Sequence record: NC_021529.2
Reading direction: 5' to 3' (one strand)
Length of the DNA stretch: 64,000 nt
Below the pieces are notes generated by a model, which was not told where the DNA came from, searched no databases, and saw nothing but the letters and a program-made list of their open reading frames with translations. How positions within the stretch are numbered: the first letter of the stretch is position 1; every line of letters starts with the position of its first letter. A program made the translations under genes and the position numbers. This document shows positions 1 through 64,000 of this stretch, piece after piece.

Positions 1-2085
1 ATGATTATCCATACCCCTGATAGTACCGTACAAACGTCTGGTAAGATGCGTACGGCTGGCTTTAATATGAAAGCAAGTGCAAAAGGCTTTCGTATCATTT
101 CAACTACACTCTACAAAGATCCTATTCTAGCAATTGTACGTGAGCTGACGTGTAATGGCTGGGATGCTCATCAAATGAACAAAAATCTCTCTAAAGCGAT
201 TGAAGTTCACTTACCGAATCAGTTTGAACCGTGGTTCAGCGTGAAAGATTTCGGTTGTGGTATGAGTGATGATGAGATCTTTGGCGTGTATACGACTGTG
301 TTCGATTCAACCAAAGACGACTCAAACGACGTTATTGGTGCAATGGGACTAGGCTCAAAAACACCATTCAGCTACAACAACGGTCAATCGTTTACTGTTA
401 AGTCAACGAAGAACGGTTTGAAAGCTGTGTACTCTGCTTATCTTGATAAAGGTGAGCCTGCGATCACTTGTATGTCAGAACCTGCTCCGACTGATGAACC
501 AGACGGCGTAGAAGTAATCGTGCCTGTTCGTAAAGAAGACTTCAGTCGCTTTAAAGATGCAGCGAACAAAGTAATGCCATACTTCAAGTCACCTGCTGTT
601 GATACGAATATCACGCTTACTGAGCGTAAATTCACTCACATGGATGGTTACTTCACTGAACCGTCTGGTAGTTCATGGCGTTCAGGCGACGTGTATGCCG
701 TCATGGGCAATGTTTGCTATCCATTGAACGAAAGCTACATCAAAGACATTAACATTGTTCGTAGCTACTTCAAGCAAACAGATTTGTACATTGACTTTGC
801 AATTGGTGATCTAGATGTCAGCGCGTCACGTGAAGAGCTTCACTATGATGACTACACGATTGAGAACATCAATAAGCGCATCAAAGTAATCAATGAACGT
901 TTCATCAACGAAGCGCAAACATGGATTAACGATCAGAAGTTCAAATACATCGGTGATGCTTACCGAGCGTGTGACAATCGATTTAGTGATTCAGTAATGC
1001 CTAAACTGAAGTTTGGTGACGTGTTAGTCAATACGTATCAAAGTAAGTTGCTTGCTGATTACAATGCGTCTGGTAAAGTTGTGTACTTTCGACCAGAACA
1101 CAGTAACAAAGAAGGTGTTCAGCGTCGAACTAACTTTAGTCGTGCGTATGATCTAGTGAATCCGCGCACTGATTACGCTAAGAATCCGATCAAGATCATC
1201 GTAGATGACATGAAATCGGGTGGTGTTCGTATCGCGAAAGAATACGTTCGTGTGACTAACAAAGGTGCTTATTACCATCACGACGATAAGTTATCGACGA
1301 TTGGTGCACTTAAATTCTTCAAAGAGCGTTTGCGTGACTGTGAATACACAGTTCTGAAGACATCTGATCTGAAAGCGAACTACACGCCAGCGCCTAAGCA
1401 AGTTGCTAAGAAGAATTACGCACCGACTGTTACGCTGTATGAAATGCGTTTTGATGAAAATGGTGAACGTCGCGTTGAGCAATCGACTGTTAAGCGTGAT
1501 TTCTTGCGTAAAGAAGATTTTTATTTCGTGAGTATGTTCCGTGATTACATCGAACGCAGACCCGAAGACTCGAACAACAGCATGGAATATCGCAGTGCGC
1601 TTCCGCTTCTTGAAGCAGTGATGCGTCTTAAAGGTATTGATGTGCTGTATATTGCGCGTCGCCCTGAGTATGCGTGCATCAAAGAAAACGAAAATGCGAA
1701 GAATTTATTCGATGTTAAGTTTAACAAGCGTGAAGCTCGTAGTAAAATCAACTGGAAGCTGTACGCAATCGACAACAACATGTATAGCTTCAGGTCGAAG
1801 CTTCGCGACACGTGGTATCAGCGTGACGTTCGTAAACTGTTTAAGGTAATTGGAACAGGTAAGCAATATGAAGTAACTGACCGCTCGACTATTGATAAAG
1901 TGTGTCGATACTTCCCTATCTTTGGTGCGATTCGTTCTGAAGAAGAATCAACGCAATTGAAGAAGCTTATTGAAGCGCAAGAAATGCCGAAATATCAATT
2001 GCTATTTGACTTGGTTGACAATCGAACGTCACCAGAAGCAACGAAAAAACTAATTAAACTCTTGAGAGGAAAACGAAATGGTTAA
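1..2085 (+). CDS. rIIA: rIIA protein (N-terminal GHKL/HATPase-like domain)
   Basis: LYKDPILAIVRELTCNGWDAH, VKDFGCGM, GAMGLGSK GHKL motifs; about 700 aa and directly followed by an rIIB-like gene. Confidence 0.92.
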   Translation: MIIHTPDSTVQTSGKMRTAGFNMKASAKGFRIISTTLYKDPILAIVRELTCNGWDAHQMNKNLSKAIEVHLPNQFEPWFSVKDFGCGMSDDEIFGVYTTVFDSTKDDSNDVIGAMGLGSKTPFSYNNGQSFTVKSTKNGLKAVYSAYLDKGEPAITCMSEPAPTDEPDGVEVIVPVRKEDFSRFKDAANKVMPYFKSPAVDTNITLTERKFTHMDGYFTEPSGSSWRSGDVYAVMGNVCYPLNESYIKDINIVRSYFKQTDLYIDFAIGDLDVSASREELHYDDYTIENINKRIKVINERFINEAQTWINDQKFKYIGDAYRACDNRFSDSVMPKLKFGDVLVNTYQSKLLADYNASGKVVYFRPEHSNKEGVQRRTNFSRAYDLVNPRTDYAKNPIKIIVDDMKSGGVRIAKEYVRVTNKGAYYHHDDKLSTIGALKFFKERLRDCEYTVLKTSDLKANYTPAPKQVAKKNYAPTVTLYEMRFDENGERRVEQSTVKRDFLRKEDFYFVSMFRDYIERRPEDSNNSMEYRSALPLLEAVMRLKGIDVLYIARRPEYACIKENENAKNLFDVKFNKREARSKINWKLYAIDNNMYSFRSKLRDTWYQRDVRKLFKVIGTGKQYEVTDRSTIDKVCRYFPIFGAIRSEEESTQLKKLIEAQEMPKYQLLFDLVDNRTSPEATKKLIKLLRGKRNG

Positions 2086-3109
2086 TTTACCAATCGAAAC
2101 AAAACAGTCTATCGTCAAAGCATCTGCAAACGGTATGACACAGAAAGACAACGCGGCGAAGCATGGTACTTCGCCAACCACTCTGCGCCGTGTTCTTGCT
2201 GAGCATCGTGAAGGTAAATTTAGTCTGAATACAGCAAAGCAAGTAGTTAAACGCCCTGCTAAAACTAAGTCGCTTGCAACTGACTTCAAATCAAACTTAG
2301 ACGAGTTGCTAGACGCTACTGGTACAAAGCAGAAGATGAAAGCACAAGAGCCTGTCAAGACTCTTGAACAGAAGCTTGATGAAGCGATTGAAGACTTTGC
2401 GTACGTCATTACGCCAGTTAACGTGTCGTTCACGCATAAAGGTCAGGCTTATTCTGCTGACATCACTGCACCGAACTACAGCAAAATCGTTGCTGCGTTG
2501 CTTGAATCTGACGGTGCGCTTGCAGTATCGCTTCTTGATGTTGCTAAAGGCATTGAAGAGTTCATGCTTGGTAACGTAGTAGTTAAAGGTGGCGTTGTTA
2601 AGTATCGTGATCTTGACATCGACGGTGGTATGACTGACCGCATTCTTGAAGCAATGGAAGAAGGCGACAAGTCTCAAGTGACTAAGCTGGTGAAGTTCTT
2701 CGAGAATCTAATCACCAACCCGTCTCGCCGCGCTGTAGAAGAGCTGTACGGCTTCTTAGAAGCTGCTGACATCGAACTAACAGACGATGGTCACTTCCTT
2801 GCGTACAAGAAGATTCGCGACAACTACAACGACATTCACAGCAACAGTATGTGCAATAAGCCAGGGTCTCGCGTGTGGATGCTACGTCACCAAGTGAACG
2901 ACGACAAAGAACAAACATGTTCTGCTGGTCTGCACGTGTGTTCTAAAGGTTACTTGCCACACTTTGGCGGTGCTTCTGGTAATCGTGTTGTACTGTGTAA
3001 AGTCAACCCACGTGATGTTGTGTCTGTGCCAAGCGACTACAACAACACTAAGTTGCGCTGTAGCGAATATCTAGTTCTAAAAGAGCTAGACAAAAATACT
3101 TTGAAATAA
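2078..3109 (+). CDS. rIIB: rIIB protein
   Basis: N-terminal HTH (AAKHGTSPTTLRRVL); C-terminal NPSRRAVEELYGFL, DGHFLAYKKI, CSAGLHVCS, KVNPRDVVSVPSDYNNTKLRC. Confidence 0.92.
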   Translation: MVNLPIETKQSIVKASANGMTQKDNAAKHGTSPTTLRRVLAEHREGKFSLNTAKQVVKRPAKTKSLATDFKSNLDELLDATGTKQKMKAQEPVKTLEQKLDEAIEDFAYVITPVNVSFTHKGQAYSADITAPNYSKIVAALLESDGALAVSLLDVAKGIEEFMLGNVVVKGGVVKYRDLDIDGGMTDRILEAMEEGDKSQVTKLVKFFENLITNPSRRAVEELYGFLEAADIELTDDGHFLAYKKIRDNYNDIHSNSMCNKPGSRVWMLRHQVNDDKEQTCSAGLHVCSKGYLPHFGGASGNRVVLCKVNPRDVVSVPSDYNNTKLRCSEYLVLKELDKNTLK

Positions 3110-3115
3110 TTTAAG

Positions 3116-3192
3116 AAAAGGGTTGACAGATGTCAGCCCTTTTTTGTATTATAGCTACATCGAAACGAAATGCACAAAGAGAGAACATTATG
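3116..3192 (+). promoter_or_regulatory. Early promoter cassette with terminator-like hairpin over -35
   Basis: AAAAGGGTTGACA-GA-TGTCAGCCCTTTTTT; TTGACA 3123, TATTAT 3147; then CTACATCGAAACGA and GAGAGAACATTATG. Confidence 0.85.
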
Positions 3193-3540
3193 ACAGATTT
3201 ACGCACAGCACAAACTTTAGTAGAACAGAACGACGCAGCTATCGTTATTCAACAAGAATATCGCAATGCTCTTTCATTTGCATATGGCTGCATGACTGGT
3301 GTTCAGCGTCAGGTGTATCGCGACTTTCATATGAAAGTGTTAGTAGAGCGATTTGATACAGAGTACTGCCACTCAAACGAAGTGATTCTACCGTACGGTG
3401 AATTGAAATCAGCAATCAAGTACATCAAAGATAGCTTGAACGAGATTGACTACGCAGAACTCAAAGAACACTTTCAATTTAACATTCACGTAGTGAAGGA
3501 TCAACATGAAACGATTGAAGAAACACATACGCAAGTATGA
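3190..3540 (+). CDS. hypothetical protein
   Basis: ATG after cassette SD; no family recognised. Confidence 0.7.
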   Translation: MTDLRTAQTLVEQNDAAIVIQQEYRNALSFAYGCMTGVQRQVYRDFHMKVLVERFDTEYCHSNEVILPYGELKSAIKYIKDSLNEIDYAELKEHFQFNIHVVKDQHETIEETHTQV

Positions 3541-4192
3541 TGAACATGGCGTAGTACAGTATAATATGCTATTGATATTCGCTTTGATTATATCAATATC
3601 TACATCAATAGCATTTATCGCGGCAAACTTTCTATTTTACTTTGAAGTGCAAGATCCAAACGCGAACATTCGTACATACGGTGATGCGTTTTGGACTGTA
3701 TGGATGGCGATGAGTACTATCGGTTTCGGTGACCATTACCCTGTTACTGAAGGCGGTAGATATACCATCGGGTGTATGTTTGTTGTTGGTGCATCACTGA
3801 TTGGTTTGAACATTGGTATTGTCAACGGATGGATTTCATCGAAGTTTGACAAAAGCATTCAAAATCGAGTACTGAAGAGTCAAAATGATGCGTTATTGCA
3901 GAAACTTGACCGTCTTGAGACGTTCTTGGGCGTTAATCAAGAAGTGTTATTCGATAAAGATGCACATGGTGTTGATACTTTCATCGACCAGTATTATGAT
4001 AGTAACGACTCAGCAGATAGAATTGTAACTCTTGGTCAAGACGATAGCGGTCGATATGTAGTTGCAATCAATCAGCAAATGCGCGATACTCAGAAGACAT
4101 CAATGAAGTGGCACACGTTCATCTTAGAAAGTGATGCGCTTAAATTCTACAAAGACACGAGTGAACTATTTCACACGGAGATATTTTCATGA
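3506..4192 (+). CDS. Two-TM potassium channel (KcsA/Ion_trans_2-like) with C-terminal cytoplasmic domain
   Basis: TM1, pore helix YGDAFWTVWMAMS, filter TIGFGD, HYPVT-GGR, TM2, coiled coil. Confidence 0.88.
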   Translation: MKRLKKHIRKYDEHGVVQYNMLLIFALIISISTSIAFIAANFLFYFEVQDPNANIRTYGDAFWTVWMAMSTIGFGDHYPVTEGGRYTIGCMFVVGASLIGLNIGIVNGWISSKFDKSIQNRVLKSQNDALLQKLDRLETFLGVNQEVLFDKDAHGVDTFIDQYYDSNDSADRIVTLGQDDSGRYVVAINQQMRDTQKTSMKWHTFILESDALKFYKDTSELFHTEIFS

Positions 4193-4761
4193 AACGACTA
4201 ATTTTCACAGCACTTGCAGCACTTGCGTTGTCTGCATGTGATAACAAATCAGCAACGCTAGACACAAATGCATATTACGCAGAACAAGAACAACCAACTG
4301 TTGCAGCGCCTACAGTTGAAGACTTCCCGCAGATTGAAGTTGAAGCACCACAAGTAGTGCAACAGCAACAGCCAGTGATCATTCAACAAGACGATGGTGG
4401 GTTTGATTTAGGGTCTGCTGCGATTGGTTTCGTTGCTGCTGAAGTGCTAGATGAAGTTGGTGATGCATTCGAGACGAAGCATAAGAAGACTTACGTTGCG
4501 CCTGTCAACAATTATCCAGTTGTCAAGCGAGTTGAACCGCAGAAATCGATGATTAAAGTTGATAAGAGCGTTACTAAGCCAACAATTGTGAAGAAAGTTG
4601 AGCCTAAGCCAGTTATCAAGAAGATAACACCAATAAAGCCGAAGAAAGTTGAAAAGGTTGGTGTTGCTCCGAAGAAAGAGCGAAAGCTTGAGAAGCGAAC
4701 TACTAAGCCGCCTAAGACGGGTATCTTCAAGAGAGTGCTAAAGAGTAAGAAGCGTCGATAA
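4189..4761 (+). CDS. Lipoprotein with Lys/Pro-rich C-terminal tail
   Basis: MKRLIFTALAALALSAC lipobox; low-complexity K/P/V/E tail. Confidence 0.75.
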   Translation: MKRLIFTALAALALSACDNKSATLDTNAYYAEQEQPTVAAPTVEDFPQIEVEAPQVVQQQQPVIIQQDDGGFDLGSAAIGFVAAEVLDEVGDAFETKHKKTYVAPVNNYPVVKRVEPQKSMIKVDKSVTKPTIVKKVEPKPVIKKITPIKPKKVEKVGVAPKKERKLEKRTTKPPKTGIFKRVLKSKKRR

Positions 4762-4778
4762 AGAGGCAATGCCTCTTT
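4760..4778. terminator. Probable bidirectional intrinsic terminator
   Basis: AAAGAGGC-AAT-GCCTCTTT between convergent genes. Confidence 0.7.
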
Positions 4779-4818
4779 TACGATTCAAGAGCATTAAGAA
4801 CAGCTTGCAGCTCAGTAA

Positions 4819-5295
4819 CTAAATTAGACAGTTCAATGCGATATTTTTATTCTGACGGATGTCTGATCTCAACGCACCACGTGATGTTTTAATATCAGCA
4901 TCATAATCAGTTGTGAACAGTAACGCCTCAGATAGGTAAATTGCTCGATTTAAGTCTATCGTTAGTTGTCTTAGTTCATCGTTGCGTATTTTTTCTGCTG
5001 GTATTCGCATGTATTTGTCAATTCGCTTCATTACTTGCTTCAGTTCTTTGAAGTGTTGGCGTGCTTTACCACCAGCGAATAGCGAACCGTGAACTAGACC
5101 GCCCAAGCCGCCTGCGATACCACCCCAGATTGCCATTGGTAGTACTAATGCAGGTCCAATGAACGTAACAATTGACGCAAATGTACCAGCAGCAACAGCA
5201 CCAGCAAGCGCAGAACGCTTTGCCCATTGAGTGATTGTTGCTTCGTTTAATGACTTTGATGCTTTATACTCATCAAATGTTTTAATCTTCATCAT
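4819..5295 (-). CDS. Candidate capsid-internal protein with glycine-zipper hydrophobic hairpin
   Basis: Starts MKIKTFDEYKASKSLNE|A (T4 capsid-targeting-like); G/A-rich hydrophobic hairpin; late-promoter-like ACTAAATA upstream. Confidence 0.6.
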   Translation of the reverse strand: MMKIKTFDEYKASKSLNEATITQWAKRSALAGAVAAGTFASIVTFIGPALVLPMAIWGGIAGGLGGLVHGSLFAGGKARQHFKELKQVMKRIDKYMRIPAEKIRNDELRQLTIDLNRAIYLSEALLFTTDYDADIKTSRGALRSDIRQNKNIALNCLI

Positions 5296-5322
5296 TATGC
5301 CTTATAATTGAATTAAAAGAAT

Positions 5323-5391
5323 ATGAGGGGTGCGACTATAGTAGGACCAATACTCGCAGTGACCAATGCGTAACATAGTCACATCCCTCAT
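5323..5391 (-). ncRNA. Putative structured RNA leader (three-way junction)
   Basis: 17-bp outer stem (5323-5339/5375-5391) enclosing two 4-bp hairpins whose loops both carry GACCAA (UUGGUC on the - strand). Confidence 0.5.
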
Positions 5392-5395
5392 CTAT

Positions 5396-5403
5396 TATTT
5401 AGT
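5396..5403 (-). promoter_or_regulatory. T4-late-like promoter variant ACTAAATA
   Basis: Shares the TAAATA core of T4 TATAAATA; predicted +1 falls at about the first base of the stem. Confidence 0.5.
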
Positions 5404-5533
5404 GATACAACACTCAATGTTTTACACTTTTCTGACAATAAAATGAAAGTAATTGCATTGTAAAGTGTAATTTTTATTAACTACATGCGTAAAATTAATT
5501 GAACGCTTAAAAAGTATACAAAAGGACTATCAA

Positions 5534-5950
5534 ATGACTATGAAATCCATCATGCGTGCAGCAAACACACGAGTATCTGAGCTACAAATCTTCCGCGGTG
5601 AGCACAGCACTGTTGTTATGGGTTCAGTTGCGAGTGGTAAGAACGCTATGTTAATGGGAATGCTTGTTCAGCGTGGTGCAAAAGACTGTACGATGATAGT
5701 CACAGAGGCAAATGCATTTGAAATGGCTAGCAAGCTTGGTGATGGTTCATACGTAGTTCGCGGCGGGTTGAGTCTCGAATCACTAATAGAATCAGTATCA
5801 TATGCATGTGCGCAAGAACGTGAACACATCTTTATTGAGCATGTTAATCCGATTCTTGGTCATAACATCGTTGATATTCTTGAATCAATCACAAAGTCAT
5901 TCAACAAGCATCTATATGTTGCTATGCAATCGCCACGAGGTGGTCTATGA
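5534..5950 (+). CDS. Short degenerate P-loop (RecA/DnaB-like) protein
   Basis: VVMGSVASGKN Walker-A-like motif, then hydrophobic strand IVTE and IFIEHV. Confidence 0.4.
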   Translation: MTMKSIMRAANTRVSELQIFRGEHSTVVMGSVASGKNAMLMGMLVQRGAKDCTMIVTEANAFEMASKLGDGSYVVRGGLSLESLIESVSYACAQEREHIFIEHVNPILGHNIVDILESITKSFNKHLYVAMQSPRGGL

Positions 5951-6174
5951 CAAACGACGAGTTATATGACACAATTCTCGTCGATTGGGTAACAGGTGCA
6001 ATGACTCGTAAACTGAGCGACGCACGCGAGAAAGGTCGTCGTGGGTGGAATGACAAGAATGTGTGCTCTATTGACTATCTCTATGAGTTACGCGATAAAG
6101 CACTTAAAGATAATGATCATGTCAGTGTACTGAACTACACTGCAATGATAGCAATTAGAGAGTGTAACAAATGA
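5947..6174 (+). CDS. Small helical protein, possibly all-alpha NTP-pyrophosphatase-like
   Basis: KLSDAREKGRRGW...DHVSVLNYTAMI resembles a recurrent phage helical family (recalled, not searched). Confidence 0.4.
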   Translation: MTNDELYDTILVDWVTGAMTRKLSDAREKGRRGWNDKNVCSIDYLYELRDKALKDNDHVSVLNYTAMIAIRECNK

Positions 6175-7184
6175 ATGTGATGTTCACGAGCCTATTCGGC
6201 TCAAAACTGTATGGCACAGACACGCCAGAGTCAGACACTGACTATAAAGCTGTGTTTATGCCTGAAATGCGTAAGCTATTGCGCGGTGTTGCAATAAAAA
6301 ACTCAGTTCATTCAACTGGTAAGTCGTTCTCTAAGAATGGTGCAGATGATGAAGACTTCGAATACATACCTGTTCAAGTGTTCATGCGTGACTTTCTTGG
6401 CGGACAGTCGTATGCAATCGAGCTTGCATTCAATGCATTACAAAACCCAGATGATTGTACGCCTCAGTTCTACAGCATGTGTGAGCAGCTAACATCACGC
6501 TTCTTGACATCAAACGTCAAAGCAATGACTGGCTATGCACTCAACCAAGCACAGAAGTATGGTATCAAAGGTACACGACTTAACAGTCTAATGGAATTTG
6601 CACGTGCTATAGAGACGCACAACGTCGATTCTAAAGCGAAGTTGGGTTCAAGCCCTGAGTTGTGCAAGCAACTATGGGAACTGTGCTCAGAAGACGCTCA
6701 CGTGCGTTTTCAGTGGTATCATGGCCCCAAGACTACAGACGCAAGCGATTTGCAAGACCCTGCGTTCAGCGTACTTGAGAAGGTATTCGGTCTTGAAATC
6801 TCATTTGAAGAAGCGTCTGGTCGTCTTGAGAAAATGATGAGCAAGTATGGTGCGCGTGCATATCAAGCGCGTGCGGCAAGTGGGTCAGACTGGAAAGCGA
6901 TATCTCATGCAATGCGTGTTATCGATCAAGCGATAGACATCCTTGACAAAGGTAAGCTTGAGTTCCCATTACCTCTTGCGTCGTTCTATCGTGACGTGAA
7001 GCAAGGCAAATACAAGTGGGAATACGTGTCTGAAGTGCTACAAGAACGACTTGAACTGCTTGAAAATGCAAAAGATACAACGAAACTTCCGAATCATACG
7101 CCAGCTCTAGTAGAAGAATTCTACGAATGGTATGATGATTGTCTTGAAGAGTTCTATTTTCCGTGTATAATGACTCGCGAATAA
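6171..7184 (+). CDS. DNA polymerase beta-superfamily nucleotidyltransferase (RlaP/Nuc-transf-like)
   Basis: FGSKLYGTDTPESDTDYKAVF (GS..YG....SDxD) and DWKAISHAMRV. Confidence 0.8.
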   Translation: MNVMFTSLFGSKLYGTDTPESDTDYKAVFMPEMRKLLRGVAIKNSVHSTGKSFSKNGADDEDFEYIPVQVFMRDFLGGQSYAIELAFNALQNPDDCTPQFYSMCEQLTSRFLTSNVKAMTGYALNQAQKYGIKGTRLNSLMEFARAIETHNVDSKAKLGSSPELCKQLWELCSEDAHVRFQWYHGPKTTDASDLQDPAFSVLEKVFGLEISFEEASGRLEKMMSKYGARAYQARAASGSDWKAISHAMRVIDQAIDILDKGKLEFPLPLASFYRDVKQGKYKWEYVSEVLQERLELLENAKDTTKLPNHTPALVEEFYEWYDDCLEEFYFPCIMTRE

Positions 7185-7210
7185 TGAAGTAATGCGTGGT
7201 GCTTACTAGT

Positions 7211-7218
7211 TATAAATA
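7211..7218 (+). promoter_or_regulatory. T4-type late promoter
   Basis: Exact TATAAATA 24 nt before ATG 7243. Confidence 0.8.
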
Positions 7219-7242
7219 CGATAAACAAACTAGGAATTTAAC

Positions 7243-7596
7243 ATGAAAACATTCAATCAATTCGTTAGCGAATCATCATACACGTTCACACCGCAGTCTC
7301 AAGTCGATGAAGCTCTTCTTAAAGCAGGTCAAGAAGTATTTGGACGAATGATTCAACCAATGTTGAGTAAGGTATATGGCGATGTTCAATTCACATTCCC
7401 TGTGCCAAGCAACAAGAAAGCACCACGCGGTTGGTTCACAAAGCTAGTTGCTAGTCTAACAAAGCATCTAGGTGTACAACCTAAATACGTTGATGAAAAG
7501 CGTAAAGAAGCTGAGTTCGTAGTCGGTGAAAAAAGTATCTCAATTACTAAAACGATGACTGGTTCACCTGGCGGATACATTCGCGATAAGTTTTAA
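7243..7596 (+). CDS. Candidate capsid-internal protein
   Basis: Starts MKTFNQFVSE|S, like the T4 internal-protein targeting sequence MKTYQEFIAE; under a late promoter. Confidence 0.65.
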   Translation: MKTFNQFVSESSYTFTPQSQVDEALLKAGQEVFGRMIQPMLSKVYGDVQFTFPVPSNKKAPRGWFTKLVASLTKHLGVQPKYVDEKRKEAEFVVGEKSISITKTMTGSPGGYIRDKF

Positions 7597-7610
7597 GATA
7601 AGGAAAAGCA

Positions 7611-7862
7611 ATGCAAGGTTTTAACGATTATTTCAAGAAAGGTGAAGTCAAGCTACAAGAAACTGAACAAGAGTTTCATGAGCGCGTTGTCAAGCATCGT
7701 AAAGTAGATGATCAACGTTACCCTGATCTATCAAGTTCTGGTCTTGAGGGACCATACACTGACTTGAATGGTAAAGTGTACTACTACGATCCACGTGAAG
7801 GGGTGTACTACGATCCTGACACTGACATCTACATCACTGGTAAAGAATTACGTCTACCGTAA
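7611..7862 (+). CDS. Small late protein, possible internal protein
   Basis: MQGFNDYFKKGEVKLQE|T start; LEGPY...YYYDPREGVYYDPDTDIY domain. Confidence 0.6.
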   Translation: MQGFNDYFKKGEVKLQETEQEFHERVVKHRKVDDQRYPDLSSSGLEGPYTDLNGKVYYYDPREGVYYDPDTDIYITGKELRLP

Positions 7863-7865
7863 CAC

Positions 7866-7889
7866 AAAAGCGCCTACGGGCGCTTTTTT
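7866..7889 (+). terminator. Intrinsic terminator
   Basis: AAAAGCGCC-TACG-GGCGCTTTTTT. Confidence 0.85.
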
Positions 7890-7903
7890 ATTGAGAAAAA
7901 TAT

Positions 7904-8344
7904 ATGATTACGTTAATACAAGACCAAAACTCTCTTCAATTCATGTTAAATGATGAACTGTTGCTATCTGCAACATGGGAATCATACATCGATCAAAACT
8001 ATAACTGCGAAGTATTCAAGACTGCTATCGTCGAAATACCTTCTCTATCATGCACTATCGTGCGTGAAGAACATTATGCAGAATCACTTATTCGAACGCT
8101 TCTAATGCAACGTGAGCTTTATCACGACGACTTCCACACGATTATTGACTTATTCCCTCACGTTAAGCTTGAACAAGAGCACAATGATTGGTATTGTGAC
8201 TGTTGTGGGGGTGTACATGATGTCTGCACAACAATCACCAACAATCAAAGTAACAAACAGTTAGATTTTTTCCACGATGACCACTTTGGTCGAGGCAATT
8301 CGATCATGCCGCATCAATTACTTGAGTTCTGTCTAGATGTTTAA
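7904..8344 (+). CDS. hypothetical protein (CDCC motif)
   Basis: Packed ORF; WYCDCCGGVHD. Confidence 0.65.
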   Translation: MITLIQDQNSLQFMLNDELLLSATWESYIDQNYNCEVFKTAIVEIPSLSCTIVREEHYAESLIRTLLMQRELYHDDFHTIIDLFPHVKLEQEHNDWYCDCCGGVHDVCTTITNNQSNKQLDFFHDDHFGRGNSIMPHQLLEFCLDV

Positions 8345-8711
8345 CCCACGTGTGCTCGTATGTGGCGGTCGTAAATTTTCAGACAGAAAACTTGTTTATG
8401 CTGCGTTAGATAAGCTATACAATAGCAATTATATAGGTCGCATGACTATTATCGAGGGTGGCGCGTTAGGCGCTGACCGACTTGCGCAAGATTGGGCGAA
8501 TCAAGCGCATATCGATGTTGATTTAATCACGTGCGAAGCTGAATGGGATAAGTATGGTGATTCTGCGGGCTATCGACGTAACACTGACATGGCTAATCTC
8601 AAGCCAGACATCTGTTTGGCATTTAAAGGGGGTCGTGGCACTCAGAACATGATAGACATTTGTCGCGAACGTTCAATAAAAGTGCATACAATCAATTGGA
8701 AATATAGATGA
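8337..8711 (+). CDS. SLOG-superfamily protein (YspA/DUF2493-like)
   Basis: RVLVCGGRKF, IIEGGALGADRLA, AGYRRN, CLAFKGGRGTQNM. Confidence 0.8.
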   Translation: MFNPRVLVCGGRKFSDRKLVYAALDKLYNSNYIGRMTIIEGGALGADRLAQDWANQAHIDVDLITCEAEWDKYGDSAGYRRNTDMANLKPDICLAFKGGRGTQNMIDICRERSIKVHTINWKYR

Positions 8712-8722
8712 GGAAAACATAA

Positions 8723-9988
8723 GTGGGATTGACAAATTGCCAACAAGGTGCAATGGATGCATTTCTTAACGACGACGGGAATATGACTATTTCTGGGCCA
8801 GCTGGTTCTGGTAAGACATTCTTAATGAAGTCTATTCTTGAAGCATTGAACTCTCAAGGAAAGAACGTCGTCATGGTGACACCAACTCACCAAGCAAAGA
8901 ACGTACTACACAAAGCGACTGGTCAAGATGTATCGACTATTCACAGTCTGTTGAAGATACACCCAGACACATACGAAGACCAGAAGCACTTCAAGCAAGC
9001 TGGTGAAGTTGAAGGACTAGACGAAATCGATGTGCTTGTTGTCGAAGAAGCAAGTATGATCGACAACGAACTGTATGACATCACTGGTAGAACTATGCCA
9101 CGTAAGTGTCGCATACTTGCAGTTGGCGATAAGTATCAGCTACAACCAGTTAAGCATGAGCCTGGTGTTATCTCACCATTCTTCACTAAGTTCAAGACAT
9201 TTGAAATGAATGAAGTTGTGCGACAAGCGAAAGACAACCCATTGATTCAAGTTGCGACTGGCGTTCGTAACGGTGAGTGGTTGCGTACAAACTGGTCTAA
9301 AGAACGTCGTCAAGGCGTGTTGCATGTACCAAACGTGAGCAAAATGCTAGACACATACTTGAGCAAAGTGAATTCGCCGGAAGATTTGCTCGACTATCGC
9401 ATTCTGTCGTACACAAACGATTGTGTTGATACATTCAATGGGATTATCAGAGAACACGTCTACAACACGACTGAGCCGTTTATTCCAAATGAATATCTCG
9501 TGACTCAGATGCCAGTCATGGTATCAACTGGCAAGTATCCTGTTTGTGTTATTGAGAATGGTGAAGTTGTTAAGATACTCGACGTTCGACAAAAGACAAT
9601 CGACGGCATGTTGCCGAAAGTAGACAACGAATCGTTTGACGTTGCTGTGCTGACAGTAGAGAAAGAAAACGGGACTGTGTATGAATTCACAGTTCTGTGG
9701 GATGATCTACAGAAAGAACGCTTCGCTCGTTACTTGTCTGTTGCTGCTGGCACTTACAAGTCTATGCGTGGCAATACTAAGCGTTACTGGCGTGCGTTCT
9801 GGGGCTTGAAAGAGCAGATGATTGAAACTAAGTCTCTTGGTGCATCAACGATTCACAAGTCTCAAGGTACAACAGTCAAAGGCGTGTGCTTGTACACTCA
9901 AGACATGGGATTTGCAGAGCCAGAGATATTACAACAGCTAGTGTATGTTGGTCTGACTCGCCCGACTGATTGGGCATTGTACAATTAA
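8723..9988 (+). CDS. dda: Dda-like SF1B DNA helicase
   Basis: ISGPAGSGKT, TPTHQAKNVL, TIHSLLKI, VVEEASM, GDKYQLQPV, VVRQAKDNP, TIHKSQG, VYVGLTR. Confidence 0.92.
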   Translation: MGLTNCQQGAMDAFLNDDGNMTISGPAGSGKTFLMKSILEALNSQGKNVVMVTPTHQAKNVLHKATGQDVSTIHSLLKIHPDTYEDQKHFKQAGEVEGLDEIDVLVVEEASMIDNELYDITGRTMPRKCRILAVGDKYQLQPVKHEPGVISPFFTKFKTFEMNEVVRQAKDNPLIQVATGVRNGEWLRTNWSKERRQGVLHVPNVSKMLDTYLSKVNSPEDLLDYRILSYTNDCVDTFNGIIREHVYNTTEPFIPNEYLVTQMPVMVSTGKYPVCVIENGEVVKILDVRQKTIDGMLPKVDNESFDVAVLTVEKENGTVYEFTVLWDDLQKERFARYLSVAAGTYKSMRGNTKRYWRAFWGLKEQMIETKSLGASTIHKSQGTTVKGVCLYTQDMGFAEPEILQQLVYVGLTRPTDWALYN

Positions 9989-10001
9989 TTGCAAAAAGTC
10001 G

Positions 10002-10041
10002 TTGACAACTGCGTTGAGAGATCGTATTATTCTCTCAACGC
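10002..10041 (+). promoter_or_regulatory. sigma70-type promoter with 10-bp inverted repeat flanking -10
   Basis: TTGACA 10002, 17 bp spacer, TATTAT 10025; GCGTTGAGAG/CTCTCAACGC arms. Confidence 0.75.
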
Positions 10042-10062
10042 AAACAAAAAGAGAAAATTAAC

Positions 10063-10371
10063 ATGAAACTTAAAAATTTGTTCGACAATGCAGTCATTCT
10101 CGCTCAAGAAGCAAAGTCAAAGCCTAAGATCACTGCATCTGTGCTGTTAGCTGTTCTTGCATTAGGTTATGGGGCGTACACTCGTGTTCCTGCTATCGCA
10201 TCGTGTACTTGGACTGCTGTTATCGATCAGTCAGTGCCATGGGACTTGTGGCGACACAACATGTGGAACAACAACTGTCAGTATTACAATGGTACACGTT
10301 GGATTGACTTGAAGAAAGTCATGGATGTCGGTGCTGGTAACGCTGAAGAACTAGAAGATCTAGCACAATGA
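10063..10371 (+). CDS. Membrane-anchored hypothetical protein
   Basis: One TM segment, then CTW...CQYYNGTRWI. Confidence 0.65.
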   Translation: MKLKNLFDNAVILAQEAKSKPKITASVLLAVLALGYGAYTRVPAIASCTWTAVIDQSVPWDLWRHNMWNNNCQYYNGTRWIDLKKVMDVGAGNAEELEDLAQ

Positions 10372-10541
10372 TCGTAGCAACTGCTGAAGAAGTTCAAGAA
10401 TACTTAGACAAAGCGAGTGCATGGCTATGCACTCCGTCTGGTCGCATGTTCAGTGATTGCAAGTCTGTTGCTAAGACTGCATACGCTGAAGCACTTGCAA
10501 ACGTCGATGGTAAGACAATCTACAATTTGAGACAAAACTGA
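10368..10541 (+). CDS. hypothetical protein (57 aa)
   Basis: Read by hand: MIVATAEEVQEYLDK...; ATGA overlap with upstream stop. Confidence 0.6.
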   Translation: MIVATAEEVQEYLDKASAWLCTPSGRMFSDCKSVAKTAYAEALANVDGKTIYNLRQN

Positions 10542-10607
10542 TTTTTTAACAGTATCGTAACGTAATAAACGTATACATGAGATAAATACATAAGAGAGTG
10601 AAATATT

Positions 10608-11369
10608 ATGAGTATTGCAACAACATCTGGTCACCGCTTTGGTATGTTGGTAAGATCTATCACATCTGGCTTACATGGTACCGTTATTGGTATTACGCAG
10701 TGTATCGCAGGGTGCGAACTGCTTGAAGTTAAGACGAAAGACAGTAAAAATGTCACGAAAACACACGTTTTCAGCTCAAAACTGGTAGAAATTGTCAATT
10801 CTGACAAAGTTGATGAGTACGAAGCAATCTTTGCTAAGACAAACACAACTATGCCTATTCGACTCGGTGATGAAGTTGAAGACACTGTTTCTGAAGCGAA
10901 AGGCATCGTGACTGAAATTCAATACTCAGTAAATGAAGCACCGAACGTTCTAATGGTTAAACCATACTCAGAGCATGAAACGAATATTTATGCATCTGCA
11001 CGTGTGATTAGCTGCAAGAAAACTGGTCACTCTATTCACGATAAGATTCTGAACAATCGCAACAAACGTGAGCGTGATGAACTTAAAGTTGAACTGCTTC
11101 AAAAAGCTCGATGCATGGCAACTGGCGCAGAAGGTTTAGTTACTGCTGTGTTCAATCAAGCAAACGGGACAGTATCAGTTGGCATTCAGCCAGTGAGTAA
11201 AGAAGGTCGTCTTCTTGATACACACTACACTGATATTGAATTAGTAGAAATCATCACTGAAGAGCCTAAGAAGATCGTACAACCAGAGAAAGCTAAGCTT
11301 AAAAAGTCTGGCTGTATGCGTTCGCATGAACTATCTTCTATGCAACGACGTGGTATGCATACAGTGTAA
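10608..11369 (+). CDS. Protein with three tandem SH3/KOW-like repeats
   Basis: Three units of form xG-x-V-x(4)-G-x-x-G-x-V-(T/I). Confidence 0.55.
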   Translation: MSIATTSGHRFGMLVRSITSGLHGTVIGITQCIAGCELLEVKTKDSKNVTKTHVFSSKLVEIVNSDKVDEYEAIFAKTNTTMPIRLGDEVEDTVSEAKGIVTEIQYSVNEAPNVLMVKPYSEHETNIYASARVISCKKTGHSIHDKILNNRNKRERDELKVELLQKARCMATGAEGLVTAVFNQANGTVSVGIQPVSKEGRLLDTHYTDIELVEIITEEPKKIVQPEKAKLKKSGCMRSHELSSMQRRGMHTV

Positions 11370-11422
11370 AAATAAAGAGCGTTACATATGTTGCACGTGT
11401 GCAATGCACAAGGAAGCACATT

Positions 11423-11893
11423 ATGAAGTTCGCATCAATATTAATTACGTTAGCTACAACAATACCGCTAATAGCGAATGCTCATATACACCAAGACTGG
11501 ATGACTGTTCACAGAGTAGACGTCCGCACGCATGAAATTATACATACAGCAAGCACTAACTCATTGAATAGACTTGCTGTACTCACTATTGACTGTGGGA
11601 AAAGCATAACGCTGTTCGAAACACGCAAATATGCTAACTCACCAATCAATGGTGAAGTGTGGTACTCATTGGACGAGAAACCGCTTGTATACGTGAGTAA
11701 AGATCTCATTCATCGTGATGCTAACGTTACAACATACGTTGGTAACGTCGATGACGCAATCAACAACCTGAAGAATGCAAGCACACTCAAGTATGTGTTG
11801 AGCACAGGTGATGGTGTGTCGTACTCGTATAACTTCAGCTTGGAAGGGATATATGAAGCATATTCAGCATTAGGTGAACTATGTGAGTGGTAA
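11423..11893 (+). CDS. Secreted/periplasmic hypothetical protein
   Basis: Signal peptide MKFASILITLATTIPLIANA. Confidence 0.65.
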   Translation: MKFASILITLATTIPLIANAHIHQDWMTVHRVDVRTHEIIHTASTNSLNRLAVLTIDCGKSITLFETRKYANSPINGEVWYSLDEKPLVYVSKDLIHRDANVTTYVGNVDDAINNLKNASTLKYVLSTGDGVSYSYNFSLEGIYEAYSALGELCEW

Positions 11894-11896
11894 GCA

Positions 11897-12415
11897 ATGA
11901 AAATCATATTCTTGGATATAGACGGCGTTCTTAACAACAGTTTAGAAGCTGATAAGCACACGGAAGTGCTCTTAAACGATGAGTATTATGGATTTTACTC
12001 ACCGCGCTGCGTTGAACTGCTCAATAAGCTAGTCAAAGAGACTGATGCTAAGATTGTTCTGAGTAGCACATGGCGTCATGGTGTAACAATTGAAGAAATC
12101 AATCAGTTGTTCACTAACATGGGTGTCGAAGCTGAGTGCATCGGGAAGACTGATGACTTAGACAGACAATACAAATGGGCGTTTCGTGGTAATGAAATAC
12201 TCAAATGGATTCACGATAACGAAGAACGTGTTGGCAAACGCTATGAGTTTAGCAGTTATGTTATCTTAGATGATGATACCGACATGCTGTTCTGGCAACG
12301 CAACAACTATGTTAACTGTGATCCAGCTATTGGTATGACTGATCGCGTAGTCTACAAAGCAAAAGCAATACTAATGAAATCGCAATGCGAAGACGCTGGT
12401 CAAGAATTTAGTTGA
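11897..12415 (+). CDS. HAD-family phosphatase (HAD_SAK_2-like)
   Basis: KIIFLDIDGVLN, KIVLSSTWR, RGNEI..W, YVILDDD. Confidence 0.85.
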   Translation: MKIIFLDIDGVLNNSLEADKHTEVLLNDEYYGFYSPRCVELLNKLVKETDAKIVLSSTWRHGVTIEEINQLFTNMGVEAECIGKTDDLDRQYKWAFRGNEILKWIHDNEERVGKRYEFSSYVILDDDTDMLFWQRNNYVNCDPAIGMTDRVVYKAKAILMKSQCEDAGQEFS

Positions 12416-12440
12416 CAGAACTAATCAAAACTGTAATAAT
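12412..12440 (+). promoter_or_regulatory. sigma70-type promoter
   Basis: TTGACA 12412 and TAATAAT at 12434-12440. Confidence 0.6.
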
Positions 12441-12472
12441 CATTCAAAATCATGACAAAATGGGGAGTCCAC

Positions 12473-13504
12473 ATGTCACACGCAATCTTTATTGGTCGCT
12501 TTCGACCATTCCACAACGGTCATCTATCTGCAATCACTCAAGCATTCGAAGCACTTGAGTTAGAAACGATGACTATCTTAGTCGGTAGCTCTAATCGACA
12601 TCGTTCAGTGAAGAATCCATTTACTTTCGAAGAAGTATCTGAAATGATTCGCGACTCACTGCCAGATGAACTAAACTCAAAAGTAATTCTTGCACCTCTT
12701 GGTGATCATGCTAAAGACGATGTATGGCAATCAGAAGTTCGTATGCTTTCTGGTGATATCATCCCAGCTACTCACATCGTTGGCTATGACAAAGATGAAA
12801 GCAGCTATTACTTAAAGCTGTTCCCTGAACTGAAACTATATCAACCAGAGCCTGTTATGCTGTACAACAAAACTATCTCAGCAACAGACTTTCGTGATCT
12901 GTACTTCAGCGAAATCTTAATGAATCATCCAACTGTAGCATTACTGCCGCGTGGCACAATTGATTTTCTTGAACGCTGGTCTAAGACTGAGTTATTCACT
13001 GACATGAAAGCTGAGTACGACAAATCTGTCGAAGAGATTGGTAAGTTCTTAGACTATCCATACGATGGTCACTTGAATATCGCATGTGCTGATAACGTCG
13101 TCACTTGTGCTGGTCACGTGCTACTTGGAACTCGTAAGCATAACCCAGGCAAGAACTGCTTAGCTCTACCAGGCGGTCACAAATCAGACAGCGAAACGTT
13201 CTTAGCTGCTGCACTGCGTGAGCTGAAAGAAGAAACATGCATCAAAGTACCAGAGAAAGTGCTGCGTGGTTCACTAAAAGGTGAGAAGATGTTCGACGAC
13301 CCGAAACGCTCTTACCCACACGCTCGTATTTCAATGGCGTATCACTACGATATTGAACTGAATCATGACGGATCATTCCCTAAAGTGAAACCTGCTGATG
13401 ATTTAGTCAAAGTCGAGTGGGTTGCACTAAGCGATGTTCGTAAGCTACAACATCTATTGTACGATGATCATTACCAAATGATTCAGTACTTCACTGGTAT
13501 CTAA
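12473..13504 (+). CDS. natV: Bifunctional NMN adenylyltransferase / Nudix hydrolase (NadM-Nudix, NatV-type)
   Basis: IGRFRPFHNGH (HxGH), KNPFTFEE, ISATDFR; Nudix box GGHKSDSETFLAAALRELKEE. Confidence 0.9.
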   Translation: MSHAIFIGRFRPFHNGHLSAITQAFEALELETMTILVGSSNRHRSVKNPFTFEEVSEMIRDSLPDELNSKVILAPLGDHAKDDVWQSEVRMLSGDIIPATHIVGYDKDESSYYLKLFPELKLYQPEPVMLYNKTISATDFRDLYFSEILMNHPTVALLPRGTIDFLERWSKTELFTDMKAEYDKSVEEIGKFLDYPYDGHLNIACADNVVTCAGHVLLGTRKHNPGKNCLALPGGHKSDSETFLAAALRELKEETCIKVPEKVLRGSLKGEKMFDDPKRSYPHARISMAYHYDIELNHDGSFPKVKPADDLVKVEWVALSDVRKLQHLLYDDHYQMIQYFTGI

Positions 13505-13542
13505 CTAATCAAATGGGGCAGTGATGCCCCAGTGAGGACTAT

Positions 13543-13815
13543 ATGAATATCAATCTACTCATTCGCAATGAAGTAAAGAATAACAAAAGTCGTTACGCTA
13601 CTGTCTATGACATCATGCAAGATATGCTTGAGAAGTATCCACAAGCACGCATGTCAGCTAAAGCCAACGACGGTACAATGAAAAACAGCACACTACGTCG
13701 TGAAATCTCTCGTGCTCTTGATAACTCAAGCACGTGGGAACGCATCGGTCAAACTGATGGTGGTCATAAACTTTATCGTCGCATCGACGGTAATACTCTG
13801 GAGCAATTTGTATGA
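13543..13815 (+). CDS. hypothetical protein (possible winged helix)
   Basis: Packed ORF with basic helices. Confidence 0.6.
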   Translation: MNINLLIRNEVKNNKSRYATVYDIMQDMLEKYPQARMSAKANDGTMKNSTLRREISRALDNSSTWERIGQTDGGHKLYRRIDGNTLEQFV

Positions 13816-14159
13816 AAGCATTCCGTATCAACACAAAAGTCGTTGGCTTAGCTATCTTAGAAGGCGATATCTTTGTTCAAAGCCCATTCGATGAATCAGT
13901 GTTCGTCATTGCTCGTGTACCATCACGACCTGGCACTAACATTGCGCTGATCAACGAGTTTAAGCATCTGTATGATGAAATCACAGTGACCAAAGAAGAA
14001 GTACCAGAACTGATTGAGTACTGGAAGCAACAAGTCGATACTAACATCCAATCGCTCGGCTTGTTTCGTCAGTCACTACTTGAACAACGTCGCTCAATCG
14101 ATGACCAAATTCAACAAACTGAACTGACCATCGAAAAACTCAAACAAATTGGTGAATAA
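13812..14159 (+). CDS. hypothetical protein
   Basis: Packed ORF; C-terminal coiled coil. Confidence 0.65.
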   Translation: MKAFRINTKVVGLAILEGDIFVQSPFDESVFVIARVPSRPGTNIALINEFKHLYDEITVTKEEVPELIEYWKQQVDTNIQSLGLFRQSLLEQRRSIDDQIQQTELTIEKLKQIGE

Positions 14160-14214
14160 CGCTTGAGTTTGTCAATGTCATGTGCTACTGTACATGCATT
14201 GACGAGGAAAATAT

Positions 14215-14922
14215 ATGAAACTAACAGCAAACTTAATCTTTGATGCACTGAAAGACATTCGTGGTGAGTTCACAACACGCGATCTCGTAGAAAAATGCAT
14301 TGACATGAACGATGGGATGTATAAAGCTAAGCTTGAACAAAGCGATAACGATGTTGTAGTTGCAATGAAACGCATCTATCAACACATTGCATCTGATCTA
14401 TCAGAATCAGTTCGAGAAGGTAATCGACTTCAACCGAAACTCGCTGAAGAAAATCTAATGCTTGTGTCTGGTGAGAGTCGTGGTACTTACATCATCATTG
14501 CAATGCATCAAGAAGATTCAAACGATGAAGTTGAGTTCAATCGTTCTGTTGTGATTCGTGAGTCAGAAAGTTCAATGACGAAAATTGAACTGAATCGAAT
14601 CAAACAACAAAAGCTTATCATGAATGACATCAACGACATCATGAAGTGGAAAAACTCTGACTTCTCTATCGAATGGGATCATGCTCAAGCTCTTGCTGAT
14701 AACGGTAAACATCATCCCGATAATGGTCAGTTGATTACACGTCAACGCAATCGCACAAAAAATGCGAAATCAATGAAACGCATGACATACAAAGAACAAT
14801 GCGCCTATCTAATGAATGTAGTTGATTTCTACTTGAATGATAGATTCATCGACGATGAAGACGCTTTTATTATGAAAATGAATGTCGCTGCTCGTCTGAA
14901 AATACTTGAGGAATACTACTAA
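14215..14922 (+). CDS. hypothetical protein
   Basis: Long ORF; IEWDHAQALAD...HPDNGQLIT hints at an HNH-like segment (weak). Confidence 0.65.
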   Translation: MKLTANLIFDALKDIRGEFTTRDLVEKCIDMNDGMYKAKLEQSDNDVVVAMKRIYQHIASDLSESVREGNRLQPKLAEENLMLVSGESRGTYIIIAMHQEDSNDEVEFNRSVVIRESESSMTKIELNRIKQQKLIMNDINDIMKWKNSDFSIEWDHAQALADNGKHHPDNGQLITRQRNRTKNAKSMKRMTYKEQCAYLMNVVDFYLNDRFIDDEDAFIMKMNVAARLKILEEYY

Positions 14923-15545
14923 TGAATCCATACGACTTAGTGAGAAAAATGCAAAAAGTTGTTAACTCATGCACTACAGTTGAACAACTACTCAATGCGC
15001 GTAAGTATCTGTTACGCTGTCACACTTTCGCGCAAGAACAATCAGAGCAAGCATTCCTCGTGATTGTAACTGAAATCGATGAGCTAGACGAACGCATCAC
15101 CAATAAGATTGTTGAATTGTCTGACACTCGCGGTATGATGGCAATTGAAACTGGTGTTATCAAAGTTGGTATCGATATTCATGGTGTAATCGATCAAGCT
15201 CCAGAGTTCTTCGCGCTACTTAGTAAGCTACCAGTCGAAGTTCATATCATCACTGGCATTAAGAAAGAACTTGACACTGATGTGCCAGACGACTTAGAGT
15301 ATGATCACTGGTTTAGCATTCATCAAGAGTGTGAAGACCGTGGCATCGAAATCAAATATGATGAGAAACAACGCCCATGGGTTGCTGATGAGATTTGGAA
15401 CAACATGAAAGCAGAATACTGCAAAAAGAATCACATCAACATCATGATAGATGACTCACCAACGTATGCTAAAACATTCGAAGGTCTTGATACTTTCTAC
15501 CTGCAACTCACTAACATTGTTCGTGATGAATGGAGGCGCAAATGA
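14922..15545 (+). CDS. Helical N-terminus fused to HAD-like 5'-nucleotidase-type domain
   Basis: KVGIDIHGVI (DxH instead of DxD), HIITG, K...MIDDSP. Confidence 0.55.
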   Translation: MNPYDLVRKMQKVVNSCTTVEQLLNARKYLLRCHTFAQEQSEQAFLVIVTEIDELDERITNKIVELSDTRGMMAIETGVIKVGIDIHGVIDQAPEFFALLSKLPVEVHIITGIKKELDTDVPDDLEYDHWFSIHQECEDRGIEIKYDEKQRPWVADEIWNNMKAEYCKKNHINIMIDDSPTYAKTFEGLDTFYLQLTNIVRDEWRRK

Positions 15546-15766
15546 AACCAGTAACTGAAGTACTACACGAGATTATTGTAATGGCTGAAGATATACATCA
15601 ATGCGTTGTCGCAGTAATAGATGAACGCTATGACGGATGTTGGTACTCGATTAAAGAATGTGTGTACGACAGAGAGAAACGTCATTACGAATTAGTTGTG
15701 TACGTCGATGGGAAGAACGTCGATTGTATTGTGACTCTACACGAACTAGAGGGAAGACGCAAATGA
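15542..15766 (+). CDS. Small paralog family B, copy 1
   Basis: Shares I..(E/V)Y.(E/R)...(Y/W/F)(E/D)...G....VT with 15763 and 16163. Confidence 0.6.
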   Translation: MKPVTEVLHEIIVMAEDIHQCVVAVIDERYDGCWYSIKECVYDREKRHYELVVYVDGKNVDCIVTLHELEGRRK

Positions 15767-15978
15767 ATAGCGCAGCGATAATGCAAGGTTACACAGAAAT
15801 CAAAGAAGCATTGATTTGTATGCTCGATGATATGTTTGACGGTATGGGTCACATCGACCACCTAGAGTACTTCGAAGACGAACAGATGTGGGATATTCAA
15901 TACTATGATGGTAATGAACTGCATGAAGTATCGGTAACTACTATCGCTCTTGATCATTGGATGGACAAAAACAAATGA
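15763..15978 (+). CDS. Small paralog family B, copy 2
   Basis: IDHLEYFEDEQMWDIQYYDGNELHEVSVT. Confidence 0.6.
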   Translation: MNSAAIMQGYTEIKEALICMLDDMFDGMGHIDHLEYFEDEQMWDIQYYDGNELHEVSVTTIALDHWMDKNK

Positions 15979-16166
15979 CAAACTACTGTATCTACCACGA
16001 AGAACAAAAGTCAATCTTGGAACTACATATCAACAACGTCATCAAAATAACTGCTGTGTTCGGTAGTGCTGGTGATGCGTATCGTGTACTACATGATGGT
16101 GACTTTGATAAGAAAGGGTTCGTTGTTCGAGAAATGGCAACACTACGCCTGAAGGAATTCAAATGA
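15975..16166 (+). CDS. hypothetical protein
   Basis: ATGA overlaps on both sides. Confidence 0.6.
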   Translation: MTNYCIYHEEQKSILELHINNVIKITAVFGSAGDAYRVLHDGDFDKKGFVVREMATLRLKEFK

Positions 16167-16384
16167 ACATCGATCAAACAATGAAGGACTACTCACGTAT
16201 TATAACTGCAATTTATAAACTGTTAGTTCTTAAACCTTACCAAGACATCTATGATATCGAATACGATGAAGATAAACTTCTGTTCGAAGTCACTATCGTG
16301 TCTGAAACTCATAACGGAACAGAATACGAAGACGCTAAGATAACTGTTCAACTAATTGAAAACTACATGATGAGGTCCACATGA
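16163..16384 (+). CDS. Small paralog family B, copy 3
   Basis: IYDIEYDEDKLLFEVTIV...NGTEYEDAKIT. Confidence 0.6.
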   Translation: MNIDQTMKDYSRIITAIYKLLVLKPYQDIYDIEYDEDKLLFEVTIVSETHNGTEYEDAKITVQLIENYMMRST

Positions 16385-16551
16385 AACTACCTGAATACCT
16401 AAGTCACATCACCGTTGATGAAAACGTAATCACTATCGACTCAGCACGCGATAAAGTATTAGTTGTTGAGTTTCTTACTGCATCAAAAGCTAAGTTCCAT
16501 ATTGTCCAAAAGACTGTTAGCCGTTGCGAAATCCATGTTAAGAGAATCTAA
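16381..16551 (+). CDS. hypothetical protein (56 aa)
   Basis: Read by hand: MKLPEYLSHITVDEN...; ATGA overlap. Confidence 0.6.
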   Translation: MKLPEYLSHITVDENVITIDSARDKVLVVEFLTASKAKFHIVQKTVSRCEIHVKRI

Positions 16552-16552
16552 T

Positions 16553-17083
16553 ATGACAGAACCAACACTGACTAACTGGAACGAGCTGAAAGACAATAGC
16601 TTAGTGTATCGTATCAATAACGAAATACTACACCCAATGGGATATGCTGCTGTACTCAATACCGAAACTGGTACGAGTGATCGCGTGCTCAAAACAGATA
16701 AGTTTGAATTCCCAGTCGATGTACACGACAAACATAAAAACAATGTCACTATGTCTGGACTACTCGCGACTCATAAAGCTGTTGTGTCTCAAATCGCTGC
16801 TAAGTTTGAGCTAGATGAAATATGGCATAACATAATCGATAAAACAGATTGGTATTTCACGTGCGACGAAGAAATAGTAGAAGAGTCATACGAGTTCTCA
16901 TTCGCTGAAAATCTCAATGAATTCGAAGCAGGAAACTACTACTCTATCGAAGTATACGGAACATCTATCTGGCGCTCAACTGATAAAGAATACTTCTTAG
17001 TAGTTGGTAATGATGGTTGCGGTAACCAAGATATGTATCTGTTCTCGGCAAGAAATCTCGTAAAAGAAATAGAAATTTATTAA
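16553..17083 (+). CDS. hypothetical protein
   Basis: ATG 16553 preferred over the TTG start; acidic protein. Confidence 0.65.
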   Translation: MTEPTLTNWNELKDNSLVYRINNEILHPMGYAAVLNTETGTSDRVLKTDKFEFPVDVHDKHKNNVTMSGLLATHKAVVSQIAAKFELDEIWHNIIDKTDWYFTCDEEIVEESYEFSFAENLNEFEAGNYYSIEVYGTSIWRSTDKEYFLVVGNDGCGNQDMYLFSARNLVKEIEIY

Positions 17084-17085
17084 AC

Positions 17086-17159
17086 AAAAGGGTTGACACA
17101 TGTCAGCCCTTTTTGTATTATAGCTACATCAAAACGAAACACCAAAGGAAAACATTATG
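17086..17159 (+). promoter_or_regulatory. Early promoter/hairpin cassette
   Basis: AAAAGGGTTGACA-CA-TGTCAGCCCTTTTT; TTGACA 17093, 17 bp spacer, TATTAT 17116. Confidence 0.85.
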
Positions 17160-17381
17160 AACATCAACGACACTATCAAACAAGTTATCGCATACCGTGC
17201 TACCGAAGAAGGTAAACATGCTCATATCGCTGTATACCCTCGTAACTTCTTTCTTCAATCACCTTCAGTTCTTGTATGGCACCCAGAACAAGATAACAAA
17301 GATGTCGCTATCTCTGAACAAGAACTTAAAGAATGGCGCGCTGCCGCTCGTGTTCATAAATTCATCGACATCGTTAAGTAA
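17157..17381 (+). CDS. hypothetical protein
   Basis: First gene after cassette. Confidence 0.7.
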   Translation: MNINDTIKQVIAYRATEEGKHAHIAVYPRNFFLQSPSVLVWHPEQDNKDVAISEQELKEWRAAARVHKFIDIVK

Positions 17382-17390
17382 GGATTCATT

Positions 17391-17567
17391 ATGATTTCAA
17401 CATTCGCTGCTATACTAATAGCTGTCATGCTACTCGTGCTGTCAGTCAATGAGTTCGAAAACTTTCTAGAAGATGACATCCGCGCTTATCTAATCATTGC
17501 AGCAACTGCTCTTGCAATTACTAATGCATACGCTGTATTCATACTAGAACACCATCTCATACCATAA
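17391..17567 (+). CDS. Two-TM microprotein (58 aa)
   Basis: Read by hand: MISTFAAILIAVMLLVLSVNEFENFLEDDIRAYLIIAATALAITNAYAVFILEHHLIP; AGGA SD. Confidence 0.65.
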   Translation: MISTFAAILIAVMLLVLSVNEFENFLEDDIRAYLIIAATALAITNAYAVFILEHHLIP

Positions 17568-17576
17568 GGATAGACA

Positions 17577-17771
17577 ATGACTGTAATCATACTATTTCAA
17601 ATGAGTATATTCGCACTGCTGTTGATGATACTCGTTAATGACAATAACAAATTCCTAGCAGATGGTGTCAAAGAAATACTACTCGTGTCTGCTATCACTA
17701 TATGTCTGATCAACGCTTTCTTTATCAGTCAATACGCAAGCATGTATAACATGCTAATGGAGAATCTATGA
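17577..17771 (+). CDS. Two-TM microprotein (64 aa)
   Basis: Two hydrophobic helices; AGGA SD. Confidence 0.65.
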   Translation: MTVIILFQMSIFALLLMILVNDNNKFLADGVKEILLVSAITICLINAFFISQYASMYNMLMENL

Positions 17772-17929
17772 GCTTACTAACTATGATAACGCTGTTCGTC
17801 GTGCTATCAATCGCAACAGCATCTATCGCTATCAGCTTTATCAACAACCCAGGCTTCATTAAACTAACGCTTTTCGCTGTGCTAGGCTTTATCGCTTATG
17901 TGCTAATGAATGTAATAGTCGCATCATGA
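17768..17929 (+). CDS. Two-TM microprotein (53 aa)
   Basis: Read by hand: MSLLTMITLFVVLSIATASIAISFINNPGFIKLTLFAVLGFIAYVLMNVIVAS; ATGA overlaps. Confidence 0.65.
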   Translation: MSLLTMITLFVVLSIATASIAISFINNPGFIKLTLFAVLGFIAYVLMNVIVAS

Positions 17930-18015
17930 GTGATATACCAATCAATTACATCATGCTTCTGCTATGCGTTCTAGCAGGTGTAGCTGGATGGTGCTTGAGC
18001 GATATCAGCAAATGA
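17926..18015 (+). CDS. Single-TM microprotein (29 aa)
   Basis: Read by hand: MSDIPINYIMLLLCVLAGVAGWCLSDISK; ATGA overlap. Confidence 0.5.
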   Translation: MSDIPINYIMLLLCVLAGVAGWCLSDISK

Positions 18016-18034
18016 AAACTATATAAGGCAAACT

Positions 18035-18214
18035 ATGTTTATTATCTCAATCTCTATCTTTCTATCTGCAATCTATCTAATATGGACAGATAATAGTACA
18101 GATAACCTAGAAAGAGTATTAGCGCAAGTGATACTGCTAATGGCAGCAGCAATCAACTGCGTCGCTCAATGGGCTCTAAGCGACATTCTATCAGTAACGA
18201 TGACTATATCATGA
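18035..18214 (+). CDS. Two-TM microprotein (59 aa)
   Basis: Read by hand: MFIISISIFLSAIYLIWTDNSTDNLERVLAQVILLMAAAINCVAQWALSDILSVTMTIS. Confidence 0.6.
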   Translation: MFIISISIFLSAIYLIWTDNSTDNLERVLAQVILLMAAAINCVAQWALSDILSVTMTIS

Positions 18215-18327
18215 TGTACCGCAAAAACGCTTAGAATACCACACAGACACGCTCAGAGCATAGGACAATACTCATTACCATACTCATTGTTTTTGATATA
18301 TCGCACCCCGGTTCGTTTTCTACAACA

Positions 18328-18436
18328 TGTGGGTAAATCTGTGGATAATATGTGGGTGAGATTGTGCATAAGTGTCTGAGATATGTGGATAAAAACAGAA
18401 ATCAATTGTGGATAAGTCTGTGGATTACGTGGATAA
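18328..18436 (-). repeat. Array of 8 co-oriented DnaA-box-like 9-mers
   Basis: + strand TGTGGGTAA 18328, TGTGGATAA 18340, TGTGGGTGA 18351, TGTGCATAA 18363, TGTGGATAA 18384, TGTGGATAA 18407, TGTGGATTA 18419, CGTGGATAA 18428 (reverse complement of TTATCCACA), in a 370-bp intergenic gap. Confidence 0.85.
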
Positions 18437-18584
18437 GTTTTTTGGCTAAAAATAGCAAAAGGCTCATCGGGAGTGGTGGGAATCGCATTTGAACGAATGT
18501 GGTAAAGAACTTACACCATTTCTGAAAAATAATTTGACACCGCTTGCGCTTATGTGAGAAGATAGCGCGGTGAGAGGAGAGAAT

Positions 18585-19115
18585 ATGAAACAACTGATAT
18601 TAAAAGAGCGCATGAGTTTGCGAGTGGTAGACCAAGAGCAAGTGCATAGAGTGCCTTACCATACTCTGCGACATGAGAATCGAACTGGTTTGCCGTTTAA
18701 TGTCGAGTGCAAAGGTGATGGTTGTGTTATGTGTTCGCATGTTGACGGTTTGATTGCAGCACAGAAAGGTTCAGAGGCGTTTCATTTACGAGCTAAAGTG
18801 CGATACCAAGTGCGAGTAATCGACTTGAATGATGTATCGAGTGGTGTACAGATGTTGTGTTTTGGTCGCTCGTTGATTGAAGCCGTGACTGATGCGCTTG
18901 AGGGTTCAAACGAGCGTGAGTATCGACCACTTGAGATACGTTCATCTGACTTTGCTCATGGGTTTCGTAGTTACAGAGATTCATTTGCTGGTGATGTTAT
19001 TCGTACAGCAATTAAGATGAAATTCAAGCCAACTGATGAGTACAAGTTACCGTTTTACATTACGCCGTATGATGCTGATGCAATTCTGCGACATTTATTG
19101 AAGGGGTTAACATGA
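18585..19115 (+). CDS. gp32-like Zn-binding ssDNA-binding-fold protein (truncated, no acidic tail)
   Basis: H-x15-C-x4-C-x2-C, then RAKVRYQVRVIDL...VQMLCFGRSLIEAV, recalling the gp32 core; strong GAGAGGAG SD. Confidence 0.5.
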   Translation: MKQLILKERMSLRVVDQEQVHRVPYHTLRHENRTGLPFNVECKGDGCVMCSHVDGLIAAQKGSEAFHLRAKVRYQVRVIDLNDVSSGVQMLCFGRSLIEAVTDALEGSNEREYRPLEIRSSDFAHGFRSYRDSFAGDVIRTAIKMKFKPTDEYKLPFYITPYDADAILRHLLKGLT

Positions 19116-19258
19116 TTACATTAGCTTTGTTCTATATGAGTCGAGATATGAATTACAATCATCGACCAAGTGACTTGTATATGGGTACAGTGATATTAGA
19201 CTTTGCCTTAATCGCGACTGTGTTTTGTGGTATTATGATGTTTACGGGAAATTGGTAA
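19112..19258 (+). CDS. Small membrane protein (48 aa)
   Basis: Read by hand: MITLALFYMSRD...ILDFALIATVFCGIMMFTGNW; overlaps both neighbours. Confidence 0.55.
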   Translation: MITLALFYMSRDMNYNHRPSDLYMGTVILDFALIATVFCGIMMFTGNW

Positions 19259-19872
19259 TGAAAAAGATTGAGTTACATAAGAAAGTAGTAGAGAAGAAAG
19301 GTGTCTTGCCAGATCAAGTTATGGTGAGAGTTGAGACGTATTACCGTTCATTGAGTGGTTATTTGAATCATCTAAGTGCTGAGCATAAGTTACGTGGCAT
19401 TACTTATTCTACGCATATGCTTGTTACAGAGGATGGTGCATTCTTCAGTATTGACGAAGACCGTTTGAATGGTGATAAGCAGACACGTGAAAAGCACGAT
19501 GGTCAGTTAGTTTCAGTACATGCGCGTTTACAGTTGCCATCGAAAGATTGGGATTGGTATCCTTGTAAGTGGAAAAGCGGTCGTCTTGTGTATACGTACA
19601 AAGAGCAAGATTTCGTTGAAGAAGAGCACGAGCTAGTGGTTGGTGAGATTATCGACATTTATGCTGCTGATGATGCGCAAGCACGTTCTCCACATGATGC
19701 AACTATCATTGTGAGTCGTCCGAAGCAAATCGTTGTTGAAGCGTATGGTCGACTTGCGATATTCCACGTTAGTAATACAGAGAACAATGGTGATTTGATT
19801 TCTGATTGTGGTGAGTATCGTTTAAGTGGCAAGTACGCTGCTAGTGAATACGATGAAGAGCTTCATTCTTGA
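19258..19872 (+). CDS. hypothetical protein
   Basis: ATG in TAATG overlap; no family recognised. Confidence 0.65.
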   Translation: MKKIELHKKVVEKKGVLPDQVMVRVETYYRSLSGYLNHLSAEHKLRGITYSTHMLVTEDGAFFSIDEDRLNGDKQTREKHDGQLVSVHARLQLPSKDWDWYPCKWKSGRLVYTYKEQDFVEEEHELVVGEIIDIYAADDAQARSPHDATIIVSRPKQIVVEAYGRLAIFHVSNTENNGDLISDCGEYRLSGKYAASEYDEELHS

Positions 19873-19973
19873 TGATTGTTTCAATCTCAACGTGGGTGTT
19901 TTGCAAGTATTGCAATTACCCATTCAAAGGTGATTCATCTGGCAATAAGTTATGTGCTAAATGTCAAATGTAA
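19872..19973 (+). CDS. Micro zinc-finger protein (33 aa)
   Basis: Read by hand: MIVSISTWVFCKYCNYPFKGDSSGNKLCAKCQM (CxxC...CxxC). Confidence 0.55.
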   Translation: MIVSISTWVFCKYCNYPFKGDSSGNKLCAKCQM

Positions 19974-19983
19974 AAAGTTAAAG

Positions 19984-20063
19984 AAAAGGGTTGCGCTATG
20001 CAGCCCTTTTTTGTATTATCTCTATATCGAAACGACATCGACTAACAAAGAGAGAATATTATG
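19984..20063 (+). promoter_or_regulatory. Early promoter/hairpin cassette
   Basis: AAAAGGGTTGC-GCTAT-GCAGCCCTTTTTT; TTGCGC 19991, 17 bp spacer, TATTAT 20014. Confidence 0.8.
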
Positions 20064-20417
20064 TTTAACGCTACTGAAGTACTAAACCAACTTACACAAT
20101 CAAACAACGGTCAATCTCGCTTAGTTGCAATGACTGGTGCTAAGAACTTGCTTCAGTCTGAAGAGAAACAGTTTGTTTCATTCAAGCTACCGAAAGCAGT
20201 ACGTGGTATTAACTACGTGAAAATCACTCTTAACGCATCAGATCTATATGATGTTGAGTTTGGTAAAGTCTCGAACAAAGCTTGTCCAGAAATGAAAAAG
20301 CTTGGCATTAAAGTGATGCTGCCGAATTACGACGTGAAAACAGTAGTAAACGACGTATACAATGACTCGTTAAAAGCTTGTTTCGAACGTGAAACGACTC
20401 TTTTACTATCTCTATAA
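20061..20417 (+). CDS. Conserved phage hypothetical protein
   Basis: AMTGAKNL...INYVKITLNASDLYDVEF. Confidence 0.7.
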   Translation: MFNATEVLNQLTQSNNGQSRLVAMTGAKNLLQSEEKQFVSFKLPKAVRGINYVKITLNASDLYDVEFGKVSNKACPEMKKLGIKVMLPNYDVKTVVNDVYNDSLKACFERETTLLLSL

Positions 20418-20427
20418 GGAAAATATT

Positions 20428-20790
20428 ATGCCTATTCCATCAATTGTTGGTAATATCGCTGCTGATTTGCTTGAAGACACCGAGCTTTTGAGCGATAGTC
20501 GGTCTTATACTTGCTTCATGCTAGAAGACAAAGCATACAATCACGTCGAACACAAGATTGATTTGATTGAGTACATTCACATTTCAGGCATTGAATTCAT
20601 CTTGGCAATTCGTGATGGTAAAGTGAAACTACCATTTGAACTAGACGAAGATGCTAAGCGAGACCTCAATACAATGATCGCTGACCAATATGCAGGTGCG
20701 TTTGTACACGTTTTAGCAGCCGATGATATGGAAAAATTCCATATTATTCGTTCAGAATGGTTAAAATTTCTTGCAAAAGAGGCAAAATAA
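20428..20790 (+). CDS. Paralog family A, copy 1
   Basis: YTC...AFVH...RSEWLKFL. Confidence 0.75.
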   Translation: MPIPSIVGNIAADLLEDTELLSDSRSYTCFMLEDKAYNHVEHKIDLIEYIHISGIEFILAIRDGKVKLPFELDEDAKRDLNTMIADQYAGAFVHVLAADDMEKFHIIRSEWLKFLAKEAK

Positions 20791-21206
20791 TGAAGAAAAT
20801 CATACTTTTAGGCGCATTTTCAGCTATTTTGACGGGTTGTGGTGGTGATTGGGAGACATTAGAGCGCGTATATCTGATGCAGAGAACGCCAGCACAGCAA
20901 GCTATTGTTGACGAATGGGCTGTTCAATGTAAAGAGAAAGAGCTTGACCAAGGGTTGGTTGCTGGTTGTACAACGCTTGCTGAAGCGACATATGCGAATT
21001 ACGGTGATAGAGTTGCATACGCTACTTACGTTAGAAACGGTCGTGTGTATAAGCGTACGCCTTGTAATGTCGATGGGCTTACTGAACGAGAAGGTTTAGT
21101 TTGCAGTGGTAAAGTTGAAAAAATCGTAATTAAATCTGAAAAATTGCTTGACGTACGCCCCCAAAACCGCGATAATAGCTCTATCGAAACGAGATACGTT
21201 AACTAG
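20790..21206 (+). CDS. Lipoprotein
   Basis: MKKIILLGAFSAILTGC lipobox; four further Cys. Confidence 0.75.
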   Translation: MKKIILLGAFSAILTGCGGDWETLERVYLMQRTPAQQAIVDEWAVQCKEKELDQGLVAGCTTLAEATYANYGDRVAYATYVRNGRVYKRTPCNVDGLTEREGLVCSGKVEKIVIKSEKLLDVRPQNRDNSSIETRYVN

Positions 21207-21219
21207 AGAGAACATTATG
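21148..21219 (+). promoter_or_regulatory. Early promoter cassette
   Basis: TTGACG 21148, 17 bp spacer, GATAAT 21171; TATCGAAACGAGATAC and GAGAGAACATTATG. Confidence 0.75.
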
Positions 21220-21441
21220 ACTGATTACGAATTCGACGCACTATCAAACGCAGCACAAGTTGCACACATGAACGTTGAAGTTGTTGAAACTGTAAAGACA
21301 GTAAACGACGTGAACTACGTAAAGCGCGAATTCTTGCTTGATGGTGAAGAGTACAAAGCACCACACTTCGAGTGCAACTGCACTATCAAGCACACAGAAG
21401 AAGAAATTCTTGCGTGGATTGACGAAGTATTTTTTGCTTAG
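21217..21441 (+). CDS. hypothetical protein
   Basis: First gene after cassette. Confidence 0.65.
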   Translation: MTDYEFDALSNAAQVAHMNVEVVETVKTVNDVNYVKREFLLDGEEYKAPHFECNCTIKHTEEEILAWIDEVFFA

Positions 21442-21453
21442 AGAGAGAACATT

Positions 21454-21777
21454 ATGACTAATTCAGATATTCAAGACATCAAAGACGCTGCTATTACTGT
21501 ACTAGAACGTCGCAAGTTCGACGATTGGACTTGCTGTCAAATTGCAATGCTTCTACCTGATGACGAATCGATCCGAATCGCTGCTCTTAACTACATCGAA
21601 TCGTTTCGTGATGCGTTTATCGATACTCTAGGTCTACCAGAGCATATCGCATCAGAAGCGGTAAACTACACGTCATTTTTAGACTGTATTGAAATCGACA
21701 CTAAAGGTGAGTTGTCTATGGAATACCTTCGTGAATCATGGTTGAAGTTTCTCATTGCTAATGTGGAGAAAAACTAA
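21454..21777 (+). CDS. Paralog family A, copy 2 (divergent)
   Basis: WTCC...RESWLKFL. Confidence 0.7.
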   Translation: MTNSDIQDIKDAAITVLERRKFDDWTCCQIAMLLPDDESIRIAALNYIESFRDAFIDTLGLPEHIASEAVNYTSFLDCIEIDTKGELSMEYLRESWLKFLIANVEKN

Positions 21778-22157
21778 TGACTGATTTAGAGATTCAAGAA
21801 CAAGTACGTTCTCAAGCAGCGCGTATTCTTAAAGAAAACGACTTTCATCATATCTGTATGTACACGTGTAATGAAATCGAGTATGCGATTGTCGAAGGCA
21901 ACCAGTTTACTGCTGAAGAAAAACCGCATGTGCGTTACGTAGTTAGTGATTACATCGAAACTCAAGCTACGAGTTTTCTTCATGCATTACGCAATGACAG
22001 CTCAATTCTAGGGTTTAGTATTGGTCGTATTTTACCATTCGGCGCGTTTATTCATTCAATCGCACGTGTTGATGTTGGTATAGGGAATGTTGATAAATCT
22101 CGATTTACAGCAGCACGAGCAGCTTGGTTGAAATACCTTTCTACTGGAGAAATGTAA
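21777..22157 (+). CDS. Paralog family A, copy 3
   Basis: YTC...AFIH...RAAWLKYL. Confidence 0.75.
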   Translation: MTDLEIQEQVRSQAARILKENDFHHICMYTCNEIEYAIVEGNQFTAEEKPHVRYVVSDYIETQATSFLHALRNDSSILGFSIGRILPFGAFIHSIARVDVGIGNVDKSRFTAARAAWLKYLSTGEM

Positions 22158-22513
22158 TGGAAAAAGTACTACGCGAAGTAGCAAAAGAGCTACTTGAAGA
22201 AACCGATCTTCTAAAAGACCGAGGCTTTTTTAGCTGTCATGAGCTACGTGACCGCGCAAAACATCGAGGTGTCAATGCATTCAAAGTTGAAATACTAATT
22301 GACCGACTTGGTGAAAAATTCGTTGAGCGTATCAGAGCACGTAAAAGCGGTGTCGATATCGCTGAGTTTGCATATCGTCGTAATGAAAACCGTAGTTACG
22401 TTGGTGCTTTTGTTCATGCGTATTCGTACGTATATGAAGACGAAATTAACGTAAACACGTTATTCGAGATTCGCAAAGCATGGCTTAAATTCGTAGTAGA
22501 GAGTGAATACTAA
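22157..22513 (+). CDS. Paralog family A, copy 4
   Basis: FSC...AFVH...RKAWLKFV. Confidence 0.75.
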   Translation: MEKVLREVAKELLEETDLLKDRGFFSCHELRDRAKHRGVNAFKVEILIDRLGEKFVERIRARKSGVDIAEFAYRRNENRSYVGAFVHAYSYVYEDEINVNTLFEIRKAWLKFVVESEY

Positions 22514-22887
22514 TGATTGATGAACTAGTCAAAGAAACCGCAGCGAGTATGCTTGAAGATAAAAGTCTGCTTTGCGACGTGAAAGAATATTCATGTTGTG
22601 TTATCGTCGATAAGATGGTAGAGAATCATGGCTACGCGCCTCATACTGTATATCAGCATTTAGATGTAAAAGGCGTTGAGTTCTTACAGCTTATTTTAGA
22701 CAAGCCAGAAACACTATGCTTTGAATTATCACCTGATACACTCGCTATGGTAAAAGAAGACATCGAAGAACAAGACCCAACGGCGTTTGTTCATTATATT
22801 TCTCGTAATAGCACTGATGACTTGAGCGACGTTCGTTTTAAAAACGTACGTACAGCATGGTTAACTTTCTTAGCAGAAGGGAATTAA
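22513..22887 (+). CDS. Paralog family A, copy 5
   Basis: YSC...AFVH...RTAWLTFL. Confidence 0.75.
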   Translation: MIDELVKETAASMLEDKSLLCDVKEYSCCVIVDKMVENHGYAPHTVYQHLDVKGVEFLQLILDKPETLCFELSPDTLAMVKEDIEEQDPTAFVHYISRNSTDDLSDVRFKNVRTAWLTFLAEGN

Positions 22888-22888
22888 G

Positions 22889-23410
22889 ATGACATTAGAA
22901 GAACGCCTTGCATTGCTCGAACAAGAGCTAAGCACCACACCACCAGCGCAAATACTAGCTGAATTGAAGTCATACGAGCCTAAAGGTTCGCTAGTGGATG
23001 ATTTCATTCTTGAAACACTCATCCCGACTCTAGCTAAATCCAAAGCACATGAGCTACTAGCTGATGAGCGTATGGTCACAGACATGGAAGTTTACACGTG
23101 CAACGAGATCAACAACTTTGTAATTGATGCGCTTGAAATCGACGATTACGACGAAGCACAAGCGGTTCGTTTTTATCTTCAAGATCAATCTAAGGCGTTT
23201 GTTGAAAGCGTTGTATCTGATGCAGAATCTGTAGTAGGGTTTACACCATCTGACTATGCATTATCTGAATTACAGGTAAGTCTTGATAATTGTCGTTACC
23301 AAGGTGCGTTTATTCATGTAATGGTAATGAACGACTACGGCTATAAAGACGAGACGAAGTTCCCATCTGCTCGTACAGCTTGGTTGAAATTTATCTTAGA
23401 AAATGCTTGA
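22889..23410 (+). CDS. Paralog family A, copy 6 (N-terminal extension)
   Basis: YTC...AFIH...RTAWLKFI. Confidence 0.75.
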   Translation: MTLEERLALLEQELSTTPPAQILAELKSYEPKGSLVDDFILETLIPTLAKSKAHELLADERMVTDMEVYTCNEINNFVIDALEIDDYDEAQAVRFYLQDQSKAFVESVVSDAESVVGFTPSDYALSELQVSLDNCRYQGAFIHVMVMNDYGYKDETKFPSARTAWLKFILENA

Positions 23411-23435
23411 CAGACATTTCATACATCTGTATTCT
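23407..23435 (+). promoter_or_regulatory. sigma70-type promoter
   Basis: TTGACA 23407, 17 bp spacer, TATTCT 23430. Confidence 0.7.
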
Positions 23436-23458
23436 ACGTGTATTGAAAAGGAGATAAC

Positions 23459-23854
23459 ATGAAACTACGTACACTAATCATCGAAGGCGCAGCAGAGCTA
23501 GTTCAAGACAAAGAGCTTTTATCAGACCAATCCCAATTCAGTTGCGGTCTAGTTGCAATGCACTGTTGTAAACACGTTAAATCATCTAGACAATTTCGAG
23601 TTTACGACGAAGCGCAGAAAATCATTCGTCTTGAAGCGAAGGTGTTTTTGAAAAAGATACTAGCTGATGACGAATCGATTATCGGGTTTAGCTTATCTGA
23701 TGAACTACGCGAAAAAACAGAAGGTATGCTTGGTTACGAGTGTAATGCCTTTGTTCATACGCTATCAACAATAGCTGAAGACGTTCGCGACGCGAATCGA
23801 TTCACTGCTGTACGTAAAGCATGGTTAACTCACTTAGCAAATGGAGAAGTATAA
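23459..23854 (+). CDS. Paralog family A, copy 7
   Basis: FSC...AFVH...RKAWLTHL. Confidence 0.75.
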   Translation: MKLRTLIIEGAAELVQDKELLSDQSQFSCGLVAMHCCKHVKSSRQFRVYDEAQKIIRLEAKVFLKKILADDESIIGFSLSDELREKTEGMLGYECNAFVHTLSTIAEDVRDANRFTAVRKAWLTHLANGEV

Positions 23855-24222
23855 TGTACGATTTAATGGCAGCAAAAGCACGTAAGATTCTAAGCGATTC
23901 TGATTTCATGACAAACGAGCACGAGTTTAGTTGCCTTGCTATTGCTGGTTATGTTGAGCGTAACAGCGACATGCGTTACCGTGATGCAAGTGCAGCAGTG
24001 AAAGAGCTTGGTGCATCGTTTGTTTACCAAGTGCTAAAAGACGACGTATTCATGCTTGGTTTTGAGCTATCAGATTATGCTCGTGCGAAGATCGCATATG
24101 AAGTCGACCAGTTTGTTCATGATATCGCGTCATCATCTGAAGACAATATCGACCCAGAGCTGTTTCTACGTGCTCGTAAATCATGGTTAGAGTTTGTCAT
24201 TGAAAATGGGGAAGTGCAATGA
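23854..24222 (+). CDS. Paralog family A, copy 8
   Basis: FSC...QFVH...RKSWLEFV. Confidence 0.75.
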   Translation: MYDLMAAKARKILSDSDFMTNEHEFSCLAIAGYVERNSDMRYRDASAAVKELGASFVYQVLKDDVFMLGFELSDYARAKIAYEVDQFVHDIASSSEDNIDPELFLRARKSWLEFVIENGEVQ

Positions 24223-24575
24223 TTTCATTGTTAGTTAAAGTAGAAGCATTCAAGTTGCTTGAAGACAAAGACCTTCTACGTGATACATGCCAGTACACAT
24301 GTAATATTCTAGAAGACAACGCGCATCAAGTCAGTACATACGGTCGTATTGCTATTGGTGAATACATCGAAGAGAAAGGTCTAGAGTTTTTACAGTGCGT
24401 TCTAGACGAAGAAATCAATTTCAGTTTTGATTTTGACCGTGAATCGATTGCTGAATCTGTTCGTGATAAATTCCCTGGTGCATTTGTGAATCATATTTCA
24501 GGTGAAGACATAGAGTGTTTTGCCGAAGTTCGCAGAGCATGGTTAGAGTTTTTGACAGTGGAGCGTGACGTATGA
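24219..24575 (+). CDS. Paralog family A, copy 9
   Basis: YTC...AFVNH...RRAWLEFL. Confidence 0.75.
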   Translation: MISLLVKVEAFKLLEDKDLLRDTCQYTCNILEDNAHQVSTYGRIAIGEYIEEKGLEFLQCVLDEEINFSFDFDRESIAESVRDKFPGAFVNHISGEDIECFAEVRRAWLEFLTVERDV

Positions 24576-24922
24576 AATTAGAAGAACTAGCAGTAGTTCA
24601 TCCGTATTACTGTTCAGACAGTAATTACTACAGTAATGACGCGGGGTGTTCGTTTGAGACAGCGACTGACTTTCTAGAAGAGTTCAACGACGCTGACATT
24701 GACATGAACTTGGTTTTTCGTTGGGATGTCAAGCCGCATTTAGACGCTGAAACAGAAGAAGTCACAGACAAGTTCTACGCTGATGTGTTTATGATACACC
24801 AACGCAAAGGTATTTTCGCGCCGTATCACATCGAGTCTATTACAGAGGACGAAGCATCTAGTTTCGCTGAGTATCTACGTAGACATAAAGAAGCATTAAC
24901 TAAGTTATGGGAGCCGTTATGA
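24572..24922 (+). CDS. Conserved phage hypothetical protein
   Basis: HPYYCSDSNYYS...NLVFRWDV...HQRKG. Confidence 0.7.
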   Translation: MKLEELAVVHPYYCSDSNYYSNDAGCSFETATDFLEEFNDADIDMNLVFRWDVKPHLDAETEEVTDKFYADVFMIHQRKGIFAPYHIESITEDEASSFAEYLRRHKEALTKLWEPL

Positions 24923-25155
24923 TTTTCTTCAATATCTTATTGCTATACGTGTTCATTGCTGTTATGCTGTATATGTACAGCGCGGGTTGTGAATACGCTA
25001 TGTACAAGTTAAAAGGTCACCTAGATAGCAAGTTTCCAATCACATTCTTTGACACTCACAAGATGATTGCTGCTGGTTGTTTCTTGTGGTTACCTATTCT
25101 TATGTTCATTGTTCACAATGAAATCGTGAATTTGAAATCGAAGTTCAAGAGGTAG
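24919..25155 (+). CDS. Small membrane protein
   Basis: Two hydrophobic segments. Confidence 0.6.
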   Translation: MIFFNILLLYVFIAVMLYMYSAGCEYAMYKLKGHLDSKFPITFFDTHKMIAAGCFLWLPILMFIVHNEIVNLKSKFKR

Positions 25156-25157
25156 AC

Positions 25158-25463
25158 ATGAAAGACTACAATCGAACGTTAGTAGGGATCAACTACAAGA
25201 GCGGTATTAAGGTAGCGTTTTGGGTTTACAACATGAAAGTGCGTTCTCGCGGTTCATCGTATGAGAGAATCAATTGGTCTTCAGCTACTCCGCCAGTTGA
25301 TCCTCATATGCAAGAGCGACTAAAGCACATATCAAAGCATGTGTTAATCGGTGAGCCGCCTATTTCGTTAGCGGGTGATATTAATGACATTGAAAGCGTA
25401 TGGAATCTTTATTCATACGAAGGTGAAGATGGTAAAAAGCCAGAGGAAGAAGATGAAATTTGA
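25158..25463 (+). CDS. hypothetical protein
   Basis: Packed ORF. Confidence 0.6.
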   Translation: MKDYNRTLVGINYKSGIKVAFWVYNMKVRSRGSSYERINWSSATPPVDPHMQERLKHISKHVLIGEPPISLAGDINDIESVWNLYSYEGEDGKKPEEEDEI

Positions 25464-25644
25464 TTTTGTATTAGACGTATTCTTGACAGTAGTTATGCTG
25501 TTCGTCGGTGTCCTTCAGCTATTTGTTGGTGCATTGCTGTTAATCTTAGGTGTTATCATTGGTGTAATTGCGATTGTTGGTGGTGTTATTATTACTGCTA
25601 TTGTATGGCCATTGATTCAGCTTTACGAATGGATCGCGAAATGA
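25453..25644 (+). CDS. Very hydrophobic small membrane protein
   Basis: About 45 consecutive hydrophobic residues. Confidence 0.6.
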   Translation: MKFDFVLDVFLTVVMLFVGVLQLFVGALLLILGVIIGVIAIVGGVIITAIVWPLIQLYEWIAK

Positions 25645-25961
25645 TAGACTTAAAATCGCTTATCAAGAACGTGAAACAAGCTCGTGATCATCCAGAACTC
25701 GACTTATGTCGCTGTAGCGTATGTCATACTGATTTCAAAGTCAGTGAATGTATTCACGACTACGGTCATCATGACGGTTGGGAAATGCCGGCTTATACAG
25801 AGATTCAATGTCCTGATTGTGACGAAGGTTGTATTGAAGATTTCTGGTCAAGTGATAAAGCAGTTCTTGAGTACGGTGAATATCTACAAGAGAACGACCC
25901 AGAGCGTTTTGACGAGTACAAGACGTATTATCCAGATGTGTATGGAGAGAAAAATGTATAA
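25641..25961 (+). CDS. Zn-ribbon protein
   Basis: CRCSVC...CPDCDEGC. Confidence 0.65.
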   Translation: MIDLKSLIKNVKQARDHPELDLCRCSVCHTDFKVSECIHDYGHHDGWEMPAYTEIQCPDCDEGCIEDFWSSDKAVLEYGEYLQENDPERFDEYKTYYPDVYGEKNV

Positions 25962-26109
25962 TGGTGATATGAACACGCCTGCGGGATTAGATTTCGACAA
26001 GCGTTCAGAGACGTATGAAGATTATTTGCTAAAGAGCAAAGACAACTCTGATTACTCGCGCCGAGTGAAGCGAGCTATTAAAGCGAAGCAAGCTAGACGT
26101 GGTTATTAG
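25954..26109 (+). CDS. Small basic hypothetical protein
   Basis: GGAGAG SD before ATG 25954. Confidence 0.55.
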   Translation: MYNGDMNTPAGLDFDKRSETYEDYLLKSKDNSDYSRRVKRAIKAKQARRGY

Positions 26110-26110
26110 T

Positions 26111-26320
26111 ATGAAAATTCGCAAAGGCAGTGTTTTAGAAGAGACGTTGTTAGGTGATGTGTTCAACTACAAGATCGTTTCTCCAGTGACGAGCGTTGAC
26201 AAAAAGCAGTCTTTTACAATGCAAGTTGTTTCTGTAGCGGGTAAGCAAGTCGTGAATGGTTATAGTGCCAACGTCACCATTTACAAAACATCTAGCAGAT
26301 TTAAAGTACGAGAGTATTAG
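26111..26320 (+). CDS. hypothetical protein
   Basis: Packed ORF. Confidence 0.6.
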   Translation: MKIRKGSVLEETLLGDVFNYKIVSPVTSVDKKQSFTMQVVSVAGKQVVNGYSANVTIYKTSSRFKVREY

Positions 26321-26329
26321 AGAGGAAAT

Positions 26330-26764
26330 ATGATTTATCGATTTTGGGAAACACCAACTAGCGATTGTCTAATTGAAATCATACATGATGGTAAAGAAGA
26401 CGGTGAGCGTGCTTACATCACCGACATGATTGATTTCTATCATACAGAACACGGTCGTCAAGCGTTGTTGGGTCATACTGATGGTTGGGGAACTGTTAAC
26501 TTTACCAAGTATGATATTCGCGAATTAAAGTGTCTTGGTCGTATTGAGACTAAACCTCTTACATTATCAGCGAATGACAAGTCTGTTTTGAGTCGTTGCA
26601 TTGATAAAGAAGGGTTTAATTACGCTATGTTTGATTACAGCGATTATCAATCAGTCGAACGTAACGTTGTTCAGTCGCGTGAGTTTCATGAGCTACGCAA
26701 CGGCTTGATTGATGCGAAGAGCAAACTACAAACTTGGTTAAGGATGCAGGGGATTGACGCATGA
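26330..26764 (+). CDS. hypothetical protein
   Basis: GAGG SD; packed ORF. Confidence 0.65.
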   Translation: MIYRFWETPTSDCLIEIIHDGKEDGERAYITDMIDFYHTEHGRQALLGHTDGWGTVNFTKYDIRELKCLGRIETKPLTLSANDKSVLSRCIDKEGFNYAMFDYSDYQSVERNVVQSREFHELRNGLIDAKSKLQTWLRMQGIDA

Positions 26765-26913
26765 TAAAATACAAAGTTCGACCAGCGTTGTTTGGTCTAT
26801 TATGGAAAGTTGTGCTTCATGCTAACAGTTATGATCGTGCGACTATGAGTTTTCACACTACGTTTGCAGGTGCTATTGATTGTGCGCGTGCGTTGCAAGA
26901 AGAGGAGCTGTGA
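26761..26913 (+). CDS. hypothetical protein (50 aa)
   Basis: Read by hand: MIKYKVRPALFG...; ATGA overlap. Confidence 0.55.
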   Translation: MIKYKVRPALFGLLWKVVLHANSYDRATMSFHTTFAGAIDCARALQEEEL

Positions 26914-26915
26914 TA

Positions 26916-27239
26916 ATGAGTCAGATGGAATACAACAAAGGCGTATTGACGCTTATTGATCAATCGCCTGAGAGTCTAGCTGAAGAGCTTATTACAGAGT
27001 TACCGTTATATTACGATTCTAAGCTTGAATGCTTACGTGACAACTCAGAAGCACATGGTCTAGTTTTTATTCTAGACAAGTGTTACCGTGTCACGTTTGA
27101 GCGAGAAGCAGAAGACTTGTATATGATTGCGAATGCAGACGTACAAGACAACGGTGATATTCATTTCGAAACGTATCATTACAATGGTGGTGCGCATTGG
27201 ACTGAAGTCGTAGAAGGGGCGTTACGTGAAAATCGATGA
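26916..27239 (+). CDS. hypothetical protein
   Basis: GAGGAG SD; ends HYNGGAHWTEVVE. Confidence 0.65.
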   Translation: MSQMEYNKGVLTLIDQSPESLAEELITELPLYYDSKLECLRDNSEAHGLVFILDKCYRVTFEREAEDLYMIANADVQDNGDIHFETYHYNGGAHWTEVVEGALRENR

Positions 27240-27516
27240 ATTCATAGCAACGCCGTATGTACGTTCTAGACTATCGATGGTCGACAAATACGGAGATGTT
27301 GTGGTCACTTGTTCTAGTGAGTGGCATATGGATCATGTTGAGCGTGTGTTACTTGAGAACGCTAAGCTCAAAGAAGCACTTGGGAATACGCTTACGCATA
27401 TCGATCAGGTAGAAAACAGTATGATGCGAATGGGCGTTGATGAAGTTGTACACGAAGATCTACCACGCGATTTACCGGAGTGGGATTTTCAAGAGTACGT
27501 GCAGTTGAGCAAATGA
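27226..27516 (+). CDS. hypothetical protein
   Basis: GTG start; packed ORF. Confidence 0.55.
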   Translation: MKIDEFIATPYVRSRLSMVDKYGDVVVTCSSEWHMDHVERVLLENAKLKEALGNTLTHIDQVENSMMRMGVDEVVHEDLPRDLPEWDFQEYVQLSK

Positions 27517-27562
27517 TATTACTTAATCTATTAGCAACTGTGATTGCTGTATACGGTGTATT

Positions 27563-27865
27563 ATGACCAGAATTGAAGAACTAGAAACGCAGATTCGAAT
27601 GTTGAAAGACGAGTTGAATGAAGAGCGTAATCGCTGTCATCATACTCGCATTACATACGAATACAAATCAAACACGGGTAATTACGATCCAACGTGTGAT
27701 TCGTATTGGGTCAATGTGAAGTGCATTGATTGTAATCATCGTATGACGTTTGATTCTGATGAAGACAATACCAATTACAGAATGGTTGGTGAAATCGGGT
27801 CGCAAGGTCGAGTTGAGACTCACGACTATGACACATATTTGAAAGTTAAGGGGATACTAGAATGA
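27563..27865 (+). CDS. hypothetical protein with Cys/His motifs
   Basis: Coiled coil, then CHH...CIDCNHR. Confidence 0.65.
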   Translation: MTRIEELETQIRMLKDELNEERNRCHHTRITYEYKSNTGNYDPTCDSYWVNVKCIDCNHRMTFDSDEDNTNYRMVGEIGSQGRVETHDYDTYLKVKGILE

Positions 27866-28197
27866 AATACGCACGTTACACTGAGTTCAACGATCATGAA
27901 GGTGAAACCTGGCATCGATTTATTCCAATGACGGATCCATGTCTAGACAAGTTTCTAGATGTGATGAAGATCGTTGAAGATTCAGACGATACCTTTTCAA
28001 TCGAGATTGACGGCGAAGGTAAGGTTGTTCAGTACGATGAATCATACGTTAAAGTGCTAGTTGACGAATCAGCTATGTACATGAACGGTTACATGGATGC
28101 ATATGCCGTGTGCAACATCAACGAAGACGCTTTAATATACACGAGCGACTACGAAGAAGCGTACGAAATGCTATACAAGATGGGGTGGGCGAAATGA
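27862..28197 (+). CDS. hypothetical protein
   Basis: EFNDHEGETWHRFI; ATGA overlaps. Confidence 0.65.
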   Translation: MKYARYTEFNDHEGETWHRFIPMTDPCLDKFLDVMKIVEDSDDTFSIEIDGEGKVVQYDESYVKVLVDESAMYMNGYMDAYAVCNINEDALIYTSDYEEAYEMLYKMGWAK

Positions 28198-28517
28198 GTC
28201 AAGCATTAACAGACTTAGCGATCAAGTTCAACGAAGCGCATAATTACAGCACAGAGCCAAATGAGTTGTACGAGACGTTCATTGAATGTCTAAGCAAACG
28301 CATCGTACAAGAAGAAACCGAATCTGAGCATCGTTGGTATGACATTCGTTCTGTCGTACACGCTGTTGATATCGACGGGACAGAGCGTTACTTCGAGACG
28401 TTTGACTATCACATTACTGGTGATAACTCGGCGCGTGATATGGATTTGGACATGCCGACGCTTGAAGACGTGGTAGAAGTTCATCCGCATCAAGTTACAA
28501 TGACAGTTTACAAGTAA
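28194..28517 (+). CDS. hypothetical protein
   Basis: ATGA overlap. Confidence 0.65.
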   Translation: MSQALTDLAIKFNEAHNYSTEPNELYETFIECLSKRIVQEETESEHRWYDIRSVVHAVDIDGTERYFETFDYHITGDNSARDMDLDMPTLEDVVEVHPHQVTMTVYK

Positions 28518-28519
28518 TA

Positions 28520-28548
28520 AAAGCCCCTTAATTGGGGCTTTTTTAGGT
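28520..28548 (+). terminator. Intrinsic terminator (identical 29-mer also at 48082)
   Basis: AAAGCCCC-TTAATT-GGGGCTTTTTTAGGT. Confidence 0.85.
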
Positions 28549-28585
28549 TTGAAGAAAATAATTCCCATTTATTGGCAAAAAAGGC

Positions 28586-28661
28586 TTGCGTTGGTGGTGG
28601 TGATTTCGTATTATAGCTACATCGAAACGAGATACACAACTAACAAAGAGAGAACATTATG
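28586..28661 (+). promoter_or_regulatory. Early promoter cassette
   Basis: TTGCGT 28586, 17 bp spacer, TATTAT 28609; CTACATCGAAACGAGATAC; GAGAGAACATTATG. Confidence 0.8.
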
Positions 28662-29216
28662 TCTAGCAACTTAAACAACATCACAATCAAAGACATTCGC
28701 GAATTTGGTATCAGCACTGTTGAGTACAAAGACTTCACTATCTTTGCTACTGAATCTGACGGTGAAATTGAACTACGTGCTGCTGTACTGTACGATGCAG
28801 ATTCAGATGCTCACGTGTCAGTAACTCAAGTTTACGCAGACACGTTACGTGAAGCGAAAGAGTCTCTTCAAACTGAATTGAACGATATCAAGCACAGTGC
28901 TGGTCAAATCGCGGGTATGGCGCTTGTACTAGACTTTGTGGGTTCATATGAAGCTTTACTAGCTGAAGTTGAAAAATCGCGTACAGCCCCACAGAGCGCG
29001 TCTGAGACGGTATCTAAGAAACCAGCTCGTGGTGAATCAGCAAGAGCAGAGATTGCAGCGATTGCAACTGAGCATTTAGGTCTTGAAGATATCACATTTG
29101 AGAAGCGTGGTAAGAATGGTTTAGACTGGTACATTGTCGCGACTAAAGATGGTGCTGAGTTTGTTAAGCGTCTAGACGTATTCAAGAAGGCATTGAAATC
29201 AATGGGTGTGTTATGA
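28659..29216 (+). CDS. hypothetical protein
   Basis: First gene after cassette. Confidence 0.7.
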   Translation: MSSNLNNITIKDIREFGISTVEYKDFTIFATESDGEIELRAAVLYDADSDAHVSVTQVYADTLREAKESLQTELNDIKHSAGQIAGMALVLDFVGSYEALLAEVEKSRTAPQSASETVSKKPARGESARAEIAAIATEHLGLEDITFEKRGKNGLDWYIVATKDGAEFVKRLDVFKKALKSMGVL

Positions 29217-29488
29217 TTAGATTCAGAAGAGAGCGTGTTGTCTATGAGACGATTGAGATCACGACAGCACAAGAGTTGCTTGATAACGTAACTGCCGTTC
29301 GTTGTTACAATGATGAGCTTGACATTTACGTACCAGATGGTAGACCTGGGTTGTTGAATCGAATCGCAACTGTGAAAGTATCTGATGTGGGTTATGAAGG
29401 TAGTTCATTTGAAGATGCATTCGATCACTTTAAAGAGAATTACGAAAAATACTTTGAACTTATTGAAAAAACGCTTGACGCGAACTGA
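29213..29488 (+). CDS. hypothetical protein
   Basis: ATGA overlap. Confidence 0.6.
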   Translation: MIRFRRERVVYETIEITTAQELLDNVTAVRCYNDELDIYVPDGRPGLLNRIATVKVSDVGYEGSSFEDAFDHFKENYEKYFELIEKTLDAN

Positions 29489-29503
29489 GTCAAGCTGTAA
29501 AAT
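29473..29503 (+). promoter_or_regulatory. sigma70-type promoter with inverted repeat over -35
   Basis: TTGACG 29475, 17 bp spacer, TAAAAT 29498; GCTTGAC/GTCAAGC arms. Confidence 0.7.
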
Positions 29504-29536
29504 CACTTTCGAACTAACACAAAAGAGAAAAATATT

Positions 29537-30118
29537 ATGAATCGTCGAGTTAAAATGAATTCATCACATCACACAATGCCAGTATCTAAAGGCGAAGATG
29601 GTATTCTGTTGCACACTGACAACACGAAATACACAGTCTACTGGCCATCGATTGCGCGAGTGACGAAACACTTGAAGGATAAAGACATCATTGTATTGAC
29701 GTTTGAGAACGCTTCTAATGAAGAGACTGAAACTGCAATTCATGCGTACGCCGACTACAAAAACGGGCTAAAGAAACGCAAGAAGTCAGAAACAACTTCA
29801 GCTTCATCAGAAGTTGATTACTCAACGCATTGGGGTTACCAAATAGGGTTGTCTCGTGATGATTTATCAGTAAAAGAAGTTGCAAAGCTTTTCATCGGTC
29901 GTCAAAAAGCAGACATGATCTTGATTGAAAAGGTAAATGCATTGACTGGTGAAAAACACGACAACATTCGTGATGCTGCACATGCAATTGCACACGCTGA
30001 GATATCAGTGCGCTTTAAAGATGCAGAATCAGAGATCGAAGAAGTTTTAAAACGCAACGGGATTCCTGCTGCACAACTAAAAATTATGACACAAAACATT
30101 ATGAACAAAGGTGAATAA
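29537..30118 (+). CDS. hypothetical protein
   Basis: ORF after promoter. Confidence 0.65.
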   Translation: MNRRVKMNSSHHTMPVSKGEDGILLHTDNTKYTVYWPSIARVTKHLKDKDIIVLTFENASNEETETAIHAYADYKNGLKKRKKSETTSASSEVDYSTHWGYQIGLSRDDLSVKEVAKLFIGRQKADMILIEKVNALTGEKHDNIRDAAHAIAHAEISVRFKDAESEIEEVLKRNGIPAAQLKIMTQNIMNKGE

Positions 30119-30671
30119 CATGAATCGTTCCGTAGCATTAGTACTTTCTTACGCAGGCGTTTTCGAACCAACAACATACGAACTTGCTCAGCATTTTTAT
30201 GATGCAAGCAGTTCAACGAAATACATTGATTCTGTTCGCCGAGCAGTTCATGACGAGCTACGCGCTGGTGTTGAATCTGGTGTATTGACGCGATACAGCG
30301 CAAAGAAACATGTTGGTAGCACGAAGCACGCTCACCGTTACATGTGTCGTAAAAAAGCAGATGCGCTTGGCATTAAGTCAGTACCATATATTGATGGTCG
30401 CAACACAATCCCACGCACTGGTATTATCGCGTTGCTTGAGAAGTGCTTAGCTGAAATGATCGTTGATAAAACTTACCGTCACAAGAAGTTCACATCAAAC
30501 GAAGATGGTCTAGCTACGCTTCTTCAATACATTCGCGAAGGCAAGACAGCAGCAGCACGCAAAGTGTTAAGCTCACATGCAAACACATATGAGCGCAATG
30601 CAAAGTACGTTATTCGCAATCATCGTGGTGTTCTTGATGATGCTGGCGTTAAACTATCTGCATTGAAATAG
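30111..30671 (+). CDS. Basic hypothetical protein (possible winged helix)
   Basis: Packed ORF; start could be 30120. Confidence 0.6.
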   Translation: MNNMNRSVALVLSYAGVFEPTTYELAQHFYDASSSTKYIDSVRRAVHDELRAGVESGVLTRYSAKKHVGSTKHAHRYMCRKKADALGIKSVPYIDGRNTIPRTGIIALLEKCLAEMIVDKTYRHKKFTSNEDGLATLLQYIREGKTAAARKVLSSHANTYERNAKYVIRNHRGVLDDAGVKLSALK

Positions 30672-30681
30672 AGATAGAATC

Positions 30682-30924
30682 ATGACACTAGACCAGATTG
30701 GATTTATCATCTATGGTGTAGTTGCAGTTCTGGTTGTTATCGGCTTCGTGATTCACGAAGTCGTTACAAACAAAGATAACGATACACCATCAGAGTTCGG
30801 CATTCAAACAATTTGCATTGCACTCATATGGCCAGTAATTTCAATATTGATAATCGTTGTTGGCGGTGCACTTGCAATCGAGACAATCACAACTAAGCTC
30901 ATGAACAAATTAAAGGGTAGATAA
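30682..30924 (+). CDS. Two-TM membrane protein
   Basis: Two hydrophobic helices, ALIWP motif. Confidence 0.65.
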   Translation: MTLDQIGFIIYGVVAVLVVIGFVIHEVVTNKDNDTPSEFGIQTICIALIWPVISILIIVVGGALAIETITTKLMNKLKGR

Positions 30925-31307
30925 TGCAACCAATAGACGTTAGAGACAGACTACCGACACAAGACGGGACTTATCTTTGCATTCGATACGGTATGTCGTA
31001 TATGCCAGAAGCGATTGAGTTCTTTATTGACTGCGACGACGAGGGAACTTGGGCAGATGAGATTCTTTGCAGAGAAGGTGGCGGTGGTGTTAAGCCTTAC
31101 AATCAGCTAACAAACGCTGAGAAATACTGGCGAACTAACTATGGTAAAGTTATCTACTGGTTCGAAATGCCAGAGAATCACATGAGCGCAAGCGACTTCA
31201 AAGATTATATGCTTGCTGAACTATGCAGTCGCGGTATTGATCCAGATGCGATTGACGGTAAATGGGATAGAGTAGAAGCACACGGAGAAACAACATGCAC
31301 AAAATGA
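30924..31307 (+). CDS. hypothetical protein (DUF551-like N-terminus)
   Basis: IDVRDRLPTQDGTYL...VIYWFEMPE. Confidence 0.55.
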   Translation: MQPIDVRDRLPTQDGTYLCIRYGMSYMPEAIEFFIDCDDEGTWADEILCREGGGGVKPYNQLTNAEKYWRTNYGKVIYWFEMPENHMSASDFKDYMLAELCSRGIDPDAIDGKWDRVEAHGETTCTK

Positions 31308-31888
31308 CAGTACACGTATGTGACTATTGCGACTTTCAAAGCATTCTAGAGCGTGAAGTCGCAGCACACGAGAAAGTTTGCGCTGCTGTTAAAACGTTCA
31401 ACGACGTTAAAGCGATTCAGCAAGCACAAGCACACGCTTATCTCGACACGATTCGTTTACGTGCTTGCTCATTCAAACACTTGTTCGATATCATTCTTGA
31501 TGAAGAAGACATGATCATCGAAGCTGTTCACGTGTTGCATTACTACGGGGAAGAACGCAAAACACCGCGTATGATGAACTTCAGATGGGAATTCTGTCAT
31601 TTCTGTCACGAGTATCAGCAATTTCGAGACGAGCGCAAGACACACAGCGCACCAGTTGGTGAGAAAACTTGCCCGATGTGGTCTGAAAACAGAGAAGACA
31701 TCAAATTCGGGTTGGCTTCTTCAATTCGTTGTCATTGGGAACATCAAGGCAATCGTAAAAAGTTCGATTTATATCGCAAGTACATCGGTCGCATCCCGGG
31801 CATCAACTGTGGTACTGGCGGTGGTGTTGAGAAATGCGACTCTTATCTAACACTATGGAAAGATGACTTTCCATTAATTCGAGGTTAA
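31295..31888 (+). CDS. Protein with N-terminal C2HC zinc finger
   Basis: CDYC-x12-H-x3-C. Confidence 0.6.
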   Translation: MHKMTVHVCDYCDFQSILEREVAAHEKVCAAVKTFNDVKAIQQAQAHAYLDTIRLRACSFKHLFDIILDEEDMIIEAVHVLHYYGEERKTPRMMNFRWEFCHFCHEYQQFRDERKTHSAPVGEKTCPMWSENREDIKFGLASSIRCHWEHQGNRKKFDLYRKYIGRIPGINCGTGGGVEKCDSYLTLWKDDFPLIRG

Positions 31889-31889
31889 C

Positions 31890-32564
31890 ATGAAATACGT
31901 ATTGAAAGTAGCAGAACGAAACTCAAGTCGAGTTTCAGACGGTTCGATTGGGTTGCTTGTTAATGAGCACTCACCAACGTTGATATTCTGGTTGAGCTTA
32001 GGTGAGATTATTGAATACACGACGTTGAATGTATCTGGAATTGAAGTTCAAACGAATGATTGTGTTGATCGAAAGCTAATTGCCAAAGCAAACGAAATGG
32101 CAAATGCATGGTTGAATGACACTCCATTCACAATCACGGAAGATAGCGCAATGACTCCTGAAATGTTCACTGAGCGTGCAAAGATTATAATCAAGAACGC
32201 TGATAAATTTGCATCAAACATTACAGATCATTTGTCAGCGTTTGAGGGATATGATGCATCGGAGTTCAAGCATGTTGATTCTGGTCTAGATGAACTAGGT
32301 AATGCATACATAGCATTCGAAGACTTTTTTGGTGAAGATGAAGGTCGAATTTTCTACTTACATGACGTGAAAGACTTCTGGACAGAAGAATCAACGAAAG
32401 AAGCTGAACGTCGATTCACCGAAGAAGCAAACCGACGAGCAGAAGAACGAGAGTTGAAAGAAGCAGCTAAGATTGCATACGATGAAGCAGTTTCTGAAAA
32501 CAAAGAACGCGAAGAGCTAAATCGATTGATGAAGAAATACATCTTCAATGCCATACCAAATTAA
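31890..32564 (+). CDS. hypothetical protein
   Basis: GAGG SD; charged C-terminal coiled coil. Confidence 0.65.
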   Translation: MKYVLKVAERNSSRVSDGSIGLLVNEHSPTLIFWLSLGEIIEYTTLNVSGIEVQTNDCVDRKLIAKANEMANAWLNDTPFTITEDSAMTPEMFTERAKIIIKNADKFASNITDHLSAFEGYDASEFKHVDSGLDELGNAYIAFEDFFGEDEGRIFYLHDVKDFWTEESTKEAERRFTEEANRRAEERELKEAAKIAYDEAVSENKEREELNRLMKKYIFNAIPN

Positions 32565-32581
32565 TTTCAATTTTACCAAAG

Positions 32582-32653
32582 AAAAGGGTTGCGCTATGCA
32601 GCCCTTTTTTGTATTATAGCTTTATCGAAACGAGATACAGAGAGAACACTATG
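32582..32653 (+). promoter_or_regulatory. Early promoter/hairpin cassette
   Basis: AAAAGGGTTGC-GCTAT-GCAGCCCTTTTTT; TTGCGC 32589, TATTAT 32612. Confidence 0.8.
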
Positions 32654-32893
32654 ACTTCAGTAATCAATGCAAAATTTCAAGCTATCATCGACGCAGCACA
32701 AGAAAAAGTTGTTGCTGATAATGCAGAATTCGAAATCGAGCTAACTAACGCTGATATCGCAACGTTCATCTGGCACAACGAAATGACTCCTTTTGAGCGT
32801 CTAGAGTTCGTTCAAGAATTCACGCAAGATAATCTAGTTATCGAGCGTCGTTACAAACTTGCACTATGGTTAATTGAAAATTCTTTAAAATAA
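32651..32893 (+). CDS. hypothetical protein
   Basis: First gene after cassette. Confidence 0.65.
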   Translation: MTSVINAKFQAIIDAAQEKVVADNAEFEIELTNADIATFIWHNEMTPFERLEFVQEFTQDNLVIERRYKLALWLIENSLK

Positions 32894-32896
32894 TCA

Positions 32897-32957
32897 TTGA
32901 CAGCAATCACCAAAAAGCCGATAATAGCTACATCAAAACGAAAGAGAGAACATTATG
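32897..32957 (+). promoter_or_regulatory. Early promoter cassette
   Basis: TTGACA 32897, 17 bp spacer, GATAAT 32920; CTACATCAAAACGA; GAGAGAACATTATG. Confidence 0.75.
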
Positions 32958-33245
32958 AACTACACTACTGAAACAATCACTGCTTGCATGAATCTAGTTG
33001 CTACATTGAAATCAGACAAGATTACAAAAGGTAACGTTGCTAAGCTACGTGCTGCATACAGAGCGCAAGATGATCAAGAAGTGTCTATTGCAATGTCTTC
33101 TATCTGTTCAGTTGCTGAACGTCACTTAGACCGCAAAGCAGCGAATCGTCCTAGCATCACGAAGTGTGCAGAGTCTTACTTGAACTTTGATTGGACAACT
33201 ATTCCTGGTTGTATTGGTTTCACTCGCGAAGTAGCAGAGGTTTAA
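32955..33245 (+). CDS. hypothetical protein
   Basis: First gene after cassette. Confidence 0.65.
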   Translation: MNYTTETITACMNLVATLKSDKITKGNVAKLRAAYRAQDDQEVSIAMSSICSVAERHLDRKAANRPSITKCAESYLNFDWTTIPGCIGFTREVAEV

Positions 33246-33361
33246 ATGAGCAAATTCGACGAAGCATTATTGTGCATTTTATTTTATGTTCTTTGCGCAC
33301 TGCGTTTTGTAACTAAAACGGCATACAAATTACGTTGGATTTTACTCGGAGCATTCATCAC

Positions 33362-33643
33362 ATGGTCAGTCTTTTAAAAGCAGTAAACAGTGAGTTCACA
33401 GACAAGACAGGTTATATTCTGCCTGCTGAAATCGCTGAGAAAGTCGCACGCGAGTGTGAGCAAGAATATTGGGCATCGTTTTACACGCATGATTGCACGT
33501 CGTTAGACACTGCGGATCGTGACATTGCATTCGATTGCATTGCAGTAGAGCTTGGCTTCGAAGCTGGTTGGCCATTGTACATGTCAACTAAAGAATACAC
33601 AGACCTGTTCTGGTCAGCTATTGAAAAATTGGAGAAAGCATGA
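33362..33643 (+). CDS. hypothetical protein
   Basis: ATG 33362 preferred over the TTG start. Confidence 0.6.
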   Translation: MVSLLKAVNSEFTDKTGYILPAEIAEKVARECEQEYWASFYTHDCTSLDTADRDIAFDCIAVELGFEAGWPLYMSTKEYTDLFWSAIEKLEKA

Positions 33644-33924
33644 AAATCATCAAACAGATTAAAGAGTACTTCTTCCCAACAATCATACCACCACAAATCG
33701 GTGATAAATTTCGTCGGATCGAACATGAATGGATTGACCCTGACGAATCAGCGACTATAATCGAAATCGTGAACGTATCTAAAGATGGTAAGCACATCAA
33801 ATATGTTTTTGTGGCGATTGATGGTAATCCAGTCGTGCAAACATTTGCAGGCAATGTATCTAATAGAACGTCACACGATTTCCCAACTGCACAACTTTAT
33901 AGACTATTCGAGAAAGTAGAATGA
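33640..33924 (+). CDS. Paralog family C, copy 1
   Basis: PQIGDKFRR...TIIEIVNVSKDGKHIKY. Confidence 0.65.
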   Translation: MKIIKQIKEYFFPTIIPPQIGDKFRRIEHEWIDPDESATIIEIVNVSKDGKHIKYVFVAIDGNPVVQTFAGNVSNRTSHDFPTAQLYRLFEKVE

Positions 33925-34343
33925 CACGAATCAATTGTATGCCTGTTGAAACACTCTCAGACAAACATTTGCTTGCTGAGTACAAAGAGATAACTCGACC
34001 TTTTAGCAAAGTCGAAGCACGCATTGCAAACGACACAATGACAAATCTGAAAATCCCAGAACACTACGTTCTGGGCACGGGTCACGAGACATTCTTTTTC
34101 GATAAGTTGCATTATCTTTATCTTCGATATCAAGATCTATGCGAAGAGCTGATTCATCGTGGCGTGAACATCGATATGACTAAGTTCAATGACATTTGTA
34201 ATTGGGTTGTCACGACGTTCGAAGATACTGCATATTGGAACTATTGGGTTCCGCGTCCAGAAGACATGTACTTGAATATGGCACGACTTGTTAAACGCAG
34301 CAACTTTGAAGTTGCAAAATCAGAAGCATTATCGGAGAATTAA
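33921..34343 (+). CDS. denV: Pyrimidine-dimer DNA glycosylase / endonuclease V
   Basis: MTRIN...LSDKHLLAEYKEITR, YVLGTGHETFFFDKLHYL. Confidence 0.9.
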   Translation: MTRINCMPVETLSDKHLLAEYKEITRPFSKVEARIANDTMTNLKIPEHYVLGTGHETFFFDKLHYLYLRYQDLCEELIHRGVNIDMTKFNDICNWVVTTFEDTAYWNYWVPRPEDMYLNMARLVKRSNFEVAKSEALSEN

Positions 34344-34345
34344 TT

Positions 34346-34795
34346 ATGGCAATCAGACCCAAATTCGACAATGATCGTCGCGACCCACCAAAATGCGCAC
34401 GATTCGATGACAGCGAGTACGCAATGCCTAAAAAGCCTAAGGCTCGTGTTATCAAAGAAGACGATGTTGATTCAGATAAGAACACAGTGAAAATATTACT
34501 TCTGCTTCTTGCTCTTATTGCTGTCGTTGTGCTTGCTTTGAAGTTTGCAGGGGTATTCAGACCAGTTGATGTCGGTGATCGATATGCATACATCGAAAAC
34601 AAGGGATGGACTTCTGCATCACCAATGTATGAGATTGTAATCACCGATGTGAATTACAGTGAGCAATTGGTTCGTTATCAATACATCGGTCTTAATGATG
34701 TGACTAGAGAAATGTCGTTTCGTGTATTAGACACTTTATATGTGTCGTCAGATGACGTTGATATGCCGGTACAACGAGCGGAGAAATCAAAATGA
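34346..34795 (+). CDS. Paralog family C, copy 2 (TM-anchored)
   Basis: TM, then VGDRYAY...EIVITDV...VRYQY. Confidence 0.6.
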   Translation: MAIRPKFDNDRRDPPKCARFDDSEYAMPKKPKARVIKEDDVDSDKNTVKILLLLLALIAVVVLALKFAGVFRPVDVGDRYAYIENKGWTSASPMYEIVITDVNYSEQLVRYQYIGLNDVTREMSFRVLDTLYVSSDDVDMPVQRAEKSK

Positions 34796-35157
34796 AATTC
34801 AAGTTGACGCCATTTCGTTTTGTATGCGCGGTTGTTCTAGCGTGGGTAACGATTGTATTTTTTCTATTCAATGTAACAAACGGGTTTACTAGCTTCAAAG
34901 CTGACCCTAAAGTCGGTGAATTATACAAGCGTGTTAAAGTTTCTAATTTCGAGAGTGACCCCGATGAAGTAACAATAATCGAAATCACTGAAATCAGCAA
35001 AGATGGTGATGACGTTCGGTACATCTATCGCATGATAGACAATAAAGAATATCATGATGATGACCCGTATCATTGGAGTGAAAAGGTGCATTCAATTCAC
35101 AGAAATTACGAGAAGGTTGAAAATGAAAGCAACACAAAAGCAGATCGAACTATGTAA
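34792..35157 (+). CDS. Paralog family C, copy 3 (TM-anchored)
   Basis: TM, then PKVGELYKR...TIIEITEISKDGDDVRY. Confidence 0.65.
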   Translation: MKFKLTPFRFVCAVVLAWVTIVFFLFNVTNGFTSFKADPKVGELYKRVKVSNFESDPDEVTIIEITEISKDGDDVRYIYRMIDNKEYHDDDPYHWSEKVHSIHRNYEKVENESNTKADRTM

Positions 35158-35347
35158 CTTGCTCATCGACAATGGTGCGCCATTTGAATTGAAGCACCCA
35201 CACGAAGATAGCATTGAAGCTGCCGATCAATTCATCAAAGCAAATCGTCATTATCTACAGCGTGGTATTGTCAAACATGATAACTATTACCACAAAGCAG
35301 TTGAGAACGGATTGATGCCAGAAGATCTAGGCGTACCAAATATGTAA
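35123..35347 (+). CDS. hypothetical protein
   Basis: GAAGG SD before ATG 35123. Confidence 0.6.
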   Translation: MKATQKQIELCNLLIDNGAPFELKHPHEDSIEAADQFIKANRHYLQRGIVKHDNYYHKAVENGLMPEDLGVPNM

Positions 35348-35354
35348 AAAGTAC

Positions 35355-35416
35355 TTGCAATGCTCAATCAGAAGTGTATAATGAATTCATCAACTAGAGA
35401 GAAGGAACACATTATG
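35355..35416 (+). promoter_or_regulatory. Early promoter cassette
   Basis: TTGCAA 35355, 16 bp spacer, TG-TATAAT 35377; CATCAACTAGAGA. Confidence 0.7.
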
Positions 35417-35551
35417 ACTACTGACAGACTAGATTGGGACATCGTTAAGAAATCAAGCTTCATCGCAACGTACAAAGACGGCACAGTAATTGTAGCTCGT
35501 ACACGTAGTGAGTTAAACAGCAAGATCAACGAATTCGAGAAAACGCTATGA
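35414..35551 (+). CDS. hypothetical protein (45 aa)
   Basis: AAGGA SD; begins ..LDWDIVKK, like the next gene (IDWDLIQK). Confidence 0.6.
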   Translation: MTTDRLDWDIVKKSSFIATYKDGTVIVARTRSELNSKINEFEKTL

Positions 35552-35790
35552 TTGATTGGGACTTGATTCAAAAGAAGATACTAATCAATTCTAGTAACGG
35601 TAAAGCATTAGTTGCGCACGTTGATTTCAATAAAGTATCCGACATCGGGTGCTTGAAATTAGTAAGCGTTCATTACATTGAGGTTGATGAATTCACAGAC
35701 ATCAACTTCACTGAAGAAGATTCACCGAATTTAGATAGCTTCGTATACGTTGGCGAATGGTCGCTTGATTACATTAACTCACTCTTGTAG
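35548..35790 (+). CDS. hypothetical protein
   Basis: ATGA overlap. Confidence 0.6.
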   Translation: MIDWDLIQKKILINSSNGKALVAHVDFNKVSDIGCLKLVSVHYIEVDEFTDINFTEEDSPNLDSFVYVGEWSLDYINSLL

Positions 35791-35799
35791 GAATATATT

Positions 35800-36207
35800 A
35801 TGAGCAATGCAAATCTTGATAAAGACTTGAAATGGATTTTTAACTTACTTCTTATCTCGTGTCTTATTGGCGCATCGTTTATCGGTCTTATAATTTACAG
35901 CGCAGCGACTAAATCTGATGTGATAAATGATGTTCGCATCACTGAATACGGCACAGTGAAGTCTGTTAGCTCATGTAACAAGTCAAAGCATTCGTTGAAG
36001 TGTCGAGTTGTGACTGACAGATATACATTCAGTAACACTGACATTACAGATTACCCAGGTGATTTTGTTCAAGTTGGTGACAGAATATACTTGGAACGTC
36101 GATTCTACGATGATCGTGTTGAGACATGGATTGGTAAAAATCAAACTGTTCGTTCGCGTAGTGTGTGTCACTCATGGATGCCGTGTTTTAACAAAGCAGA
36201 TAACTAA
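35800..36207 (+). CDS. TM-anchored hypothetical protein
   Basis: N-terminal TM; four Cys in soluble part. Confidence 0.65.
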   Translation: MSNANLDKDLKWIFNLLLISCLIGASFIGLIIYSAATKSDVINDVRITEYGTVKSVSSCNKSKHSLKCRVVTDRYTFSNTDITDYPGDFVQVGDRIYLERRFYDDRVETWIGKNQTVRSRSVCHSWMPCFNKADN

Positions 36208-36216
36208 GGAAAACAA

Positions 36217-36438
36217 ATGAAAGTAGTATACGAAAACGCAACCAAGCACGAAAAAGGGCTAGTCGTTAATTTGAAATTCAACGATGAAACAGAGTTTCGT
36301 GTAGGAAATGGTGCTGTCCAACGTGGTAAATCGTTTCAGGGTAAAGTAAAGAAAGGCGAAAAAGTCTACGCAGATGAATTCGTAGTTGCTCACGCAAGCC
36401 AAACAGTCGAAGACGCTAACAAGCGCCGATGCAAATAG
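36217..36438 (+). CDS. hypothetical protein
   Basis: AAGGA SD. Confidence 0.6.
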   Translation: MKVVYENATKHEKGLVVNLKFNDETEFRVGNGAVQRGKSFQGKVKKGEKVYADEFVVAHASQTVEDANKRRCK

Positions 36439-36447
36439 GAGAATAAC

Positions 36448-37422
36448 ATGCACGCAGGTGTAATAGGTAAATTCAACAACTATCATCAAGGTCACTTTAA
36501 GCTAATCAAGTTCGCGCTGTCGATTGCTGACAAAGTAACAGTTTTGCTTTGCACTGAAGACACTGATCCAATTTCAGTTGAAACTCGTATGAAGTGGATG
36601 CATCAAGATTTCGGTAATCGTATTCGCATCAGCGTATTGCAACCAAGCGCACACGGGTTATCAAACAAGTCAGAATCTGATCGCGAAGTATCGAAGCAAT
36701 GGGCTGCGTTCATCGATGACAATTATCCAGAGATTGATGCGTTTGTTGGCTCAGAGCAATACATCAATTACTGTGCTGAGTACGGTAACTTTGATGGTAT
36801 CATTTACGACGAAGCACGCGAGATCACACCTTGCTCAAGCACTTCAGTTCGTGAGAATGATTTGCATGAATTCTACAGCCCGAGCGCCCAGCAAGATCGA
36901 GTTAAGAGAATTGCATTCATCGGTCCCGAGTCTTGTGGTAAGTCATGGAACGCAGCGACTATCGCAGCAGCAAACGGTTACGAGCTTGTGCTAGAAGCAG
37001 CCCGCGACATCATGAGCGACAATCATTACACTGAGCACGACGTTCTAGAGTTCGCGATTGCACAAACGGCACGAATTGAAGCAACTGGTAAAGAAAGTGA
37101 CACTGTAATCGTTGACTCTTCTGCTGTTACGTCTGCTGTGTATAGTCAATTTCAGTTCAATGAAACACCAACATTGCTGAAAGCACTAGCTGCATATGAA
37201 AGCATTGATGCTTACGTATTGTTCCGTCCGAACTGTGAGTTTGTTCAAGACGGCACTCGAACGCAATCACAACGTGAAAGAGAACTGTGGTTTGAAATCG
37301 CACAAGAGTTATTGGTTGCAACAGGTAAGCCGTTCATGACTGTTCAGAAAGGTAACAATTGGGAAGAGCGTCTTCACGAGACGGTAGTTCACATCTCAAT
37401 GCTAAGGGATTTAATCAAATGA
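36448..37422 (+). CDS. nadR: NadR-like NMN adenylyltransferase / ribosylnicotinamide kinase (no HTH)
   Basis: GKFNNYHQGH (HxGH); IAFIGPESCGKS Walker A; FVQDGTR. Confidence 0.82.
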   Translation: MHAGVIGKFNNYHQGHFKLIKFALSIADKVTVLLCTEDTDPISVETRMKWMHQDFGNRIRISVLQPSAHGLSNKSESDREVSKQWAAFIDDNYPEIDAFVGSEQYINYCAEYGNFDGIIYDEAREITPCSSTSVRENDLHEFYSPSAQQDRVKRIAFIGPESCGKSWNAATIAAANGYELVLEAARDIMSDNHYTEHDVLEFAIAQTARIEATGKESDTVIVDSSAVTSAVYSQFQFNETPTLLKALAAYESIDAYVLFRPNCEFVQDGTRTQSQRERELWFEIAQELLVATGKPFMTVQKGNNWEERLHETVVHISMLRDLIK

Positions 37423-37778
37423 GTGTAATTACATTTTTGTATGTAGCAAATCTAGCAATATTCTTTCTGATTACATTTGCAGTGTTTGTTCTTAAATTTG
37501 CGTTTCTTCGTGATATCACGTTCAAGCAAGTTCTTAACAGAGTGCAATATTTTAAATACGGCATGATACTACCGCAGACGCTACACGATGAGCTTCACTA
37601 TAAAGGTGACGAAAAAGAAGATAATTCGCCATATTGGCTGTTCATGTTCATTGCGTTTGACGTTGCGATTTTAGTTGTGTTCATGTTGATAGTAAACATT
37701 TTCCCAATCGTTGGCATTATAGCAGCAGTTCTGATCGCAATTCGCATGATTATGATGAGGGTTAAACATGGTAACTAA
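37419..37778 (+). CDS. Membrane paralog family D, copy 1 (divergent)
   Basis: TM-KFAFLRDITF...FD-TM-TM. Confidence 0.55.
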   Translation: MSVITFLYVANLAIFFLITFAVFVLKFAFLRDITFKQVLNRVQYFKYGMILPQTLHDELHYKGDEKEDNSPYWLFMFIAFDVAILVVFMLIVNIFPIVGIIAAVLIAIRMIMMRVKHGN

Positions 37779-38112
37779 ATTTCTAATCGTAGTACTGCTC
37801 AGCGCGTGGGTTATTAACGCATTGATAACACCATTCTTGGCAATCGGTGGTATGATTTTCAATTTCACATTCAGAACTAATATCAAGTTTGGAAATCTCG
37901 TACGAACTTGGCAAGAATTCAAATATGATTGGTTCTGGTCATTCGGGTATGATGATGTAGACTACTTCGCGACGTGGATTTTCTTAGATGTTATCATACT
38001 AGGGCTTGCTGCCGGGATATCAGCCGCAGCGATTCAAGATATATCACCGATGTTAGCTATTGTAGTAGTTCCATTTATCATTCGCTTTATTATAGGATTT
38101 TTCAAAAAATGA
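37768..38112 (+). CDS. Membrane paralog family D, copy 2
   Basis: NAL..P...FNFTFRTNI...FLD...PFIIRFIIG..KK. Confidence 0.7.
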   Translation: MVTKFLIVVLLSAWVINALITPFLAIGGMIFNFTFRTNIKFGNLVRTWQEFKYDWFWSFGYDDVDYFATWIFLDVIILGLAAGISAAAIQDISPMLAIVVVPFIIRFIIGFFKK

Positions 38113-38453
38113 TTGACTTAATTTTCGCTATCGTGCTAGTATTAATCTCAGCAAACGCACTAAGTGTTCCACTTGTAGCATCTGTGATGTCATTGTTCAA
38201 TTTCATGTTCAGAACTGAGATTGATTGGCAATCAAAACTACAAGCTTTTCAGATGAAGAAGTACAATGGGTTTGTACAACATAGCAGTTCGTTCGACAAT
38301 GCTGACTTTATCATGACATCGTTTCTTGATATTTGTCTCGGTGCAATTGCAATCATCGTAGTGGCGTTCATTTTGCACGCAGCACCTTTCGTGTGTTTTC
38401 TAGTACCAATCCCATTTATTATCCGATACATCGTCGGTAAGGTTAAGAAATGA
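38109..38453 (+). CDS. Membrane paralog family D, copy 3
   Basis: NAL..P...FNFMFRTEI...FLD...PFIIRYIVG..KK. Confidence 0.7.
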   Translation: MIDLIFAIVLVLISANALSVPLVASVMSLFNFMFRTEIDWQSKLQAFQMKKYNGFVQHSSSFDNADFIMTSFLDICLGAIAIIVVAFILHAAPFVCFLVPIPFIIRYIVGKVKK

Positions 38454-38716
38454 GTTTAGAAAACTACACTGAAAATCAGCTTCGCGACGAAATAGCACGT
38501 CGCGAACGTGAACGCAAAACGCTTGAAAGCATTCAAGTCGTCATTGACAAAACACCAGCGCAAGAAGTCGAGAATCGACTTGTCAATCTAGGCAAGATGT
38601 ATCTTCGTGATGAACTTGATGATCGAGAAATCGACACACGATGGGCATACGAAGAGTTAATGGAAATTGTATATGGCAAAGGCGTGTTTGACAAACTGTG
38701 TCAGTTACGCCGTTAA
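38450..38716 (+). CDS. hypothetical protein
   Basis: ATGA overlap; ends YEELMEIVYGKGVFDKL. Confidence 0.65.
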   Translation: MSLENYTENQLRDEIARRERERKTLESIQVVIDKTPAQEVENRLVNLGKMYLRDELDDREIDTRWAYEELMEIVYGKGVFDKLCQLRR

Positions 38717-38740
38717 CAATCAATTTGAGAGAAAAATATT

Positions 38741-39424
38741 ATGTTTGATTTACTGTTTAACATCAACCACACTGTGTTTTCAATAGGCGATTATGCAGTA
38801 TCTGGTCTAGAACTTTGGGCTACAATCACTGGCTTGGTATGTGTCATCATGGCGCGTATGAACATGAAGCACAACTTCACAGTCGGCATTGTAAACTGTA
38901 TCGGATTTGCGATTCTGTTCTTTCAGATTCAGCTATACAGCGACGTGCTCTTGCAGGGATTCTTCATTGCAGCAAGTGCATACGGGTTCTATCAGTGGAA
39001 TAAGAAAGACGACGATGAAGTCCTCATTCAATATATGACACCGCTAAGCACGTTCCTTGCTATCAGCTTGACTGCTATCGCAACATACGCACTTACCCAC
39101 AGCATTGACACGATAATGTGGATAAGTGGCAACATTCTTGTGGATAACTATGAACATATCCCAGCAGCACTATCTGGATTAGATGCATTCACAACGTGTG
39201 CGAGTATCATGGCGTTCATGCTGATGATTCAGCGTAAAGTCGAAGCGTGGCTGTTCTGGGTAGCAGTAAACGTCGTGTGTATCTACAACTACAGTGCACA
39301 AGGTGTTATCGTAGTCGCAGTCGAGTACTGTATCTTCCTAATGAACGCTATGTTAGCGGTATTAACGTGGCATCGTGAAGCATCACAAAACAAGTTGATG
39401 CTCGAATTGAAAGAGCAATGGTGA
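38741..39424 (+). CDS. pnuC: Nicotinamide riboside transporter PnuC
   Basis: ELWATITGLVCV, QLYSDVLLQGFF...YGFYQW, LDAFTTCASI...RKVEAWLFWVAVNVV. Confidence 0.88.
   Translation: MFDLLFNINHTVFSIGDYAVSGLELWATITGLVCVIMARMNMKHNFTVGIVNCIGFAILFFQIQLYSDVLLQGFFIAASAYGFYQWNKKDDDEVLIQYMTPLSTFLAISLTAIATYALTHSIDTIMWISGNILVDNYEHIPAALSGLDAFTTCASIMAFMLMIQRKVEAWLFWVAVNVVCIYNYSAQGVIVVAVEYCIFLMNAMLAVLTWHREASQNKLMLELKEQW
39093..39147. repeat. Intragenic DnaA-box mini-cluster in pnuC
   Basis: TTACCCACA 39093, TGTGGATAA 39117, TGTGGATAA 39139. Confidence 0.55.
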
Positions 39425-39428
39425 GAAA

Positions 39429-39851
39429 ATGAAAATCGTAATGCAAGTTAAATTCGACGGCACGAATGGGTTAGACATCGACCGTATGCACCCGATGCTA
39501 GACTTCATCAAAGGTGAAGGTGAGATTAAACTCGGTAACAACTACTACAAAGCAGGCACTACGTTTGCAGTCAATTCAAAACATGAGTGTTTCGTCGTTG
39601 AGTCAAACACGTGGGATGAAGTCAAAGATGCGGTAAACGGGATCTTCAAAACGACTGGTGAGTTTACAAAACGCTCCCCAGACACAGACGTTGTATCCGT
39701 CGTGTTTGACAATGCTCTACCGCAAGCACTTGATAAAGCACTACAGCTTGCATTCATCCATGATCTCGACCGTTATAGCGTTGATTGTCAAGTAATGCTT
39801 AACGGCTACGAGCAATTACGCACAAAAGGTTGGATTGGTGATGGCGTATAA
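39429..39851 (+). CDS. hypothetical protein
   Basis: Packed ORF. Confidence 0.65.
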   Translation: MKIVMQVKFDGTNGLDIDRMHPMLDFIKGEGEIKLGNNYYKAGTTFAVNSKHECFVVESNTWDEVKDAVNGIFKTTGEFTKRSPDTDVVSVVFDNALPQALDKALQLAFIHDLDRYSVDCQVMLNGYEQLRTKGWIGDGV

Positions 39852-40338
39852 AAAGTTCAATATCCGCGAGAACTTCGAGCACAGCACTCATGATGAAATG
39901 CAATGTCTTCACTACGTATTTGATAAAGTCGAGCCGTATTGGCGTGATTGTAAGATGCTGACCGAAGAACAACGATTCATAATGGCTCAATGTCATACCA
40001 TGGCAGTGTCTCGTACGTTGAAAAACGCTATCATCGACGCCAAACGTCATGAAATAATGACTCGGCTACGTCAAGAAGAAGCAGATCGCATTTACAATGG
40101 TGACACATCGAAGCTCTACTTGTATTACCCGCACCATCTTGTCGATGAAGAGTACCCGTTACATTGTGAATGGTGGGTTAGCTACTGTGAAAAAGACATC
40201 GAGATCATAGAAATTGCGGTTCAGAAAAGTCGGTACGCTGACGGTCGTTATCTTAGACGTGACCGCTATCACCTTGAAACGATGATGAATGTTTTCGACG
40301 AAGTTCGTGAAAAACTTGAACGACGGTTTTTAATGTAA
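39841..40338 (+). CDS. hypothetical protein
   Basis: Packed ORF. Confidence 0.65.
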   Translation: MAYKKFNIRENFEHSTHDEMQCLHYVFDKVEPYWRDCKMLTEEQRFIMAQCHTMAVSRTLKNAIIDAKRHEIMTRLRQEEADRIYNGDTSKLYLYYPHHLVDEEYPLHCEWWVSYCEKDIEIIEIAVQKSRYADGRYLRRDRYHLETMMNVFDEVREKLERRFLM

Positions 40339-40532
40339 TGCAAATAGACGAATCTAAGCTTGATGACATACGAAGCAAGTTAAGGGACTTGAATAATCGC
40401 GAAAAACATTACTCATGGAAGAGATAATGCGCGATCTTAGCTTCTTTCACGGCAACCCGGATAAAAAGCGTGCTGCTCATTCTTATATGAAGATAGCACA
40501 CGGCGGTAACTTCTACTTTAAGGACTTGAAAA

Positions 40533-40808
40533 ATGAGCGCACCTAGTACTGCACATTTCTTTGCCGTTCATGAAAACGGTGAACGCGAACACTTAGGTTA
40601 TATCTTCTGTAACTGCGGTTGGTTCTTTCATGAAGAACACTTCCTTGCAGATATTGCAGACGACATCGAACGCAGTGAGATTCTAAATGGCACAATGAAG
40701 AAAGGTGTCGAGTGGGATTATGTAATCGCATACGACATGGCATGGTCGAAAGATACTGTCATGAGTCATTTACCAGAACTAGCACCGAGACGAGGTGATA
40801 ATGTTTGA
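40533..40808 (+). CDS. hypothetical protein
   Basis: AAGGA SD. Confidence 0.6.
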   Translation: MSAPSTAHFFAVHENGEREHLGYIFCNCGWFFHEEHFLADIADDIERSEILNGTMKKGVEWDYVIAYDMAWSKDTVMSHLPELAPRRGDNV

Positions 40809-41028
40809 CGCAATTCATTTCATGATCATTAAATCACCAATCTGGTTCACTGTAATAGAAGCGTTTTTACTTATATTCACAGCAGCATCATTAGAAATGT
40901 TATCTGACAGTCATGTACTCGACTCAGAAGCAGAACGCAAGATAACTGTATGCGTATTCTACGTCTGTCTATTCATGTTGATATTCATACCATACATGTG
41001 GTTATTCTACGTACCATCATACTTTTAA
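40801..41028 (+). CDS. Two-TM membrane protein
   Basis: GAGG SD; two hydrophobic helices. Confidence 0.6.
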   Translation: MFDAIHFMIIKSPIWFTVIEAFLLIFTAASLEMLSDSHVLDSEAERKITVCVFYVCLFMLIFIPYMWLFYVPSYF

Positions 41029-41049
41029 GACGCTGCGGCGTCTTTTTTT
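41027..41049 (+). terminator. Intrinsic terminator
   Basis: AAGACGC-TGCG-GCGTCTTTTTTT. Confidence 0.8.
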
Positions 41050-41069
41050 CGTTTTATTGAAAAAAGTGC

Positions 41070-41138
41070 TTGCAATGAAAACCGAATAGCAGTATTATAG
41101 CTACATCGAAACGAGATACACAAAAGGAAAACATTATG
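41070..41138 (+). promoter_or_regulatory. Early promoter cassette
   Basis: TTGCAA 41070, 17 bp spacer, TATTAT 41093; CTACATCGAAACGAGATAC. Confidence 0.8.
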
Positions 41139-41492
41139 AAAACATTCATCAGAGACAACGCAGTAACAAGCACGAATCACATTGAACTTGAAATCACGAC
41201 TGAAGTCCTAGGTTGGTTCAATAATCAATTCAATCAAGCTGACGGCTGGGTTATCGTTGCACTTGATAAATTCGAAGAATCGTTTCTTGAAGATGCATCA
41301 ATCGACCACACAAACGTGTATCGTGTAATGAACGATGATCGCACTAGCTTATGTCGCATCAACGTTGAGAAAGAAACATATGCGTTTCTTGATAACGCTG
41401 AGCTAATGGAAACTGGTATGTACAGATTCGAGCGCCCAGCTAAGTATCGCTCACTGTACGCTGACTCTAAAAATGAACTATTCGAGGTGTAA
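41136..41492 (+). CDS. hypothetical protein
   Basis: First gene after cassette. Confidence 0.65.
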   Translation: MKTFIRDNAVTSTNHIELEITTEVLGWFNNQFNQADGWVIVALDKFEESFLEDASIDHTNVYRVMNDDRTSLCRINVEKETYAFLDNAELMETGMYRFERPAKYRSLYADSKNELFEV

Positions 41493-41493
41493 T

Positions 41494-41670
41494 ATGGATA
41501 CTATCTTTTATCTGATGAATGACAATCCGCTAATGTTTATTCTTGCCATCTTCGCAATGACTGTGATTTGTTTCTACTCGATTGCTAATCGAAATCAATT
41601 GCTGTTGTTTTTGTGTGGCATATTCTTTGGATTTATAATGCCGTTCGTCTTTTTATACACACCATCATAA
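41494..41670 (+). CDS. Small two-TM protein
   Basis: GAGG SD; hydrophobic. Confidence 0.6.
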   Translation: MDTIFYLMNDNPLMFILAIFAMTVICFYSIANRNQLLLFLCGIFFGFIMPFVFLYTPS

Positions 41671-41679
41671 GGGAATATC

Positions 41680-41910
41680 ATGCTTAAATTGACAATTTTT
41701 GACGAAGAGAAAATAGTGCAAGTGGGACAAGCAGTACGTATTGAACACGTGCGTACAAAAGCTGTAGAAACTGCGTACGTTGGGTTGATCAGAGGCGCAT
41801 TTGTCGCGCTGTTTAGCGACGACGCAATCTATGTCTTCCACGACGGTAGCTTTCGCGACACAACAGGTACTTATCGCCTAGCACACAACGCAAAACTGAC
41901 ACATCACTAA
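41680..41910 (+). CDS. hypothetical protein
   Basis: AGGGA SD. Confidence 0.6.
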   Translation: MLKLTIFDEEKIVQVGQAVRIEHVRTKAVETAYVGLIRGAFVALFSDDAIYVFHDGSFRDTTGTYRLAHNAKLTHH

Positions 41911-41922
41911 GAGGAAAAGAAC

Positions 41923-42162
41923 ATGTTTGGATTTATTGAAGACGCATTCGACAGCGTAGTTAACACAGTAGACGATTTTATCGATGATCCAGTTGGTCAG
42001 ACTGTGTATCACGCAACGTCACCAATCCGTGATGCTGCTGAAATCATTGAAGGGCTTACCGAAGGTGAGATCAGAGCAATGGCAGTAGCTCGACTAGGCG
42101 CAGATATCGCAGCAGGCATGGCAATTTCTGAAATCATTGAAGTACTTGAATTAGGCGAATAA
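41923..42162 (+). CDS. Small acidic amphipathic protein
   Basis: GAGG SD; FIEDAFDSVVNTVDDFIDDP. Confidence 0.65.
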   Translation: MFGFIEDAFDSVVNTVDDFIDDPVGQTVYHATSPIRDAAEIIEGLTEGEIRAMAVARLGADIAAGMAISEIIEVLELGE

Positions 42163-42164
42163 CA

Positions 42165-42431
42165 ATGACTGAAGCAAAACAAACTATCTGGTTACCACAC
42201 GTAGTATTGACTTATTTCCATGCAGCTCTTGTGCTACTAAACTTGTGGACTGCTTCATCAATGTACGAGTCGAATGTTCCAATGCTAATCGGTCTAATGC
42301 CTGGTATGAGTATCGGTATGAGTCTCACGCTCGTGTTGTTTATGTGGGACAAGAACAAAGAAACGTTCATCGATGATATTAAGCAACCATTTAAACTGCG
42401 TATCAACAAGCGAGGTAACAACAATGCGTAG
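42165..42431 (+). CDS. Two-TM membrane protein
   Basis: Two hydrophobic helices. Confidence 0.6.
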   Translation: MTEAKQTIWLPHVVLTYFHAALVLLNLWTASSMYESNVPMLIGLMPGMSIGMSLTLVLFMWDKNKETFIDDIKQPFKLRINKRGNNNA

Positions 42432-42597
42432 CTTACCGTTCACACTGTTTCGCGTATGTTCGATATTCTTTGCTGGTATGGCAATGGAGCGATTCATGCA
42501 CACAGATAGCGTACCATCACTTGCAATATTAGCACCAATTGTAGTTCTAGTATGCTTCGGAATTGGCATAACAATCGATTTGGCAGATAAAAAATGA
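42424..42597 (+). CDS. Small two-TM protein
   Basis: GAGG SD; hydrophobic. Confidence 0.6.
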   Translation: MRSLPFTLFRVCSIFFAGMAMERFMHTDSVPSLAILAPIVVLVCFGIGITIDLADKK

Positions 42598-43328
42598 AAA
42601 AGACTAAGATCACAGCACGAGTTGGTATGATGTCTCTTGTAGGCGTATCAGGCTCATTCCCGTACGCACGCGGCAATTACTGTAGTAACACACAAGGCTA
42701 TTACTTTGTCAATCTATGGGCAGAGAATCTTGAACATCTAATCAATAACGGGTACTTGCCCGACGGGCAAATCGAAGTGCTGCTGTTTAGAGACAATAAG
42801 CAACAAGACTATCGTTATGCCTACGTTATTGACGAGCGTGTGCCAAAAGAAGCACTACACGCGCCATACTTCTGCGGCATTGCGACTTCTGTTGAGGTCA
42901 TGCGCTACCACTATCAAACACCAGACGATAAATGTCTATGCGATACTGACGACTACAGCGTTCTTAGCGCACATTCGTGGGACAATAAAGGTCGTTCAGT
43001 GCGTCATTGCCCACAGTGCGACACTCGCTTCACTATTCAGACGAAAAGGCGCAACGATGTGTATCGTGTTCAGATGTTTTCCGAATTCTCACGGGGTGAA
43101 TGGAATCTGCTGTATTACAAGGATGGTGTGTTCTACACGATTCCAGGCAACGAGCCAGTAGCAGAAGAAGACATTATCAAAGTCGACCGAACGGCAGTGT
43201 GTACATTCGGTAGTGGTGATGACCAACGAGGTGCGATTTCACTTGCGGATTTCAATTTCAGCGGCTTGATTGAGAAAGCAGTTTCTGATACAGTTGACGG
43301 TGTAACCACTTATACTGTACAAAAATAG
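42594..43328 (+). CDS. hypothetical protein with Zn ribbon
   Basis: CLCD...HCPQCDT. Confidence 0.65.
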   Translation: MKKTKITARVGMMSLVGVSGSFPYARGNYCSNTQGYYFVNLWAENLEHLINNGYLPDGQIEVLLFRDNKQQDYRYAYVIDERVPKEALHAPYFCGIATSVEVMRYHYQTPDDKCLCDTDDYSVLSAHSWDNKGRSVRHCPQCDTRFTIQTKRRNDVYRVQMFSEFSRGEWNLLYYKDGVFYTIPGNEPVAEEDIIKVDRTAVCTFGSGDDQRGAISLADFNFSGLIEKAVSDTVDGVTTYTVQK

Positions 43329-43401
43329 TACAAAAAATCGGCGTTCCTGCGGAGCTGGTGTCTTGCGACACCGTGCGCTCCGCGTCTTGTAGGTAAAATA
43401 T

Positions 43402-43527
43402 ATGTTCACTCGACTTATTTCAAAATTTATTGTATGCAAGCATCTTGATAGAATAGAACATTCAGTTCACGGTATTGTGTTTTGGCAATGCCCTCATTGT
43501 GGCGAAGATAACTATCGAGATCGTTAA
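43402..43527 (+). CDS. Micro Zn-ribbon-like protein (41 aa)
   Basis: Read by hand: MFTRLISKFIVCKH...WQCPHCGEDNYRDR; its start region and the next gene's start region are an identical 19-mer. Confidence 0.55.
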   Translation: MFTRLISKFIVCKHLDRIEHSVHGIVFWQCPHCGEDNYRDR

Positions 43528-43538
43528 AGGTAAAATAT

Positions 43539-43832
43539 ATGTTCACAACAAAGCAATTTGTTCAAATCGAGCACAACTACTCTCATATCGATACGGTCAA
43601 TCTTGAAGATCGAAAAGGCGTACCTCAGGCGAAATTCGTGATTGAAATCAAAACAGGAACATATTACAATCACAAAACAGACTCGATGAAAGAGATAGAC
43701 CCAGAACTAGTAGGGTATTGGATTCTATCAGACGCAATCGACCCATATTGGTACTCAGTTGACGAATGTTTAAAAGAGTACGAATGGGAACGAGCACGAG
43801 AAATAACAATCACATCATGGGAAGCAATTTAA
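43539..43832 (+). CDS. hypothetical protein
   Basis: AAGG SD. Confidence 0.65.
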   Translation: MFTTKQFVQIEHNYSHIDTVNLEDRKGVPQAKFVIEIKTGTYYNHKTDSMKEIDPELVGYWILSDAIDPYWYSVDECLKEYEWERAREITITSWEAI

Positions 43833-44206
43833 TGAGCACAAATTCAAATATTAGCATTGTAAACGCAGACGGCACAACACGTTCAATCTACTGTCACTGG
43901 GATGGTGGTTTATGGGATGGTGGCGTAGCACAAACTCTAATCGAGTTCTATCGCACTGAAAGCGAAGTTAACGAACTTATCGATCACGGAGCGTGTAGCT
44001 CACTTGGTGGGTCAGTAAATGACAGTTTATTCTATCATCGTGACCGTGGGGAAGATCTTGATATTCGAATCAACGAAACTCCAAATGAAGAATATCATTA
44101 CACATTCAATAACGGTCAGTGGTATGTATGCTGCCCAGAAACTGAATGGGCTGATGTAATTCTGACTGAAGAATTGCGCGTTGAACTAGAAAAGTACGAC
44201 GGTTGA
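43832..44206 (+). CDS. Conserved phage hypothetical protein
   Basis: SIYCHWDG...YHRDRGE...EYHYTF motif. Confidence 0.7.
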   Translation: MSTNSNISIVNADGTTRSIYCHWDGGLWDGGVAQTLIEFYRTESEVNELIDHGACSSLGGSVNDSLFYHRDRGEDLDIRINETPNEEYHYTFNNGQWYVCCPETEWADVILTEELRVELEKYDG

Positions 44207-44207
44207 T

Positions 44208-44486
44208 ATGAAAACTACATTCTTCAATGCATCAGGAACTGAAATGCAATTCAATTGGTTTCACGTCCCGTATGCTTACACAAACATCAATCTAGGTAAT
44301 AAGCAGCTTGTTATTGCTGAGATTTCACGAAATGTGAATCGAATCGCGTATGCACTGCGTAACAATGACACTGGTCGTATTGGCATTGTTCGATTAAAGA
44401 AGATTCATAATGATCGCAATCGCGGTAAGTACTTTGATTACAAAGGCAAGAAAGTCTTCTTAAAAGACGTTGGGGTTGTGTTATGA
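44208..44486 (+). CDS. hypothetical protein
   Basis: Packed ORF. Confidence 0.6.
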   Translation: MKTTFFNASGTEMQFNWFHVPYAYTNINLGNKQLVIAEISRNVNRIAYALRNNDTGRIGIVRLKKIHNDRNRGKYFDYKGKKVFLKDVGVVL

Positions 44487-44629
44487 TTACAAAATTGATT
44501 ATCGCTGCATTGCTTGTATATGCAATGCATCAAGCTACAAAGCCAATCAAATGCGAAGCATGTGGAGCTGATGATGCATCAAGTGATGGTGTCGGTCTAA
44601 TGCTTTGTAAAGAATGCATGAAAAAATAA
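44483..44629 (+). CDS. Micro zinc-finger protein with hydrophobic N-terminus (48 aa)
   Basis: Read by hand: MITKLIIAALLVYAM...CEACG...LCKECMKK. Confidence 0.55.
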   Translation: MITKLIIAALLVYAMHQATKPIKCEACGADDASSDGVGLMLCKECMKK

Positions 44630-44632
44630 TCA

Positions 44633-44701
44633 AAAAGGGTTGACAGATGTCAGCCCTTTTTTGTATCATAGCAATACGCAAACAAAAGAGAGAAAATTAT
44701 G
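44633..44701 (+). promoter_or_regulatory. Early promoter/hairpin cassette
   Basis: AAAGGGTTGACA-GA-TGTCAGCCCTTTTTT; TTGACA 44640, TATCAT 44664. Confidence 0.8.
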
Positions 44702-45163
44702 ATTAATCCATTACCTACTGTACTTTGGTCTTATACTGATGTCGAGCGCGAGACTGGTCTGCGTTTTTGGGAATTGATGATCCCTAATGTAGAAGGTACT
44801 GGTATTCGCTTGTATTCTGCAAAGTACAATAACTTTGTATTTGAAGCGATTCACCCTAGAGTGTCTTTATACGAGCACTTCAATATCATTGAAGAAGTCG
44901 AAGCTGAAGTTTACTTTCACGAACAGAGTTACACTCTTGTAAGCATCACTGACGATACATTTCATGTGCATGTATCAGAACGTGTCTCACCGAAAACTCT
45001 TGAAGACATCGAGCGAATCATCAATGCGAATTTAGTTCGGTGGAGCGAAGATCGACTAGCAACACACAAGCAGCAATATCGAATTGAGTGGTGTAGCGCA
45101 TGTCAAGATTACAATATCCACACAGTCGAGTTTGATCGCAAATGGGGTATCTCTTATGTCTGA
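44699..45163 (+). CDS. hypothetical protein
   Basis: First gene after cassette. Confidence 0.65.
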   Translation: MINPLPTVLWSYTDVERETGLRFWELMIPNVEGTGIRLYSAKYNNFVFEAIHPRVSLYEHFNIIEEVEAEVYFHEQSYTLVSITDDTFHVHVSERVSPKTLEDIERIINANLVRWSEDRLATHKQQYRIEWCSACQDYNIHTVEFDRKWGISYV

Positions 45164-45431
45164 GAAAGATATTTGCATCATCATCGTGATTGGATTGATA
45201 GTACTCGGCATCTGTATGCTGTGGTACTTACATCCCCACTGCCCGCATCGTTGGGAAGTAGTTGTTGACAAGACGCATAAATCGAGAGGTCAAGAGTACG
45301 GCGAGCTGACAGGCAGAGTGCCGTCACCAACAACACAATACGGAATGACTGAGTTAACAAAACGCAAACATCTTGTCATTATGAAATGCAATCGTTGTGG
45401 TAAAATACACAAAACATCTGAATGGGTTTAA
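45156..45431 (+). CDS. TM-anchored Zn-binding small protein
   Basis: TM, then CPHRW...KCNRCGK. Confidence 0.65.
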   Translation: MSEKDICIIIVIGLIVLGICMLWYLHPHCPHRWEVVVDKTHKSRGQEYGELTGRVPSPTTQYGMTELTKRKHLVIMKCNRCGKIHKTSEWV

Positions 45432-45432
45432 C

Positions 45433-46245
45433 ATGGAAATTGAAATCGAACGTAAATGGTTAGTATCAGCAGAACAGTACCGTGAGTTTGTTAACTGGCT
45501 TGACTACGTATCAACAGCATCATCATGTGTGATCATGCAACGTTACTTGCGAAAAAATGAAGTTGAATTCATCAACGGTGAATTCGTAATCTCAGATTTC
45601 GAAAACAAGCGACAATACATCATCAAAGCGCCAGATGATATTCCTGATTTGACAGGTGCGAATCTTCGCAAGTTCGGTGCTCGTGTTCGTCAAACAATGT
45701 CGAATAAATCATCGTCTCTTGAATTCACAATCAAGTTGCCTCTACAAGACGGGTCGAAACGAGAAATCAACATCCCACTAGAAGACGGGTATCGCGATTT
45801 CATTACAAATGCTCATACGAAAGATATCAATTTAAATGAGCATGGGAACAACACTGCGACTGGCTTTATCATCAAACGTCGTTGGTCAGGTGAGCTAGAC
45901 GAAGTGCATTACGATGCTGACAAGTTCATGAATCGCCCGTTTTACATTATCGAAGCAGAATTCCAGAGCGTTGATGAAGCAGATTCATTCGTCGCTCCAT
46001 TTGAATTCATTCGCGAAGTAACAGACGACAATCGATTCAGCAACAAGCGCATGTCATGGAATATCGATAACGTGGACACGACTGCATATAACATCAGATT
46101 GTATGCAGACAATCTAATCAAAGAAGCGAACGCATTGCGCGGTGACACTCTTGTTTCTATGCGCGAAAGCGTAACAAACGAATTTATGGCAGAACGTTAC
46201 GAGAAAATTGCTCGTGATTTGAAACAACTGGTAGGTGAACAATGA
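45433..46245 (+). CDS. CYTH / triphosphate-tunnel-metalloenzyme-family protein
   Basis: MEIEIERKWLV, ARVR, EFTIK...REINI, IIEAEF...EVTDDNRFSN. Confidence 0.8.
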   Translation: MEIEIERKWLVSAEQYREFVNWLDYVSTASSCVIMQRYLRKNEVEFINGEFVISDFENKRQYIIKAPDDIPDLTGANLRKFGARVRQTMSNKSSSLEFTIKLPLQDGSKREINIPLEDGYRDFITNAHTKDINLNEHGNNTATGFIIKRRWSGELDEVHYDADKFMNRPFYIIEAEFQSVDEADSFVAPFEFIREVTDDNRFSNKRMSWNIDNVDTTAYNIRLYADNLIKEANALRGDTLVSMRESVTNEFMAERYEKIARDLKQLVGEQ

Positions 46246-46724
46246 AAGTCTACGCAATTCATATCAACAACTTATCCACAGGCATGTTCTGCGGAGAACC
46301 TATCGCGCAAGGTTGTTTCAATCTAATCGTTGATCGTCTACCGAGTGAAGCAATCTATGAGAGACACGGTCGTTTCTTAATCAGCAACACAGACGGTGTG
46401 TGGCGTCACTTTACAATAGGTGAGCAAGGTGGATTTGCAGGTCGTACGTTCAGATTGCGCATGAAAGGTGGTGTTGTATTCAAGAACAAAGGTTATCATT
46501 ATGAAGAGTTTAAAGGCAATCTATGGGATACAGCAGCCGCCGTTCAAAAGTGTGAAGAACTCGCTGGTAGTCCGTTGATGAGTGTTTCACTGCGACCGAA
46601 CAATGACAACGGTTGTTTTATCGGTGGCTATTACTTCAGTCAAGATGAAGTAATTCTGAAGTTCAGTCACTTGATTCGATTCGCGAACCCAACTCAGAAC
46701 AGAGCAATAACATTTGGTGAATGA
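46242..46724 (+). CDS. Conserved phage hypothetical protein
   Basis: GGFAGRTFRLRMKGG...FKGNLWD. Confidence 0.65.
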   Translation: MKVYAIHINNLSTGMFCGEPIAQGCFNLIVDRLPSEAIYERHGRFLISNTDGVWRHFTIGEQGGFAGRTFRLRMKGGVVFKNKGYHYEEFKGNLWDTAAAVQKCEELAGSPLMSVSLRPNNDNGCFIGGYYFSQDEVILKFSHLIRFANPTQNRAITFGE

Positions 46725-46725
46725 C

Positions 46726-47241
46726 ATGAGTCTAGCAGAGAAAATAATCAACTTAGAGCTACGTATCGAAGCACTAGAACGACAAATTAACAAACAGTCA
46801 CAGTGTAACTCATACGAATATGACGTTGAAGAAGAACACATATCGTTGCATCCAGTCGATGATACGTTTGATATGTTCAGAATCAAACGAGAGTTGCTTA
46901 TTGCGCTGACTCAATCGTCAAAACGTTATCTCGATATCACATTCGAGAACTACCCTGAAGCACCTCGTTACAAAGTATATCAGAATCATCTAATGCAAGA
47001 TGTTGGTATGTCTGACAAAGCCAGAAAGCAACTTGCCAAGATTAGATATCTTATTGCTGAAGAAATGTCTGTTGGTGATGAGTTTGAGTGTCCGGGGTGT
47101 GGCGAGCCTGTTATTAAGAAATCATATCAGCAACGATACTGCGGTGTTAAAAAGCGCGGGTCTAGTACTTGCAAAGATTTCATTAACAATTGGTTCAGTG
47201 TGAAACGTGCTGAACGCACAAAACAATGGATTGAGAAATAA
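46726..47241 (+). CDS. hypothetical protein with C-terminal Zn finger
   Basis: CPGCG...QQRYC...CKD. Confidence 0.65.
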   Translation: MSLAEKIINLELRIEALERQINKQSQCNSYEYDVEEEHISLHPVDDTFDMFRIKRELLIALTQSSKRYLDITFENYPEAPRYKVYQNHLMQDVGMSDKARKQLAKIRYLIAEEMSVGDEFECPGCGEPVIKKSYQQRYCGVKKRGSSTCKDFINNWFSVKRAERTKQWIEK

Positions 47242-47534
47242 TGCCTAGTACAACTCTAGTCTGCTTCGATTGCAGAACGACAAAACGAGAGATATCGATT
47301 GCTTGTACAACATGGGAGAGAGATCGACCAAGTTGTACTTGCCAACACTGTGGTCAAGATATGCATCGAGTTACATCGAGCATTCCTGTACCGAAGAAGA
47401 GCGATGACCGCGGTTGGAAAGATTTGCTGAAGCATGTTAGCAAATGGAACATCATTCAAGAAGAGAAAGACCGGTGGTGGAATACTCAAAGATGCATGAG
47501 GTTGCGTGATGAAGCAAAGAATAGTAGAGTGTAA
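47241..47534 (+). CDS. Zn-ribbon protein
   Basis: CFDCR...CQHCGQDM...PKKSDDRGW. Confidence 0.65.
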   Translation: MPSTTLVCFDCRTTKREISIACTTWERDRPSCTCQHCGQDMHRVTSSIPVPKKSDDRGWKDLLKHVSKWNIIQEEKDRWWNTQRCMRLRDEAKNSRV

Positions 47535-47745
47535 AGACTGGAACGGTAGAATTTATTACCGTATGCAGTTTAAAACATGGTACTTTCCATTCTGGCGATA
47601 CATAAAGCGCGACAATGGTTACGGAGGTGAATACATCGTCGAGCGAGACACACCAGAAGAACTAGTGCAATTTCTAAAACTCAAACACATAAAAGAGCGT
47701 GATAAAAAGCGTGTGACCACAGGAGTGTATGATGATAACCTTTAA
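47509..47745 (+). CDS. hypothetical protein
   Basis: GAGG SD; QFKTWYFPFWRYI. Confidence 0.6.
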   Translation: MKQRIVECKDWNGRIYYRMQFKTWYFPFWRYIKRDNGYGGEYIVERDTPEELVQFLKLKHIKERDKKRVTTGVYDDNL

Positions 47746-48079
47746 AGGTCTTTTCTCAAAGAAGAAGTGGAATGTTGTCGGTCGTTCAGAAATCACAAAT
47801 CTATGGACTGTTACGAAAGACAATCCACAAGTTAAATGTCGATTACTTCTGAAAGAAGACCAATTTGGCAATCGAGATTACGAGCTTGATATGCTAGACG
47901 TTGATTCATGGATTTTTAATAGCTCGACGAAGTACTATATGATCGACCAAATCTTACCGCGTGAGTACGTTCACAAGTTCATGAAAGGTTGGTCGGTTGA
48001 TAAAGTGAATCGCATCTATGGTGAGAATGTTTTCACTATTGAAAAAACGCCATACGAGTCGTTCAAAGATTGGCGATAA
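47729..48079 (+). CDS. hypothetical protein
   Basis: AGGAG SD. Confidence 0.65.
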   Translation: MMITFKGLFSKKKWNVVGRSEITNLWTVTKDNPQVKCRLLLKEDQFGNRDYELDMLDVDSWIFNSSTKYYMIDQILPREYVHKFMKGWSVDKVNRIYGENVFTIEKTPYESFKDWR

Positions 48080-48081
48080 CG

Positions 48082-48110
48082 AAAGCCCCTTAATTGGGGC
48101 TTTTTTAGGT
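48082..48110 (+). terminator. Intrinsic terminator (identical to 28520-28548)
   Basis: AAAGCCCC-TTAATT-GGGGCTTTTTTAGGT. Confidence 0.85.
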
Positions 48111-48136
48111 CTAATGAAAATAAATGAAAAAAGTTA

Positions 48137-48203
48137 TTGACTCGTGTTTAGAAAACCCTTATTATGTGTCTATCGAAACGAAACACAGAAAGAGAAAATT
48201 ATG
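48137..48203 (+). promoter_or_regulatory. Early promoter cassette
   Basis: TTGACT 48137, 17 bp spacer, TATTAT 48160; TATCGAAACGA. Confidence 0.75.
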
Positions 48204-48530
48204 ACAACAATTACTGTAATGAGCGACACACACTACGGTCACAATATCAATGTAAAAGAAAGCAATCTTGTTACTGCTGTGATGAAGAAGCTACTGAGTG
48301 ACACCGACGTATCTTACTACAAGCTATACCGCGAGAAACGCACGTCAAAGCATCGTAGCAACATTGACGGTAAGAGCGTACGTTTCTTCGGATGTTACGG
48401 TAAAGACGCTGAGAATAAGCTACAGACGGTTCTACGTGACTTCAACGACTTGTTTTCAGATTCGTATGTCGCTGAACTTCAAACATCTTATTATGGTCGT
48501 CGCAAAACGATTCAAATTTTCAGGAAGTAG
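48201..48530 (+). CDS. hypothetical protein
   Basis: First gene after cassette. Confidence 0.65.
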   Translation: MTTITVMSDTHYGHNINVKESNLVTAVMKKLLSDTDVSYYKLYREKRTSKHRSNIDGKSVRFFGCYGKDAENKLQTVLRDFNDLFSDSYVAELQTSYYGRRKTIQIFRK

Positions 48531-48532
48531 TT

Positions 48533-48910
48533 ATGAAAAGAGATCTTAGTCGTTTAACAGTCACTGATATTGTATACAGTGCTGATTGGACAGAATCAAT
48601 GATTCTTCATGGTGAAGAGCATTGGGCAACAACAAAGACAACGCATGGCAATTATAGATTAACAGGTGTTCAGAAAGACGGCGAAGAGCTACCAGAGTTT
48701 TTGAGCAATGATCTTGAGCACATAATTGAAGTCGTGAAACAGTCAATTCTGGATAGAAGTGCTAATTCATATCGACGTTTAGAACGACACGTCGTATTAG
48801 AATCATCTGAAACAGTGTTTCACGTTCGTCTTGGTTATGGTGATGCAGATTCGCGTTCACCTGCAAAATATCTACACGAAATTAAAATTGAGGTTGTTGA
48901 GAATGAGTAG
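48533..48910 (+). CDS. hypothetical protein
   Basis: AGGA SD. Confidence 0.6.
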   Translation: MKRDLSRLTVTDIVYSADWTESMILHGEEHWATTKTTHGNYRLTGVQKDGEELPEFLSNDLEHIIEVVKQSILDRSANSYRRLERHVVLESSETVFHVRLGYGDADSRSPAKYLHEIKIEVVENE

Positions 48911-49349
48911 TTGGTCTGATTACGAACTTGAAAATCGGTCAAAACAGCGACACAAAATGCAAGATGTCGTTGATGAAATGTGTCGTATTATGACAGAAAC
49001 ACCGTTTCGCTTTGAAGATACACGACACACAGTTAATTTCGATAACGGAATTGAATTGTGGAAACGTGATATGACTAAAGTTTGGGAAGGCACTGACACG
49101 GTTGCTGTCTTCACATACGAACAAGCACGTCAGTTAAAAGCTGCGTATGATAAAACAATGGTCACAAAGAAATCACGCACACAAGAGCGTCTAGAGCGTA
49201 GTTTCATGTATAAGCACACTCAGACAACAAAAGCAGAAGGCGAAACAGCGTCTAGTGAGCGTAGAAAGAATCGTGATCGCGGGATCGGAGTAGGGTACGT
49301 TCGCAAGAGCGTGCCAACAAACAAGAAATGGTGGGAGTTTTGGAAATGA
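48903..49349 (+). CDS. hypothetical protein (ends KKWWEFWK)
   Basis: GAGG SD; amphipathic aromatic C-terminus. Confidence 0.65.
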   Translation: MSSWSDYELENRSKQRHKMQDVVDEMCRIMTETPFRFEDTRHTVNFDNGIELWKRDMTKVWEGTDTVAVFTYEQARQLKAAYDKTMVTKKSRTQERLERSFMYKHTQTTKAEGETASSERRKNRDRGIGVGYVRKSVPTNKKWWEFWK

Positions 49350-49795
49350 TGACATCTGACGAAATGGCAAAAGAAATGATTCGCGTACGTTCGGCAGTGA
49401 ACTTGTTTGATACGTGCTACTCGTTGCAAGACGCATACCAAAGCGACCAACGATTAATGGCTGCATTGCCAGAGAATGTTCGCTTTATGTGGCAGAAACG
49501 TGATGAAATGAATGAAGCTGTATTTGCTGAAATCAGCCGAATTGAAAAACGCATCGACAAAACGCTTTGTGAAATCAACGATCCGCTACACGCAATCGGT
49601 AAGCGAGTTGTCAAGAAATCACGCAAACCGTTTAAAGGGGGCGAAGATGTTGTTCGCGTTACTGGTATTACGAAGCACCCTGAAATTGACGAGTATGCGT
49701 TCACGTACAACTATTCAAAAGACGACGGTTCACTAGGTCAGTCTTACATTTATACAAAAATGGTAACAATCGATTACTCAGATATGGAGCTGTAA
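49346..49795 (+). CDS. hypothetical protein
   Basis: IGKRVVKKSRKPFKGG SH3-like C-terminal part. Confidence 0.65.
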   Translation: MMTSDEMAKEMIRVRSAVNLFDTCYSLQDAYQSDQRLMAALPENVRFMWQKRDEMNEAVFAEISRIEKRIDKTLCEINDPLHAIGKRVVKKSRKPFKGGEDVVRVTGITKHPEIDEYAFTYNYSKDDGSLGQSYIYTKMVTIDYSDMEL

Positions 49796-49796
49796 C

Positions 49797-50201
49797 ATGC
49801 TAGAAAAATTAAACGAATTCGTAAAATCTAAACCACTTGTTTCAATTGCAATCGCTGTTGCACTTGGTGTTGTCGGTACAAAAGTCATTCAAGCTGATCC
49901 ACTTGCTGAAAAGCCGTTAACGAAATATCGAATCATCTACGAACACACGACAGAGTACGGTCGTACGTGTGCTGATGACAAAGGGTACTTCTGGTTTGCT
50001 CAAGAACTAGACGAAGGTCTTCTGTTCGATTCATGGGAACCGATGGGTTGGTGTGGTGATACTGAAACCGCTGCACGCAATAACGCAGAAGCAGCAATCA
50101 AAAAACGCATCGAAACTGCGAACTCGAAGAAGCGCATCTACCAAGCGTGGGCGACGAAAGAAGACTCAGTTCGATTTGAACCATTAAAGGTGATTGAATG
50201 A
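49797..50201 (+). CDS. TM-anchored hypothetical protein
   Basis: N-terminal hydrophobic helix. Confidence 0.65.
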   Translation: MLEKLNEFVKSKPLVSIAIAVALGVVGTKVIQADPLAEKPLTKYRIIYEHTTEYGRTCADDKGYFWFAQELDEGLLFDSWEPMGWCGDTETAARNNAEAAIKKRIETANSKKRIYQAWATKEDSVRFEPLKVIE

Positions 50202-50527
50202 TCAGTTTAACTACATTGATTGCACTGTTCACAGTGCATTTCATTGCTGATTTCTTTGTGCAGACAGAACATCAAGCAATGAACAAGAGTAAGAGCATCT
50301 TACCACTAGCAAGACATTGCTTCACGTATGCACTGTGCTTCTTACCATTCGGTATTGTGTTTGCTATCCTAACAGGTATCTTGCACATGGTCGTTGATTA
50401 CTGTACTTCAAAGATGACAAGTTCACTTTGGGCGAAAGGTGAAACTCGTAAGTTCTTCCAAGTAATAGGCTTCGACCAGTTCTTACATGCAATTAGTTTA
50501 GTGGCTATGTACGTCGCGCTGAATTAA
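50198..50527 (+). CDS. DUF3307-like membrane protein
   Basis: HFIADFFVQT...K, HCFTY, HMVVDY, GFDQFLH. Confidence 0.75.
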   Translation: MISLTTLIALFTVHFIADFFVQTEHQAMNKSKSILPLARHCFTYALCFLPFGIVFAILTGILHMVVDYCTSKMTSSLWAKGETRKFFQVIGFDQFLHAISLVAMYVALN

Positions 50528-50541
50528 TTTAAAAATATCGA

Positions 50542-50622
50542 AAAAGTGCTTGCACTACGTAAGCACTTTCTGTATTATATCTACATCAACTGAGAGATAA
50601 ACAGAAAAGAGAGAACATTATG
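50542..50622 (+). promoter_or_regulatory. Early promoter/hairpin cassette
   Basis: AAAGTGCTT...AAGCACTTT arms; TTGCAC 50550, 17 bp spacer, TATTAT 50573. Confidence 0.8.
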
Positions 50623-50868
50623 AAAATCAATCTACGCAAACTTCTAATGTGGTGGGACGAGAACGAGAACGCAGCAGACGAGTTTACAAACTTCGTTCTT
50701 GAATACGCAATGAAAGCTGGTAATGACAACTTCATTTCTGACTACGCAACTTACTTGCGCGATTCAGGCAAGTACACAGTACCAAATCTAGCTGACTTAG
50801 AATCTCTTCTTCGTCATGCAGGATTGAAAGCTGAATTTGATGGTCGTCACACTCGCATCGTTCTTTAA
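50620..50868 (+). CDS. hypothetical protein
   Basis: First gene after cassette. Confidence 0.65.
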   Translation: MKINLRKLLMWWDENENAADEFTNFVLEYAMKAGNDNFISDYATYLRDSGKYTVPNLADLESLLRHAGLKAEFDGRHTRIVL

Positions 50869-50877
50869 GAGGTCATT

Positions 50878-51303
50878 ATGTTAAAGAAAATCTGGTATTC
50901 GATATTCGGTGACCCTGAATGGCGTGTTGCAGGGTACACCAAGCAGCAATCATTTTCAGTGACTGATAGTAAATGGCATAGTGATGGTGACATCAAGTGT
51001 CGTGCAGTTGTTCTAGTTAACAAACATGACCGTCGTAAAATAAAAATTGTATACGACGAGTACAATTATACTGGCATTTGCAGTGACATGTCGTTGATCG
51101 ACAAGATATTGTCGTTGAAGAAACAAAACTTGATTAACAGTAGCATTTCAACGAAGAAGCTCAACACGTACGATGGATTTGATTTGTGTGAACACCATGA
51201 AGCATTCTACGATTGGGAAGCATTCAACAATGATTTCGTCTACGGTGAGACAGACTTGAGTGGTCGTTTAATCGAGAAAAGCGAAGCGACTGAAACTGAG
51301 TAG
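50878..51303 (+). CDS. hypothetical protein
   Basis: GAGG SD. Confidence 0.65.
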   Translation: MLKKIWYSIFGDPEWRVAGYTKQQSFSVTDSKWHSDGDIKCRAVVLVNKHDRRKIKIVYDEYNYTGICSDMSLIDKILSLKKQNLINSSISTKKLNTYDGFDLCEHHEAFYDWEAFNNDFVYGETDLSGRLIEKSEATETE

Positions 51304-51365
51304 GCGGAAAAATTCCGTCTCATCTTAGTAGAATTAGTAGTTTTAGTAATATTAGGGATATTAGA

Positions 51366-52094
51366 ATGATTCGTACAAATCAAGCAATCAACGAATTGAA
51401 AATCAAAATGCATCCGTTTGATCGAGTAGCAAATGCGAACAATGATGAAAGTTCAGTACGCGAGTGGCACGACACTGATCGCAACGAAAACGCAGAATTG
51501 AATATTCGTGAGTTTCACTGGCGTGACATTCTATTCTGGGAACCGCTTACGGGTGATTTGCCAGTTGAGTATACAACATCTACCGGCGAAATTGGCAAAT
51601 GTCAATCGCATTATCTCGGCGAACTAGATGATTGTCGTTTCTGGCGACCATGTTTAACATCACTGAATGCTCAGTATATTGATAAATCTGATGTACAGAA
51701 AGCACTCGATGAACTGACTGCGGTTGATATCTTCTCAAAAGAAGAAGGCATTGAATCTGGGTTGAAGAACCCAATCAACACTCACGTTCACGGTATTTCA
51801 GACGAAGAACTTGATAAAGCAATTTCTGAATCAGAAGTCGAAATCTGCGCACAGTCAGATCCTGAAACGTCACATTACTTTCAAGGGCTGCCTTGTTATG
51901 TCGTCGGGAATGATCCATTTGACGAGAACTACGTTTATGTTGTTCGCAAAAGTAGTGCCATTCAGAAAGCGCATGTTTCAGAAGTCTATGAGCAGCATGA
52001 AAAAGATGAAGCTGAAAAAGTTCGTGCAGAGTTTCACTTGTCAATACGAGACGCAGATCTGATTAAGATGATACAGTACATCAAATCAATGTAG
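51366..52094 (+). CDS. hypothetical protein
   Basis: Long acidic ORF. Confidence 0.65.
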   Translation: MIRTNQAINELKIKMHPFDRVANANNDESSVREWHDTDRNENAELNIREFHWRDILFWEPLTGDLPVEYTTSTGEIGKCQSHYLGELDDCRFWRPCLTSLNAQYIDKSDVQKALDELTAVDIFSKEEGIESGLKNPINTHVHGISDEELDKAISESEVEICAQSDPETSHYFQGLPCYVVGNDPFDENYVYVVRKSSAIQKAHVSEVYEQHEKDEAEKVRAEFHLSIRDADLIKMIQYIKSM

Positions 52095-52153
52095 CAAATT
52101 GTGATAATGATACCAGTATTAAATAATGTATATTAATCATTCGGGGAATTACA

Positions 52154-53362
52154 ATGGCATTACAAACTTCAGGACCGATATCGATTTTAGATATAATGAC
52201 TGAACTAGGTATATCTGGGACAACATCATTAAACGACGCCGATCTTAGAGCACTTGCTGGGATAGCATCAGGGACAATCAGTTTGTCTGATTTCTATGGC
52301 AAGTCCTCAATAGCAACGGATCTACAGCAGAGAATTGCGAGAACATCCCGAGGTGTGGGTGTGACAATTGACGGTGATTATGCGGCTATAGGTACAAATA
52401 CTGGCGGTGCATACGTATACATACGTTCTGGAACTACTTGGTCTCTTCAAGCGACTCTATCACCTAGTTCAACGTCATCTAACGACTACGCATCATCGGT
52501 TTCATTATCAGGAAATACTCTTGTCATAGGTACACCCCTAGAGGGCGTGAGTGCGGGCGCTGCATATGTGTACGTACGTTCAGGAACTACGTGGTCTCAA
52601 CAACAAAAGTTGTTAGCGAGTGACAATGGGTTAGCTGGCTCATATACGCAATTTGGATATTCTGTTGCAATTGATGGAGAGTATTTGGTTGTAGGTCAGT
52701 TAGGAGGGGGATCTCCAAGTGGCGGTGCGGGTCATGTGTATTATCGTAGTGGAGGATCGTGGTCTTCGCAGGGTGCGTTGAGATCTAATGACATTGCCTC
52801 TTCTGATCAAATAGGAAGAAGTGTTTCGATTTCAGGTAGTTATATCGCATTAGGCGCAAGTCAGCATGACCCGGGTGGATTGTCAAATGCAGGCGCTGTC
52901 TATGTATTCGTTCGTTCTGGTACAACATGGTCACAACAGGCTAAACTAACGGCAAGTGATGGTCAATCATATGACTATTTCGGGCAAAATGTTTCGATTT
53001 CAGGTAGTTATATCGTAGCAGGAGCAAACGGCACAAATGATTTTAAAGGCTCTGCCTATGTATTCGTTCGTTCTGGTTCTACATGGTCACAACAAGCTAA
53101 ACTAACTGCAAGTGATGGTGTAGCAAACGACCAGTTCGGAATATGTGTTTCTACAACAGGTTCATCTGTTATTATAGGCTCTCTGTTTGATGGGCTCGGG
53201 TCAGCATATTGGTTTACTCGTGCAGGGACTACGTGGACTCAACGAGACAAACTAACGCCTACTAATGCAGCAGATGAAAAGTATGGTGTTAGATGTGTAA
53301 CAGACGGTGAGAGTTTGATAATTTCGTCTGAGTTCGGAGACGGCATCTACATATACGTTTAG
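52154..53362 (+). CDS. FG-GAP-repeat beta-propeller, probable virion surface/adhesin protein
   Basis: Repeats GAAYVYVRSGTTWSQQxKLxASD...DxFGxSVSISGxY; N-terminal MALQTSGPIS...ISLSDFYGKS module; ATTAAATA late-like box upstream. Confidence 0.8.
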   Translation: MALQTSGPISILDIMTELGISGTTSLNDADLRALAGIASGTISLSDFYGKSSIATDLQQRIARTSRGVGVTIDGDYAAIGTNTGGAYVYIRSGTTWSLQATLSPSSTSSNDYASSVSLSGNTLVIGTPLEGVSAGAAYVYVRSGTTWSQQQKLLASDNGLAGSYTQFGYSVAIDGEYLVVGQLGGGSPSGGAGHVYYRSGGSWSSQGALRSNDIASSDQIGRSVSISGSYIALGASQHDPGGLSNAGAVYVFVRSGTTWSQQAKLTASDGQSYDYFGQNVSISGSYIVAGANGTNDFKGSAYVFVRSGSTWSQQAKLTASDGVANDQFGICVSTTGSSVIIGSLFDGLGSAYWFTRAGTTWTQRDKLTPTNAADEKYGVRCVTDGESLIISSEFGDGIYIYV

Positions 53363-53426
53363 TTTATAAATTGACGCAATAGTGTATAATTAAATTTCAC
53401 AAACAGCATAAAATGGGAGACATACA

Positions 53427-54920
53427 ATGCTAAACTTCAATCAAAATATCGTAATCGCAACTGACAGCTACAAAGTTTCACACTGGTCTCAATTCCCTCG
53501 TGGTCTAGAGTACAGCCAATATTATGTCGAAAGCCGGGGTGGTAAATTCGACAAAATTATGGTCGATGGTATGGCATACATGTGTCGTATTCTCGAAAAA
53601 GGTGTTGCGATGAATGATGTCAAGCGTGCGAAACGTCTGTTCAAAAAGCACTTTGGTTCAGAAGTCTTCAATGACAAGGGTTGGGAAATCATCGTTAACG
53701 AACTGAAAGGTAAACTGCCTATTAAGATTCGTGCGGTAAAAGAAGGTACTGTAGTACCAGTTAAACACCCTATCTTGACGATTGAGAACACAGATCCACG
53801 TTTCGGCTGGCTACCTGGCTATCTTGAAACGTTTATCTTGCGTGCTATTTGGTATCCGACAACTGTGGCAACGATCTCGTTCGAAGTGAAGAAAATCATC
53901 CGCGAATTCATGAAGAAGACTGTAGATGACAATCGAATTGCAGAACAAGAACCGTTCAAACTTCACGACTTTGGTTCTCGTGGTGTTTCAAGTGGCGAAT
54001 CAGCAGCTATTGGTGGTCAAGCACACTTGAAAAACTTCTTGGGAACTGACACTGTTGAAGCACTAATCGCAGTTGAAGACATTTACGCTGAAGACGTTGA
54101 AGACTTCATTGCGGGATTCTCAATCCCTGCACGTGAACACTCAACAACTACAATCTACAAAGAAGCAGGTGAAGACCAAGCGTTCTTGAACTCAATTGAG
54201 CAATGGGGCGCAGGTGCATACGCTTGTGTAATGGACAGCTACGACTACGAGAATGCAATGAATCGCGTTTCAACTGGTCGTTTCAAAGAGCTAATCATCA
54301 GCAAAGGCGGTGTGTTTGTTGCACGTCCTGACTCTGGTGTTCCTGTAGATGTCGTGATGAAAGGTCTTGAGATTCTTGGTAAGAACGTTGGCTACACAGT
54401 CAATAGCAAAGGCTACAAAGTTCTACACCCAAGCTTCCGCATCATTCAGGGCGACGGCGTAAACATCGAAGAAATTCGTCGAATCTTGTCTTACATGGAA
54501 AGTAAAGGTTGGTCGGCAGAAAACATTGCATTCGGCATGGGTGGTGGTTTGCTTCAGCAACTAGACCGTGATACTCAACGATTTGCAATGAAGATGTCAG
54601 CAGCTATCATCAACGGTGAATACGTTAGCGTATTCAAGATGCCGAAGACAGATCCGACAAAAGCGTCTAAAGCGGGATTCTTGGACTTGATTGCAGTTGA
54701 TGCAGATAATCCAAATCCAGCAGCGCGTGGTTACGTGACATTCTCTACTGAAGATTACGAGAATCGCGTACACCCTAACAGTGTGATGCAGACTATCTTC
54801 GAAAATGGTGTAACAGTTGGTGACTTCTCGCTAGAAGAAGCGCGTAAACTATCAGACGTACAAGCAGATTTCACAAACGAAAGTGAGTGGAAAATTGCTA
54901 AAAAGATTGTAACTGCTTAA
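53427..54920 (+). CDS. nadV: Nicotinamide phosphoribosyltransferase
   Basis: TDSYKVSH, HDFGSRG, SIPAREHST, RPDSG, IIQGDG, FGMGGGLLQ, RDTQRFAMK. Confidence 0.93.
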   Translation: MLNFNQNIVIATDSYKVSHWSQFPRGLEYSQYYVESRGGKFDKIMVDGMAYMCRILEKGVAMNDVKRAKRLFKKHFGSEVFNDKGWEIIVNELKGKLPIKIRAVKEGTVVPVKHPILTIENTDPRFGWLPGYLETFILRAIWYPTTVATISFEVKKIIREFMKKTVDDNRIAEQEPFKLHDFGSRGVSSGESAAIGGQAHLKNFLGTDTVEALIAVEDIYAEDVEDFIAGFSIPAREHSTTTIYKEAGEDQAFLNSIEQWGAGAYACVMDSYDYENAMNRVSTGRFKELIISKGGVFVARPDSGVPVDVVMKGLEILGKNVGYTVNSKGYKVLHPSFRIIQGDGVNIEEIRRILSYMESKGWSAENIAFGMGGGLLQQLDRDTQRFAMKMSAAIINGEYVSVFKMPKTDPTKASKAGFLDLIAVDADNPNPAARGYVTFSTEDYENRVHPNSVMQTIFENGVTVGDFSLEEARKLSDVQADFTNESEWKIAKKIVTA

Positions 54921-54946
54921 TGTGATGAAAATCACAAAAACGCTTT

Positions 54947-55014
54947 AAAAGGGTTGCTTCGGCAGCCCTTTTTTGTTATTCTACATTTATCAACTTAGAG
55001 AGGAAAAAATTATG
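54947..55014 (+). promoter_or_regulatory. Early promoter/terminator cassette
   Basis: AAAAGGGTTGC-TTCG-GCAGCCCTTTTTT (UUCG loop); TTGCTT 54954, 17 bp spacer, TATTCT 54977. Confidence 0.8.
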
Positions 55015-55533
55015 AAACTCAATACAATTATGATTTTAGCAAGCTCAATCATTTCAATGAACGCAACTGCTGGGCTTATTCGTCATGAGACTAAACCTGC
55101 ACCAGAAGAAGATGTATACGTTGCTGTTGAAATAGGGGCATTTACAAAACACTTTGCAGGCAAACGCGACGATGGTAATCCGTGGAATGAGGACAACCAC
55201 TTGATTGGCATTGAAGTTGGTAAGGGTGATTGGGCTGTGCAGATGTCACACTTCACTAACTCATACGATCATGCATCAACTACATTAGGTGTCGGTCACA
55301 AAATTTTCAACATTGACCAATTCACTTTTGGTATTTCATTCGGGTTGGTTTCTGGGTATAGTTATAAACGTGATGAAGCTTCGTTTTGCTTCAATGACAA
55401 CATCTGTGGTTATGTTGCACCGAGCGTTCAGTATGACTATGAAATCTCAGAACAGATTACAATCTCGCCTGTTGTGCGCGTAATGGGTACAGCAATAGTT
55501 GCAAATGCTCAACTATCATATACGTTTGAATAA
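55012..55533 (+). CDS. Outer-membrane beta-barrel, PagP-like
   Basis: Signal peptide; TKHF...WNEDNHLIGIE, HFTNSYD, GLVSGY, VAP; alternating strands; C-terminal LSYTFE. Confidence 0.55.
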   Translation: MKLNTIMILASSIISMNATAGLIRHETKPAPEEDVYVAVEIGAFTKHFAGKRDDGNPWNEDNHLIGIEVGKGDWAVQMSHFTNSYDHASTTLGVGHKIFNIDQFTFGISFGLVSGYSYKRDEASFCFNDNICGYVAPSVQYDYEISEQITISPVVRVMGTAIVANAQLSYTFE

Positions 55534-55551
55534 ATTTAAAAATAAATGAAG

Positions 55552-55631
55552 AAAAGGGTTGCACTATGCAGCCCTTTTTAGTATTATATCTACATCGAAA
55601 CGAGATACGAAAACAAAGAGAGAACATTATG
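55552..55631 (+). promoter_or_regulatory. Early promoter/hairpin cassette
   Basis: AAAAGGGTTGC-ACTAT-GCAGCCCTTTTT; TTGCAC 55559, TATTAT 55582. Confidence 0.8.
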
Positions 55632-55957
55632 CAACTAACTACTAAAATGACTAAAGCACAAAAACTAAAGTTGTTGAAGGTTTCAACTACGAGCGTGAAA
55701 CAAGTCAAGGTCAGTACAAATACCGTAACGGTACGTACAACATGGAAGGCTCAGATGTTGCTCGTCGTTTCAATCTGATGTCAACTATCGTTACTGGTAA
55801 GCCAACAATCCCTGCTGAAGTTACAGTTGCAGACTTTGATACAGTTATTCTTATGCAAACAATGACTGATCAATTCTTCGATCTAAGTGCAAGTATGAAC
55901 ACTTCAAAAGAAGAATCTGACGAATTTGGTAAAAAAGTGCTTGCACACTTCGCTTAA
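55629..55957 (+). pseudogene. hypothetical protein, apparently frameshifted at A5 run 55660-55664
   Basis: Adding one A fuses MQLTTKMTKAQK to TKVVEGFNYERETSQGQYK... and the 55742 ORF; likely a sequencing error. Confidence 0.6.
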
Positions 55958-56003
55958 TTCGTTTAGAATACTTACATCAACTAGAGAAAAGGAAAACATT
56001 ATG
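55941..56003 (+). promoter_or_regulatory. Early promoter cassette
   Basis: TTGCAC 55941, 17 bp spacer, TAGAAT 55964; CATCAACTAGAGA. Confidence 0.75.
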
Positions 56004-56246
56004 AAAGCAACTATCACTCAACTTAAAAAGAAAATCAATTCATACGCAGATCACAGCGGCTTTGCTTTTGATAAGAAAGCTCCGTACTATGTAAATGCTG
56101 AGCGTATCAAAGCTATTAAAGAAGGCATTCTGTTTGTCAAAGAAGACGGCGAGCAAAAGCCATCACGTCGCTATGAAATTAGTGAAAAGCAAATGGTATC
56201 TTTGAACAATTGGGTTCGTTCTCTAGAAGAAAAGTATCTACGATAA
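56001..56246 (+). CDS. hypothetical protein
   Basis: First gene after cassette. Confidence 0.65.
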   Translation: MKATITQLKKKINSYADHSGFAFDKKAPYYVNAERIKAIKEGILFVKEDGEQKPSRRYEISEKQMVSLNNWVRSLEEKYLR

Positions 56247-56257
56247 GGTAAATTACA

Positions 56258-57532
56258 ATGGGTTCATTCAACACAACATGCGCGATTTCTCGCACACCTA
56301 TCAATGAAGGCGATGAAGCGCGTGTGTTCTTCTTGATTATGCAAGCGAACGATATTCAACGTTCTATTGAAGAAAAGCAGTTCAGTAATATCATGATGGG
56401 TTGTGGTTGTTATCCCTGGGATAACTTCAAGATCATCGGCTATCCTCTGAAAGGCAAATACGCTGATTACAATCGCTACGAATTTGAAGATCAGCAAATG
56501 TCTGATGAAGTTCTTCGTCTAATCAATAAGATCTACATGCCAAATCGCGTAACTGAAGGCAAAGAACTAAGTGATTACAATTCATATCACGACTACATGG
56601 AAATCGATGAAATTGAATCGATGCACGAGCTTCAGGATATGGAACACTCTGGTGCGTTGCGCGTTGAATCGTACTTCGGTCCAACTGCAATCGTTAAAAT
56701 GGCGATTCACGAAGAGATCTATCAAGAGCTTATCATTTCTGGTGAAATGACTACTGGTTGGGGTGAAGATGCGAAGACAAAGACATTTGAACAAGAAGTT
56801 CAAGAACTTTACGAACGTCATGCTGCGGCAGGCGACAAAGACCCTCTATCACCTGACGACCGAAAGTTGATCGACGAGACACGCGCTGACATGTACGCGA
56901 AAGCTGATGCAGGTGAAGCTGATGCAGACGGTAAAATTATCACACGCGAAATCGTTGATAAAATGATTGAACGATTCGAAAACATGTTAGCTCGTAAAAC
57001 AGACTATTACGATCCGTTTGATCGCGCTGAGTGGTCAGAGAGAACATATCCAGTGCGTTCTATGCAAGAATCAGACGACAACGAATTCATTCGTAAACTT
57101 GCAGAAGGTCATATCGGGTTGAAGTGGACTGCATTGTGGTTTCAAGCTAATAACTACGAGTTCGGCCCTGCGATTACATCTGGTCAGTGGGGTGACCGTT
57201 TAGCAGAAGCAGAACGTCTTCGTAAGCTTGCAGACATCGTTGAATCTAAAGTGCCTGAGTACTACTATGAAGAGCACATTCCCGTACGCAAAGAGCGTAC
57301 AGTGCGTCTAGTGATGAAACGTTCTGAGTTAGTTGAATCATACACTGACTGGTACGGTGAAGACGCTGATGAAATGGCTGAGCTGCAAGAAGCAATTGAT
57401 TCAATGAAAGAACAAAGCTCATTCAAGGTTGGTGACGAAAACTGCAAAATGGCTCAGTTCTTAGCATCAAACGAATGCATCATGGAAGGCGAAGCGAAAG
57501 ACGGCGACATGATTGAATTTATTTTCGATTAA
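56258..57532 (+). CDS. Conserved phage hypothetical protein (424 aa)
   Basis: MGSFNTTCAISRTPINEGD start; no function recognised. Confidence 0.7.
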   Translation: MGSFNTTCAISRTPINEGDEARVFFLIMQANDIQRSIEEKQFSNIMMGCGCYPWDNFKIIGYPLKGKYADYNRYEFEDQQMSDEVLRLINKIYMPNRVTEGKELSDYNSYHDYMEIDEIESMHELQDMEHSGALRVESYFGPTAIVKMAIHEEIYQELIISGEMTTGWGEDAKTKTFEQEVQELYERHAAAGDKDPLSPDDRKLIDETRADMYAKADAGEADADGKIITREIVDKMIERFENMLARKTDYYDPFDRAEWSERTYPVRSMQESDDNEFIRKLAEGHIGLKWTALWFQANNYEFGPAITSGQWGDRLAEAERLRKLADIVESKVPEYYYEEHIPVRKERTVRLVMKRSELVESYTDWYGEDADEMAELQEAIDSMKEQSSFKVGDENCKMAQFLASNECIMEGEAKDGDMIEFIFD

Positions 57533-57536
57533 ACTG

Positions 57537-57564
57537 TTGACAATGCGACTGAGTGCTGTAAAAT
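57537..57564 (+). promoter_or_regulatory. sigma70-type promoter
   Basis: TTGACA 57537, 16 bp spacer, TAAAAT 57559. Confidence 0.65.
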
Positions 57565-57595
57565 GTTACTCGGTCGCTACAAAGAGAACAATATT

Positions 57596-57856
57596 ATGAA
57601 AGATGAAGTAACACTACACATTCGAAATCATTGGCTACATCGTCGTGCATACGACATTCTGTATCACAAGCCATTTAGCTTTCGCAAAAACGCACTAGCG
57701 AAGTTGGAAGAAAAACGATGTGAATTTTGGTATGTCGTTCAACGACTAAATCCTGAGTTTTTCGCGAAATGCCCTGAGGGCATGAAAGCATACTTATGTT
57801 GCGCACCTGCTCCTCGCGGCGCTGTACAATACTTCTACATCAAATTTGACAAATAA
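57596..57856 (+). CDS. hypothetical protein
   Basis: ATG after promoter. Confidence 0.6.
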   Translation: MKDEVTLHIRNHWLHRRAYDILYHKPFSFRKNALAKLEEKRCEFWYVVQRLNPEFFAKCPEGMKAYLCCAPAPRGAVQYFYIKFDK

Positions 57857-57867
57857 GAGAGAACATA

Positions 57868-58574
57868 ATGAAAAACTAATCGCAATCGCAGCAATCGCAG
57901 GTACTGTACTTCTAACTGGTTGTTCTGAAACCGTCGAAGGTACTTCGAACGAAAAACTAAGTGCAGCAGCACCAGTTATGTCTCAGATTGAAAAAGACAT
58001 GCTTGATGTAGTTGGCGGCCCGAGCTTTTTGAATCGTTACGACGCAGTTTACACAGCTATCGTTAACAAACGAATCAAGTTTGGTGAAGAGCCTGTTGCT
58101 CGTGCTGAAACTGAAGTTCCGTTCTGTGATGTCATTAATACAGTACTTGAATCTGAGAGTCAAACTGGTCTAAATCACAAGACATACTCGTTGAACAATC
58201 AATGGACTGTTAAGTACGGCATTACTCTGAAACAACAATGTTCACAAACGTATGCTGAACTGAAACTGGCAACTCAAGAGCAAATCGAAGCAGAGCTTGA
58301 CCGCGTTGTAATTGAAGATCAAGAGTTCAGCAAGAAAGAAATCAAAGCTGAAAAGATCATCGAAGAATCAGTTGTAATCAACGAAGACGTTCTTCTATCG
58401 CCTGAGCTAGTTCGCGAACTGCGTGGCTCTGTTAAAGACTGTAATCGTGCTAAAGTTCGACTAATGAATGTTGTCGATGCTGGCGAAGCACTGACTACGA
58501 AGCATTACGATGAAGTAAAAGGTTTAGTTCTTCAATGCGAAATGCTCAAACTTGAAGTTGAATTAAACAAATAG
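57868..58574 (+). CDS. Lipoprotein (start appears broken by an A5 run)
   Basis: GAGAGAAC-SD ATG AAAAA CTAATC...; one more A gives MKKLIAIAAIAGTVLLTGC lipobox. Confidence 0.65.
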
Positions 58575-58582
58575 GCACTACT

Positions 58583-59017
58583 ATGAAATACTTTATCGCA
58601 ATCCTACTACTGTCACTATCTAGCTTTTCATTTGCTGGTGATTGGTATAAACATCCAGGCACTAATACTTGGTATACCGACGCGAAGAACAAGAACGGTG
58701 TATCCATACAAGTTAATCGAACATCTGGTATGTCGATGATTATCAAGACACCAGTGTGTGAGTTCAAAAATCAAGAGCGTGAGCTAGGGCATTCAGTTGA
58801 CGTTATGACTCAAATGGATAACGAATCACGCATCCCGATTCGCTTCGATTTTTACTGTGTTGATGTCGGCAAGCTTGGATACATAGTTCAAATGAAAGAC
58901 TACAAGATGTTAATGGACATGTTCAGAGTTTCGAGCGTAATTCGAGTTGGCGAAGTTGAATTCAGCGCAATGGGTTTTAACAAAGCACTAGGCGAAATTC
59001 GAAAAACGATGAAATAG
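58583..59017 (+). CDS. Secreted/periplasmic protein
   Basis: MKYFIAILLLSLSSFSFA signal peptide; ends FSAMGFNKAL. Confidence 0.7.
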   Translation: MKYFIAILLLSLSSFSFAGDWYKHPGTNTWYTDAKNKNGVSIQVNRTSGMSMIIKTPVCEFKNQERELGHSVDVMTQMDNESRIPIRFDFYCVDVGKLGYIVQMKDYKMLMDMFRVSSVIRVGEVEFSAMGFNKALGEIRKTMK

Positions 59018-59030
59018 TGACACGAATCAC

Positions 59031-59057
59031 AAAAAGCTCCTTAATTGGGGCTTTTTT
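59031..59057 (+). terminator. Intrinsic terminator (variant of 28520/48082)
   Basis: AAAAAGCTCC-TTAATT-GGGGCTTTTTT. Confidence 0.8.
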
Positions 59058-59068
59058 CGTTTTTGTGC

Positions 59069-59141
59069 TTGCAATAAAAATCGAATAGACGTATTATTAC
59101 TTCATCGAAACGACATCGACTAACTAAGAGAGAACATTATG
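59069..59141 (+). promoter_or_regulatory. Early promoter cassette
   Basis: TTGCAA 59069, 17 bp spacer, TATTAT 59092; CATCGAAACGACATCGACTAAC; GAGAGAACATTATG. Confidence 0.8.
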
Positions 59142-59420
59142 ACACAACGAATCGCAACACAGAATCTTGAATTCTTCGGTCGCTCAGACATTCTAGAAAA
59201 CGATAATGAAATCTTCTATCTTGTTGCTGAGTTACCATCTGGTCATCGTTTCGCGTTAGGTGAGTGGAATTTTGAAGGCGATGAGGATCGTCTTGACAAA
59301 ATGATTCAACGCATTAAAAAAGCAGATAGCATCAATCTTGAGCATTGGTATCAAATGGATCCTTGCTACGGTTCAGAAGCGTACCAAGGCACTGCTAAAC
59401 TAACAGATTACATCATTTAA
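59139..59420 (+). CDS. hypothetical protein
   Basis: First gene after cassette; ends DPCYGSEAY. Confidence 0.65.
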   Translation: MTQRIATQNLEFFGRSDILENDNEIFYLVAELPSGHRFALGEWNFEGDEDRLDKMIQRIKKADSINLEHWYQMDPCYGSEAYQGTAKLTDYII

Positions 59421-59430
59421 GGAGAATACT

Positions 59431-59937
59431 ATGTTTTACAAAGTTGGATATAAAACAGAAGCGGTTACAAAAACTCGTTCAATTCGCTTAGAAGATAAAG
59501 TTCAAATCGTATTAGATACAAGAGTCATTAGCGACATGACTCTTGTGCATCATAACCGAGCAATCAACGCTGCTGTATTTGTCTCTTATGATGACGGGTT
59601 TTCAATTTCAATTGTAAATGGGAAAATATACGGCACGTTTGAAAAGATTTGCTGTTATAAAACTGAATGGAAAGATGAAATTCGCATTGTTGACGCAATC
59701 AGTCTTCGTCATGAGTATGTCAAGAACGAACGTAAAGAGACTGATTTTGCGATTAATGAAGGTGATTTCATTATGTGTTGGATTCGCGATGAGCTTGTAG
59801 AAATGAAAGTTCTTCATTCATCAGACAAAAAACTTGTGTTGCTCGATACAGAAGATGAAGATGAAGAGATCTTCGAAATCACCGAAGACTATATGCCACC
59901 GAACTTCTCGTTCAACGATGCGATAACGTTCAAGTAA
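59431..59937 (+). CDS. hypothetical protein
   Basis: AGGAG SD. Confidence 0.65.
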   Translation: MFYKVGYKTEAVTKTRSIRLEDKVQIVLDTRVISDMTLVHHNRAINAAVFVSYDDGFSISIVNGKIYGTFEKICCYKTEWKDEIRIVDAISLRHEYVKNERKETDFAINEGDFIMCWIRDELVEMKVLHSSDKKLVLLDTEDEDEEIFEITEDYMPPNFSFNDAITFK

Positions 59938-59940
59938 AAT

Positions 59941-59964
59941 AAAAGGGAGCAATTGCTCCCTTTT
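59941..59964. terminator. Bidirectional intrinsic terminator
   Basis: AAAAGGGAGC-AATT-GCTCCCTTTT between convergent genes. Confidence 0.85.
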
Positions 59965-61019
59965 TATTTCACCATTTTAATCTGAATTCGATTGTCCATG
60001 TACTTCATTTTCTGTTCGAATTCAACATCGTATTCTGGTCGATGTTCGTATTCTATTGAAAGCATCTGTTTCAGACAACGGAACAACTCATCTTTGTAGT
60101 ATCCCTCATCCATTGCTTTCATCTGTTCGTACTGCTTTTTCATTGCAGCTTTGACGATTGTCGGGTCCATGAACTTCACTGACATTTCACGTGGTGCTTT
60201 AACTGTACCAAAATCAACATAAACTTCAGCTTCCATTGCAACTTGAATGAAGTCGTAAATCGTGTCATAGCTCATGCGACTTAGCGTGTGATGCATAACC
60301 AAATCTTTACAGTGCGCTTTTAGAATTGGCGCATTTCGCAACATCAAATCATGATCTAGATTTTGGCGAATGTATTCGTTTCGTTCTTTACCACCATCAC
60401 ACGAAATCGTCATTGAAATACGCTGCTTGTATTTCTTGCAGATAGCTAGTATTTTCTTAGCAAGTGGTGTGTGAAGAACTGTGCCGTTTGTCAAAATGAA
60501 TACGTGAGCTTTGGTCTCTTCCATCACTTCTGTCAGAACTTCGATTGTTCGCTTATCCATGAATGGTTCGCCGCCGTACAGAACAACAGTCTCAACGCCT
60601 TTTGGGATGCTGAAATCAAGTTGATTGTAATCATACGTATCTTCAATGTCATACAGATCCATGTATGTCTTGCTATTCTTCCCGTAACACATTCTACAAG
60701 CTAGATTGCACTTGTTTGACATCAGTATTTGAATGGTGCGCGGATGCTCTTCTAGAGCTTCATACTCGAAGTATTTCTGATCTGATAGCTCACCATAGCT
60801 CATGCATTCTTTGCAGTAATCTGGTAGTGTGTCGTATTCGAACATCTTGGCACGATGCTCGTTGATGATGTCACTGTGCCACCAGTCTTCAACGTTCGGG
60901 AATGCTTCGCTTAATTGCGAACAACAGATATGATAGCCGTCTGGTTTAGCGTCTCGTGTGTTGAAGGGAGAGCCACAAAGTGGCTTCTTCCCGTCTTTAA
61001 ATCCGAATTTTTCAAACAT
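59964..61019 (-). CDS. Radical SAM protein with N-terminal twitch/SPASM-like Cys cluster
   Basis: CNLACRMC (CxxxCxxC), YGGEPFM, LTNGT, ISCDG, YIR; N-terminal CGSPF...ICC...CKEC. Confidence 0.85.
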   Translation of the reverse strand: MFEKFGFKDGKKPLCGSPFNTRDAKPDGYHICCSQLSEAFPNVEDWWHSDIINEHRAKMFEYDTLPDYCKECMSYGELSDQKYFEYEALEEHPRTIQILMSNKCNLACRMCYGKNSKTYMDLYDIEDTYDYNQLDFSIPKGVETVVLYGGEPFMDKRTIEVLTEVMEETKAHVFILTNGTVLHTPLAKKILAICKKYKQRISMTISCDGGKERNEYIRQNLDHDLMLRNAPILKAHCKDLVMHHTLSRMSYDTIYDFIQVAMEAEVYVDFGTVKAPREMSVKFMDPTIVKAAMKKQYEQMKAMDEGYYKDELFRCLKQMLSIEYEHRPEYDVEFEQKMKYMDNRIQIKMVK

Positions 61020-61288
61020 TAATCTAACTCATCAAGTAGGGATTGGAATTCTTCGTCGCGTTCAGCGTCGATTTCGTAAGTCATCATTGCTTTCAGGGTA
61101 GCAAGAGACTTAATCTCTGGTGGGCGCGGTCGTAGATCTTCTAGAATACAAATAATCGACTCTGCTGGTAAGTCATGCTCGATTATTTCTGGTGGTAATG
61201 TATGTTTGTAAACGCAGTTATCGCCCCAGTCGATGACAACTGAGTGTTCCCATTTGTCAATCTCAATGATTTTAAAATCAGCTTTCAT
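61019..61288 (-). CDS. Small hypothetical protein
   Basis: Coupled between glycosyltransferase and radical SAM genes. Confidence 0.65.
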   Translation of the reverse strand: MKADFKIIEIDKWEHSVVIDWGDNCVYKHTLPPEIIEHDLPAESIICILEDLRPRPPEIKSLATLKAMMTYEIDAERDEEFQSLLDELD

Positions 61289-62293
61289 GTTTCAATCCCC
61301 ATAGTGTTTCCCAATGTGTTTTCGTATCTTGTCGATACTTCTCAATATCAAATTTTTCGTATTGTTCGCTTGTCGCTTTCTCGATCACGTCAACGATTGT
61401 ATCATTGTTTATATCTGCTCGAACAACAGGAAATATGAAATCGCGTGTATATGGTGCATCATATTGAACAATGCATGGTATATGTTGACTTGCTTCAACT
61501 ACTGCATATGGCATGATCTCGATATGAGACATGTGAAGAAGAACTTTGCTCTTCATCATGTGTGCAATCACTTCTTCGCGTGGCTTCTTAATGTGTACTT
61601 TGCAGTTAACACCTTGCGGTACGCTAACGAAATCAGTTGTGAATAGTTGAACACTCAAGTCACTACCAACAAGCGTTTTCAGCATTTCAGGTATTTGCTT
61701 TCTCTTATACGCGCCTGATACGATGATCACATCTGATTCTTTCGCGTTGTTCAACTCAGCATGTGACACTTCTGGTAGCTCAAACGGCTCGTAAGCGGTT
61801 ACATGCTTACCACCCATAATCTGTTCACCCCAATAACGAATCCCATCAGATTGCGCTACGTTTGTAACAAGAGCTGATTTACCCATCATTGCGCGCCATT
61901 GATTCAGATTGTACATTCGATTGATATCCATGAACTGTTTGTAAGAGTCTGGTACTATCAAGTCCCCGAAGTGATGCTGGTTGTAACACGCTCTATTTGC
62001 TTCTATACATGCGCGTAACGCTTCGTAAGAGTGCGTATAGATGATTGTGTCATCACTGAGTGACTTAATCACAAGAGCGTTTGCTTTGTAGTCGTTAAAT
62101 GCTCTATTCGTCAACACGAAATCGCACCCAAAATCCCAACTGCTCATATGCGGGCATTTGTCATCACCGAAGATGATAACCTTGACATCACAGTTGTAAC
62201 TTTTCATAAGTCGAATGTGATCTTGCAAGAATGTATAGATACCGCCACCGATGCCAAGCATGAAATCAGTGACCACGTATCGAATTTTTTCAT
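61278..62293 (-). CDS. GT-B (GT4-like) glycosyltransferase; 5' end apparently frameshifted
   Basis: GIGGGI N-terminal loop; VLLHMSHIEIMPYAVVEAS resembles GT4 pS..E.....vEA; ATG 62293 plus A7 would read MKKIRYVVTDF. Confidence 0.65.
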
Positions 62294-62300
62294 AAAAGTG

Positions 62301-62329
62301 TTGACTCCACGTGTCTTAATATGTAGACT
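62301..62329 (+). promoter_or_regulatory. sigma70-type promoter
   Basis: TTGACT 62301, 17 bp spacer, TAGACT 62324. Confidence 0.6.
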
Positions 62330-62362
62330 ATATTTTATCGCAACAAGTACGAGATTTAAACA

Positions 62363-62566
62363 ATGCGCAAGGCATCAGAAGACTTAATTCGAATGAGAGT
62401 AGAATCCCTCCCTTTCGTGAGAATTAATGTTGATAATCAAATCAAGATATGCGAATATCTGTACTCGCTTGACGATGACGTTATCTATGCACTTGAGAAG
62501 CATACTGAAACTTCAGACGGTGCGCGTAAAATATTAAAATTTCTATTGAAGAAAATTGGAGACTAA
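62363..62566 (+). CDS. hypothetical protein
   Basis: ORF after promoter. Confidence 0.6.
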   Translation: MRKASEDLIRMRVESLPFVRINVDNQIKICEYLYSLDDDVIYALEKHTETSDGARKILKFLLKKIGD

Positions 62567-62570
62567 AATT

Positions 62571-63047
62571 ATGGCATATGAATCAGTATTCAACGGCACA
62601 AATCGTTATAAAGTTCTGCGTGAAGGCAGAGAATACATCAACAAAGTTGCTGAGCGTCATGGCGCAGTAGCAAACGGCATTTATGTGACAATGGATCATC
62701 ACATCGTTGATCGCATTATGGATCACTCGTTTCCAGCACGTGTGTTTGAAATCATCGTAGGTCGATTGATCAAAAATCACCAAGATGAAATTCTAAAACT
62801 AGCAAACATGCCAGCAGAAAAACGCCCGAAGCATATCAATGTATACGGCAACAAGCCAGATTCACCGTACATGGTAGGCATAACAGTAAACAAAGCACAG
62901 ACAGGTAAAGTTTATGTAAACTTACGTACGTGTTATAAAGAACGTAACAGTAAATATCGTCAACGCATCATCGAAGCATACAAGATTCGCGTGAAATCAT
63001 CATCTGAACTTGAGAACGCAGAAAGTGAGGTTGATTCAGATCAATAA
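62571..63047 (+). CDS. hypothetical protein
   Basis: GGAG SD; DHHIVDRIMDH motif. Confidence 0.65.
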   Translation: MAYESVFNGTNRYKVLREGREYINKVAERHGAVANGIYVTMDHHIVDRIMDHSFPARVFEIIVGRLIKNHQDEILKLANMPAEKRPKHINVYGNKPDSPYMVGITVNKAQTGKVYVNLRTCYKERNSKYRQRIIEAYKIRVKSSSELENAESEVDSDQ

Positions 63048-63080
63048 ATAGAAAACAATTAAACAAATGAGGGAATTTTG

Positions 63081-64000
63081 ATGCTTGTAGTGAAGTCTTC
63101 TGGCATTACAGAAGAATTTGAAAAAAGTAAATTGGCGCGTGTTTTAGTAGATGCTTGTAGAAACACAACAATCGACCCGTACCAATTACTTGACCGCGTT
63201 ATAGCTCAACTTAGCGACGGTATGACGAGCAAAGACATTCAAAAGGCAGCGATTAAAATCGCTGCCGATAGCATTTCAGTAGACGAGCCAGACTATCAAT
63301 ATGTCGCGGCTCGTCTTGCTATGTATGGTCTTCGCAAAGATGTATATGGGCAATTTGACCCAATTCCATTCAAACAACTAATCGAGAAAAACATCGAACT
63401 CGGTGTTTATGACCCTGAAATTCTTCAGAAATGGTCAGATTCAGAGATTGAATTCATTGAAACACAAGTTATGCACGAGCGTGATTTTGATTTCGCCTAC
63501 GCTGGTGTAATGCAGTTCAAGGAAAAATACTTGTGTAAAAACCGTGGTACTGGTGCAATCTACGAAACACCGCAATACGCTTACATGCTAATTGCAATGT
63601 GTCTGCACCAAGAAGAGAAATTCGACAGAATCAAGCACGTAATCAACTTTTACAACGCTGTATCAAATCAGAAACTTTCTTTACCAACCCCGATCATGGC
63701 AGGTGTTCGTACGCCAACTCGACAATTTAGCTCATGTGTTAAAATCGAATCTGGCGACTCTCTGCATTCAGTCAACAAAGTAGCCGAAGCAATCATCAAC
63801 TATATCAGTAAACGTGCTGGTATCGGTGTTAATGGCGGTGCTATTCGTGCTGAAGGCTCGGTTGTTCGAGCAGGTGAAATTCGACACACTGGTGTAATCC
63901 CATTCTGGAAACACTTTCAGACTGCTGTGAAGTCATGTTCACAAGGTGGTGTTCGTGGTGGTGCTGCAACGCTAACTTACCCGATTTGGCATTTAGAAGT
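63081..64000 (+). CDS. nrdA: Ribonucleotide reductase class Ia large subunit (5' part, runs off window)
   Basis: Translated by hand: ATP-cone N-terminus, PDYQYVAARL, IYETPQ, SLPTPIMAGVRTPTRQFSSC, SKRAGIG, HTGVIPFWK, SCSQGGVRGGAAT. Confidence 0.95.
   Translation, partial: MLVVKSSGITEEFEKSKLARVLVDACRNTTIDPYQLLDRVIAQLSDGMTSKDIQKAAIKIAADSISVDEPDYQYVAARLAMYGLRKDVYGQFDPIPFKQLIEKNIELGVYDPEILQKWSDSEIEFIETQVMHERDFDFAYAGVMQFKEKYLCKNRGTGAIYETPQYAYMLIAMCLHQEEKFDRIKHVINFYNAVSNQKLSLPTPIMAGVRTPTRQFSSCVKIESGDSLHSVNKVAEAIINYISKRAGIGVNGGAIRAEGSVVRAGEIRHTGVIPFWKHFQTAVKSCSQGGVRGGAATLTYPIWHLE

Follow-up and report, generated by a model that had tools for sequence, protein, structure and literature searches.

A conserved minus-strand element of KVP40-like vibriophages as a candidate late small RNA gene

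Non-coding RNAs known in T4-like phages comprise tRNAs, introns and the small stable RNAs of T4 (species 1 and 2, rnaC/rnaD). To our knowledge, no small RNA driven by a late promoter has been described in these phages, and we know of no antiterminator in them. At T4 late promoters, transcription starts about 6 nt after the promoter box. Short, promoter-proximal transcripts are familiar from phage lambda, where 6S RNA (PR' to tR') and oop RNA each combine a promoter and an intrinsic terminator within about 100 nt, and read-through feeds the downstream gene. Vibrio phage nt-1, the subject of this work, has been described as carrying PeSLs, short hairpins of the form A3-4G3-loop-C3T3-4 that occur in many copies per genome with sigma-70 early promoters (PMC4122927). 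Finally, Y RNAs and YrlA RNAs are recognized by a GNCGAAN0-1G or GGUCCGA motif near the 5' end, together with a TROVE gene on the same strand within about 4 kb (PMC4201824).

Here we describe an element that lies in a 238-bp intergenic gap of nt-1, a KVP40-like myovirus of the T4 type. The window, that is, the whole stretch of 64,000 nt that was analyzed, corresponds to bases 1-64000 of the nt-1 record (NC_021529.2 / HQ317393), with positions 4800-6200 matching at 100%. The gap separates ORF006 (4819-5295, minus strand) from the divergent ORF007 (5534-5950, plus strand), which leads an early operon running on through ORF008 and nrdC.11. Read on the minus strand, the element begins with a late-promoter-like box, ACTAAATA (5396-5403), and a spacer, ATAG. 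These are followed by the 5' strand of a closing stem (ATGAGGG ATGTGACTAT, 5375-5391), a first hairpin (CGCA-TTGGTCAC-TGCG, with UUGGUCAC as RNA loop, 5355-5370), a second hairpin (AGUA-UUGGUCC-UACU, 5340-5354) and the 3' strand of the closing stem (ATAGTCGCAC CCCTCAT, 5323-5339). Directly 3' of the stem, where the nt-1 sequence reads ATTCTTTT, lies a U-rich stretch, AUUCUUUU (5315-5322), which is a putative intrinsic-terminator tail. An invariant core defined by alignment, GGTCAC-N-GCGAGTATTGGT (GGUCAC-N-GCGAGUAUUGGU in RNA), occupies 5346-5364. The original prediction had described this stretch as a 17-bp stem with one wobble and one mismatch that closes two hairpins of different stem but identical loop word, placed between a late box and a gene start, and the nt-1 sequence bears this description out. 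Positions 5391-5375 form a 17-nt arm whose partner is 5339-5323, interrupted by a single A·C mismatch and a single U·G wobble; the minus strand holds two 4-bp hairpins with different stems and the same loop word, the box at 5403-5396 lies 4 nt upstream of the stem, and the ATG of ORF006 at 5295 lies 27 nt past it.

Conservation among relatives had been proposed as a check on the element. By BLAST and position-guided inspection it was found in eight genomes (nt-1, CZ01, QD01, VS1, KVP40, VH7D, F86 and D484), with place and orientation unchanged, and a ninth, 1.081.O, holds a remodelled form of it at the same place. We counted these as seven lineages (nt-1/CZ01, QD01/VS1, KVP40, VH7D, F86, D484 and 1.081.O), in which the KVP40 group and the VH7D/ValKK3 group each count and D484 is the representative examined of the D484/6E35.1a group; VS2 was matched by BLAST only. 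The element is better conserved than the genes that adjoin it. Its CZ01 copy is identical to that of nt-1, and between nt-1 and KVP40 it is the only part of the gap that aligns (87% over 62 nt). The core is identical in six lineages but for one position (N), and in 1.081.O it is without GTA. Across the same phages the ORF007 protein shows 37-72% identity (70% in KVP40, 37% in F86), and ORF006 homologs show 46-51%.

A covariance model built from three sequences scored 38-99 bits in the eight genomes; run on the complete genomes of nt-1, KVP40, F86 and D484, it found a single copy per genome in the minus-strand sense. A PeSL cassette, a repeat and a mobile element were rejected on this copy number. 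The model misses the element of 1.081.O, whose homology is based on position, on the promoter box and on the common words GACTATG, GGTCACTGCGA, TTGGTT and GTCGCGCT. When IMG/VR was scanned with the core pattern, only KVP40 and VH7D were returned, and a related-locus search with ORF007 again gave only these two. The pattern also matched 18 metagenome and 15 prokaryote-genome sequences, by chance, as their contexts are unrelated and their model scores at noise level. With the three scans otherwise empty, the family is confined to this vibriophage clade in the collections searched. In the literature on KVP40 and nt-1 transcriptomes and small RNAs we found nothing on this locus, and none of the papers found reports a transcript of it. 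We propose, at a probability of roughly 0.6, that the element is a non-coding RNA gene on the minus strand, specific to KVP40-like (schizo-T4) vibriophages.

The promoter box is one of the features on which this proposal rests. Its core, CTAAATA, is invariant in all seven lineages, though its surroundings and its distance to the stem vary (3 nt in 1.081.O, 4 nt in nt-1/CZ01, 16 nt in D484 and 24-27 nt elsewhere). In nt-1, the upstream regions of 17 late genes carry TAAATA preceded by TA, CA, TC, AC or AA, and late promoters matching the box stand upstream of gp4, gp19, gp48, gp23 and others; a 13-mer of the gp4 promoter, ACTAAATAATAGA, equals the box of the element plus 5 nt. This 13-mer lies in the divergent late promoter region of gp4 and gp48, at about 109580-109650 of the nt-1 record. 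The box thus has the sequence of a gp55-dependent T4-type late promoter (TATAAATA class), with the TAAATA core and the 5' dinucleotides used by this phage, and its match to the promoters of nt-1 late genes makes it a credible late promoter. Should transcription in nt-1 start about 6 nt after the box, the +1 would be the first or second nucleotide of the stem, consistent with the start that had been predicted there.

At the other end, the closing helix is followed by T6 in KVP40 and VH7D, by CT5 in QD01, VS1 and F86, and by CT4 in D484; in 1.081.O, a separate canonical terminator hairpin takes the place of the U-run. A helix of GAGGG/CCCUC type followed by a U-run has the sequence of an intrinsic terminator, and we predict one here; the tail of nt-1, AUUCUUUU, would be weaker than those of its relatives. 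A simple terminator scan does not call the element because its stem is branched. The same succession of late promoter, hairpin and U-run before a gene is found elsewhere in nt-1, for example upstream of gp9, and so this architecture alone is no proof of a small RNA. The GC-rich closing helix with T5-6 behind it in most lineages could also be read as nothing more than a branched intrinsic terminator, which would guard against stray minus-strand (antisense) transcription and whose RNA product would have no function. We give this reading hardly any credence. No co-directional gene lies upstream to be terminated; what directly precedes the element is a conserved late box; termination does not require a branched interior with a 20-nt invariant core; and 1.081.O adds a separate canonical terminator hairpin directly 3' of the element.

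The relation of the element to ORF006 (4819-5295, minus strand) raises a different alternative. ORF006 encodes a 158-aa predicted membrane protein (phrog_14713). The protein appears to be small and rich in glycine, with two membrane helices and a helical C-terminus. Homologs were detected by genome search in KVP40 and D484 and directly after the element in VH7D and F86, so that in five of the seven lineages (with nt-1) ORF006 starts ~18-35 nt past the element. No other late box lies between the two in these five, which implies that the ORF006 mRNA comes through the element and that the gene is probably expressed by read-through. The element might then be purely a cis-acting 5' leader of ORF006, either a stem-loop stabilizer or an attenuating terminator, with the copies elsewhere being relics. 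Such a leader would limit the expression of a possibly toxic small membrane protein, and the stem of nt-1 starts at about +1, as do 5'-terminal protective hairpins. Against this, genome search found no ORF006 homolog in the whole genomes of QD01, VS1 and 1.081.O, and yet these two independent lineages, QD01/VS1 and 1.081.O, keep box and element intact. The element is therefore not merely the leader of that gene, and what is kept, a promoter, a structured RNA and a terminator, is the layout of a small RNA gene. Further, QD01 and VS1 are identical in the element and have their four differences in the flanks, a count too small for significance, and neither a stabilizer nor a terminator needs a 20-nt invariant interior. 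We judge a purely cis-acting leader unlikely. Where ORF006 is missing in QD01 and VS1, a PeSL-type bidirectional hairpin, AAAGGGGCATTTCTGCCCCTTTT, stands directly after the element (2577-2600 and 1577-1600 in the respective retrieved loci).

The element is nearly palindromic, and yet the pair cells of its alignment comprise 11 G·U against 3 A·C. The U-run is confined to the minus strand, the stem on the plus strand being followed by AAACTG in the relatives; the two observations together indicate a minus-strand RNA. No reading frame is common to the homologs on either strand, because the indels are not multiples of three (QD01 has +1) and the frame differs in F86 and KVP40, and a small peptide was rejected for this lack of a conserved frame. 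Two annotated short ORFs touch the locus: VPHD484_0186 (40 aa, 2770-2892 in its retrieved locus) runs on the strand opposite to the element and overlaps it; VPHF86_0175 (30 aa, 2394-2486 in its retrieved locus) lies upstream of the element and spans the late box. Neither is conserved, and both are probably spurious calls.

Wobble asymmetry, one-sided U-run and frame loss argue against a symmetric DNA operator and against a peptide. A function at the level of DNA would see in the element an imperfect palindrome with direct repeats (TTGGTC, 16 bp apart), bound by a protein of phage or host and controlling the early promoter of the ORF007-nrdC.11 operon, or serving as a mark for recombination or replication. 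The element does always adjoin the ORF007 early promoter region, ORF007 occurs in the same KVP40-like phages, and a protein might bind at the invariant core; on the plus strand, too, the covariance model reaches 33 bits, because the element is nearly palindromic. However, the arms vary freely yet stay complementary, which points to a constraint on pairing and not to half-site recognition. Only one strand tolerates G·U pairs, the promoter box upstream and the U-run downstream are on that same strand, and the element is single-copy, so it is no repeated PeSL recombination cassette. A DNA-level element is accordingly quite improbable to us. A leader or small RNA transcribed from a late promoter, as first suggested, is instead what the invariant CTAAATA, the wobble asymmetry, the U-run and the persistence without ORF006 point to.

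We then consider how such an RNA may fold. The 81-nt stretch has a z-score of -3.4 on the minus strand, where 1 of 200 shuffles folds as well, and of -4.3 on the plus strand. The three-way junction originally predicted (fold 1) is 91% paired over six distinct sequences, and its hairpin 1 is 100% paired in the six. Six of its pairs have changed on both sides, five in helix 1, the long stem, and one in hairpin 1. Slid controls gave no such changes, and in 500 shuffles the observed values were reached 0-2 times, statistics which are thin, as they come from 6-7 distinct sequences of one phage clade whose kinship inflates the shuffle test. The outer stem occurs as ATGAGGG/CCCTCAT, CGAGGG/CCCTCG, CGGGAT/ATCCCG, TGAGGGAG/CTCTCTCA and, in 1.081.O, GTGAGAG/CTTTCAC, and the hairpin 1 stem of F86, CGTT/AGCG, shows one double change and one wobble. 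The stem of hairpin 2 is tentative: it has no covariation, one of its pairs is broken in three of the six sequences, and the D484 sequence does not allow it.

The minimum-energy fold of the nt-1 minus strand given by ViennaRNA differs from fold 1. In this fold 2, the outer 7 nt of the closing stem remain paired (P1a, common to both folds), hairpin A is formed by GUGACUA with UUGGUCAC, and hairpin B by UGCGA with UCGCA plus UAU with AUA. The inner GUGACUA of the 5' strand therefore has two possible partners, the 3' strand in fold 1 and UUGGUCAC in fold 2, and what is the loop of hairpin 1 in fold 1 becomes the 3' strand of hairpin A in fold 2. Fold 2 is 92% paired, with hairpin A at 100%, and has a compensatory change of its own. 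Constrained energies place it below fold 1 by 1-6 kcal/mol in every sequence, and RNAalifold picks it even from an alignment fitted to fold 1. Each fold explains a change that the other does not: an A-to-G change in the 3' strand of F86 and D484 (columns 19-64, U-A to C-G) is explained by fold 1 only, and a U-to-C change in "loop 1" of D484 (columns 20-34, A-U to G-C) by fold 2 only. The closing stem and the three-way-junction layout are thus well supported, and the interior is either bistable or beyond resolution with six or seven sequences. Of the original structure, the covarying closing stem stands, with most of the six two-sided pair changes, while hairpin 2 is without covariation and fold 2 competes with fold 1 at lower energy. 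The identity of the two loop words, true in nt-1, does not hold in relatives, where loop 2 reads UUGGUUC or UUGGUUU; D484 and 1.081.O have CGGUCAC as loop 1. None of the seven lineages departs from the second UUGGU, which hairpin 2 holds and which either fold leaves unpaired or apical.

On the other side of the element, ORF007 (5534-5950, plus strand) encodes a P-loop NTPase-like early protein of 138 aa (phrog_15302) with a Walker-A-like GSVASGKN and no Pfam match; the Atlas model of the protein is similar to minimal P-loop/RecA-type NTPases (TM 0.63-0.69). The occurrence of ORF007 in the phage collection is limited to KVP40-like vibriophages, the same set as the element, which it adjoins in all seven lineages. 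V05 (MT135024.1, a 157-kb record labelled "complete") is the one exception encountered, with ORF007 but no element and with a same-strand gene directly upstream; this record, together with the 349-kb V07 record, suggests an assembly artefact or a rearrangement. Further along the operon, nrdC.11 (6171-7184, plus strand) has a sub-threshold Pfam match to RlaP (PF10127; 20.2 bits against a cut-off of 23). Nucleotidyltransferases of the RlaP family have been shown to extend damaged 3' ends of RNA and tRNA by 1-2 nt (PMC12776372, a 2025 preprint). Together, nrdC.11 and ORF007 could be an RNA-end-processing module beside the element. Two more distant loci of the nt-1 record concern RNA. ORF169 (85410-86846, minus strand), ~80 kb away and annotated as an RNA-binding protein, consists of DUF2828 and DUF7788 (helical repeats and a C-terminal domain) and had no PDB sequence match to Ro60. 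A tRNA nucleotidyltransferase, or CCA-adding enzyme (146453-147555, minus strand), is annotated as the adjacent ORF245 and ORF246, a division that could reflect a frameshift, a split gene or a sequencing error.

It had further been suggested that the loops pair with the NCCA ends of tRNAs in the manner of T-boxes or RNase P. In its explicit form, the UUGGU loops would bind the ACCA 3' ends of uncharged tRNAs, and the RNA would sense or titrate tRNA. In its favor, UGGU complements ACCA, the second UUGGU, as said, is invariant and unpaired or apical in both folds, and nt-1 is rich in tRNA biology, with 29 tRNA genes (PMC4122927), its CCA-adding enzyme and the weak RlaP match of nrdC.11. Nevertheless, complementarity over 4 nt is not evidence by itself. 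No T-box or tRNA-related Rfam match appears even at E <= 10, a specifier loop and a T-box sequence are absent, and hairpin 2 is not conserved as a hairpin. Moreover, loop 1 reads CGGU and not UGGU in D484 and 1.081.O, which weakens the idea of twin ACCA-binding loops, and in D484 this change covaries with the stem strand. Pairing with tRNA ends is for us extremely unlikely; in all probability the element is not a tRNA sensor but a small RNA or leader of a new kind.

A dimeric RNA-binding protein, which had been suggested as the alternative partner, may be one. Other partners were approached through the core. Its complement, ACCAATACTC, was sought in five phage genomes with up to one mismatch and showed no enrichment relative to a reversed control. 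Exact matches are the opposite strand of the element itself in four of the five, and otherwise single unconserved sites in F86 and 1.081.O. By analogy with Y RNAs, which scaffold Ro60, one may imagine a trans-acting, bistable late phage RNA that works with the RNA-end machinery of the phage and acts through UUGGU as a scaffold or decoy for RNA 3' ends. This is a very doubtful reading; candidate partners would be the module of ORF007 and the RlaP-like nrdC.11, the CCA-adding enzyme or the pool of tRNA 3' ends.

Returning to the small RNA gene that we favor, we infer transcription, termination, a switch and any partner from comparative anatomy, and the following course of events may be envisaged. 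RNA polymerase directed by gp55 would start at CTAAATA late in infection. The transcript would fold as a three-way junction whose GC-rich closing helix, with the U-run, would act as an intrinsic terminator, releasing a compact, end-protected RNA of about 75 nt in nt-1 and of about 95-100 nt in KVP40-type phages. The fraction of polymerase that reads through would be the sole visible source of ORF006 mRNA, so that in phages with this gene the element would double as its leader or attenuator. The invariant 20-nt core would be the functional surface, presumably recognized by a conserved protein or RNA partner. Finally, the two mutually exclusive sets of interior helices, which are similar in energy, may switch partner binding or the strength of the terminator.

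Compact, and with clean limits set by a promoter box and a predicted terminator, this small-RNA candidate lends itself to experiment: nt-1 grows on the laboratory host Vibrio natriegens, and the phages that naturally lack ORF006 would allow roles in cis to be told from roles in trans. That a 20-nt core has outlasted the divergence of a neighboring protein to about 37% identity implies a specific partner, and the two alternative folds may offer an example of a phage RNA switch. At a minimum, the element merits annotation and an Rfam family.

The element was compared with known RNA families. A scan of the whole window at the Rfam gathering thresholds gave no match, and neither did nt-1 5280-5440 (161 nt) or its KVP40 homolog give anything relevant at E <= 10, with no T-box, tRNA, tmRNA or Y RNA among the results; the Rfam search that had been proposed as a check therefore assigns the element to no family. 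ARAGORN found no genes in the window, and with the Rfam tRNA model also negative, a tRNA or tRNA-like element was ruled out. A T-box riboswitch was rejected for want of an Rfam match, of a Stem I/specifier loop and of a T-box sequence. So was a Y RNA or YrlA RNA, whose motifs are absent or not conserved in the 5' regions (GAUGAGGG, UUUCGAGGG, UUUCGGGAU and UUUUGAGGG); no TROVE domain occurs among the neighboring genes, within 4 kb.

Several described systems nonetheless resemble the element in part. With the T-box (RF00230) it shares the position of a leader next to a terminator, a UGGN-type word and two alternative foldings; it differs in that the UGGU of its loop 1 is not conserved and that its phages infect Gram-negative Vibrio. 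Y RNAs and YrlA RNAs, which are bound by Ro60 and of which phage-encoded examples exist (PMC4201824, PMC12135203), are likewise of 70-100 nt, with a long end-closing stem interrupted by a mismatch or bulge, a distal hairpin module and a U-rich 3' end. In fold 1, the element recalls three-way junctions of the purine-riboswitch type, with a P1 and two side-by-side hairpins, loops of 7-8 nt, a length of ~70 nt and a terminator tail downstream. Its hairpins, however, are of 4 bp only, two of its three junction strands are empty, it lacks the conserved junction bases, and Rfam gives no match. With PeSLs it has in common a stem-loop with a G3...C3 core by a promoter, in a hyperplastic region of varying gene content (ORF006 present or absent), but it is single-copy, ~70 nt long and branched, and it has a late box. 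Lambda 6S and oop RNAs have no sequence or structure relation to the element, which has a gp55-type late box and a branched junction and is not antisense to genes; they share with it the layout of a short, promoter-proximal terminated transcript.

Follow-up and report, generated by a model that had tools for sequence, protein, structure and literature searches.

A conserved array of DnaA boxes in Vibrio phage nt-1 and its relatives, a putative landing pad for host DnaA in T4-type phages

The closest precedent for the locus described here is, by our comparison, the array of T5-like phages, which carry about eight conserved DnaA boxes in the untranslated injection-stop (iss) region (Heusterspreute 1987; Davison, bioRxiv 10.1101/866236). 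In T5 these boxes form four pairs, which lie in the terminal repeat inside two large inverted repeats. The E. coli datA locus holds several strong boxes outside an origin, needs an IHF site among them and promotes ATP hydrolysis, and oriC combines few strong with many weak ATP-dependent sites, a 13-mer DUE, 11 GATC sites, an IHF site and a right half that is opposed to the left. The DARS core consists of three boxes, of which I and II are in opposite orientation. DnaA boxes in plasmids and in phage P1 are typically parts of origins, and in P1 oriR, RK2 oriV, F and pSC101 several strong boxes recruit host DnaA. In such plasmid-type origins the boxes flank iterons for a Rep protein encoded by the element, beside the rep gene. 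In vivo, E. coli DnaA binds pairs of boxes that are 2 or 3 bp apart, and one extra base pair abolishes binding (Stringer, Fitzgerald and Wade 2024, PMC11317965). The genome of phage T4 is circularly permuted and its origins are multiple, dissimilar and individually dispensable, with oriE having both direct repeats and an early promoter (PMC3016281).

The window analysed in this paper, a stretch of 64,000 nucleotides, corresponds to bases 1-64000 of HQ317393.2, the genome of Vibrio phage nt-1. This phage belongs to the Straboviridae, Mylasvirus, and its labelling as T4-like and KVP40-like in the initial annotation was correct. The array sits in a 370-bp intergenic gap between ORF036 (which ends at 18214) and ORF037, and no other gap between the 25 CDSs of 14.5-22.5 kb is larger. 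We recover the eight DnaA-box 9-mers at the positions originally proposed, all in one orientation and TTATCCACA-like on the minus strand (Table 1), and with the same start-to-start spacings of 12, 11, 12, 21, 23, 12 and 9 bp. Three of the eight are perfect, four have one mismatch and one has two. Measured against the high-affinity consensus TTATNCACA, which most boxes fit in each array-bearing phage, four of the eight boxes fit in nt-1 (three others have one mismatch and one has two) and seven of the eight in VH7D. A 23-nt two-box unit that occurs three times (repeat family D1, at 18324, 18347 and 18403) is part of the way the array is built. B1 and B2 form a double box with a 3-bp gap, B3 is 2 bp from B2 and 3 bp from B4, and a further 3 bp separate B6 from B7, which itself abuts B8 (gap 0). 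The B6-B7-B8 triple module, with its 12 + 9 bp spacing, is also present in the distant phage F86. B5 is a lone box, 21 bp past B4 and 23 bp ahead of B6.

Table 1. Features of the array and of the surrounding gap in the nt-1 window
Feature	Position	Strand	Description
Upstream framework block	18224..18261	+	AAAACGCTTAGAAT ... CTCAGAGCAT; in all relatives including box-less KVP40; single copy in the genome
Least stable duplex of the gap	18260..18300	.	top 1.3% of the genome's 40-nt windows
Conserved block	18290..18319	+	TTTTTGATATATCGCACC..CGTTT; just upstream of B1; kept in KVP40 and F86
Whole array	18328..18436	-	eight co-oriented 9-mers, 109 bp; same spacing kept in nine phages
Box B1	18328..18336	-	TTACCCACA, one mismatch; in relatives TTATGCACA or TTATACACA
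Box B2	18340..18348	-	TTATCCACA, perfect; unchanged in 9/9 array-bearing phages
Box B3	18351..18359	-	TCACCCACA, two mismatches; weak site, in phase
Box B4	18363..18371	-	TTATGCACA, fits TTATNCACA; unchanged in nine phages
Box B5	18384..18392	-	TTATCCACA, perfect; TTATACACA in the ValKK3/VH7D group
Box B6	18407..18415	-	TTATCCACA, perfect; opens the B6-B7-B8 triple module
Box B7	18419..18427	-	TAATCCACA, one mismatch; perfect in the ValKK3/VH7D group
Box B8	18428..18436	-	TTATCCACG, one mismatch; perfect in the ValKK3/VH7D group
Downstream framework block	18437..18482	+	..AAAAAT.G....CTCATCGG..; in all relatives including KVP40
Hypervariable segment	18483..18508	.	short tandem repeats, lineage-specific (alignment columns 313-351)
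Sigma-70-type promoter-like site	18534..18563	+	TTGACA, 18-nt spacer, TG-extended GAAGAT
ORF037	18585..19115	+	first downstream gene; only in nt-1 and CZ01; no Pfam/PHROG match

The number of perfect boxes expected by chance is about 2.2-2.8 per 247.5-kb genome, or about 0.6-0.7 per window, and the earlier estimate of fewer than one thus holds. For boxes with at most one mismatch, the densest same-strand cluster in 110 bp contains seven boxes in nt-1 and at most three in any of the 200 Markov-simulated genomes that served as the null. Genome-wide the pattern TTWTNCACA is not enriched (26 observed against 27 expected), therefore the signal is one of local clustering and not of composition. A second box cluster inside pnuC is not conserved in ValKK3 or D482 and was not retained as a conserved site.

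The array is non-coding. On the plus strand the TAA of the boxes, recurring at an 11-12-nt phase, stops all three frames, and on the minus strand the ORFs are split in nt-1; VS1/QD01 carry a 1-nt indel. Minus-strand CDSs have been annotated across the array in QD01 and F86 and are probably spurious. No Rfam match was found anywhere in the window, and RNAalifold showed no conserved fold (-13 kcal/mol over 196 nt, the covariation term being unfavourable).

We find the array with the same spacing in nine phages, namely nt-1, CZ01, VS1, QD01, phi-Grn1, VH7D, phi-ST2, ValKK3 and XZ1. Among these, 59 of the 64 box positions other than position 5 are invariant, with a pairwise identity of 0.96. Position 5, the N of TTATNCACA, has a pairwise identity of 0.74 as compared with 0.745 for the spacers, in which 16 of 37 positions are invariant. 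The conservation pattern mirrors TT(A/T)TNCACA including its free position 5, and purifying selection acts on exactly those positions that DnaA reads. Orientation is uniform in nt-1 and its eight relatives, and a single inverted box is seen in the distant F86 only. The pairs themselves persist, but the distance between them drifts, from 21 to 20 in VS1/QD01 and to a different layout in F86.

Positional conservation has its exception in the KVP40 type. KVP40 and its close relatives retain the flanks and have lost all eight boxes, with no cluster to compensate, and KVP40 keeps the promoter as well. Relocation of the array within KVP40 is ruled out, as neither a perfect box nor a cluster nor a double box occurs in its genome. 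The centre of the KVP40 locus is of equal length and still homologous (z = 5), which excludes a foreign replacement, and an active removal of the boxes is unsupported, given an identity to VH7D of 47% in the boxes against 55% in the spacers (P = 0.56). D484-type phages have a decayed copy of the array, and in 1.081.O boxes are absent at the locus. Because of these losses and this decay we regard the array as accessory. The initial annotation had held that absence or lack of constraint in relatives would speak against a functional array; this is what we see in the KVP40 type, D484 and 1.081.O, but not in the nine array-bearing phages, where the boxes are constrained.

The array is embedded in a framework whose blocks stay conserved also where the boxes are lost. 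These blocks are unique in the genome, which led us to reject the idea of a generic promoter or terminator element present in repeated copies. The AT-rich segment at 18260-18300 contains a 12-nt tandem duplication (18265-18288) that is specific to nt-1. GenBank record and assembly ends of several relatives map to the equivalent of the hypervariable segment, about 70-100 bp downstream of the array. These breakpoints occur in box-less KVP40-type phages too and go with the framework, not with the boxes. No terminator was found between the upstream genes and the array. The downstream promoter-like site would drive ORF037 and the genes beyond; it has equivalents in VH7D and KVP40 (10/12 score, TG extension). 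The nt-1 copy is not listed by the automated promoter scan, its second hexamer being under the scan threshold, and no genome-wide promoter class could be defined around this site. ORF037 is not a partner of the array, because it is confined to nt-1 and CZ01. In VS1, QD01, VH7D and KVP40 a homologue of ORF038 lies directly 3' of the promoter, and since ORF038 and ORF039 are also present in box-less KVP40, no gene co-varies with the array. The neighbouring ORFs have no recognisable function, the flanking ORFs match no Rep or HTH family, and no second repeat family was found at the locus.

How does this locus compare with the known systems? Like T5, nt-1 is a virulent phage with its own replication genes and with about eight consensus or near-consensus boxes, paired 3 bp apart in a non-coding region that is conserved across relatives, and DnaA binding and function are putative in both. 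Unlike in T5, the nt-1 boxes form one co-oriented 109-bp array, and the inverted repeats in 18200-18600 are limited to one weak 16-nt pair off the boxes and, where ORF036 ends, a 10-nt palindrome. T5-like phages and the nt-1 group are not related, and a membrane injection stop is not transferable to a permuted T4-type genome. Arrays of 8-9 boxes were also seen in a sequence scan of other uncultivated phage contigs, beside GP88-family genes. The array resembles datA, the functional model for a sink, as a group of several strong boxes outside an origin with room for many DnaA molecules, but there is no sequence homology, and the phage array is amplified, so that any effect would come via copy number. 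The initial annotation's term datA-like does not stand: the IHF site that defines datA was not found in the gap in the lineages with the standard array, and the IHF consensus WATCAANNNNTTR has no match in the gap of nt-1, VH7D, VS1 or KVP40. DARS differs in that all boxes are co-oriented in nt-1 and the eight relatives.

The likeness to oriC is to its left half (R1, R5M, tau2, I1 and I2), where the boxes are also co-oriented with a phase of about 11 bp and AT-rich DNA lies 5' of the strand that reads TGTGGATAA; E. coli R1 and R5M read TGTGGATAA and have the DUE on their 5' side. In contrast to oriC, the nt-1 array has mostly strong boxes and lacks GATC, an IHF site and an opposed half. GATC occurs 0 times in 18215-18584 against 1.2 expected at the genome average. 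The AT-rich segment contains no 13-mer-type repeats and is weaker than the E. coli DUE (-45.3 against -41.7 kcal/mol per 40 steps). On either side of 18.4 kb the GC skew is positive and tracks the direction of transcription, a measure of low power for recombination-driven T4-type replication. Of the suggested origin character, a modest AT-rich segment on the expected side remains, and the GATC cluster, IHF site, opposed sub-arrays and skew switch do not. We conclude that the array is not a member of the datA, DARS or oriC classes, because it has no IHF site, GATC cluster or skew switch. Plasmid and phage-plasmid origins resemble it as mobile elements that recruit host DnaA via several strong boxes, but differ by the rep-like gene and second repeat family that nt-1 lacks at this locus. 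An origin of the Rep-iteron type was not recovered here: the flanking ORFs have no Rep or HTH match and ORF037 is missing from most array-bearers. T4 oriE, in a T4-type phage as well, likewise has evenly spaced direct repeats that recur about every 12 nt, together with an early promoter. However, the T4 repeats are 24-nt coding repeats of the gene 5 beta-helix without DnaA boxes, and the nt-1 locus is neither homologous nor syntenic to the gene 5 / repEA-repEB region. The E. coli DnaA regulon (PMC11317965) uses pairs 2 or 3 bp apart, as in the phage pairs B1-B2, B2-B3, B3-B4 and B6-B7, but with one pair beside a promoter, whereas the eight phage boxes have their nearest promoter about 100 bp downstream.

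These comparisons bear on the question of which protein reads the boxes. The gaps of 3, 2, 3 and 3 bp in the phage array match the in-vivo double-box rule of E. coli. The abutting and triple box module is also found in bacterial DnaA-box clusters of several phyla, and in three Lachnospiraceae it lies just 5' of DnaD/DnaB-family genes. Such bacterial sites are not in general chromosomal origins beside dnaA, which applies to only 4 of 113. When all six-frame ORFs were searched by phmmer with E. coli DnaA and with its domain IV, the best E-value was 0.68, and a DnaA-like reader encoded by the phage was rejected. Because the conservation reproduces the consensus pattern, the pair gaps fit the double-box rule and the phage has no DnaA homologue, we regard the 9-mers as real DnaA-type sites and not as look-alikes, and the array as very probably a cis-acting landing pad for the host initiator. 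It is very probable that Vibrio DnaA occupies it in infected cells. The competing idea is that the repeats look like DnaA boxes but are in fact iterons for a phage protein, which might be an initiator, a regulator or the small subunit of a terminase. Most ORFs nearby and genome-wide have no assigned function, the record ends of relatives could hint at a packaging-related site, and a phage protein has been proposed to use the direct repeats at T4 oriE. We nevertheless consider iterons improbable, given the exact match to the DnaA consensus down to position-5 freedom and 2-3-bp pair gaps, the identical module in bacteria of several phyla, and the absence of a DnaA domain IV homologue from all six frames. 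In addition, no gene co-varies with the repeats, with ORF037 limited to nt-1/CZ01 and ORF038/ORF039 shared with KVP40, and the record breakpoints are present in box-less KVP40-type phages as well.

What host DnaA would do at the array can be approached from the sequence with less assurance. The single most likely function, which we favour tentatively, is a DnaA decoy whose capacity scales with phage genome copy number. One entering genome would bring 8 sites, and with 100 or more replicated genomes the number of strong sites would be of the order of one thousand. About a thousand sites is comparable to the whole cellular DnaA pool, taking the pool size of E. coli. DnaA would be pulled from the host oriC1 and from DnaA-repressed promoters, for example those of dnaA and nrdAB. 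The host would start no further rounds of replication, and more of the nucleotide supply would go to the phage. The phage itself would replicate by its own DnaA-independent T4-type replisome, of which gp43, gp45, gp44/62, gp41, gp61, gp59 and gp32 are annotated in nt-1. A decoy agrees with boxes that are mainly of the strong TTATNCACA class and with pairs that are kept while the distances among them vary (VS1/QD01, F86), and it needs none of the DUE repeats, IHF site or GATC cluster that we failed to find. Loss in lineages such as KVP40 would be possible since a sink is an accessory advantage and not an essential step, and the uncompensated total loss there suits a host-manipulation trait of this kind. 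On the other hand, a decoy leaves unaccounted for the in-phase retention of the weak B3, the persistence of the conserved framework where boxes are lost, and the shared box orientation, although tandem duplication of the 23-nt unit could explain the latter. Titration would set in only after phage DNA has been amplified, when the host is perhaps already doomed, and would leave running forks unaffected. A catalytic mechanism as in datA is unsupported, the IHF site not having been found.

Another reading is a DnaA-assisted accessory origin, in which a DnaA oligomer helps to open 18260-18300 or stabilises an R-loop there, as a start site for the phage replisome in the first rounds that would be redundant and losable like T4 origins. 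The co-oriented boxes with their 11-12-bp phase recall the left half of oriC, the weakest duplex of the gap, within the top 1.3% of genome windows, is found on the same side as the E. coli DUE relative to R1, and the non-coding region is large, unique and conserved. DnaA boxes of plasmids and P1 typically have an origin role, and the dispensability of T4 origins would account for the loss in KVP40. Yet we think an origin rather unlikely: there are no 13-mers, the AT-rich segment is weaker than the E. coli DUE and partly an nt-1-only duplication, GATC is absent from the entire gap as is an IHF consensus site, and the single orientation leaves no opposed sub-array. Inter-pair distances differ between lineages, the skew does not change at 18.4 kb (though this is uninformative for recombination-driven replication), and DnaA use is not known for T4-type replication. 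The flanks conserved without boxes in KVP40 argue for a box-independent role of the framework. We give a similarly small chance to a role in transcription, with DnaA on the array being a roadblock or insulator for read-through from the early ORF030-036, or modulating the strong promoter about 100 bp downstream and thereby coupling the next early block to DnaA status. The position of the array, between plus-strand genes without a terminator and a conserved TTGACA-18-TG-extended promoter, would suit this, double boxes are what DnaA uses in its established role as a transcription factor, and the same module is found 5' of the DnaD/DnaB-family genes in the three Lachnospiraceae. According to reports from Messer's laboratory, RNA polymerase can be stopped during elongation by DnaA-box complexes, depending on their orientation. 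Against it, eight boxes far exceed the number in known regulatory sites, the distance from B8 to the -35 (about 98-111 bp) varies by lineage, contrary to a fixed contact geometry, the boxes are oriented to the downstream genes in the opposite way to the bacterial promoter examples, and box-less KVP40 still has promoter and flanks. A structural or anchoring role as for T5, in which DnaA, being largely membrane-associated, would tether the genome or aid entry, packaging initiation or condensation, seems to us very improbable. It draws on T5-like phages, which have a similar number of boxes in 3-bp pairs within a conserved untranslated region and where a tether to DnaA at the membrane has been proposed, and on the clustering of relatives' record ends beside the array. 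However, T4-type genomes are taken as circularly permuted, so that no fixed DNA end enters first, large inverted repeats of the T5 iss type are not present, the breakpoints follow the framework rather than the boxes, and the T5 model is itself only a proposal.

Replication in T4-type phages is the textbook example of independence from the host initiator, yet four vibriophage lineages keep a DnaA-box array, and selection on this putative DnaA-binding array is as tight as on the active site of a protein. The initial annotation knew of no such description in KVP40-like phages. In the literature searched we found no paper linking DnaA boxes to these phages, but the T5-like arrays precede ours. Natural controls exist in KVP40, where all boxes are eroded, and in F86, where the array is rearranged, and Vibrio natriegens is a host that is easy to work with and not pathogenic. 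A more speculative proposal, which we put forward with some doubt, is that non-coding "DNA sponges" for the host initiator may evolve repeatedly in virulent phages that bring a replisome of their own. The KVP40-like array, the iss boxes of T5-like phages and the GP88-neighbouring arrays of uncultivated phages would then be convergent forms of one strategy. Such a protein-free decoy would strengthen itself with copying, shut host initiation and derepress the DnaA regulon; in a bolder variant the array would be an R-loop or unwinding site, and thus a host-initiator-dependent origin. If the array is an origin, T4-type replication would gain a mode that depends on the host initiator. If it is a decoy, it would be a DNA-only device for host takeover, with a dose set by phage replication, and would offer a reason for the DnaA boxes of T5, a long-standing puzzle.

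The window covers bases 1-64000 of Vibrio phage nt-1 (HQ317393.2, 247,511 bp; host Vibrio natriegens), a KVP40-like member of the Straboviridae, as the T4-like label of the initial annotation had implied. The DnaA-box array lies in the 370-bp gap between ORF036 and ORF037, within a series of early-region genes on the + strand. The eight 9-mers of the initial annotation were recovered exactly, all on the - strand: three match perfectly, one has two mismatches, and four have a single mismatch, one of the four fitting TTATNCACA. Start to start, they are spaced 12, 11, 12, 21, 23, 12 and 9 bp. Their clustering is far beyond chance, with seven boxes in the densest same-strand cluster per 110 bp and at most three in 200 simulated genomes. 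The excess is only local: the proposed scan with TTWTNCACA found 26 sites genome-wide against 27 expected, which is no enrichment. Seven perfect boxes were observed in the genome against about 2.2-2.8 expected, three of them in the array and two paired inside pnuC. The pnuC pair belongs to a second small cluster (chance roughly estimated at ~0.002), which is unconserved at both DNA and amino-acid level in ValKK3 and D482, the closest relatives compared, and is thus specific to the nt-1 lineage.

Coordinates of the array and associated features (nt-1 positions unless another sequence is named)
Feature	Position	Details
ORF032-036	17391-18214	Small ORFs just upstream of the gap; 53-64 aa in the four translated, ORF035 shorter
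Upstream conserved block	18224-18261	
Lowest-stability duplex in the gap	18260-18300	Top 1.3% of genome windows
Tandem 12-nt duplication	18265-18288	ACAATACTCATT / ACCATACTCATT
Second conserved block	18290-18319	
DnaA-box array	18328-18436	B1-B8 start at 18328, 18340, 18351, 18363, 18384, 18407, 18419, 18428
Downstream conserved block	18437-18482	
Hypervariable segment	18483-18508	
Promoter-like site	18534-18563	Perfect TTGACA, 18-nt spacer, TG-extended -10
pnuC	38741-39424	
pnuC box cluster	39093-39147	Perfect co-oriented boxes 39117 and 39139, 22 bp apart; inverted one-mismatch box 39093
QD01_174, - strand CDS over array	2462-2767 of QD01 sequence L004	
F86, - strand CDSs over array	2012-2137, 2205-2294 of F86 sequence L010	
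GenBank record ends	2269, 2298 of sequence L006	29 bp apart

Positional conservation holds in part. The same-spaced array is found in nine phages (nt-1, CZ01, VS1, QD01, phi-Grn1, VH7D, phi-ST2, ValKK3 and XZ1) and was further detected by blastn in VS2, Va3, R10Z, R11Z and PVA23, but the boxes are lost in KVP40, decayed in D484-type phages and absent from the locus in 1.081.O. Across the nine phages, box positions other than 5 are invariant at 59 of 64 sites (pairwise identity 0.96) and the spacers inside the array at 16 of 37 (0.745). With just three or four independent lineages among these phages the counts overstate independence, but the pattern is consistent within each lineage. At box position 5 all four bases interchange freely, with a drift similar to that of the spacers (0.74), and this is the signature that would be expected of a reader with TT(A/T)TNCACA specificity. 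The distant F86 has five rearranged boxes in the homologous gap and keeps the B6-B7-B8 triple module (12 + 9 bp).

In KVP40 the two flanking blocks persist, as does the promoter downstream; the 128-nt centre that they enclose (126 nt in VH7D) is still homologous to the array (z = 5, 0/500 shuffles) and contains no box within one mismatch. Identity between KVP40 and VH7D is 78% in the flanks, 55% in the spacer columns and 47% in the box columns; the centre looks like the outcome of long-relaxed constraint and not of targeted removal. The entire KVP40 genome (L150-L154) contains no perfect box (2.0 expected), no cluster and no double box. Its near-boxes number 45 where 61 would be expected (P = 0.02), a weak hint that this lineage, which lost the array, avoids DnaA sites. 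Judged by its distribution the array is accessory; since F86 has boxes although no other relative is as distant, the array is most likely old and was lost several times.

ChIP-seq in E. coli has located in-vivo DnaA binding almost only at box pairs 2 or 3 bp apart, and one added base pair abolishes binding to a double box (PMC11317965). In nt-1 the gaps are 3 bp (B1-B2), 2 bp (B2-B3), 3 bp (B3-B4), 3 bp (B6-B7) and 0 bp (B7-B8). Vibrio DnaA is taken to share the specificity of E. coli DnaA, and on these patterns host DnaA very probably reads the array. Across many bacterial phyla, 113 contigs contain the signature GTCTGTGGATNANGTGGATAA, where collection size leads us to estimate ~4 by chance; the median number of boxes in 300 bp around these sites is 5. 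Long open frames contain about half of the sites, some of which are therefore coding coincidences, and only 4/113 adjoin dnaA. In three Lachnospiraceae (Coprococcus L041, Anaerostipes L100 and Agathobacter L107) this module, as an abutting double or triple box, immediately precedes a DnaD/DnaB-family (PF07261) replication-initiation gene, which suggests DnaA control of that gene.

The array itself is non-coding, because on the + strand each box holds TAA and the 11-12-nt phase puts stops in all three frames, while - strand ORFs are interrupted in nt-1 and a 1-nt indel occurs among relatives. The - strand CDSs annotated across it in QD01 and F86 are probably artefacts, their frame being unconserved among relatives. 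Rfam gave no matches, so it is not a known RNA, and a structured RNA was rejected on a weak alignment fold and unfavourable covariation.

The surrounding 345-bp framework is single copy in the nt-1 genome and conserved across the phage group, and the equivalent promoter-like site scores 10/12 in VH7D and KVP40. The 12-nt duplication extends the AT-rich stretch ahead of the array and is absent from the other nine phages of the alignment, among them the close relative CZ01. Repeated CTCA(G/C)AG-type motifs occur in the upstream block and its homologues (CAGAAGCTCT x2 in D484), and the block also has a CGCTTAGAAT element resembling the downstream promoter's CGCTTGACA; the block may act as a second site for protein binding, or else be a degenerate copy of a promoter. 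Further upstream, the products of ORF032-036, judged from the four that were translated, are strongly hydrophobic and resemble small membrane proteins of one tandem family. Among GenBank record ends, those of PVA23, PVA8 and PC-Liy1 map to one point and those of R10Z and R11Z (other strand) to another; both points fall within the hypervariable segment, which separates the downstream block from the promoter -35. Tandem repeats here are lineage-specific (GAACATCGAA x2 in CZ01, GAACAGCCAA x2 in D484), and the PVA23 ends are raw SOAPdenovo contig ends. The clustered ends could reflect repeat heterogeneity or assembly artefact, low coverage, or a physical end, nick or discontinuity.

The nearest precedent is in T5-like phages, where a conserved array of ~8 DnaA boxes, with pairs 3 bp apart, lies in the untranslated injection-stop region and has a function proposed only as a hypothesis (bioRxiv 10.1101/866236). 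The literature searched contained no paper connecting DnaA boxes with KVP40-like phages, in agreement with the initial annotation. The T4 oriE 'iterons' are gene 5 coding repeats and unrelated. Uncultivated viral contigs from IMG/VR often contain perfect double boxes (at least 118), and among the matches listed 8/118 carry at least 6 co-oriented boxes. Contigs L170, L205, L206, L230 and L237 have 6-9 of these at ~11-12-nt phase beside a GC-rich palindrome; where flanks were checked, the arrays are bordered by a GP88-family (PF17338) gene on one side and a gene for a small AT-hook protein on the other, and in one contig a primase-helicase gene lies ~3 kb away. These unrelated phage contigs may constitute a third group of phages that carries a large array of DnaA boxes.

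An accessory origin assisted by DnaA seems rather unlikely for nt-1. The least stable duplex sits on the side matching the E. coli unwinding element relative to R1 orientation, but it is weaker and consists in part of the nt-1-only 12-nt duplication, and no GATC, IHF consensus site or skew change was found at the array gap. We are equally doubtful of a DnaA roadblock or regulator acting on early transcription; in its favour, the promoter-like site follows the array and no terminator was found between the upstream genes and the array. That the repeats are iterons for a phage protein is far less probable: their conservation matches DnaA specificity, the flanking genes match no informative family, and ORF037, directly downstream, cannot be the partner since it is restricted to nt-1 and CZ01. 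A DnaA homologue was sought in all frames of nt-1 and not found. An anchoring or packaging aid, as proposed for T5, is similarly improbable; the record ends track the framework and not the boxes, because PVA8 and PC-Liy1 belong to the phages that lack boxes.

The single likeliest function, which we propose tentatively, is a DnaA sink whose capacity would scale with copy number, the steps from DnaA binding onward being ones that we infer. The sink is preferred because most boxes belong to the strong class, because the box pairs alone, and not the distances between pairs, are fixed across deep divergence, and because none of the additional elements required by an origin or by a datA/DARS locus is present. 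Uncompensated loss of the array likewise fits an accessory host-manipulation trait.

Follow-up and report, generated by a model that had tools for sequence, protein, structure and literature searches.

The window analysed here, a stretch of 64,000 nt, was identified as bases 1-64000 of Vibrio phage nt-1. The nine ORFs of one family which an earlier note had called in it are all present at the positions listed below. They correspond to the deposited coding sequences ORF042 and ORF045 to ORF052 of nt-1, all nine of which are annotated as 'hypothetical protein', and code for proteins of 107-173 aa. The reading frames were found to be intact in 9/9 copies, with 0 internal stops and 0 frameshifts. 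The features of the locus, including matches to the PHROG 4354 profile and a promoter-early stem-loop (PeSL)-type element, are the following:

19982..20019, + strand: PeSL-type element, 5' of the operon and of ORF041; stem-loop at 19982-20012
20061..20417, + strand: ORF041, conserved non-family upstream anchor; match to PHROG 9437 ('unknown function')
20428..20790, + strand: ORF042, copy 1, 120 aa; PHROG 4354 E = 9.5e-33; model with pLDDT 94.3 and seven helices
20790..21441, + strand: ORF043 and ORF044, non-family insertion dividing the array; no match to the family HMM
21148..21176, + strand: sigma-70-like promoter candidate inside the 3'-terminal part of ORF043, ahead of ORF044; 10/12 match
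21454..21777, + strand: ORF045, copy 2, 107 aa, the most divergent; PHROG 4354 E = 2.8e-18; hhalign 97.9%
21777..22157, + strand: ORF046, copy 3, 126 aa; PHROG 4354 E = 6.7e-27
22157..22513, + strand: ORF047, copy 4, 118 aa; PHROG 4354 E = 4.3e-30
22513..22887, + strand: ORF048, copy 5, 124 aa; PHROG 4354 E = 1.2e-37
22889..23410, + strand: ORF049, copy 6, 173 aa, two modules; PHROG 4354 E = 3.9e-37 at residues 44-172
22889..23023, + strand: CmdA-like (PD-T4-9_B) module, residues 1-45 of ORF049; PADLOC match
23407..23435, + strand: sigma-70-like promoter candidate in the block's only intergenic gap (23411-23458); 10/12 match
23459..23854, + strand: ORF050, copy 7, 131 aa; PHROG 4354 E = 1.8e-34
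23854..24222, + strand: ORF051, copy 8, 122 aa; PHROG 4354 E = 7.2e-33
24219..24575, + strand: ORF052, copy 9, 118 aa; PHROG 4354 E = 5.3e-31
24572..24922, + strand: ORF053, conserved non-family downstream anchor; match to PHROG 7880 ('unknown function')

The two anchors are well conserved in related phages, with amino acid identities of 75% to KVP40.0175 and 86% to the QD01 protein for ORF041, and of 61-62% to the KVP40, VH7D, VS2 and QD01 proteins for ORF053. The description of the nine copies as a tandem array applies to the eight between 21454 and 24575; ORF042 is set apart from these by the unrelated ORF043 and ORF044. ORF043 carries a lipoprotein-like signal, and among the loci compared, homologues of ORF043 and ORF044 were identified in CZ01 only. 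In the neighbourhood from 15 to 30 kb, all 46 annotated features code for small hypothetical proteins.

Gene junctions and promoters

All genes of the region lie on the same strand, and the stop of one commonly overlaps the start of the next. Within the block of eight genes, five of the seven junctions are overlaps of 1 or 4 nt, one is a gap of 1 nt and one a gap of 48 nt. GGAG-type ribosome-binding sites were identified inside the final codons of the preceding copy. The overlapping junctions and the position of these sites support, at the level of the sequence, the translational coupling that had been proposed for the copies.

The first ~60 kb of the nt-1 genome have been described as a hyperplastic region with many PeSL elements, in which an A-run/G-run stem-loop is combined with a -35 hexamer, a 17-nt spacer, a -10 hexamer, a ribosome-binding site and a start codon (PMC4122927). 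The element at 19982-20019 shows all of these features; its -35 hexamer at 19991-19996 and its -10 hexamer at 20014-20019, separated by a 17-nt spacer, agree with the published nt-1 PeSL consensus (PMC4122927). Most junctions of the array are without intergenic space and are therefore without a PeSL. The two early promoters which had been proposed inside the array, at 21148 and 23407, stand as 10/12 sigma-70 matches; however, such matches are not more frequent in the region than expected by chance (19, compared to 15.1 +/- 4.1 in shuffled sequence), no stem-loop was found at either site, the hexamers of both deviate from the published PeSL pattern, and only the site at 23407 is intergenic. Downstream of the site at 21148, the leader shares 79% identity with that of the PeSL, at 20015-20038 (repeat D12).

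PeSL-associated indels have been reported for the hyperplastic region of nt-1 (PMC4122927). The array resembles the hyperplastic early cassettes of T4-like phages in that it is located in the same region, with a PeSL directly upstream and with indels relative to KVP40 at this spot. In the published PeSL model, however, unrelated ORFan cassettes are shuffled, whereas in the nt-1 array a single family has been multiplied.

Family membership and predicted fold

The motif counts reported for the nine copies were reproduced, with [YFW][ST]C in 9/9, FVH or FIH in 7/9 and R-x-x-W-L-x-[FYH]-[LIV] in 9/9. Eight of the nine copies are connected by pairwise BLASTP at 1e-5 to 1e-20, and each of these eight was regained by leave-one-out HMMs at 1e-16 to 1e-24, with an E value of at least 0.09 for the next-best ORF of the window. 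ORF045 is the weak member, with a leave-one-out E value of 0.0012; in a profile-profile comparison, its orthologue group was aligned to the other 30 members by hhalign with a probability of 97.9% and E = 5.5e-13. The PHROG 4354 profile matches all nine proteins from end to end (about positions 3-129 of 130), with E values from 2.8e-18 to 1.2e-37. This confirmed that the nine ORFs are paralogues, well beyond chance. No tenth copy was identified in the 64,000-nt window by BLASTP or HMM searches.

The earlier note had recognised no family for these proteins. It was right with respect to characterised families, as no matches were identified in Pfam, NCBIfam or the PDB at the sequence level and no known fold was found, but the family had already been catalogued as PHROG 4354. 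The PHROG 4354 entry, to which all nine proteins belong, contains neither a function nor a structure or description, and no tandem expansion, copy-number variation or domain fusion is recorded there. The family is not described in the nt-1 and phi-pp2 genome papers, and in the Schizotequatrovirus paper PHROG 4354 is entered only as 'unknown function'.

The family proteins consist of about 120 aa, are mostly acidic and are predicted to be all-helical. Confident AlphaFold models of ORF042 (pLDDT 94.3) and ORF049 (pLDDT 92.7) are both all-helical, and no fold match to either model was found in the PDB. When the ORF042 model was compared to BFVD, which contains independently predicted models, the matches were solely to paralogues and orthologues: TM was 0.99 for the entry of ORF042 itself and 0.77-0.88 for five further nt-1 copies and one phi-pp2 relative, with identities of 19-34% among these non-identical matches; a ValKK3 relative was superimposed more weakly, at 0.64. 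ORF045, ORF046 and ORF048 are absent from these matches, so that their membership is based on sequence profiles only. For the copies with BFVD matches, the structure predictions gave similar rather than unrelated folds, and a shared predicted fold (TM 0.77-0.99) at 19-34% identity supports the conserved scaffold and variable remainder that had been suggested for the family.

Copy number, turnover and selection

The PHROG 4354 family was shown to be very rare, with 34 matches among 1.84 billion (1.84e9) cluster representatives, and is nearly confined to Vibrio phages, 32 records of which contain it in INPHARED. KVP40-like phages carry arrays of 2-9 copies, always flanked by ORF041-like and ORF053-like anchors, so that copy number, for which the earlier note had suggested a comparison across relatives, varies between fixed borders: nine copies in nt-1 and in CZ01, six in F86, four to five in VH7D, three each in VS2 and QD01, and two in KVP40. 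Family arrays of four and six copies were also identified on N4-like contigs. Between nt-1 and KVP40, family copies share at most 35% identity, compared to 61-75% for the anchor genes. Long-term divergence, far above that of the anchors, and copy turnover are thus rapid.

The 3' ends of the copies contain stretches of 35-39 nt which are 61-86% identical to each other and could serve as recombination substrates. The dS values between nt-1 and CZ01 form a mosaic pattern, and in a published table seven recombination events are given; both point to recombination in the dynamics of the array.

Diversifying selection, as had been proposed for the family, was not supported. In the comparison of nt-1 with CZ01, the pooled dN/dS is 0.31 for the nine copies and 0.24 for 26 flanking genes, and a value of 0.39 has been published for the core PHROG 4354 gene in related phages. 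For single copies, dN/dS ranges from 0.08 to 0.56 in six and is not computable in two (dS 0); ORF046 is the sole copy above 1, with a value of 1.54 based on few changes. The copies were thus shown to be under purifying selection. The array would owe its lasting diversity to copies being gained, lost and recombined, and not to positive selection still at work on the individual copy.

The CmdA-like module and candidate functions

CmdA is the antitoxin of CmdTAC (PD-T4-9), a toxin-antitoxin-chaperone abortive-infection system of E. coli. It consists of two N-terminal helices followed by a disordered tail with a terminal ClpXP tag; when stabilised, CmdA neutralises the toxin CmdT. The 45 N-terminal residues of ORF049, the first 14 of which are of low complexity, match PD-T4-9_B in one HMM library (PADLOC) with E = 1.1e-6 for the whole protein and 1.4e-7 for the segment alone, covering about positions 4-44 of the 77 in the model; component B is the antitoxin as judged by operon order. 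Copies in QD01 (QD01_182, 8.6e-13) and VS2 match positions 1-46 with E values of about 9e-13, and in all three proteins positions 47-77 are unmatched. The modules of ORF049 and QD01_182 are 49% identical over 39 aa, compared to 21% for the attached family domains, and the module is thus fused to different paralogue lineages in nt-1 and in QD01 and VS2. This extension on ORF049, present also on another paralogue in QD01 and VS2, provides a new lead to the function of the array. Stand-alone ORFs of 46-72 aa corresponding to the module were identified in other Vibrio or marine phages; no bacterial relatives of it were retrieved.

In the ORF049 model, two short helices (residues 3-13 and 19-28) precede the family domain, as in the N-terminal part of CmdA. 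In place of the disordered chaperone-addiction tail with its ClpXP tag, however, ORF049 carries a predicted folded domain of 128 residues, and its C-terminus does not end in the ClpXP tag described for CmdA. The genetic setting also differs: in the CmdTAC operon, an ADP-ribosyltransferase toxin is encoded upstream and a SecB-like chaperone downstream of the antitoxin, whereas the neighbours of ORF049 are family paralogues; and CmdTAC is located in bacterial or prophage defence islands, whereas ORF049 is encoded by a lytic phage. Orphan antitoxin mimics acting against DarTG have been reported from T4-like phages and from vibriophage ICP1, and these likewise comprise only the antitoxin half, with the toxin gene missing. 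The DarTG mimics copy DarG-type enzymes, whereas the likeness in nt-1 is limited to a short helical segment, a putative neutraliser, fused to the family domain.

With a probability of about 0.4, the array is best read as an early-expressed counter-defence or host-binding repertoire, including a putative orphan antitoxin mimic without a degron. It would form a translationally coupled operon, predicted to be transcribed early, within the hyperplastic part of the genome of a Vibrio myovirus related to KVP40, and its copies would make up a set of proteins that bind or inhibit host targets, most likely for counter-defence. In ORF049, the family domain would replace the tail and the protease tag of CmdA, resulting in a stable orphan mimic which may keep a CmdT-like ADP-ribosyltransferase toxin neutralised once the antitoxin of the host has been degraded. 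The family domain by itself could act as a stabilising platform, as a second binding surface or through a Cys/His/Arg site. The antitoxin-like segment on one copy hints that the array aids the phage in resisting host defences, and the anti-defence role named among the options in the earlier note gains circumstantial support from this fusion. Eight of the nine nt-1 copies lack the module, so that for the core domain counter-defence is assigned through guilt by association. In the published table, phage 6E35-1a shows no virion-proteome signal for its PHROG 4354 gene, which suggests a non-virion protein. Against a counter-defence role, the column for anti-defence HMM matches of this gene is blank in the same table, and PADLOC gave no recurrent match on the family. 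Arrays of immunity genes in polymorphic toxin systems, which likewise code for small, helical and diverged proteins, are adjoined by a toxin gene with the corresponding toxin domain, whereas none of the 46 features near the nt-1 array is toxin-like, and no Pfam immunity family was matched by the array proteins.

Among 32 family members, with a mean column identity of about 25%, the [ST] and the Cys of the first motif are conserved in 31/31 each, the His in 29/32 and the Arg in 32/32. This near-invariance would suit an enzyme or a metal-binding site no less than a protein that only binds a partner. The family may accordingly consist of small enzymes or of proteins that bind a cofactor or a metal. 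A putative active site would combine the [ST]-Cys, where helix 3 begins, with the His in helix 6 and the Arg in the final helix; one example would be a thiol-dependent hydrolase or transferase whose target is a macromolecule of the host or of the phage, and the paralogues would then have different substrates. Both models place the Cys at the N-terminal end of a helix, where reactive thiols are often found. On balance this reading is considered unlikely, as the His is replaced in ORF045 (Asp), ORF052 (Asn) and one further member, no enzyme fold or sequence match was found, and a run of nine diverged copies would be unusual for a single enzyme.

Conservation is highest along one face of the last helix, which carries Phe/Arg/Trp/Leu/Phe at i, i+4, i+7, i+8 and i+10. 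Through this face, the proteins could bind a conserved host machine, such as RNA polymerase or its sigma factor, the ribosome, a protease or a chaperone, and act as regulators of host takeover rather than in counter-defence. Many host-takeover factors of T4 are, like the family proteins, small, acidic, helical and encoded in early regions, and in ORF049 the family domain occupies the place of the chaperone-binding tail of CmdA. A single conserved host target, however, fails to explain two to nine highly diverged copies with rapid turnover among close relatives, and the models matched the fold of no solved phage regulator, whether AsiA-type or other, which makes such a role distinctly unlikely.

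A function of the array in phage-borne defence or superinfection exclusion, in which the module would mark a toxin-antitoxin-like system of the phage directed against competing phages, is improbable. PADLOC is a library of defence systems, the published annotation of the stand-alone module in phage 6E35-1a is 'Defense?' and not anti-defence, listed with defence matches, and the lipoprotein-like gene inside the array belongs to a class which often serves exclusion. However, neither a PD-T4-9_A (toxin) nor a PD-T4-9_C (SecB-like) partner was identified in the nine copies and six neighbouring proteins, no toxin or chaperone genes were found beside the stand-alone module ORFs, and the match is limited to the N-terminal helices of the antitoxin.

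That the array is a recombination by-product of the hyperplastic region, with most copies being functionless passengers, would be in line with the indels, the 3'-end microhomologies and the freely varying copy number, but is highly improbable given the intact frames, the low dN/dS of all computable copies except ORF046, the retention of the fold and of the key columns across the 32 members, and the presence of all nine copies in CZ01.

Family membership, predicted fold and conserved positions

By megablast, 20000-25000 is 100% identical to Vibrio phage nt-1 (HQ317393 / NC_021529; genus Mylasvirus of the Straboviridae, host Vibrio natriegens) at matching coordinates, so that the window equals nt-1 bases 1-64000. 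The nine open reading frames correspond to the deposited CDSs ORF042 and ORF045-ORF052, each annotated as 'hypothetical protein'. All nine copies are intact, with neither stops nor frameshifts. Association makes a counter-defence or host-interaction repertoire the favoured reading of the whole family, with a probability of about 0.4. In the alignment A1 of the nine products, the aromatic-Ser/Thr-Cys motif and the Arg-x-x-Trp-Leu-x-aromatic-aliphatic motif were found in 9/9 sequences and the Phe-Val/Ile-His motif in 7/9, which is as the earlier note had described them. The exceptions at the His column are ORF045 (Asp) and ORF052 (Asn).

Eight of the copies are connected by pairwise BLASTP (E = 1e-5 to 1e-20), and a leave-one-out HMM, built from the other eight copies, regains each of these at 1e-16 to 1e-24 among the 668 stop-to-stop ORFs of the window, where the best unrelated ORF has an E-value of at least 0.09. 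ORF045 is the outlier, having no significant pairwise BLASTP match and a leave-one-out E-value of 0.0012. It is matched over its full length by PHROG 4354 at 2.8e-18, and hhalign aligned its orthologue group (nt-1, CZ01, QD01 and VS2, all KVP40-like phages) to the profile of the other 30 members with a probability of 97.9% (E = 5.5e-13). Taken together, these searches confirmed the nine-member paralogous family; a tenth copy was looked for in the window and none was found.

All nine copies match PHROG 4354 ('unknown function'), so that the proteins, in which the earlier note had recognised no family, are already catalogued there. Neither the nine copies nor any of 32 family members has a credible sequence match in Pfam, NCBIfam or the PDB. 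Sequence searches of these three databases with single copies and with the 9- and 32-member profiles gave scattered, non-recurrent matches (E > 0.005). PADLOC matches such as PDC-M10A and PDC-M04B were each obtained for one member and were rejected, because they did not recur across the 32 members.

AlphaFold models were obtained for ORF042 (pLDDT 94.3, pTM 0.88, seven helices) and ORF049 (pLDDT 92.7, pTM 0.85). For these two models, Foldseek identified no fold relative in the PDB, with best E-values of 1.7 and 3.0 and TM < 0.4. The predicted viral structures matching the ORF042 model are family members only: six nt-1 copies, the query's own entry included, and a phi-pp2 relative have TM-scores of 0.77-0.99, and a ValKK3 relative matches more weakly (TM 0.64, E = 0.15). 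The predicted folds are thus shared, so that paralogy survives the comparison of folds, and the family has a common, confidently predicted fold without a solved relative detectable by Foldseek.

Conserved columns in the 32-member alignment A2 (mean column identity 25%; ORF042 numbering)
Ala11: 30/31
Ser/Thr28: 31/31
Cys29: 31/31
Phe57: 32/32
Phe92: 32/32
His94: 29/32
Arg108: 32/32
Trp111: 32/32
Leu112: 31/32

In the ORF042 model, Cys29 is located at the start of helix 3 and His94 within helix 6, and Arg108, Trp111 and Leu112 share one face of the final helix. The isoelectric point is 4.2-4.8 in 6/9 copies and 5.7-6.9 in the other three. The main rival to a counter-defence or host-interaction repertoire, an enzyme or metal site marked by the conserved Cys, His and Arg, is considered unlikely. 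Readings of the motifs as HEPN-like R-x(4-6)-H, HD-domain or redox C-x-x-C were dropped, since each calls for a second residue that the alignment does not show as conserved.

Array layout, promoters and selection

The positions referred to in this section are as follows.
19982-20019: full promoter-early stem-loop (PeSL) directly 5' of ORF041, with the stem-loop at 19982-20012, the -35 element at 19991-19996, a 17-nt spacer and the -10 element at 20014-20019
20401-22: PeSL -10 and leader repeated just upstream of ORF042, 82% identity
20784-20804 and 24918-24938: 21-nt inverted repeat, 90% complementary, at the ORF042/ORF043 and ORF053/ORF054 junctions
20790-21441: ORF043 and ORF044
21172-21195: PeSL -10 and leader repeated upstream of ORF044, 79% identity
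21454-24575: eight contiguous family copies
23411-23458: sole 48-nt gap of the eight-gene block

The seven junctions of the eight-gene block comprise five overlaps of 1 or 4 nt, one 1-nt gap and the 48-nt gap. ORF052 overlaps the conserved downstream anchor gene ORF053 by 4 nt, and the final codons of most copies include the ribosome-binding site, of the GGAG type, of the gene that follows. The tandem arrangement proposed before therefore holds for eight contiguous copies and not for ORF042, which is set apart by ORF043 and ORF044.

The PeSL in front of ORF041, the upstream anchor, agrees with the consensus given for nt-1 in its genome paper (PMC4122927), and the family genes are packed in an operon-like manner behind this early-type promoter element. 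As a repertoire of the kind favoured here, they would be expressed early and their products would bind host factors. That the family is instead a host-takeover regulator targeting one conserved machine is rated as slightly less probable than an enzyme or metal site.

Promoters had also been predicted inside the array, at 21148 and 23407. Both are 10/12 sigma-70 matches; they are without a stem-loop and depart from the published pattern, and sigma-70-like matches in the region show no excess over shuffled sequence (19 versus 15.1 +/- 4.1). The candidate at 23407 is plausible, because it fills the only gap of the block. The candidate at 21148 falls inside the end of ORF043, with a -10 and leader that share 79% identity with the true PeSL leader (repeat D12). 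This fits with ORF044, or the ORF043-ORF044 insertion, having come with a PeSL-type promoter sequence. The leader repeats upstream of ORF042 and ORF044 resemble what the nt-1 paper calls 'half PeSLs' (PMC4122927). The 21-nt inverted repeat brackets most of the array and may be due to chance. An Rfam scan of 18-27 kb gave no match.

Among the compared loci, ORF043 and ORF044 were identified in nt-1 and CZ01 only, and are thus a lineage-specific insertion into the array. The N-terminus of ORF043 carries a lipoprotein-like signal with a lipobox cysteine, and phage lipoproteins are frequently exclusion factors. For the family itself, a role in phage-borne defence or exclusion is improbable, more so than a takeover regulator.

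Nei-Gojobori dN/dS values between nt-1 and CZ01 were calculated for 35 pairs of orthologous genes. When pooled, the nine copies have a value of 0.31 and the 26 flanking genes one of 0.24. Single copies range from 0.08 to 0.56 in six cases, and two have dS = 0 and hence no ratio. ORF046 (21777-22157) is the sole copy above 1, its value of 1.54 being derived from few substitutions (dS 0.03). These data imply that each copy is a functional gene under purifying selection, and they contradict a functionless duplication, which is very improbable. Diversifying selection, as suggested in the earlier note, is not supported by them as an ongoing process; what stands of that suggestion is a fast long-term divergence and turnover.

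Between nt-1 and CZ01, dS is ~0 at ORF049-051 and 0.26-0.30 at the adjacent ORF047-048, a jump that indicates a recombination mosaic. Over nt-1 16553-28517, synonymous divergence from CZ01 (locus L006) flips from gene to gene between ~0 and 0.26-0.39, so that the mosaic is fine-scale and extends across the hyperplastic region. For the core PHROG 4354 gene in 18 related phages, a dN/dS of 0.39, seven recombination events, the lowest pairwise identity of the neighbourhood and no signal in one virion proteome have been reported (PMC12028318 Table S8).

Distribution and copy number

By tblastn against 50,697 phage records, the family was identified in 32, all of them KVP40-like Vibrio phages. When 1.84 billion cluster representatives were searched exhaustively with a profile, 34 proteins were returned, nine of them from the window; two others, P0028 and P0030, are long repetitive proteins with many short matching stretches and are probably spurious. 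A word-indexed protein search with the nine-copy alignment found the window's own proteins and nothing else, and a scan of IMG/VR with one family sub-alignment yielded no confirmed locus.

The most divergent members are encoded on metagenomic contigs of another phage type. On contig L008 (6981-8755), four copies directly follow two genes, the second of which contains a T7-like RNA polymerase domain, and contig L014 (278-2966) has six copies in a row. Contigs L009 and L010 have one copy each and DNA similarity to N4-like phages, for example Pollock and FSL SP-058. L008 and L014 are N4-like as well. Their arrays and those of the KVP40-like phages show that the family forms arrays early in the genomes of two or more phage lineages that are unrelated to each other. 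L009 also has, at 1109-1351, a gene of the Acb2/Tad1-hairpin anti-defence family, which is ~2 kb away from the family copy and on the opposite strand.

In KVP40-like genomes, the array is always flanked by ORF041-like and ORF053-like genes, and it has grown or shrunk between these fixed anchors. By HMM, nine copies were counted in nt-1 and CZ01 each, six in F86, four and one weak in VH7D, three in VS2 and QD01 each, and two in KVP40. Few places vary as much as this locus between the genomes, which are otherwise syntenic. The anchor proteins of nt-1 and KVP40 share 75% and 61% identity, versus at most 35% between the nt-1 copies and either KVP40 copy. In the neighbour-joining tree, which is star-like, clear one-to-one orthologues are few except among close relatives. 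DNA similarity among copies is kept at the 3' ends only, over 35-39 nt with 61-86% identity that encode the Arg/Trp/Leu helix; such stretches could serve as substrates for unequal recombination.

The CmdA-like module of ORF049

ORF049, with 173 amino acids, is longer because of a 45-residue N-terminal extension, which is absent from 8/9 nt-1 copies. PADLOC assigned this extension to PD-T4-9_B at model positions 4-44 of 77 (E = 1.1e-6 for the whole protein, 1.4e-7 for the extension alone), a link to CmdA that is based on one HMM library and a short, partly low-complexity segment. PD-T4-9 is CmdTAC, a toxin-antitoxin-chaperone (TAC) abortive-infection system whose second gene encodes the antitoxin CmdA (PMC9519451). 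CmdA begins with two helices, after which comes a long disordered chaperone-addiction region with a terminal ClpXP tag; during infection, the SecB-like chaperone is titrated by the capsid protein, and degradation of CmdA then frees CmdT, an mRNA ADP-ribosyltransferase, which stabilised CmdA was shown to neutralise (PMC11618068).

In the ORF049 model, short helices 3-13 and 19-28 precede the family domain. The same extension is present on the QD01 and VS2 copies of a different paralogue, the ORF045 orthologues, which match PD-T4-9_B at 8.6e-13 and 9.3e-13 over positions 1-46. Identity between the ORF049 and QD01_182 modules is 49% over 39 residues, as compared to 21% between their family domains. 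The family domain is thus recurrently fused to a CmdA-like helical pair without the degradable tail.

Further occurrences were identified with a module HMM. In Vibrio phage 1.103.O, the module forms a 51-aa ORF by itself (E = 2.7e-16), which is located directly upstream of the neck protein gene. In phage K354, it is the N-terminal part of a 105-aa protein whose tail is unrelated (E = 4e-15), and on phage contigs it is present as ORFs of 46-72 aa, adjoining primase and polymerase genes. A published listing contains a stand-alone 49-aa ORF of phage 6E35-1a with the same PADLOC match, flagged 'Defense?'.

Module loci in other Vibrio or marine phages
L012:2441-2596
L013:2456-2773
L016:5001-5177
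L019:187-405

Beside none of these occurrences was a toxin-like or SecB-like neighbour found, which suggests an orphan antitoxin fragment moving among carriers in Vibrio phages. Neither PD-T4-9_A nor PD-T4-9_C matched the nine copies or six neighbouring nt-1 proteins. Bacterial relatives of the module were not found by word search, by tblastn against plasmids or in two profile scans of genome contigs. ORF038 was considered as a stand-alone copy and rejected for lack of similarity.

ORF049 resembles CmdA in its N-terminal homology, one defining feature, but differs from CmdTAC in two others, having neither a tagged addiction tail nor operon partners. Judged by its sequence, ORF049 therefore stands outside the CmdTAC system, and it may work like an antitoxin. 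By analogy, it would be a stable antitoxin mimic acting against a putative CmdT-like toxin. This proposal follows the precedent of phage orphan antitoxin mimics, which are reported to counter DarTG. A bolder version, in which the PHROG 4354 domain is an unseen fold that serves as a protease-resistant stand-in for the unstable TAC antitoxin tail, and the nine copies are stable pseudo-antitoxins or toxin binders, each directed against a different abortive-infection toxin of Vibrio hosts, is doubtful. Should such a panel exist, it would be without precedent both as a counter-defence against TAC systems and as a multi-copy array of antitoxin mimics in a phage.

The antitoxin-like fusion gives an anonymous ORFan array a concrete hypothesis, namely that degron-less antitoxin mimics may act against capsid-sensing toxin-antitoxin-chaperone systems. 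If true, this would be a new counter-defence class, and a short antitoxin segment would be shown to move between carrier domains; if the mimic idea is wrong, the family, with its conserved Cys, His and Arg, is still a well-defined target for structural genomics. In a term search of the nt-1 and phi-pp2 genome papers, neither the array and its variable copy number, nor the absence of a solved fold relative, nor the antitoxin-like fusion was found to be described; none of the four was found in the Schizotequatrovirus plasticity paper either, which gives the family in a table only as 'unknown function' (PMC12028318). KVP40-like phages have hosts in many Vibrio species and are faced with varied host defences (PMC12028318).

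A 170-aa copy of F86 (L005:6233-6742) carries a hydrophobic N-terminal addition of ~50 residues, which bears no relation to the CmdA-like module and is not matched by PD-T4-9_B in PADLOC. This indicates that the family domain takes varied N-terminal additions. Another one, of ~70 residues and different again, is present on the L014 copy at 1039-1578.
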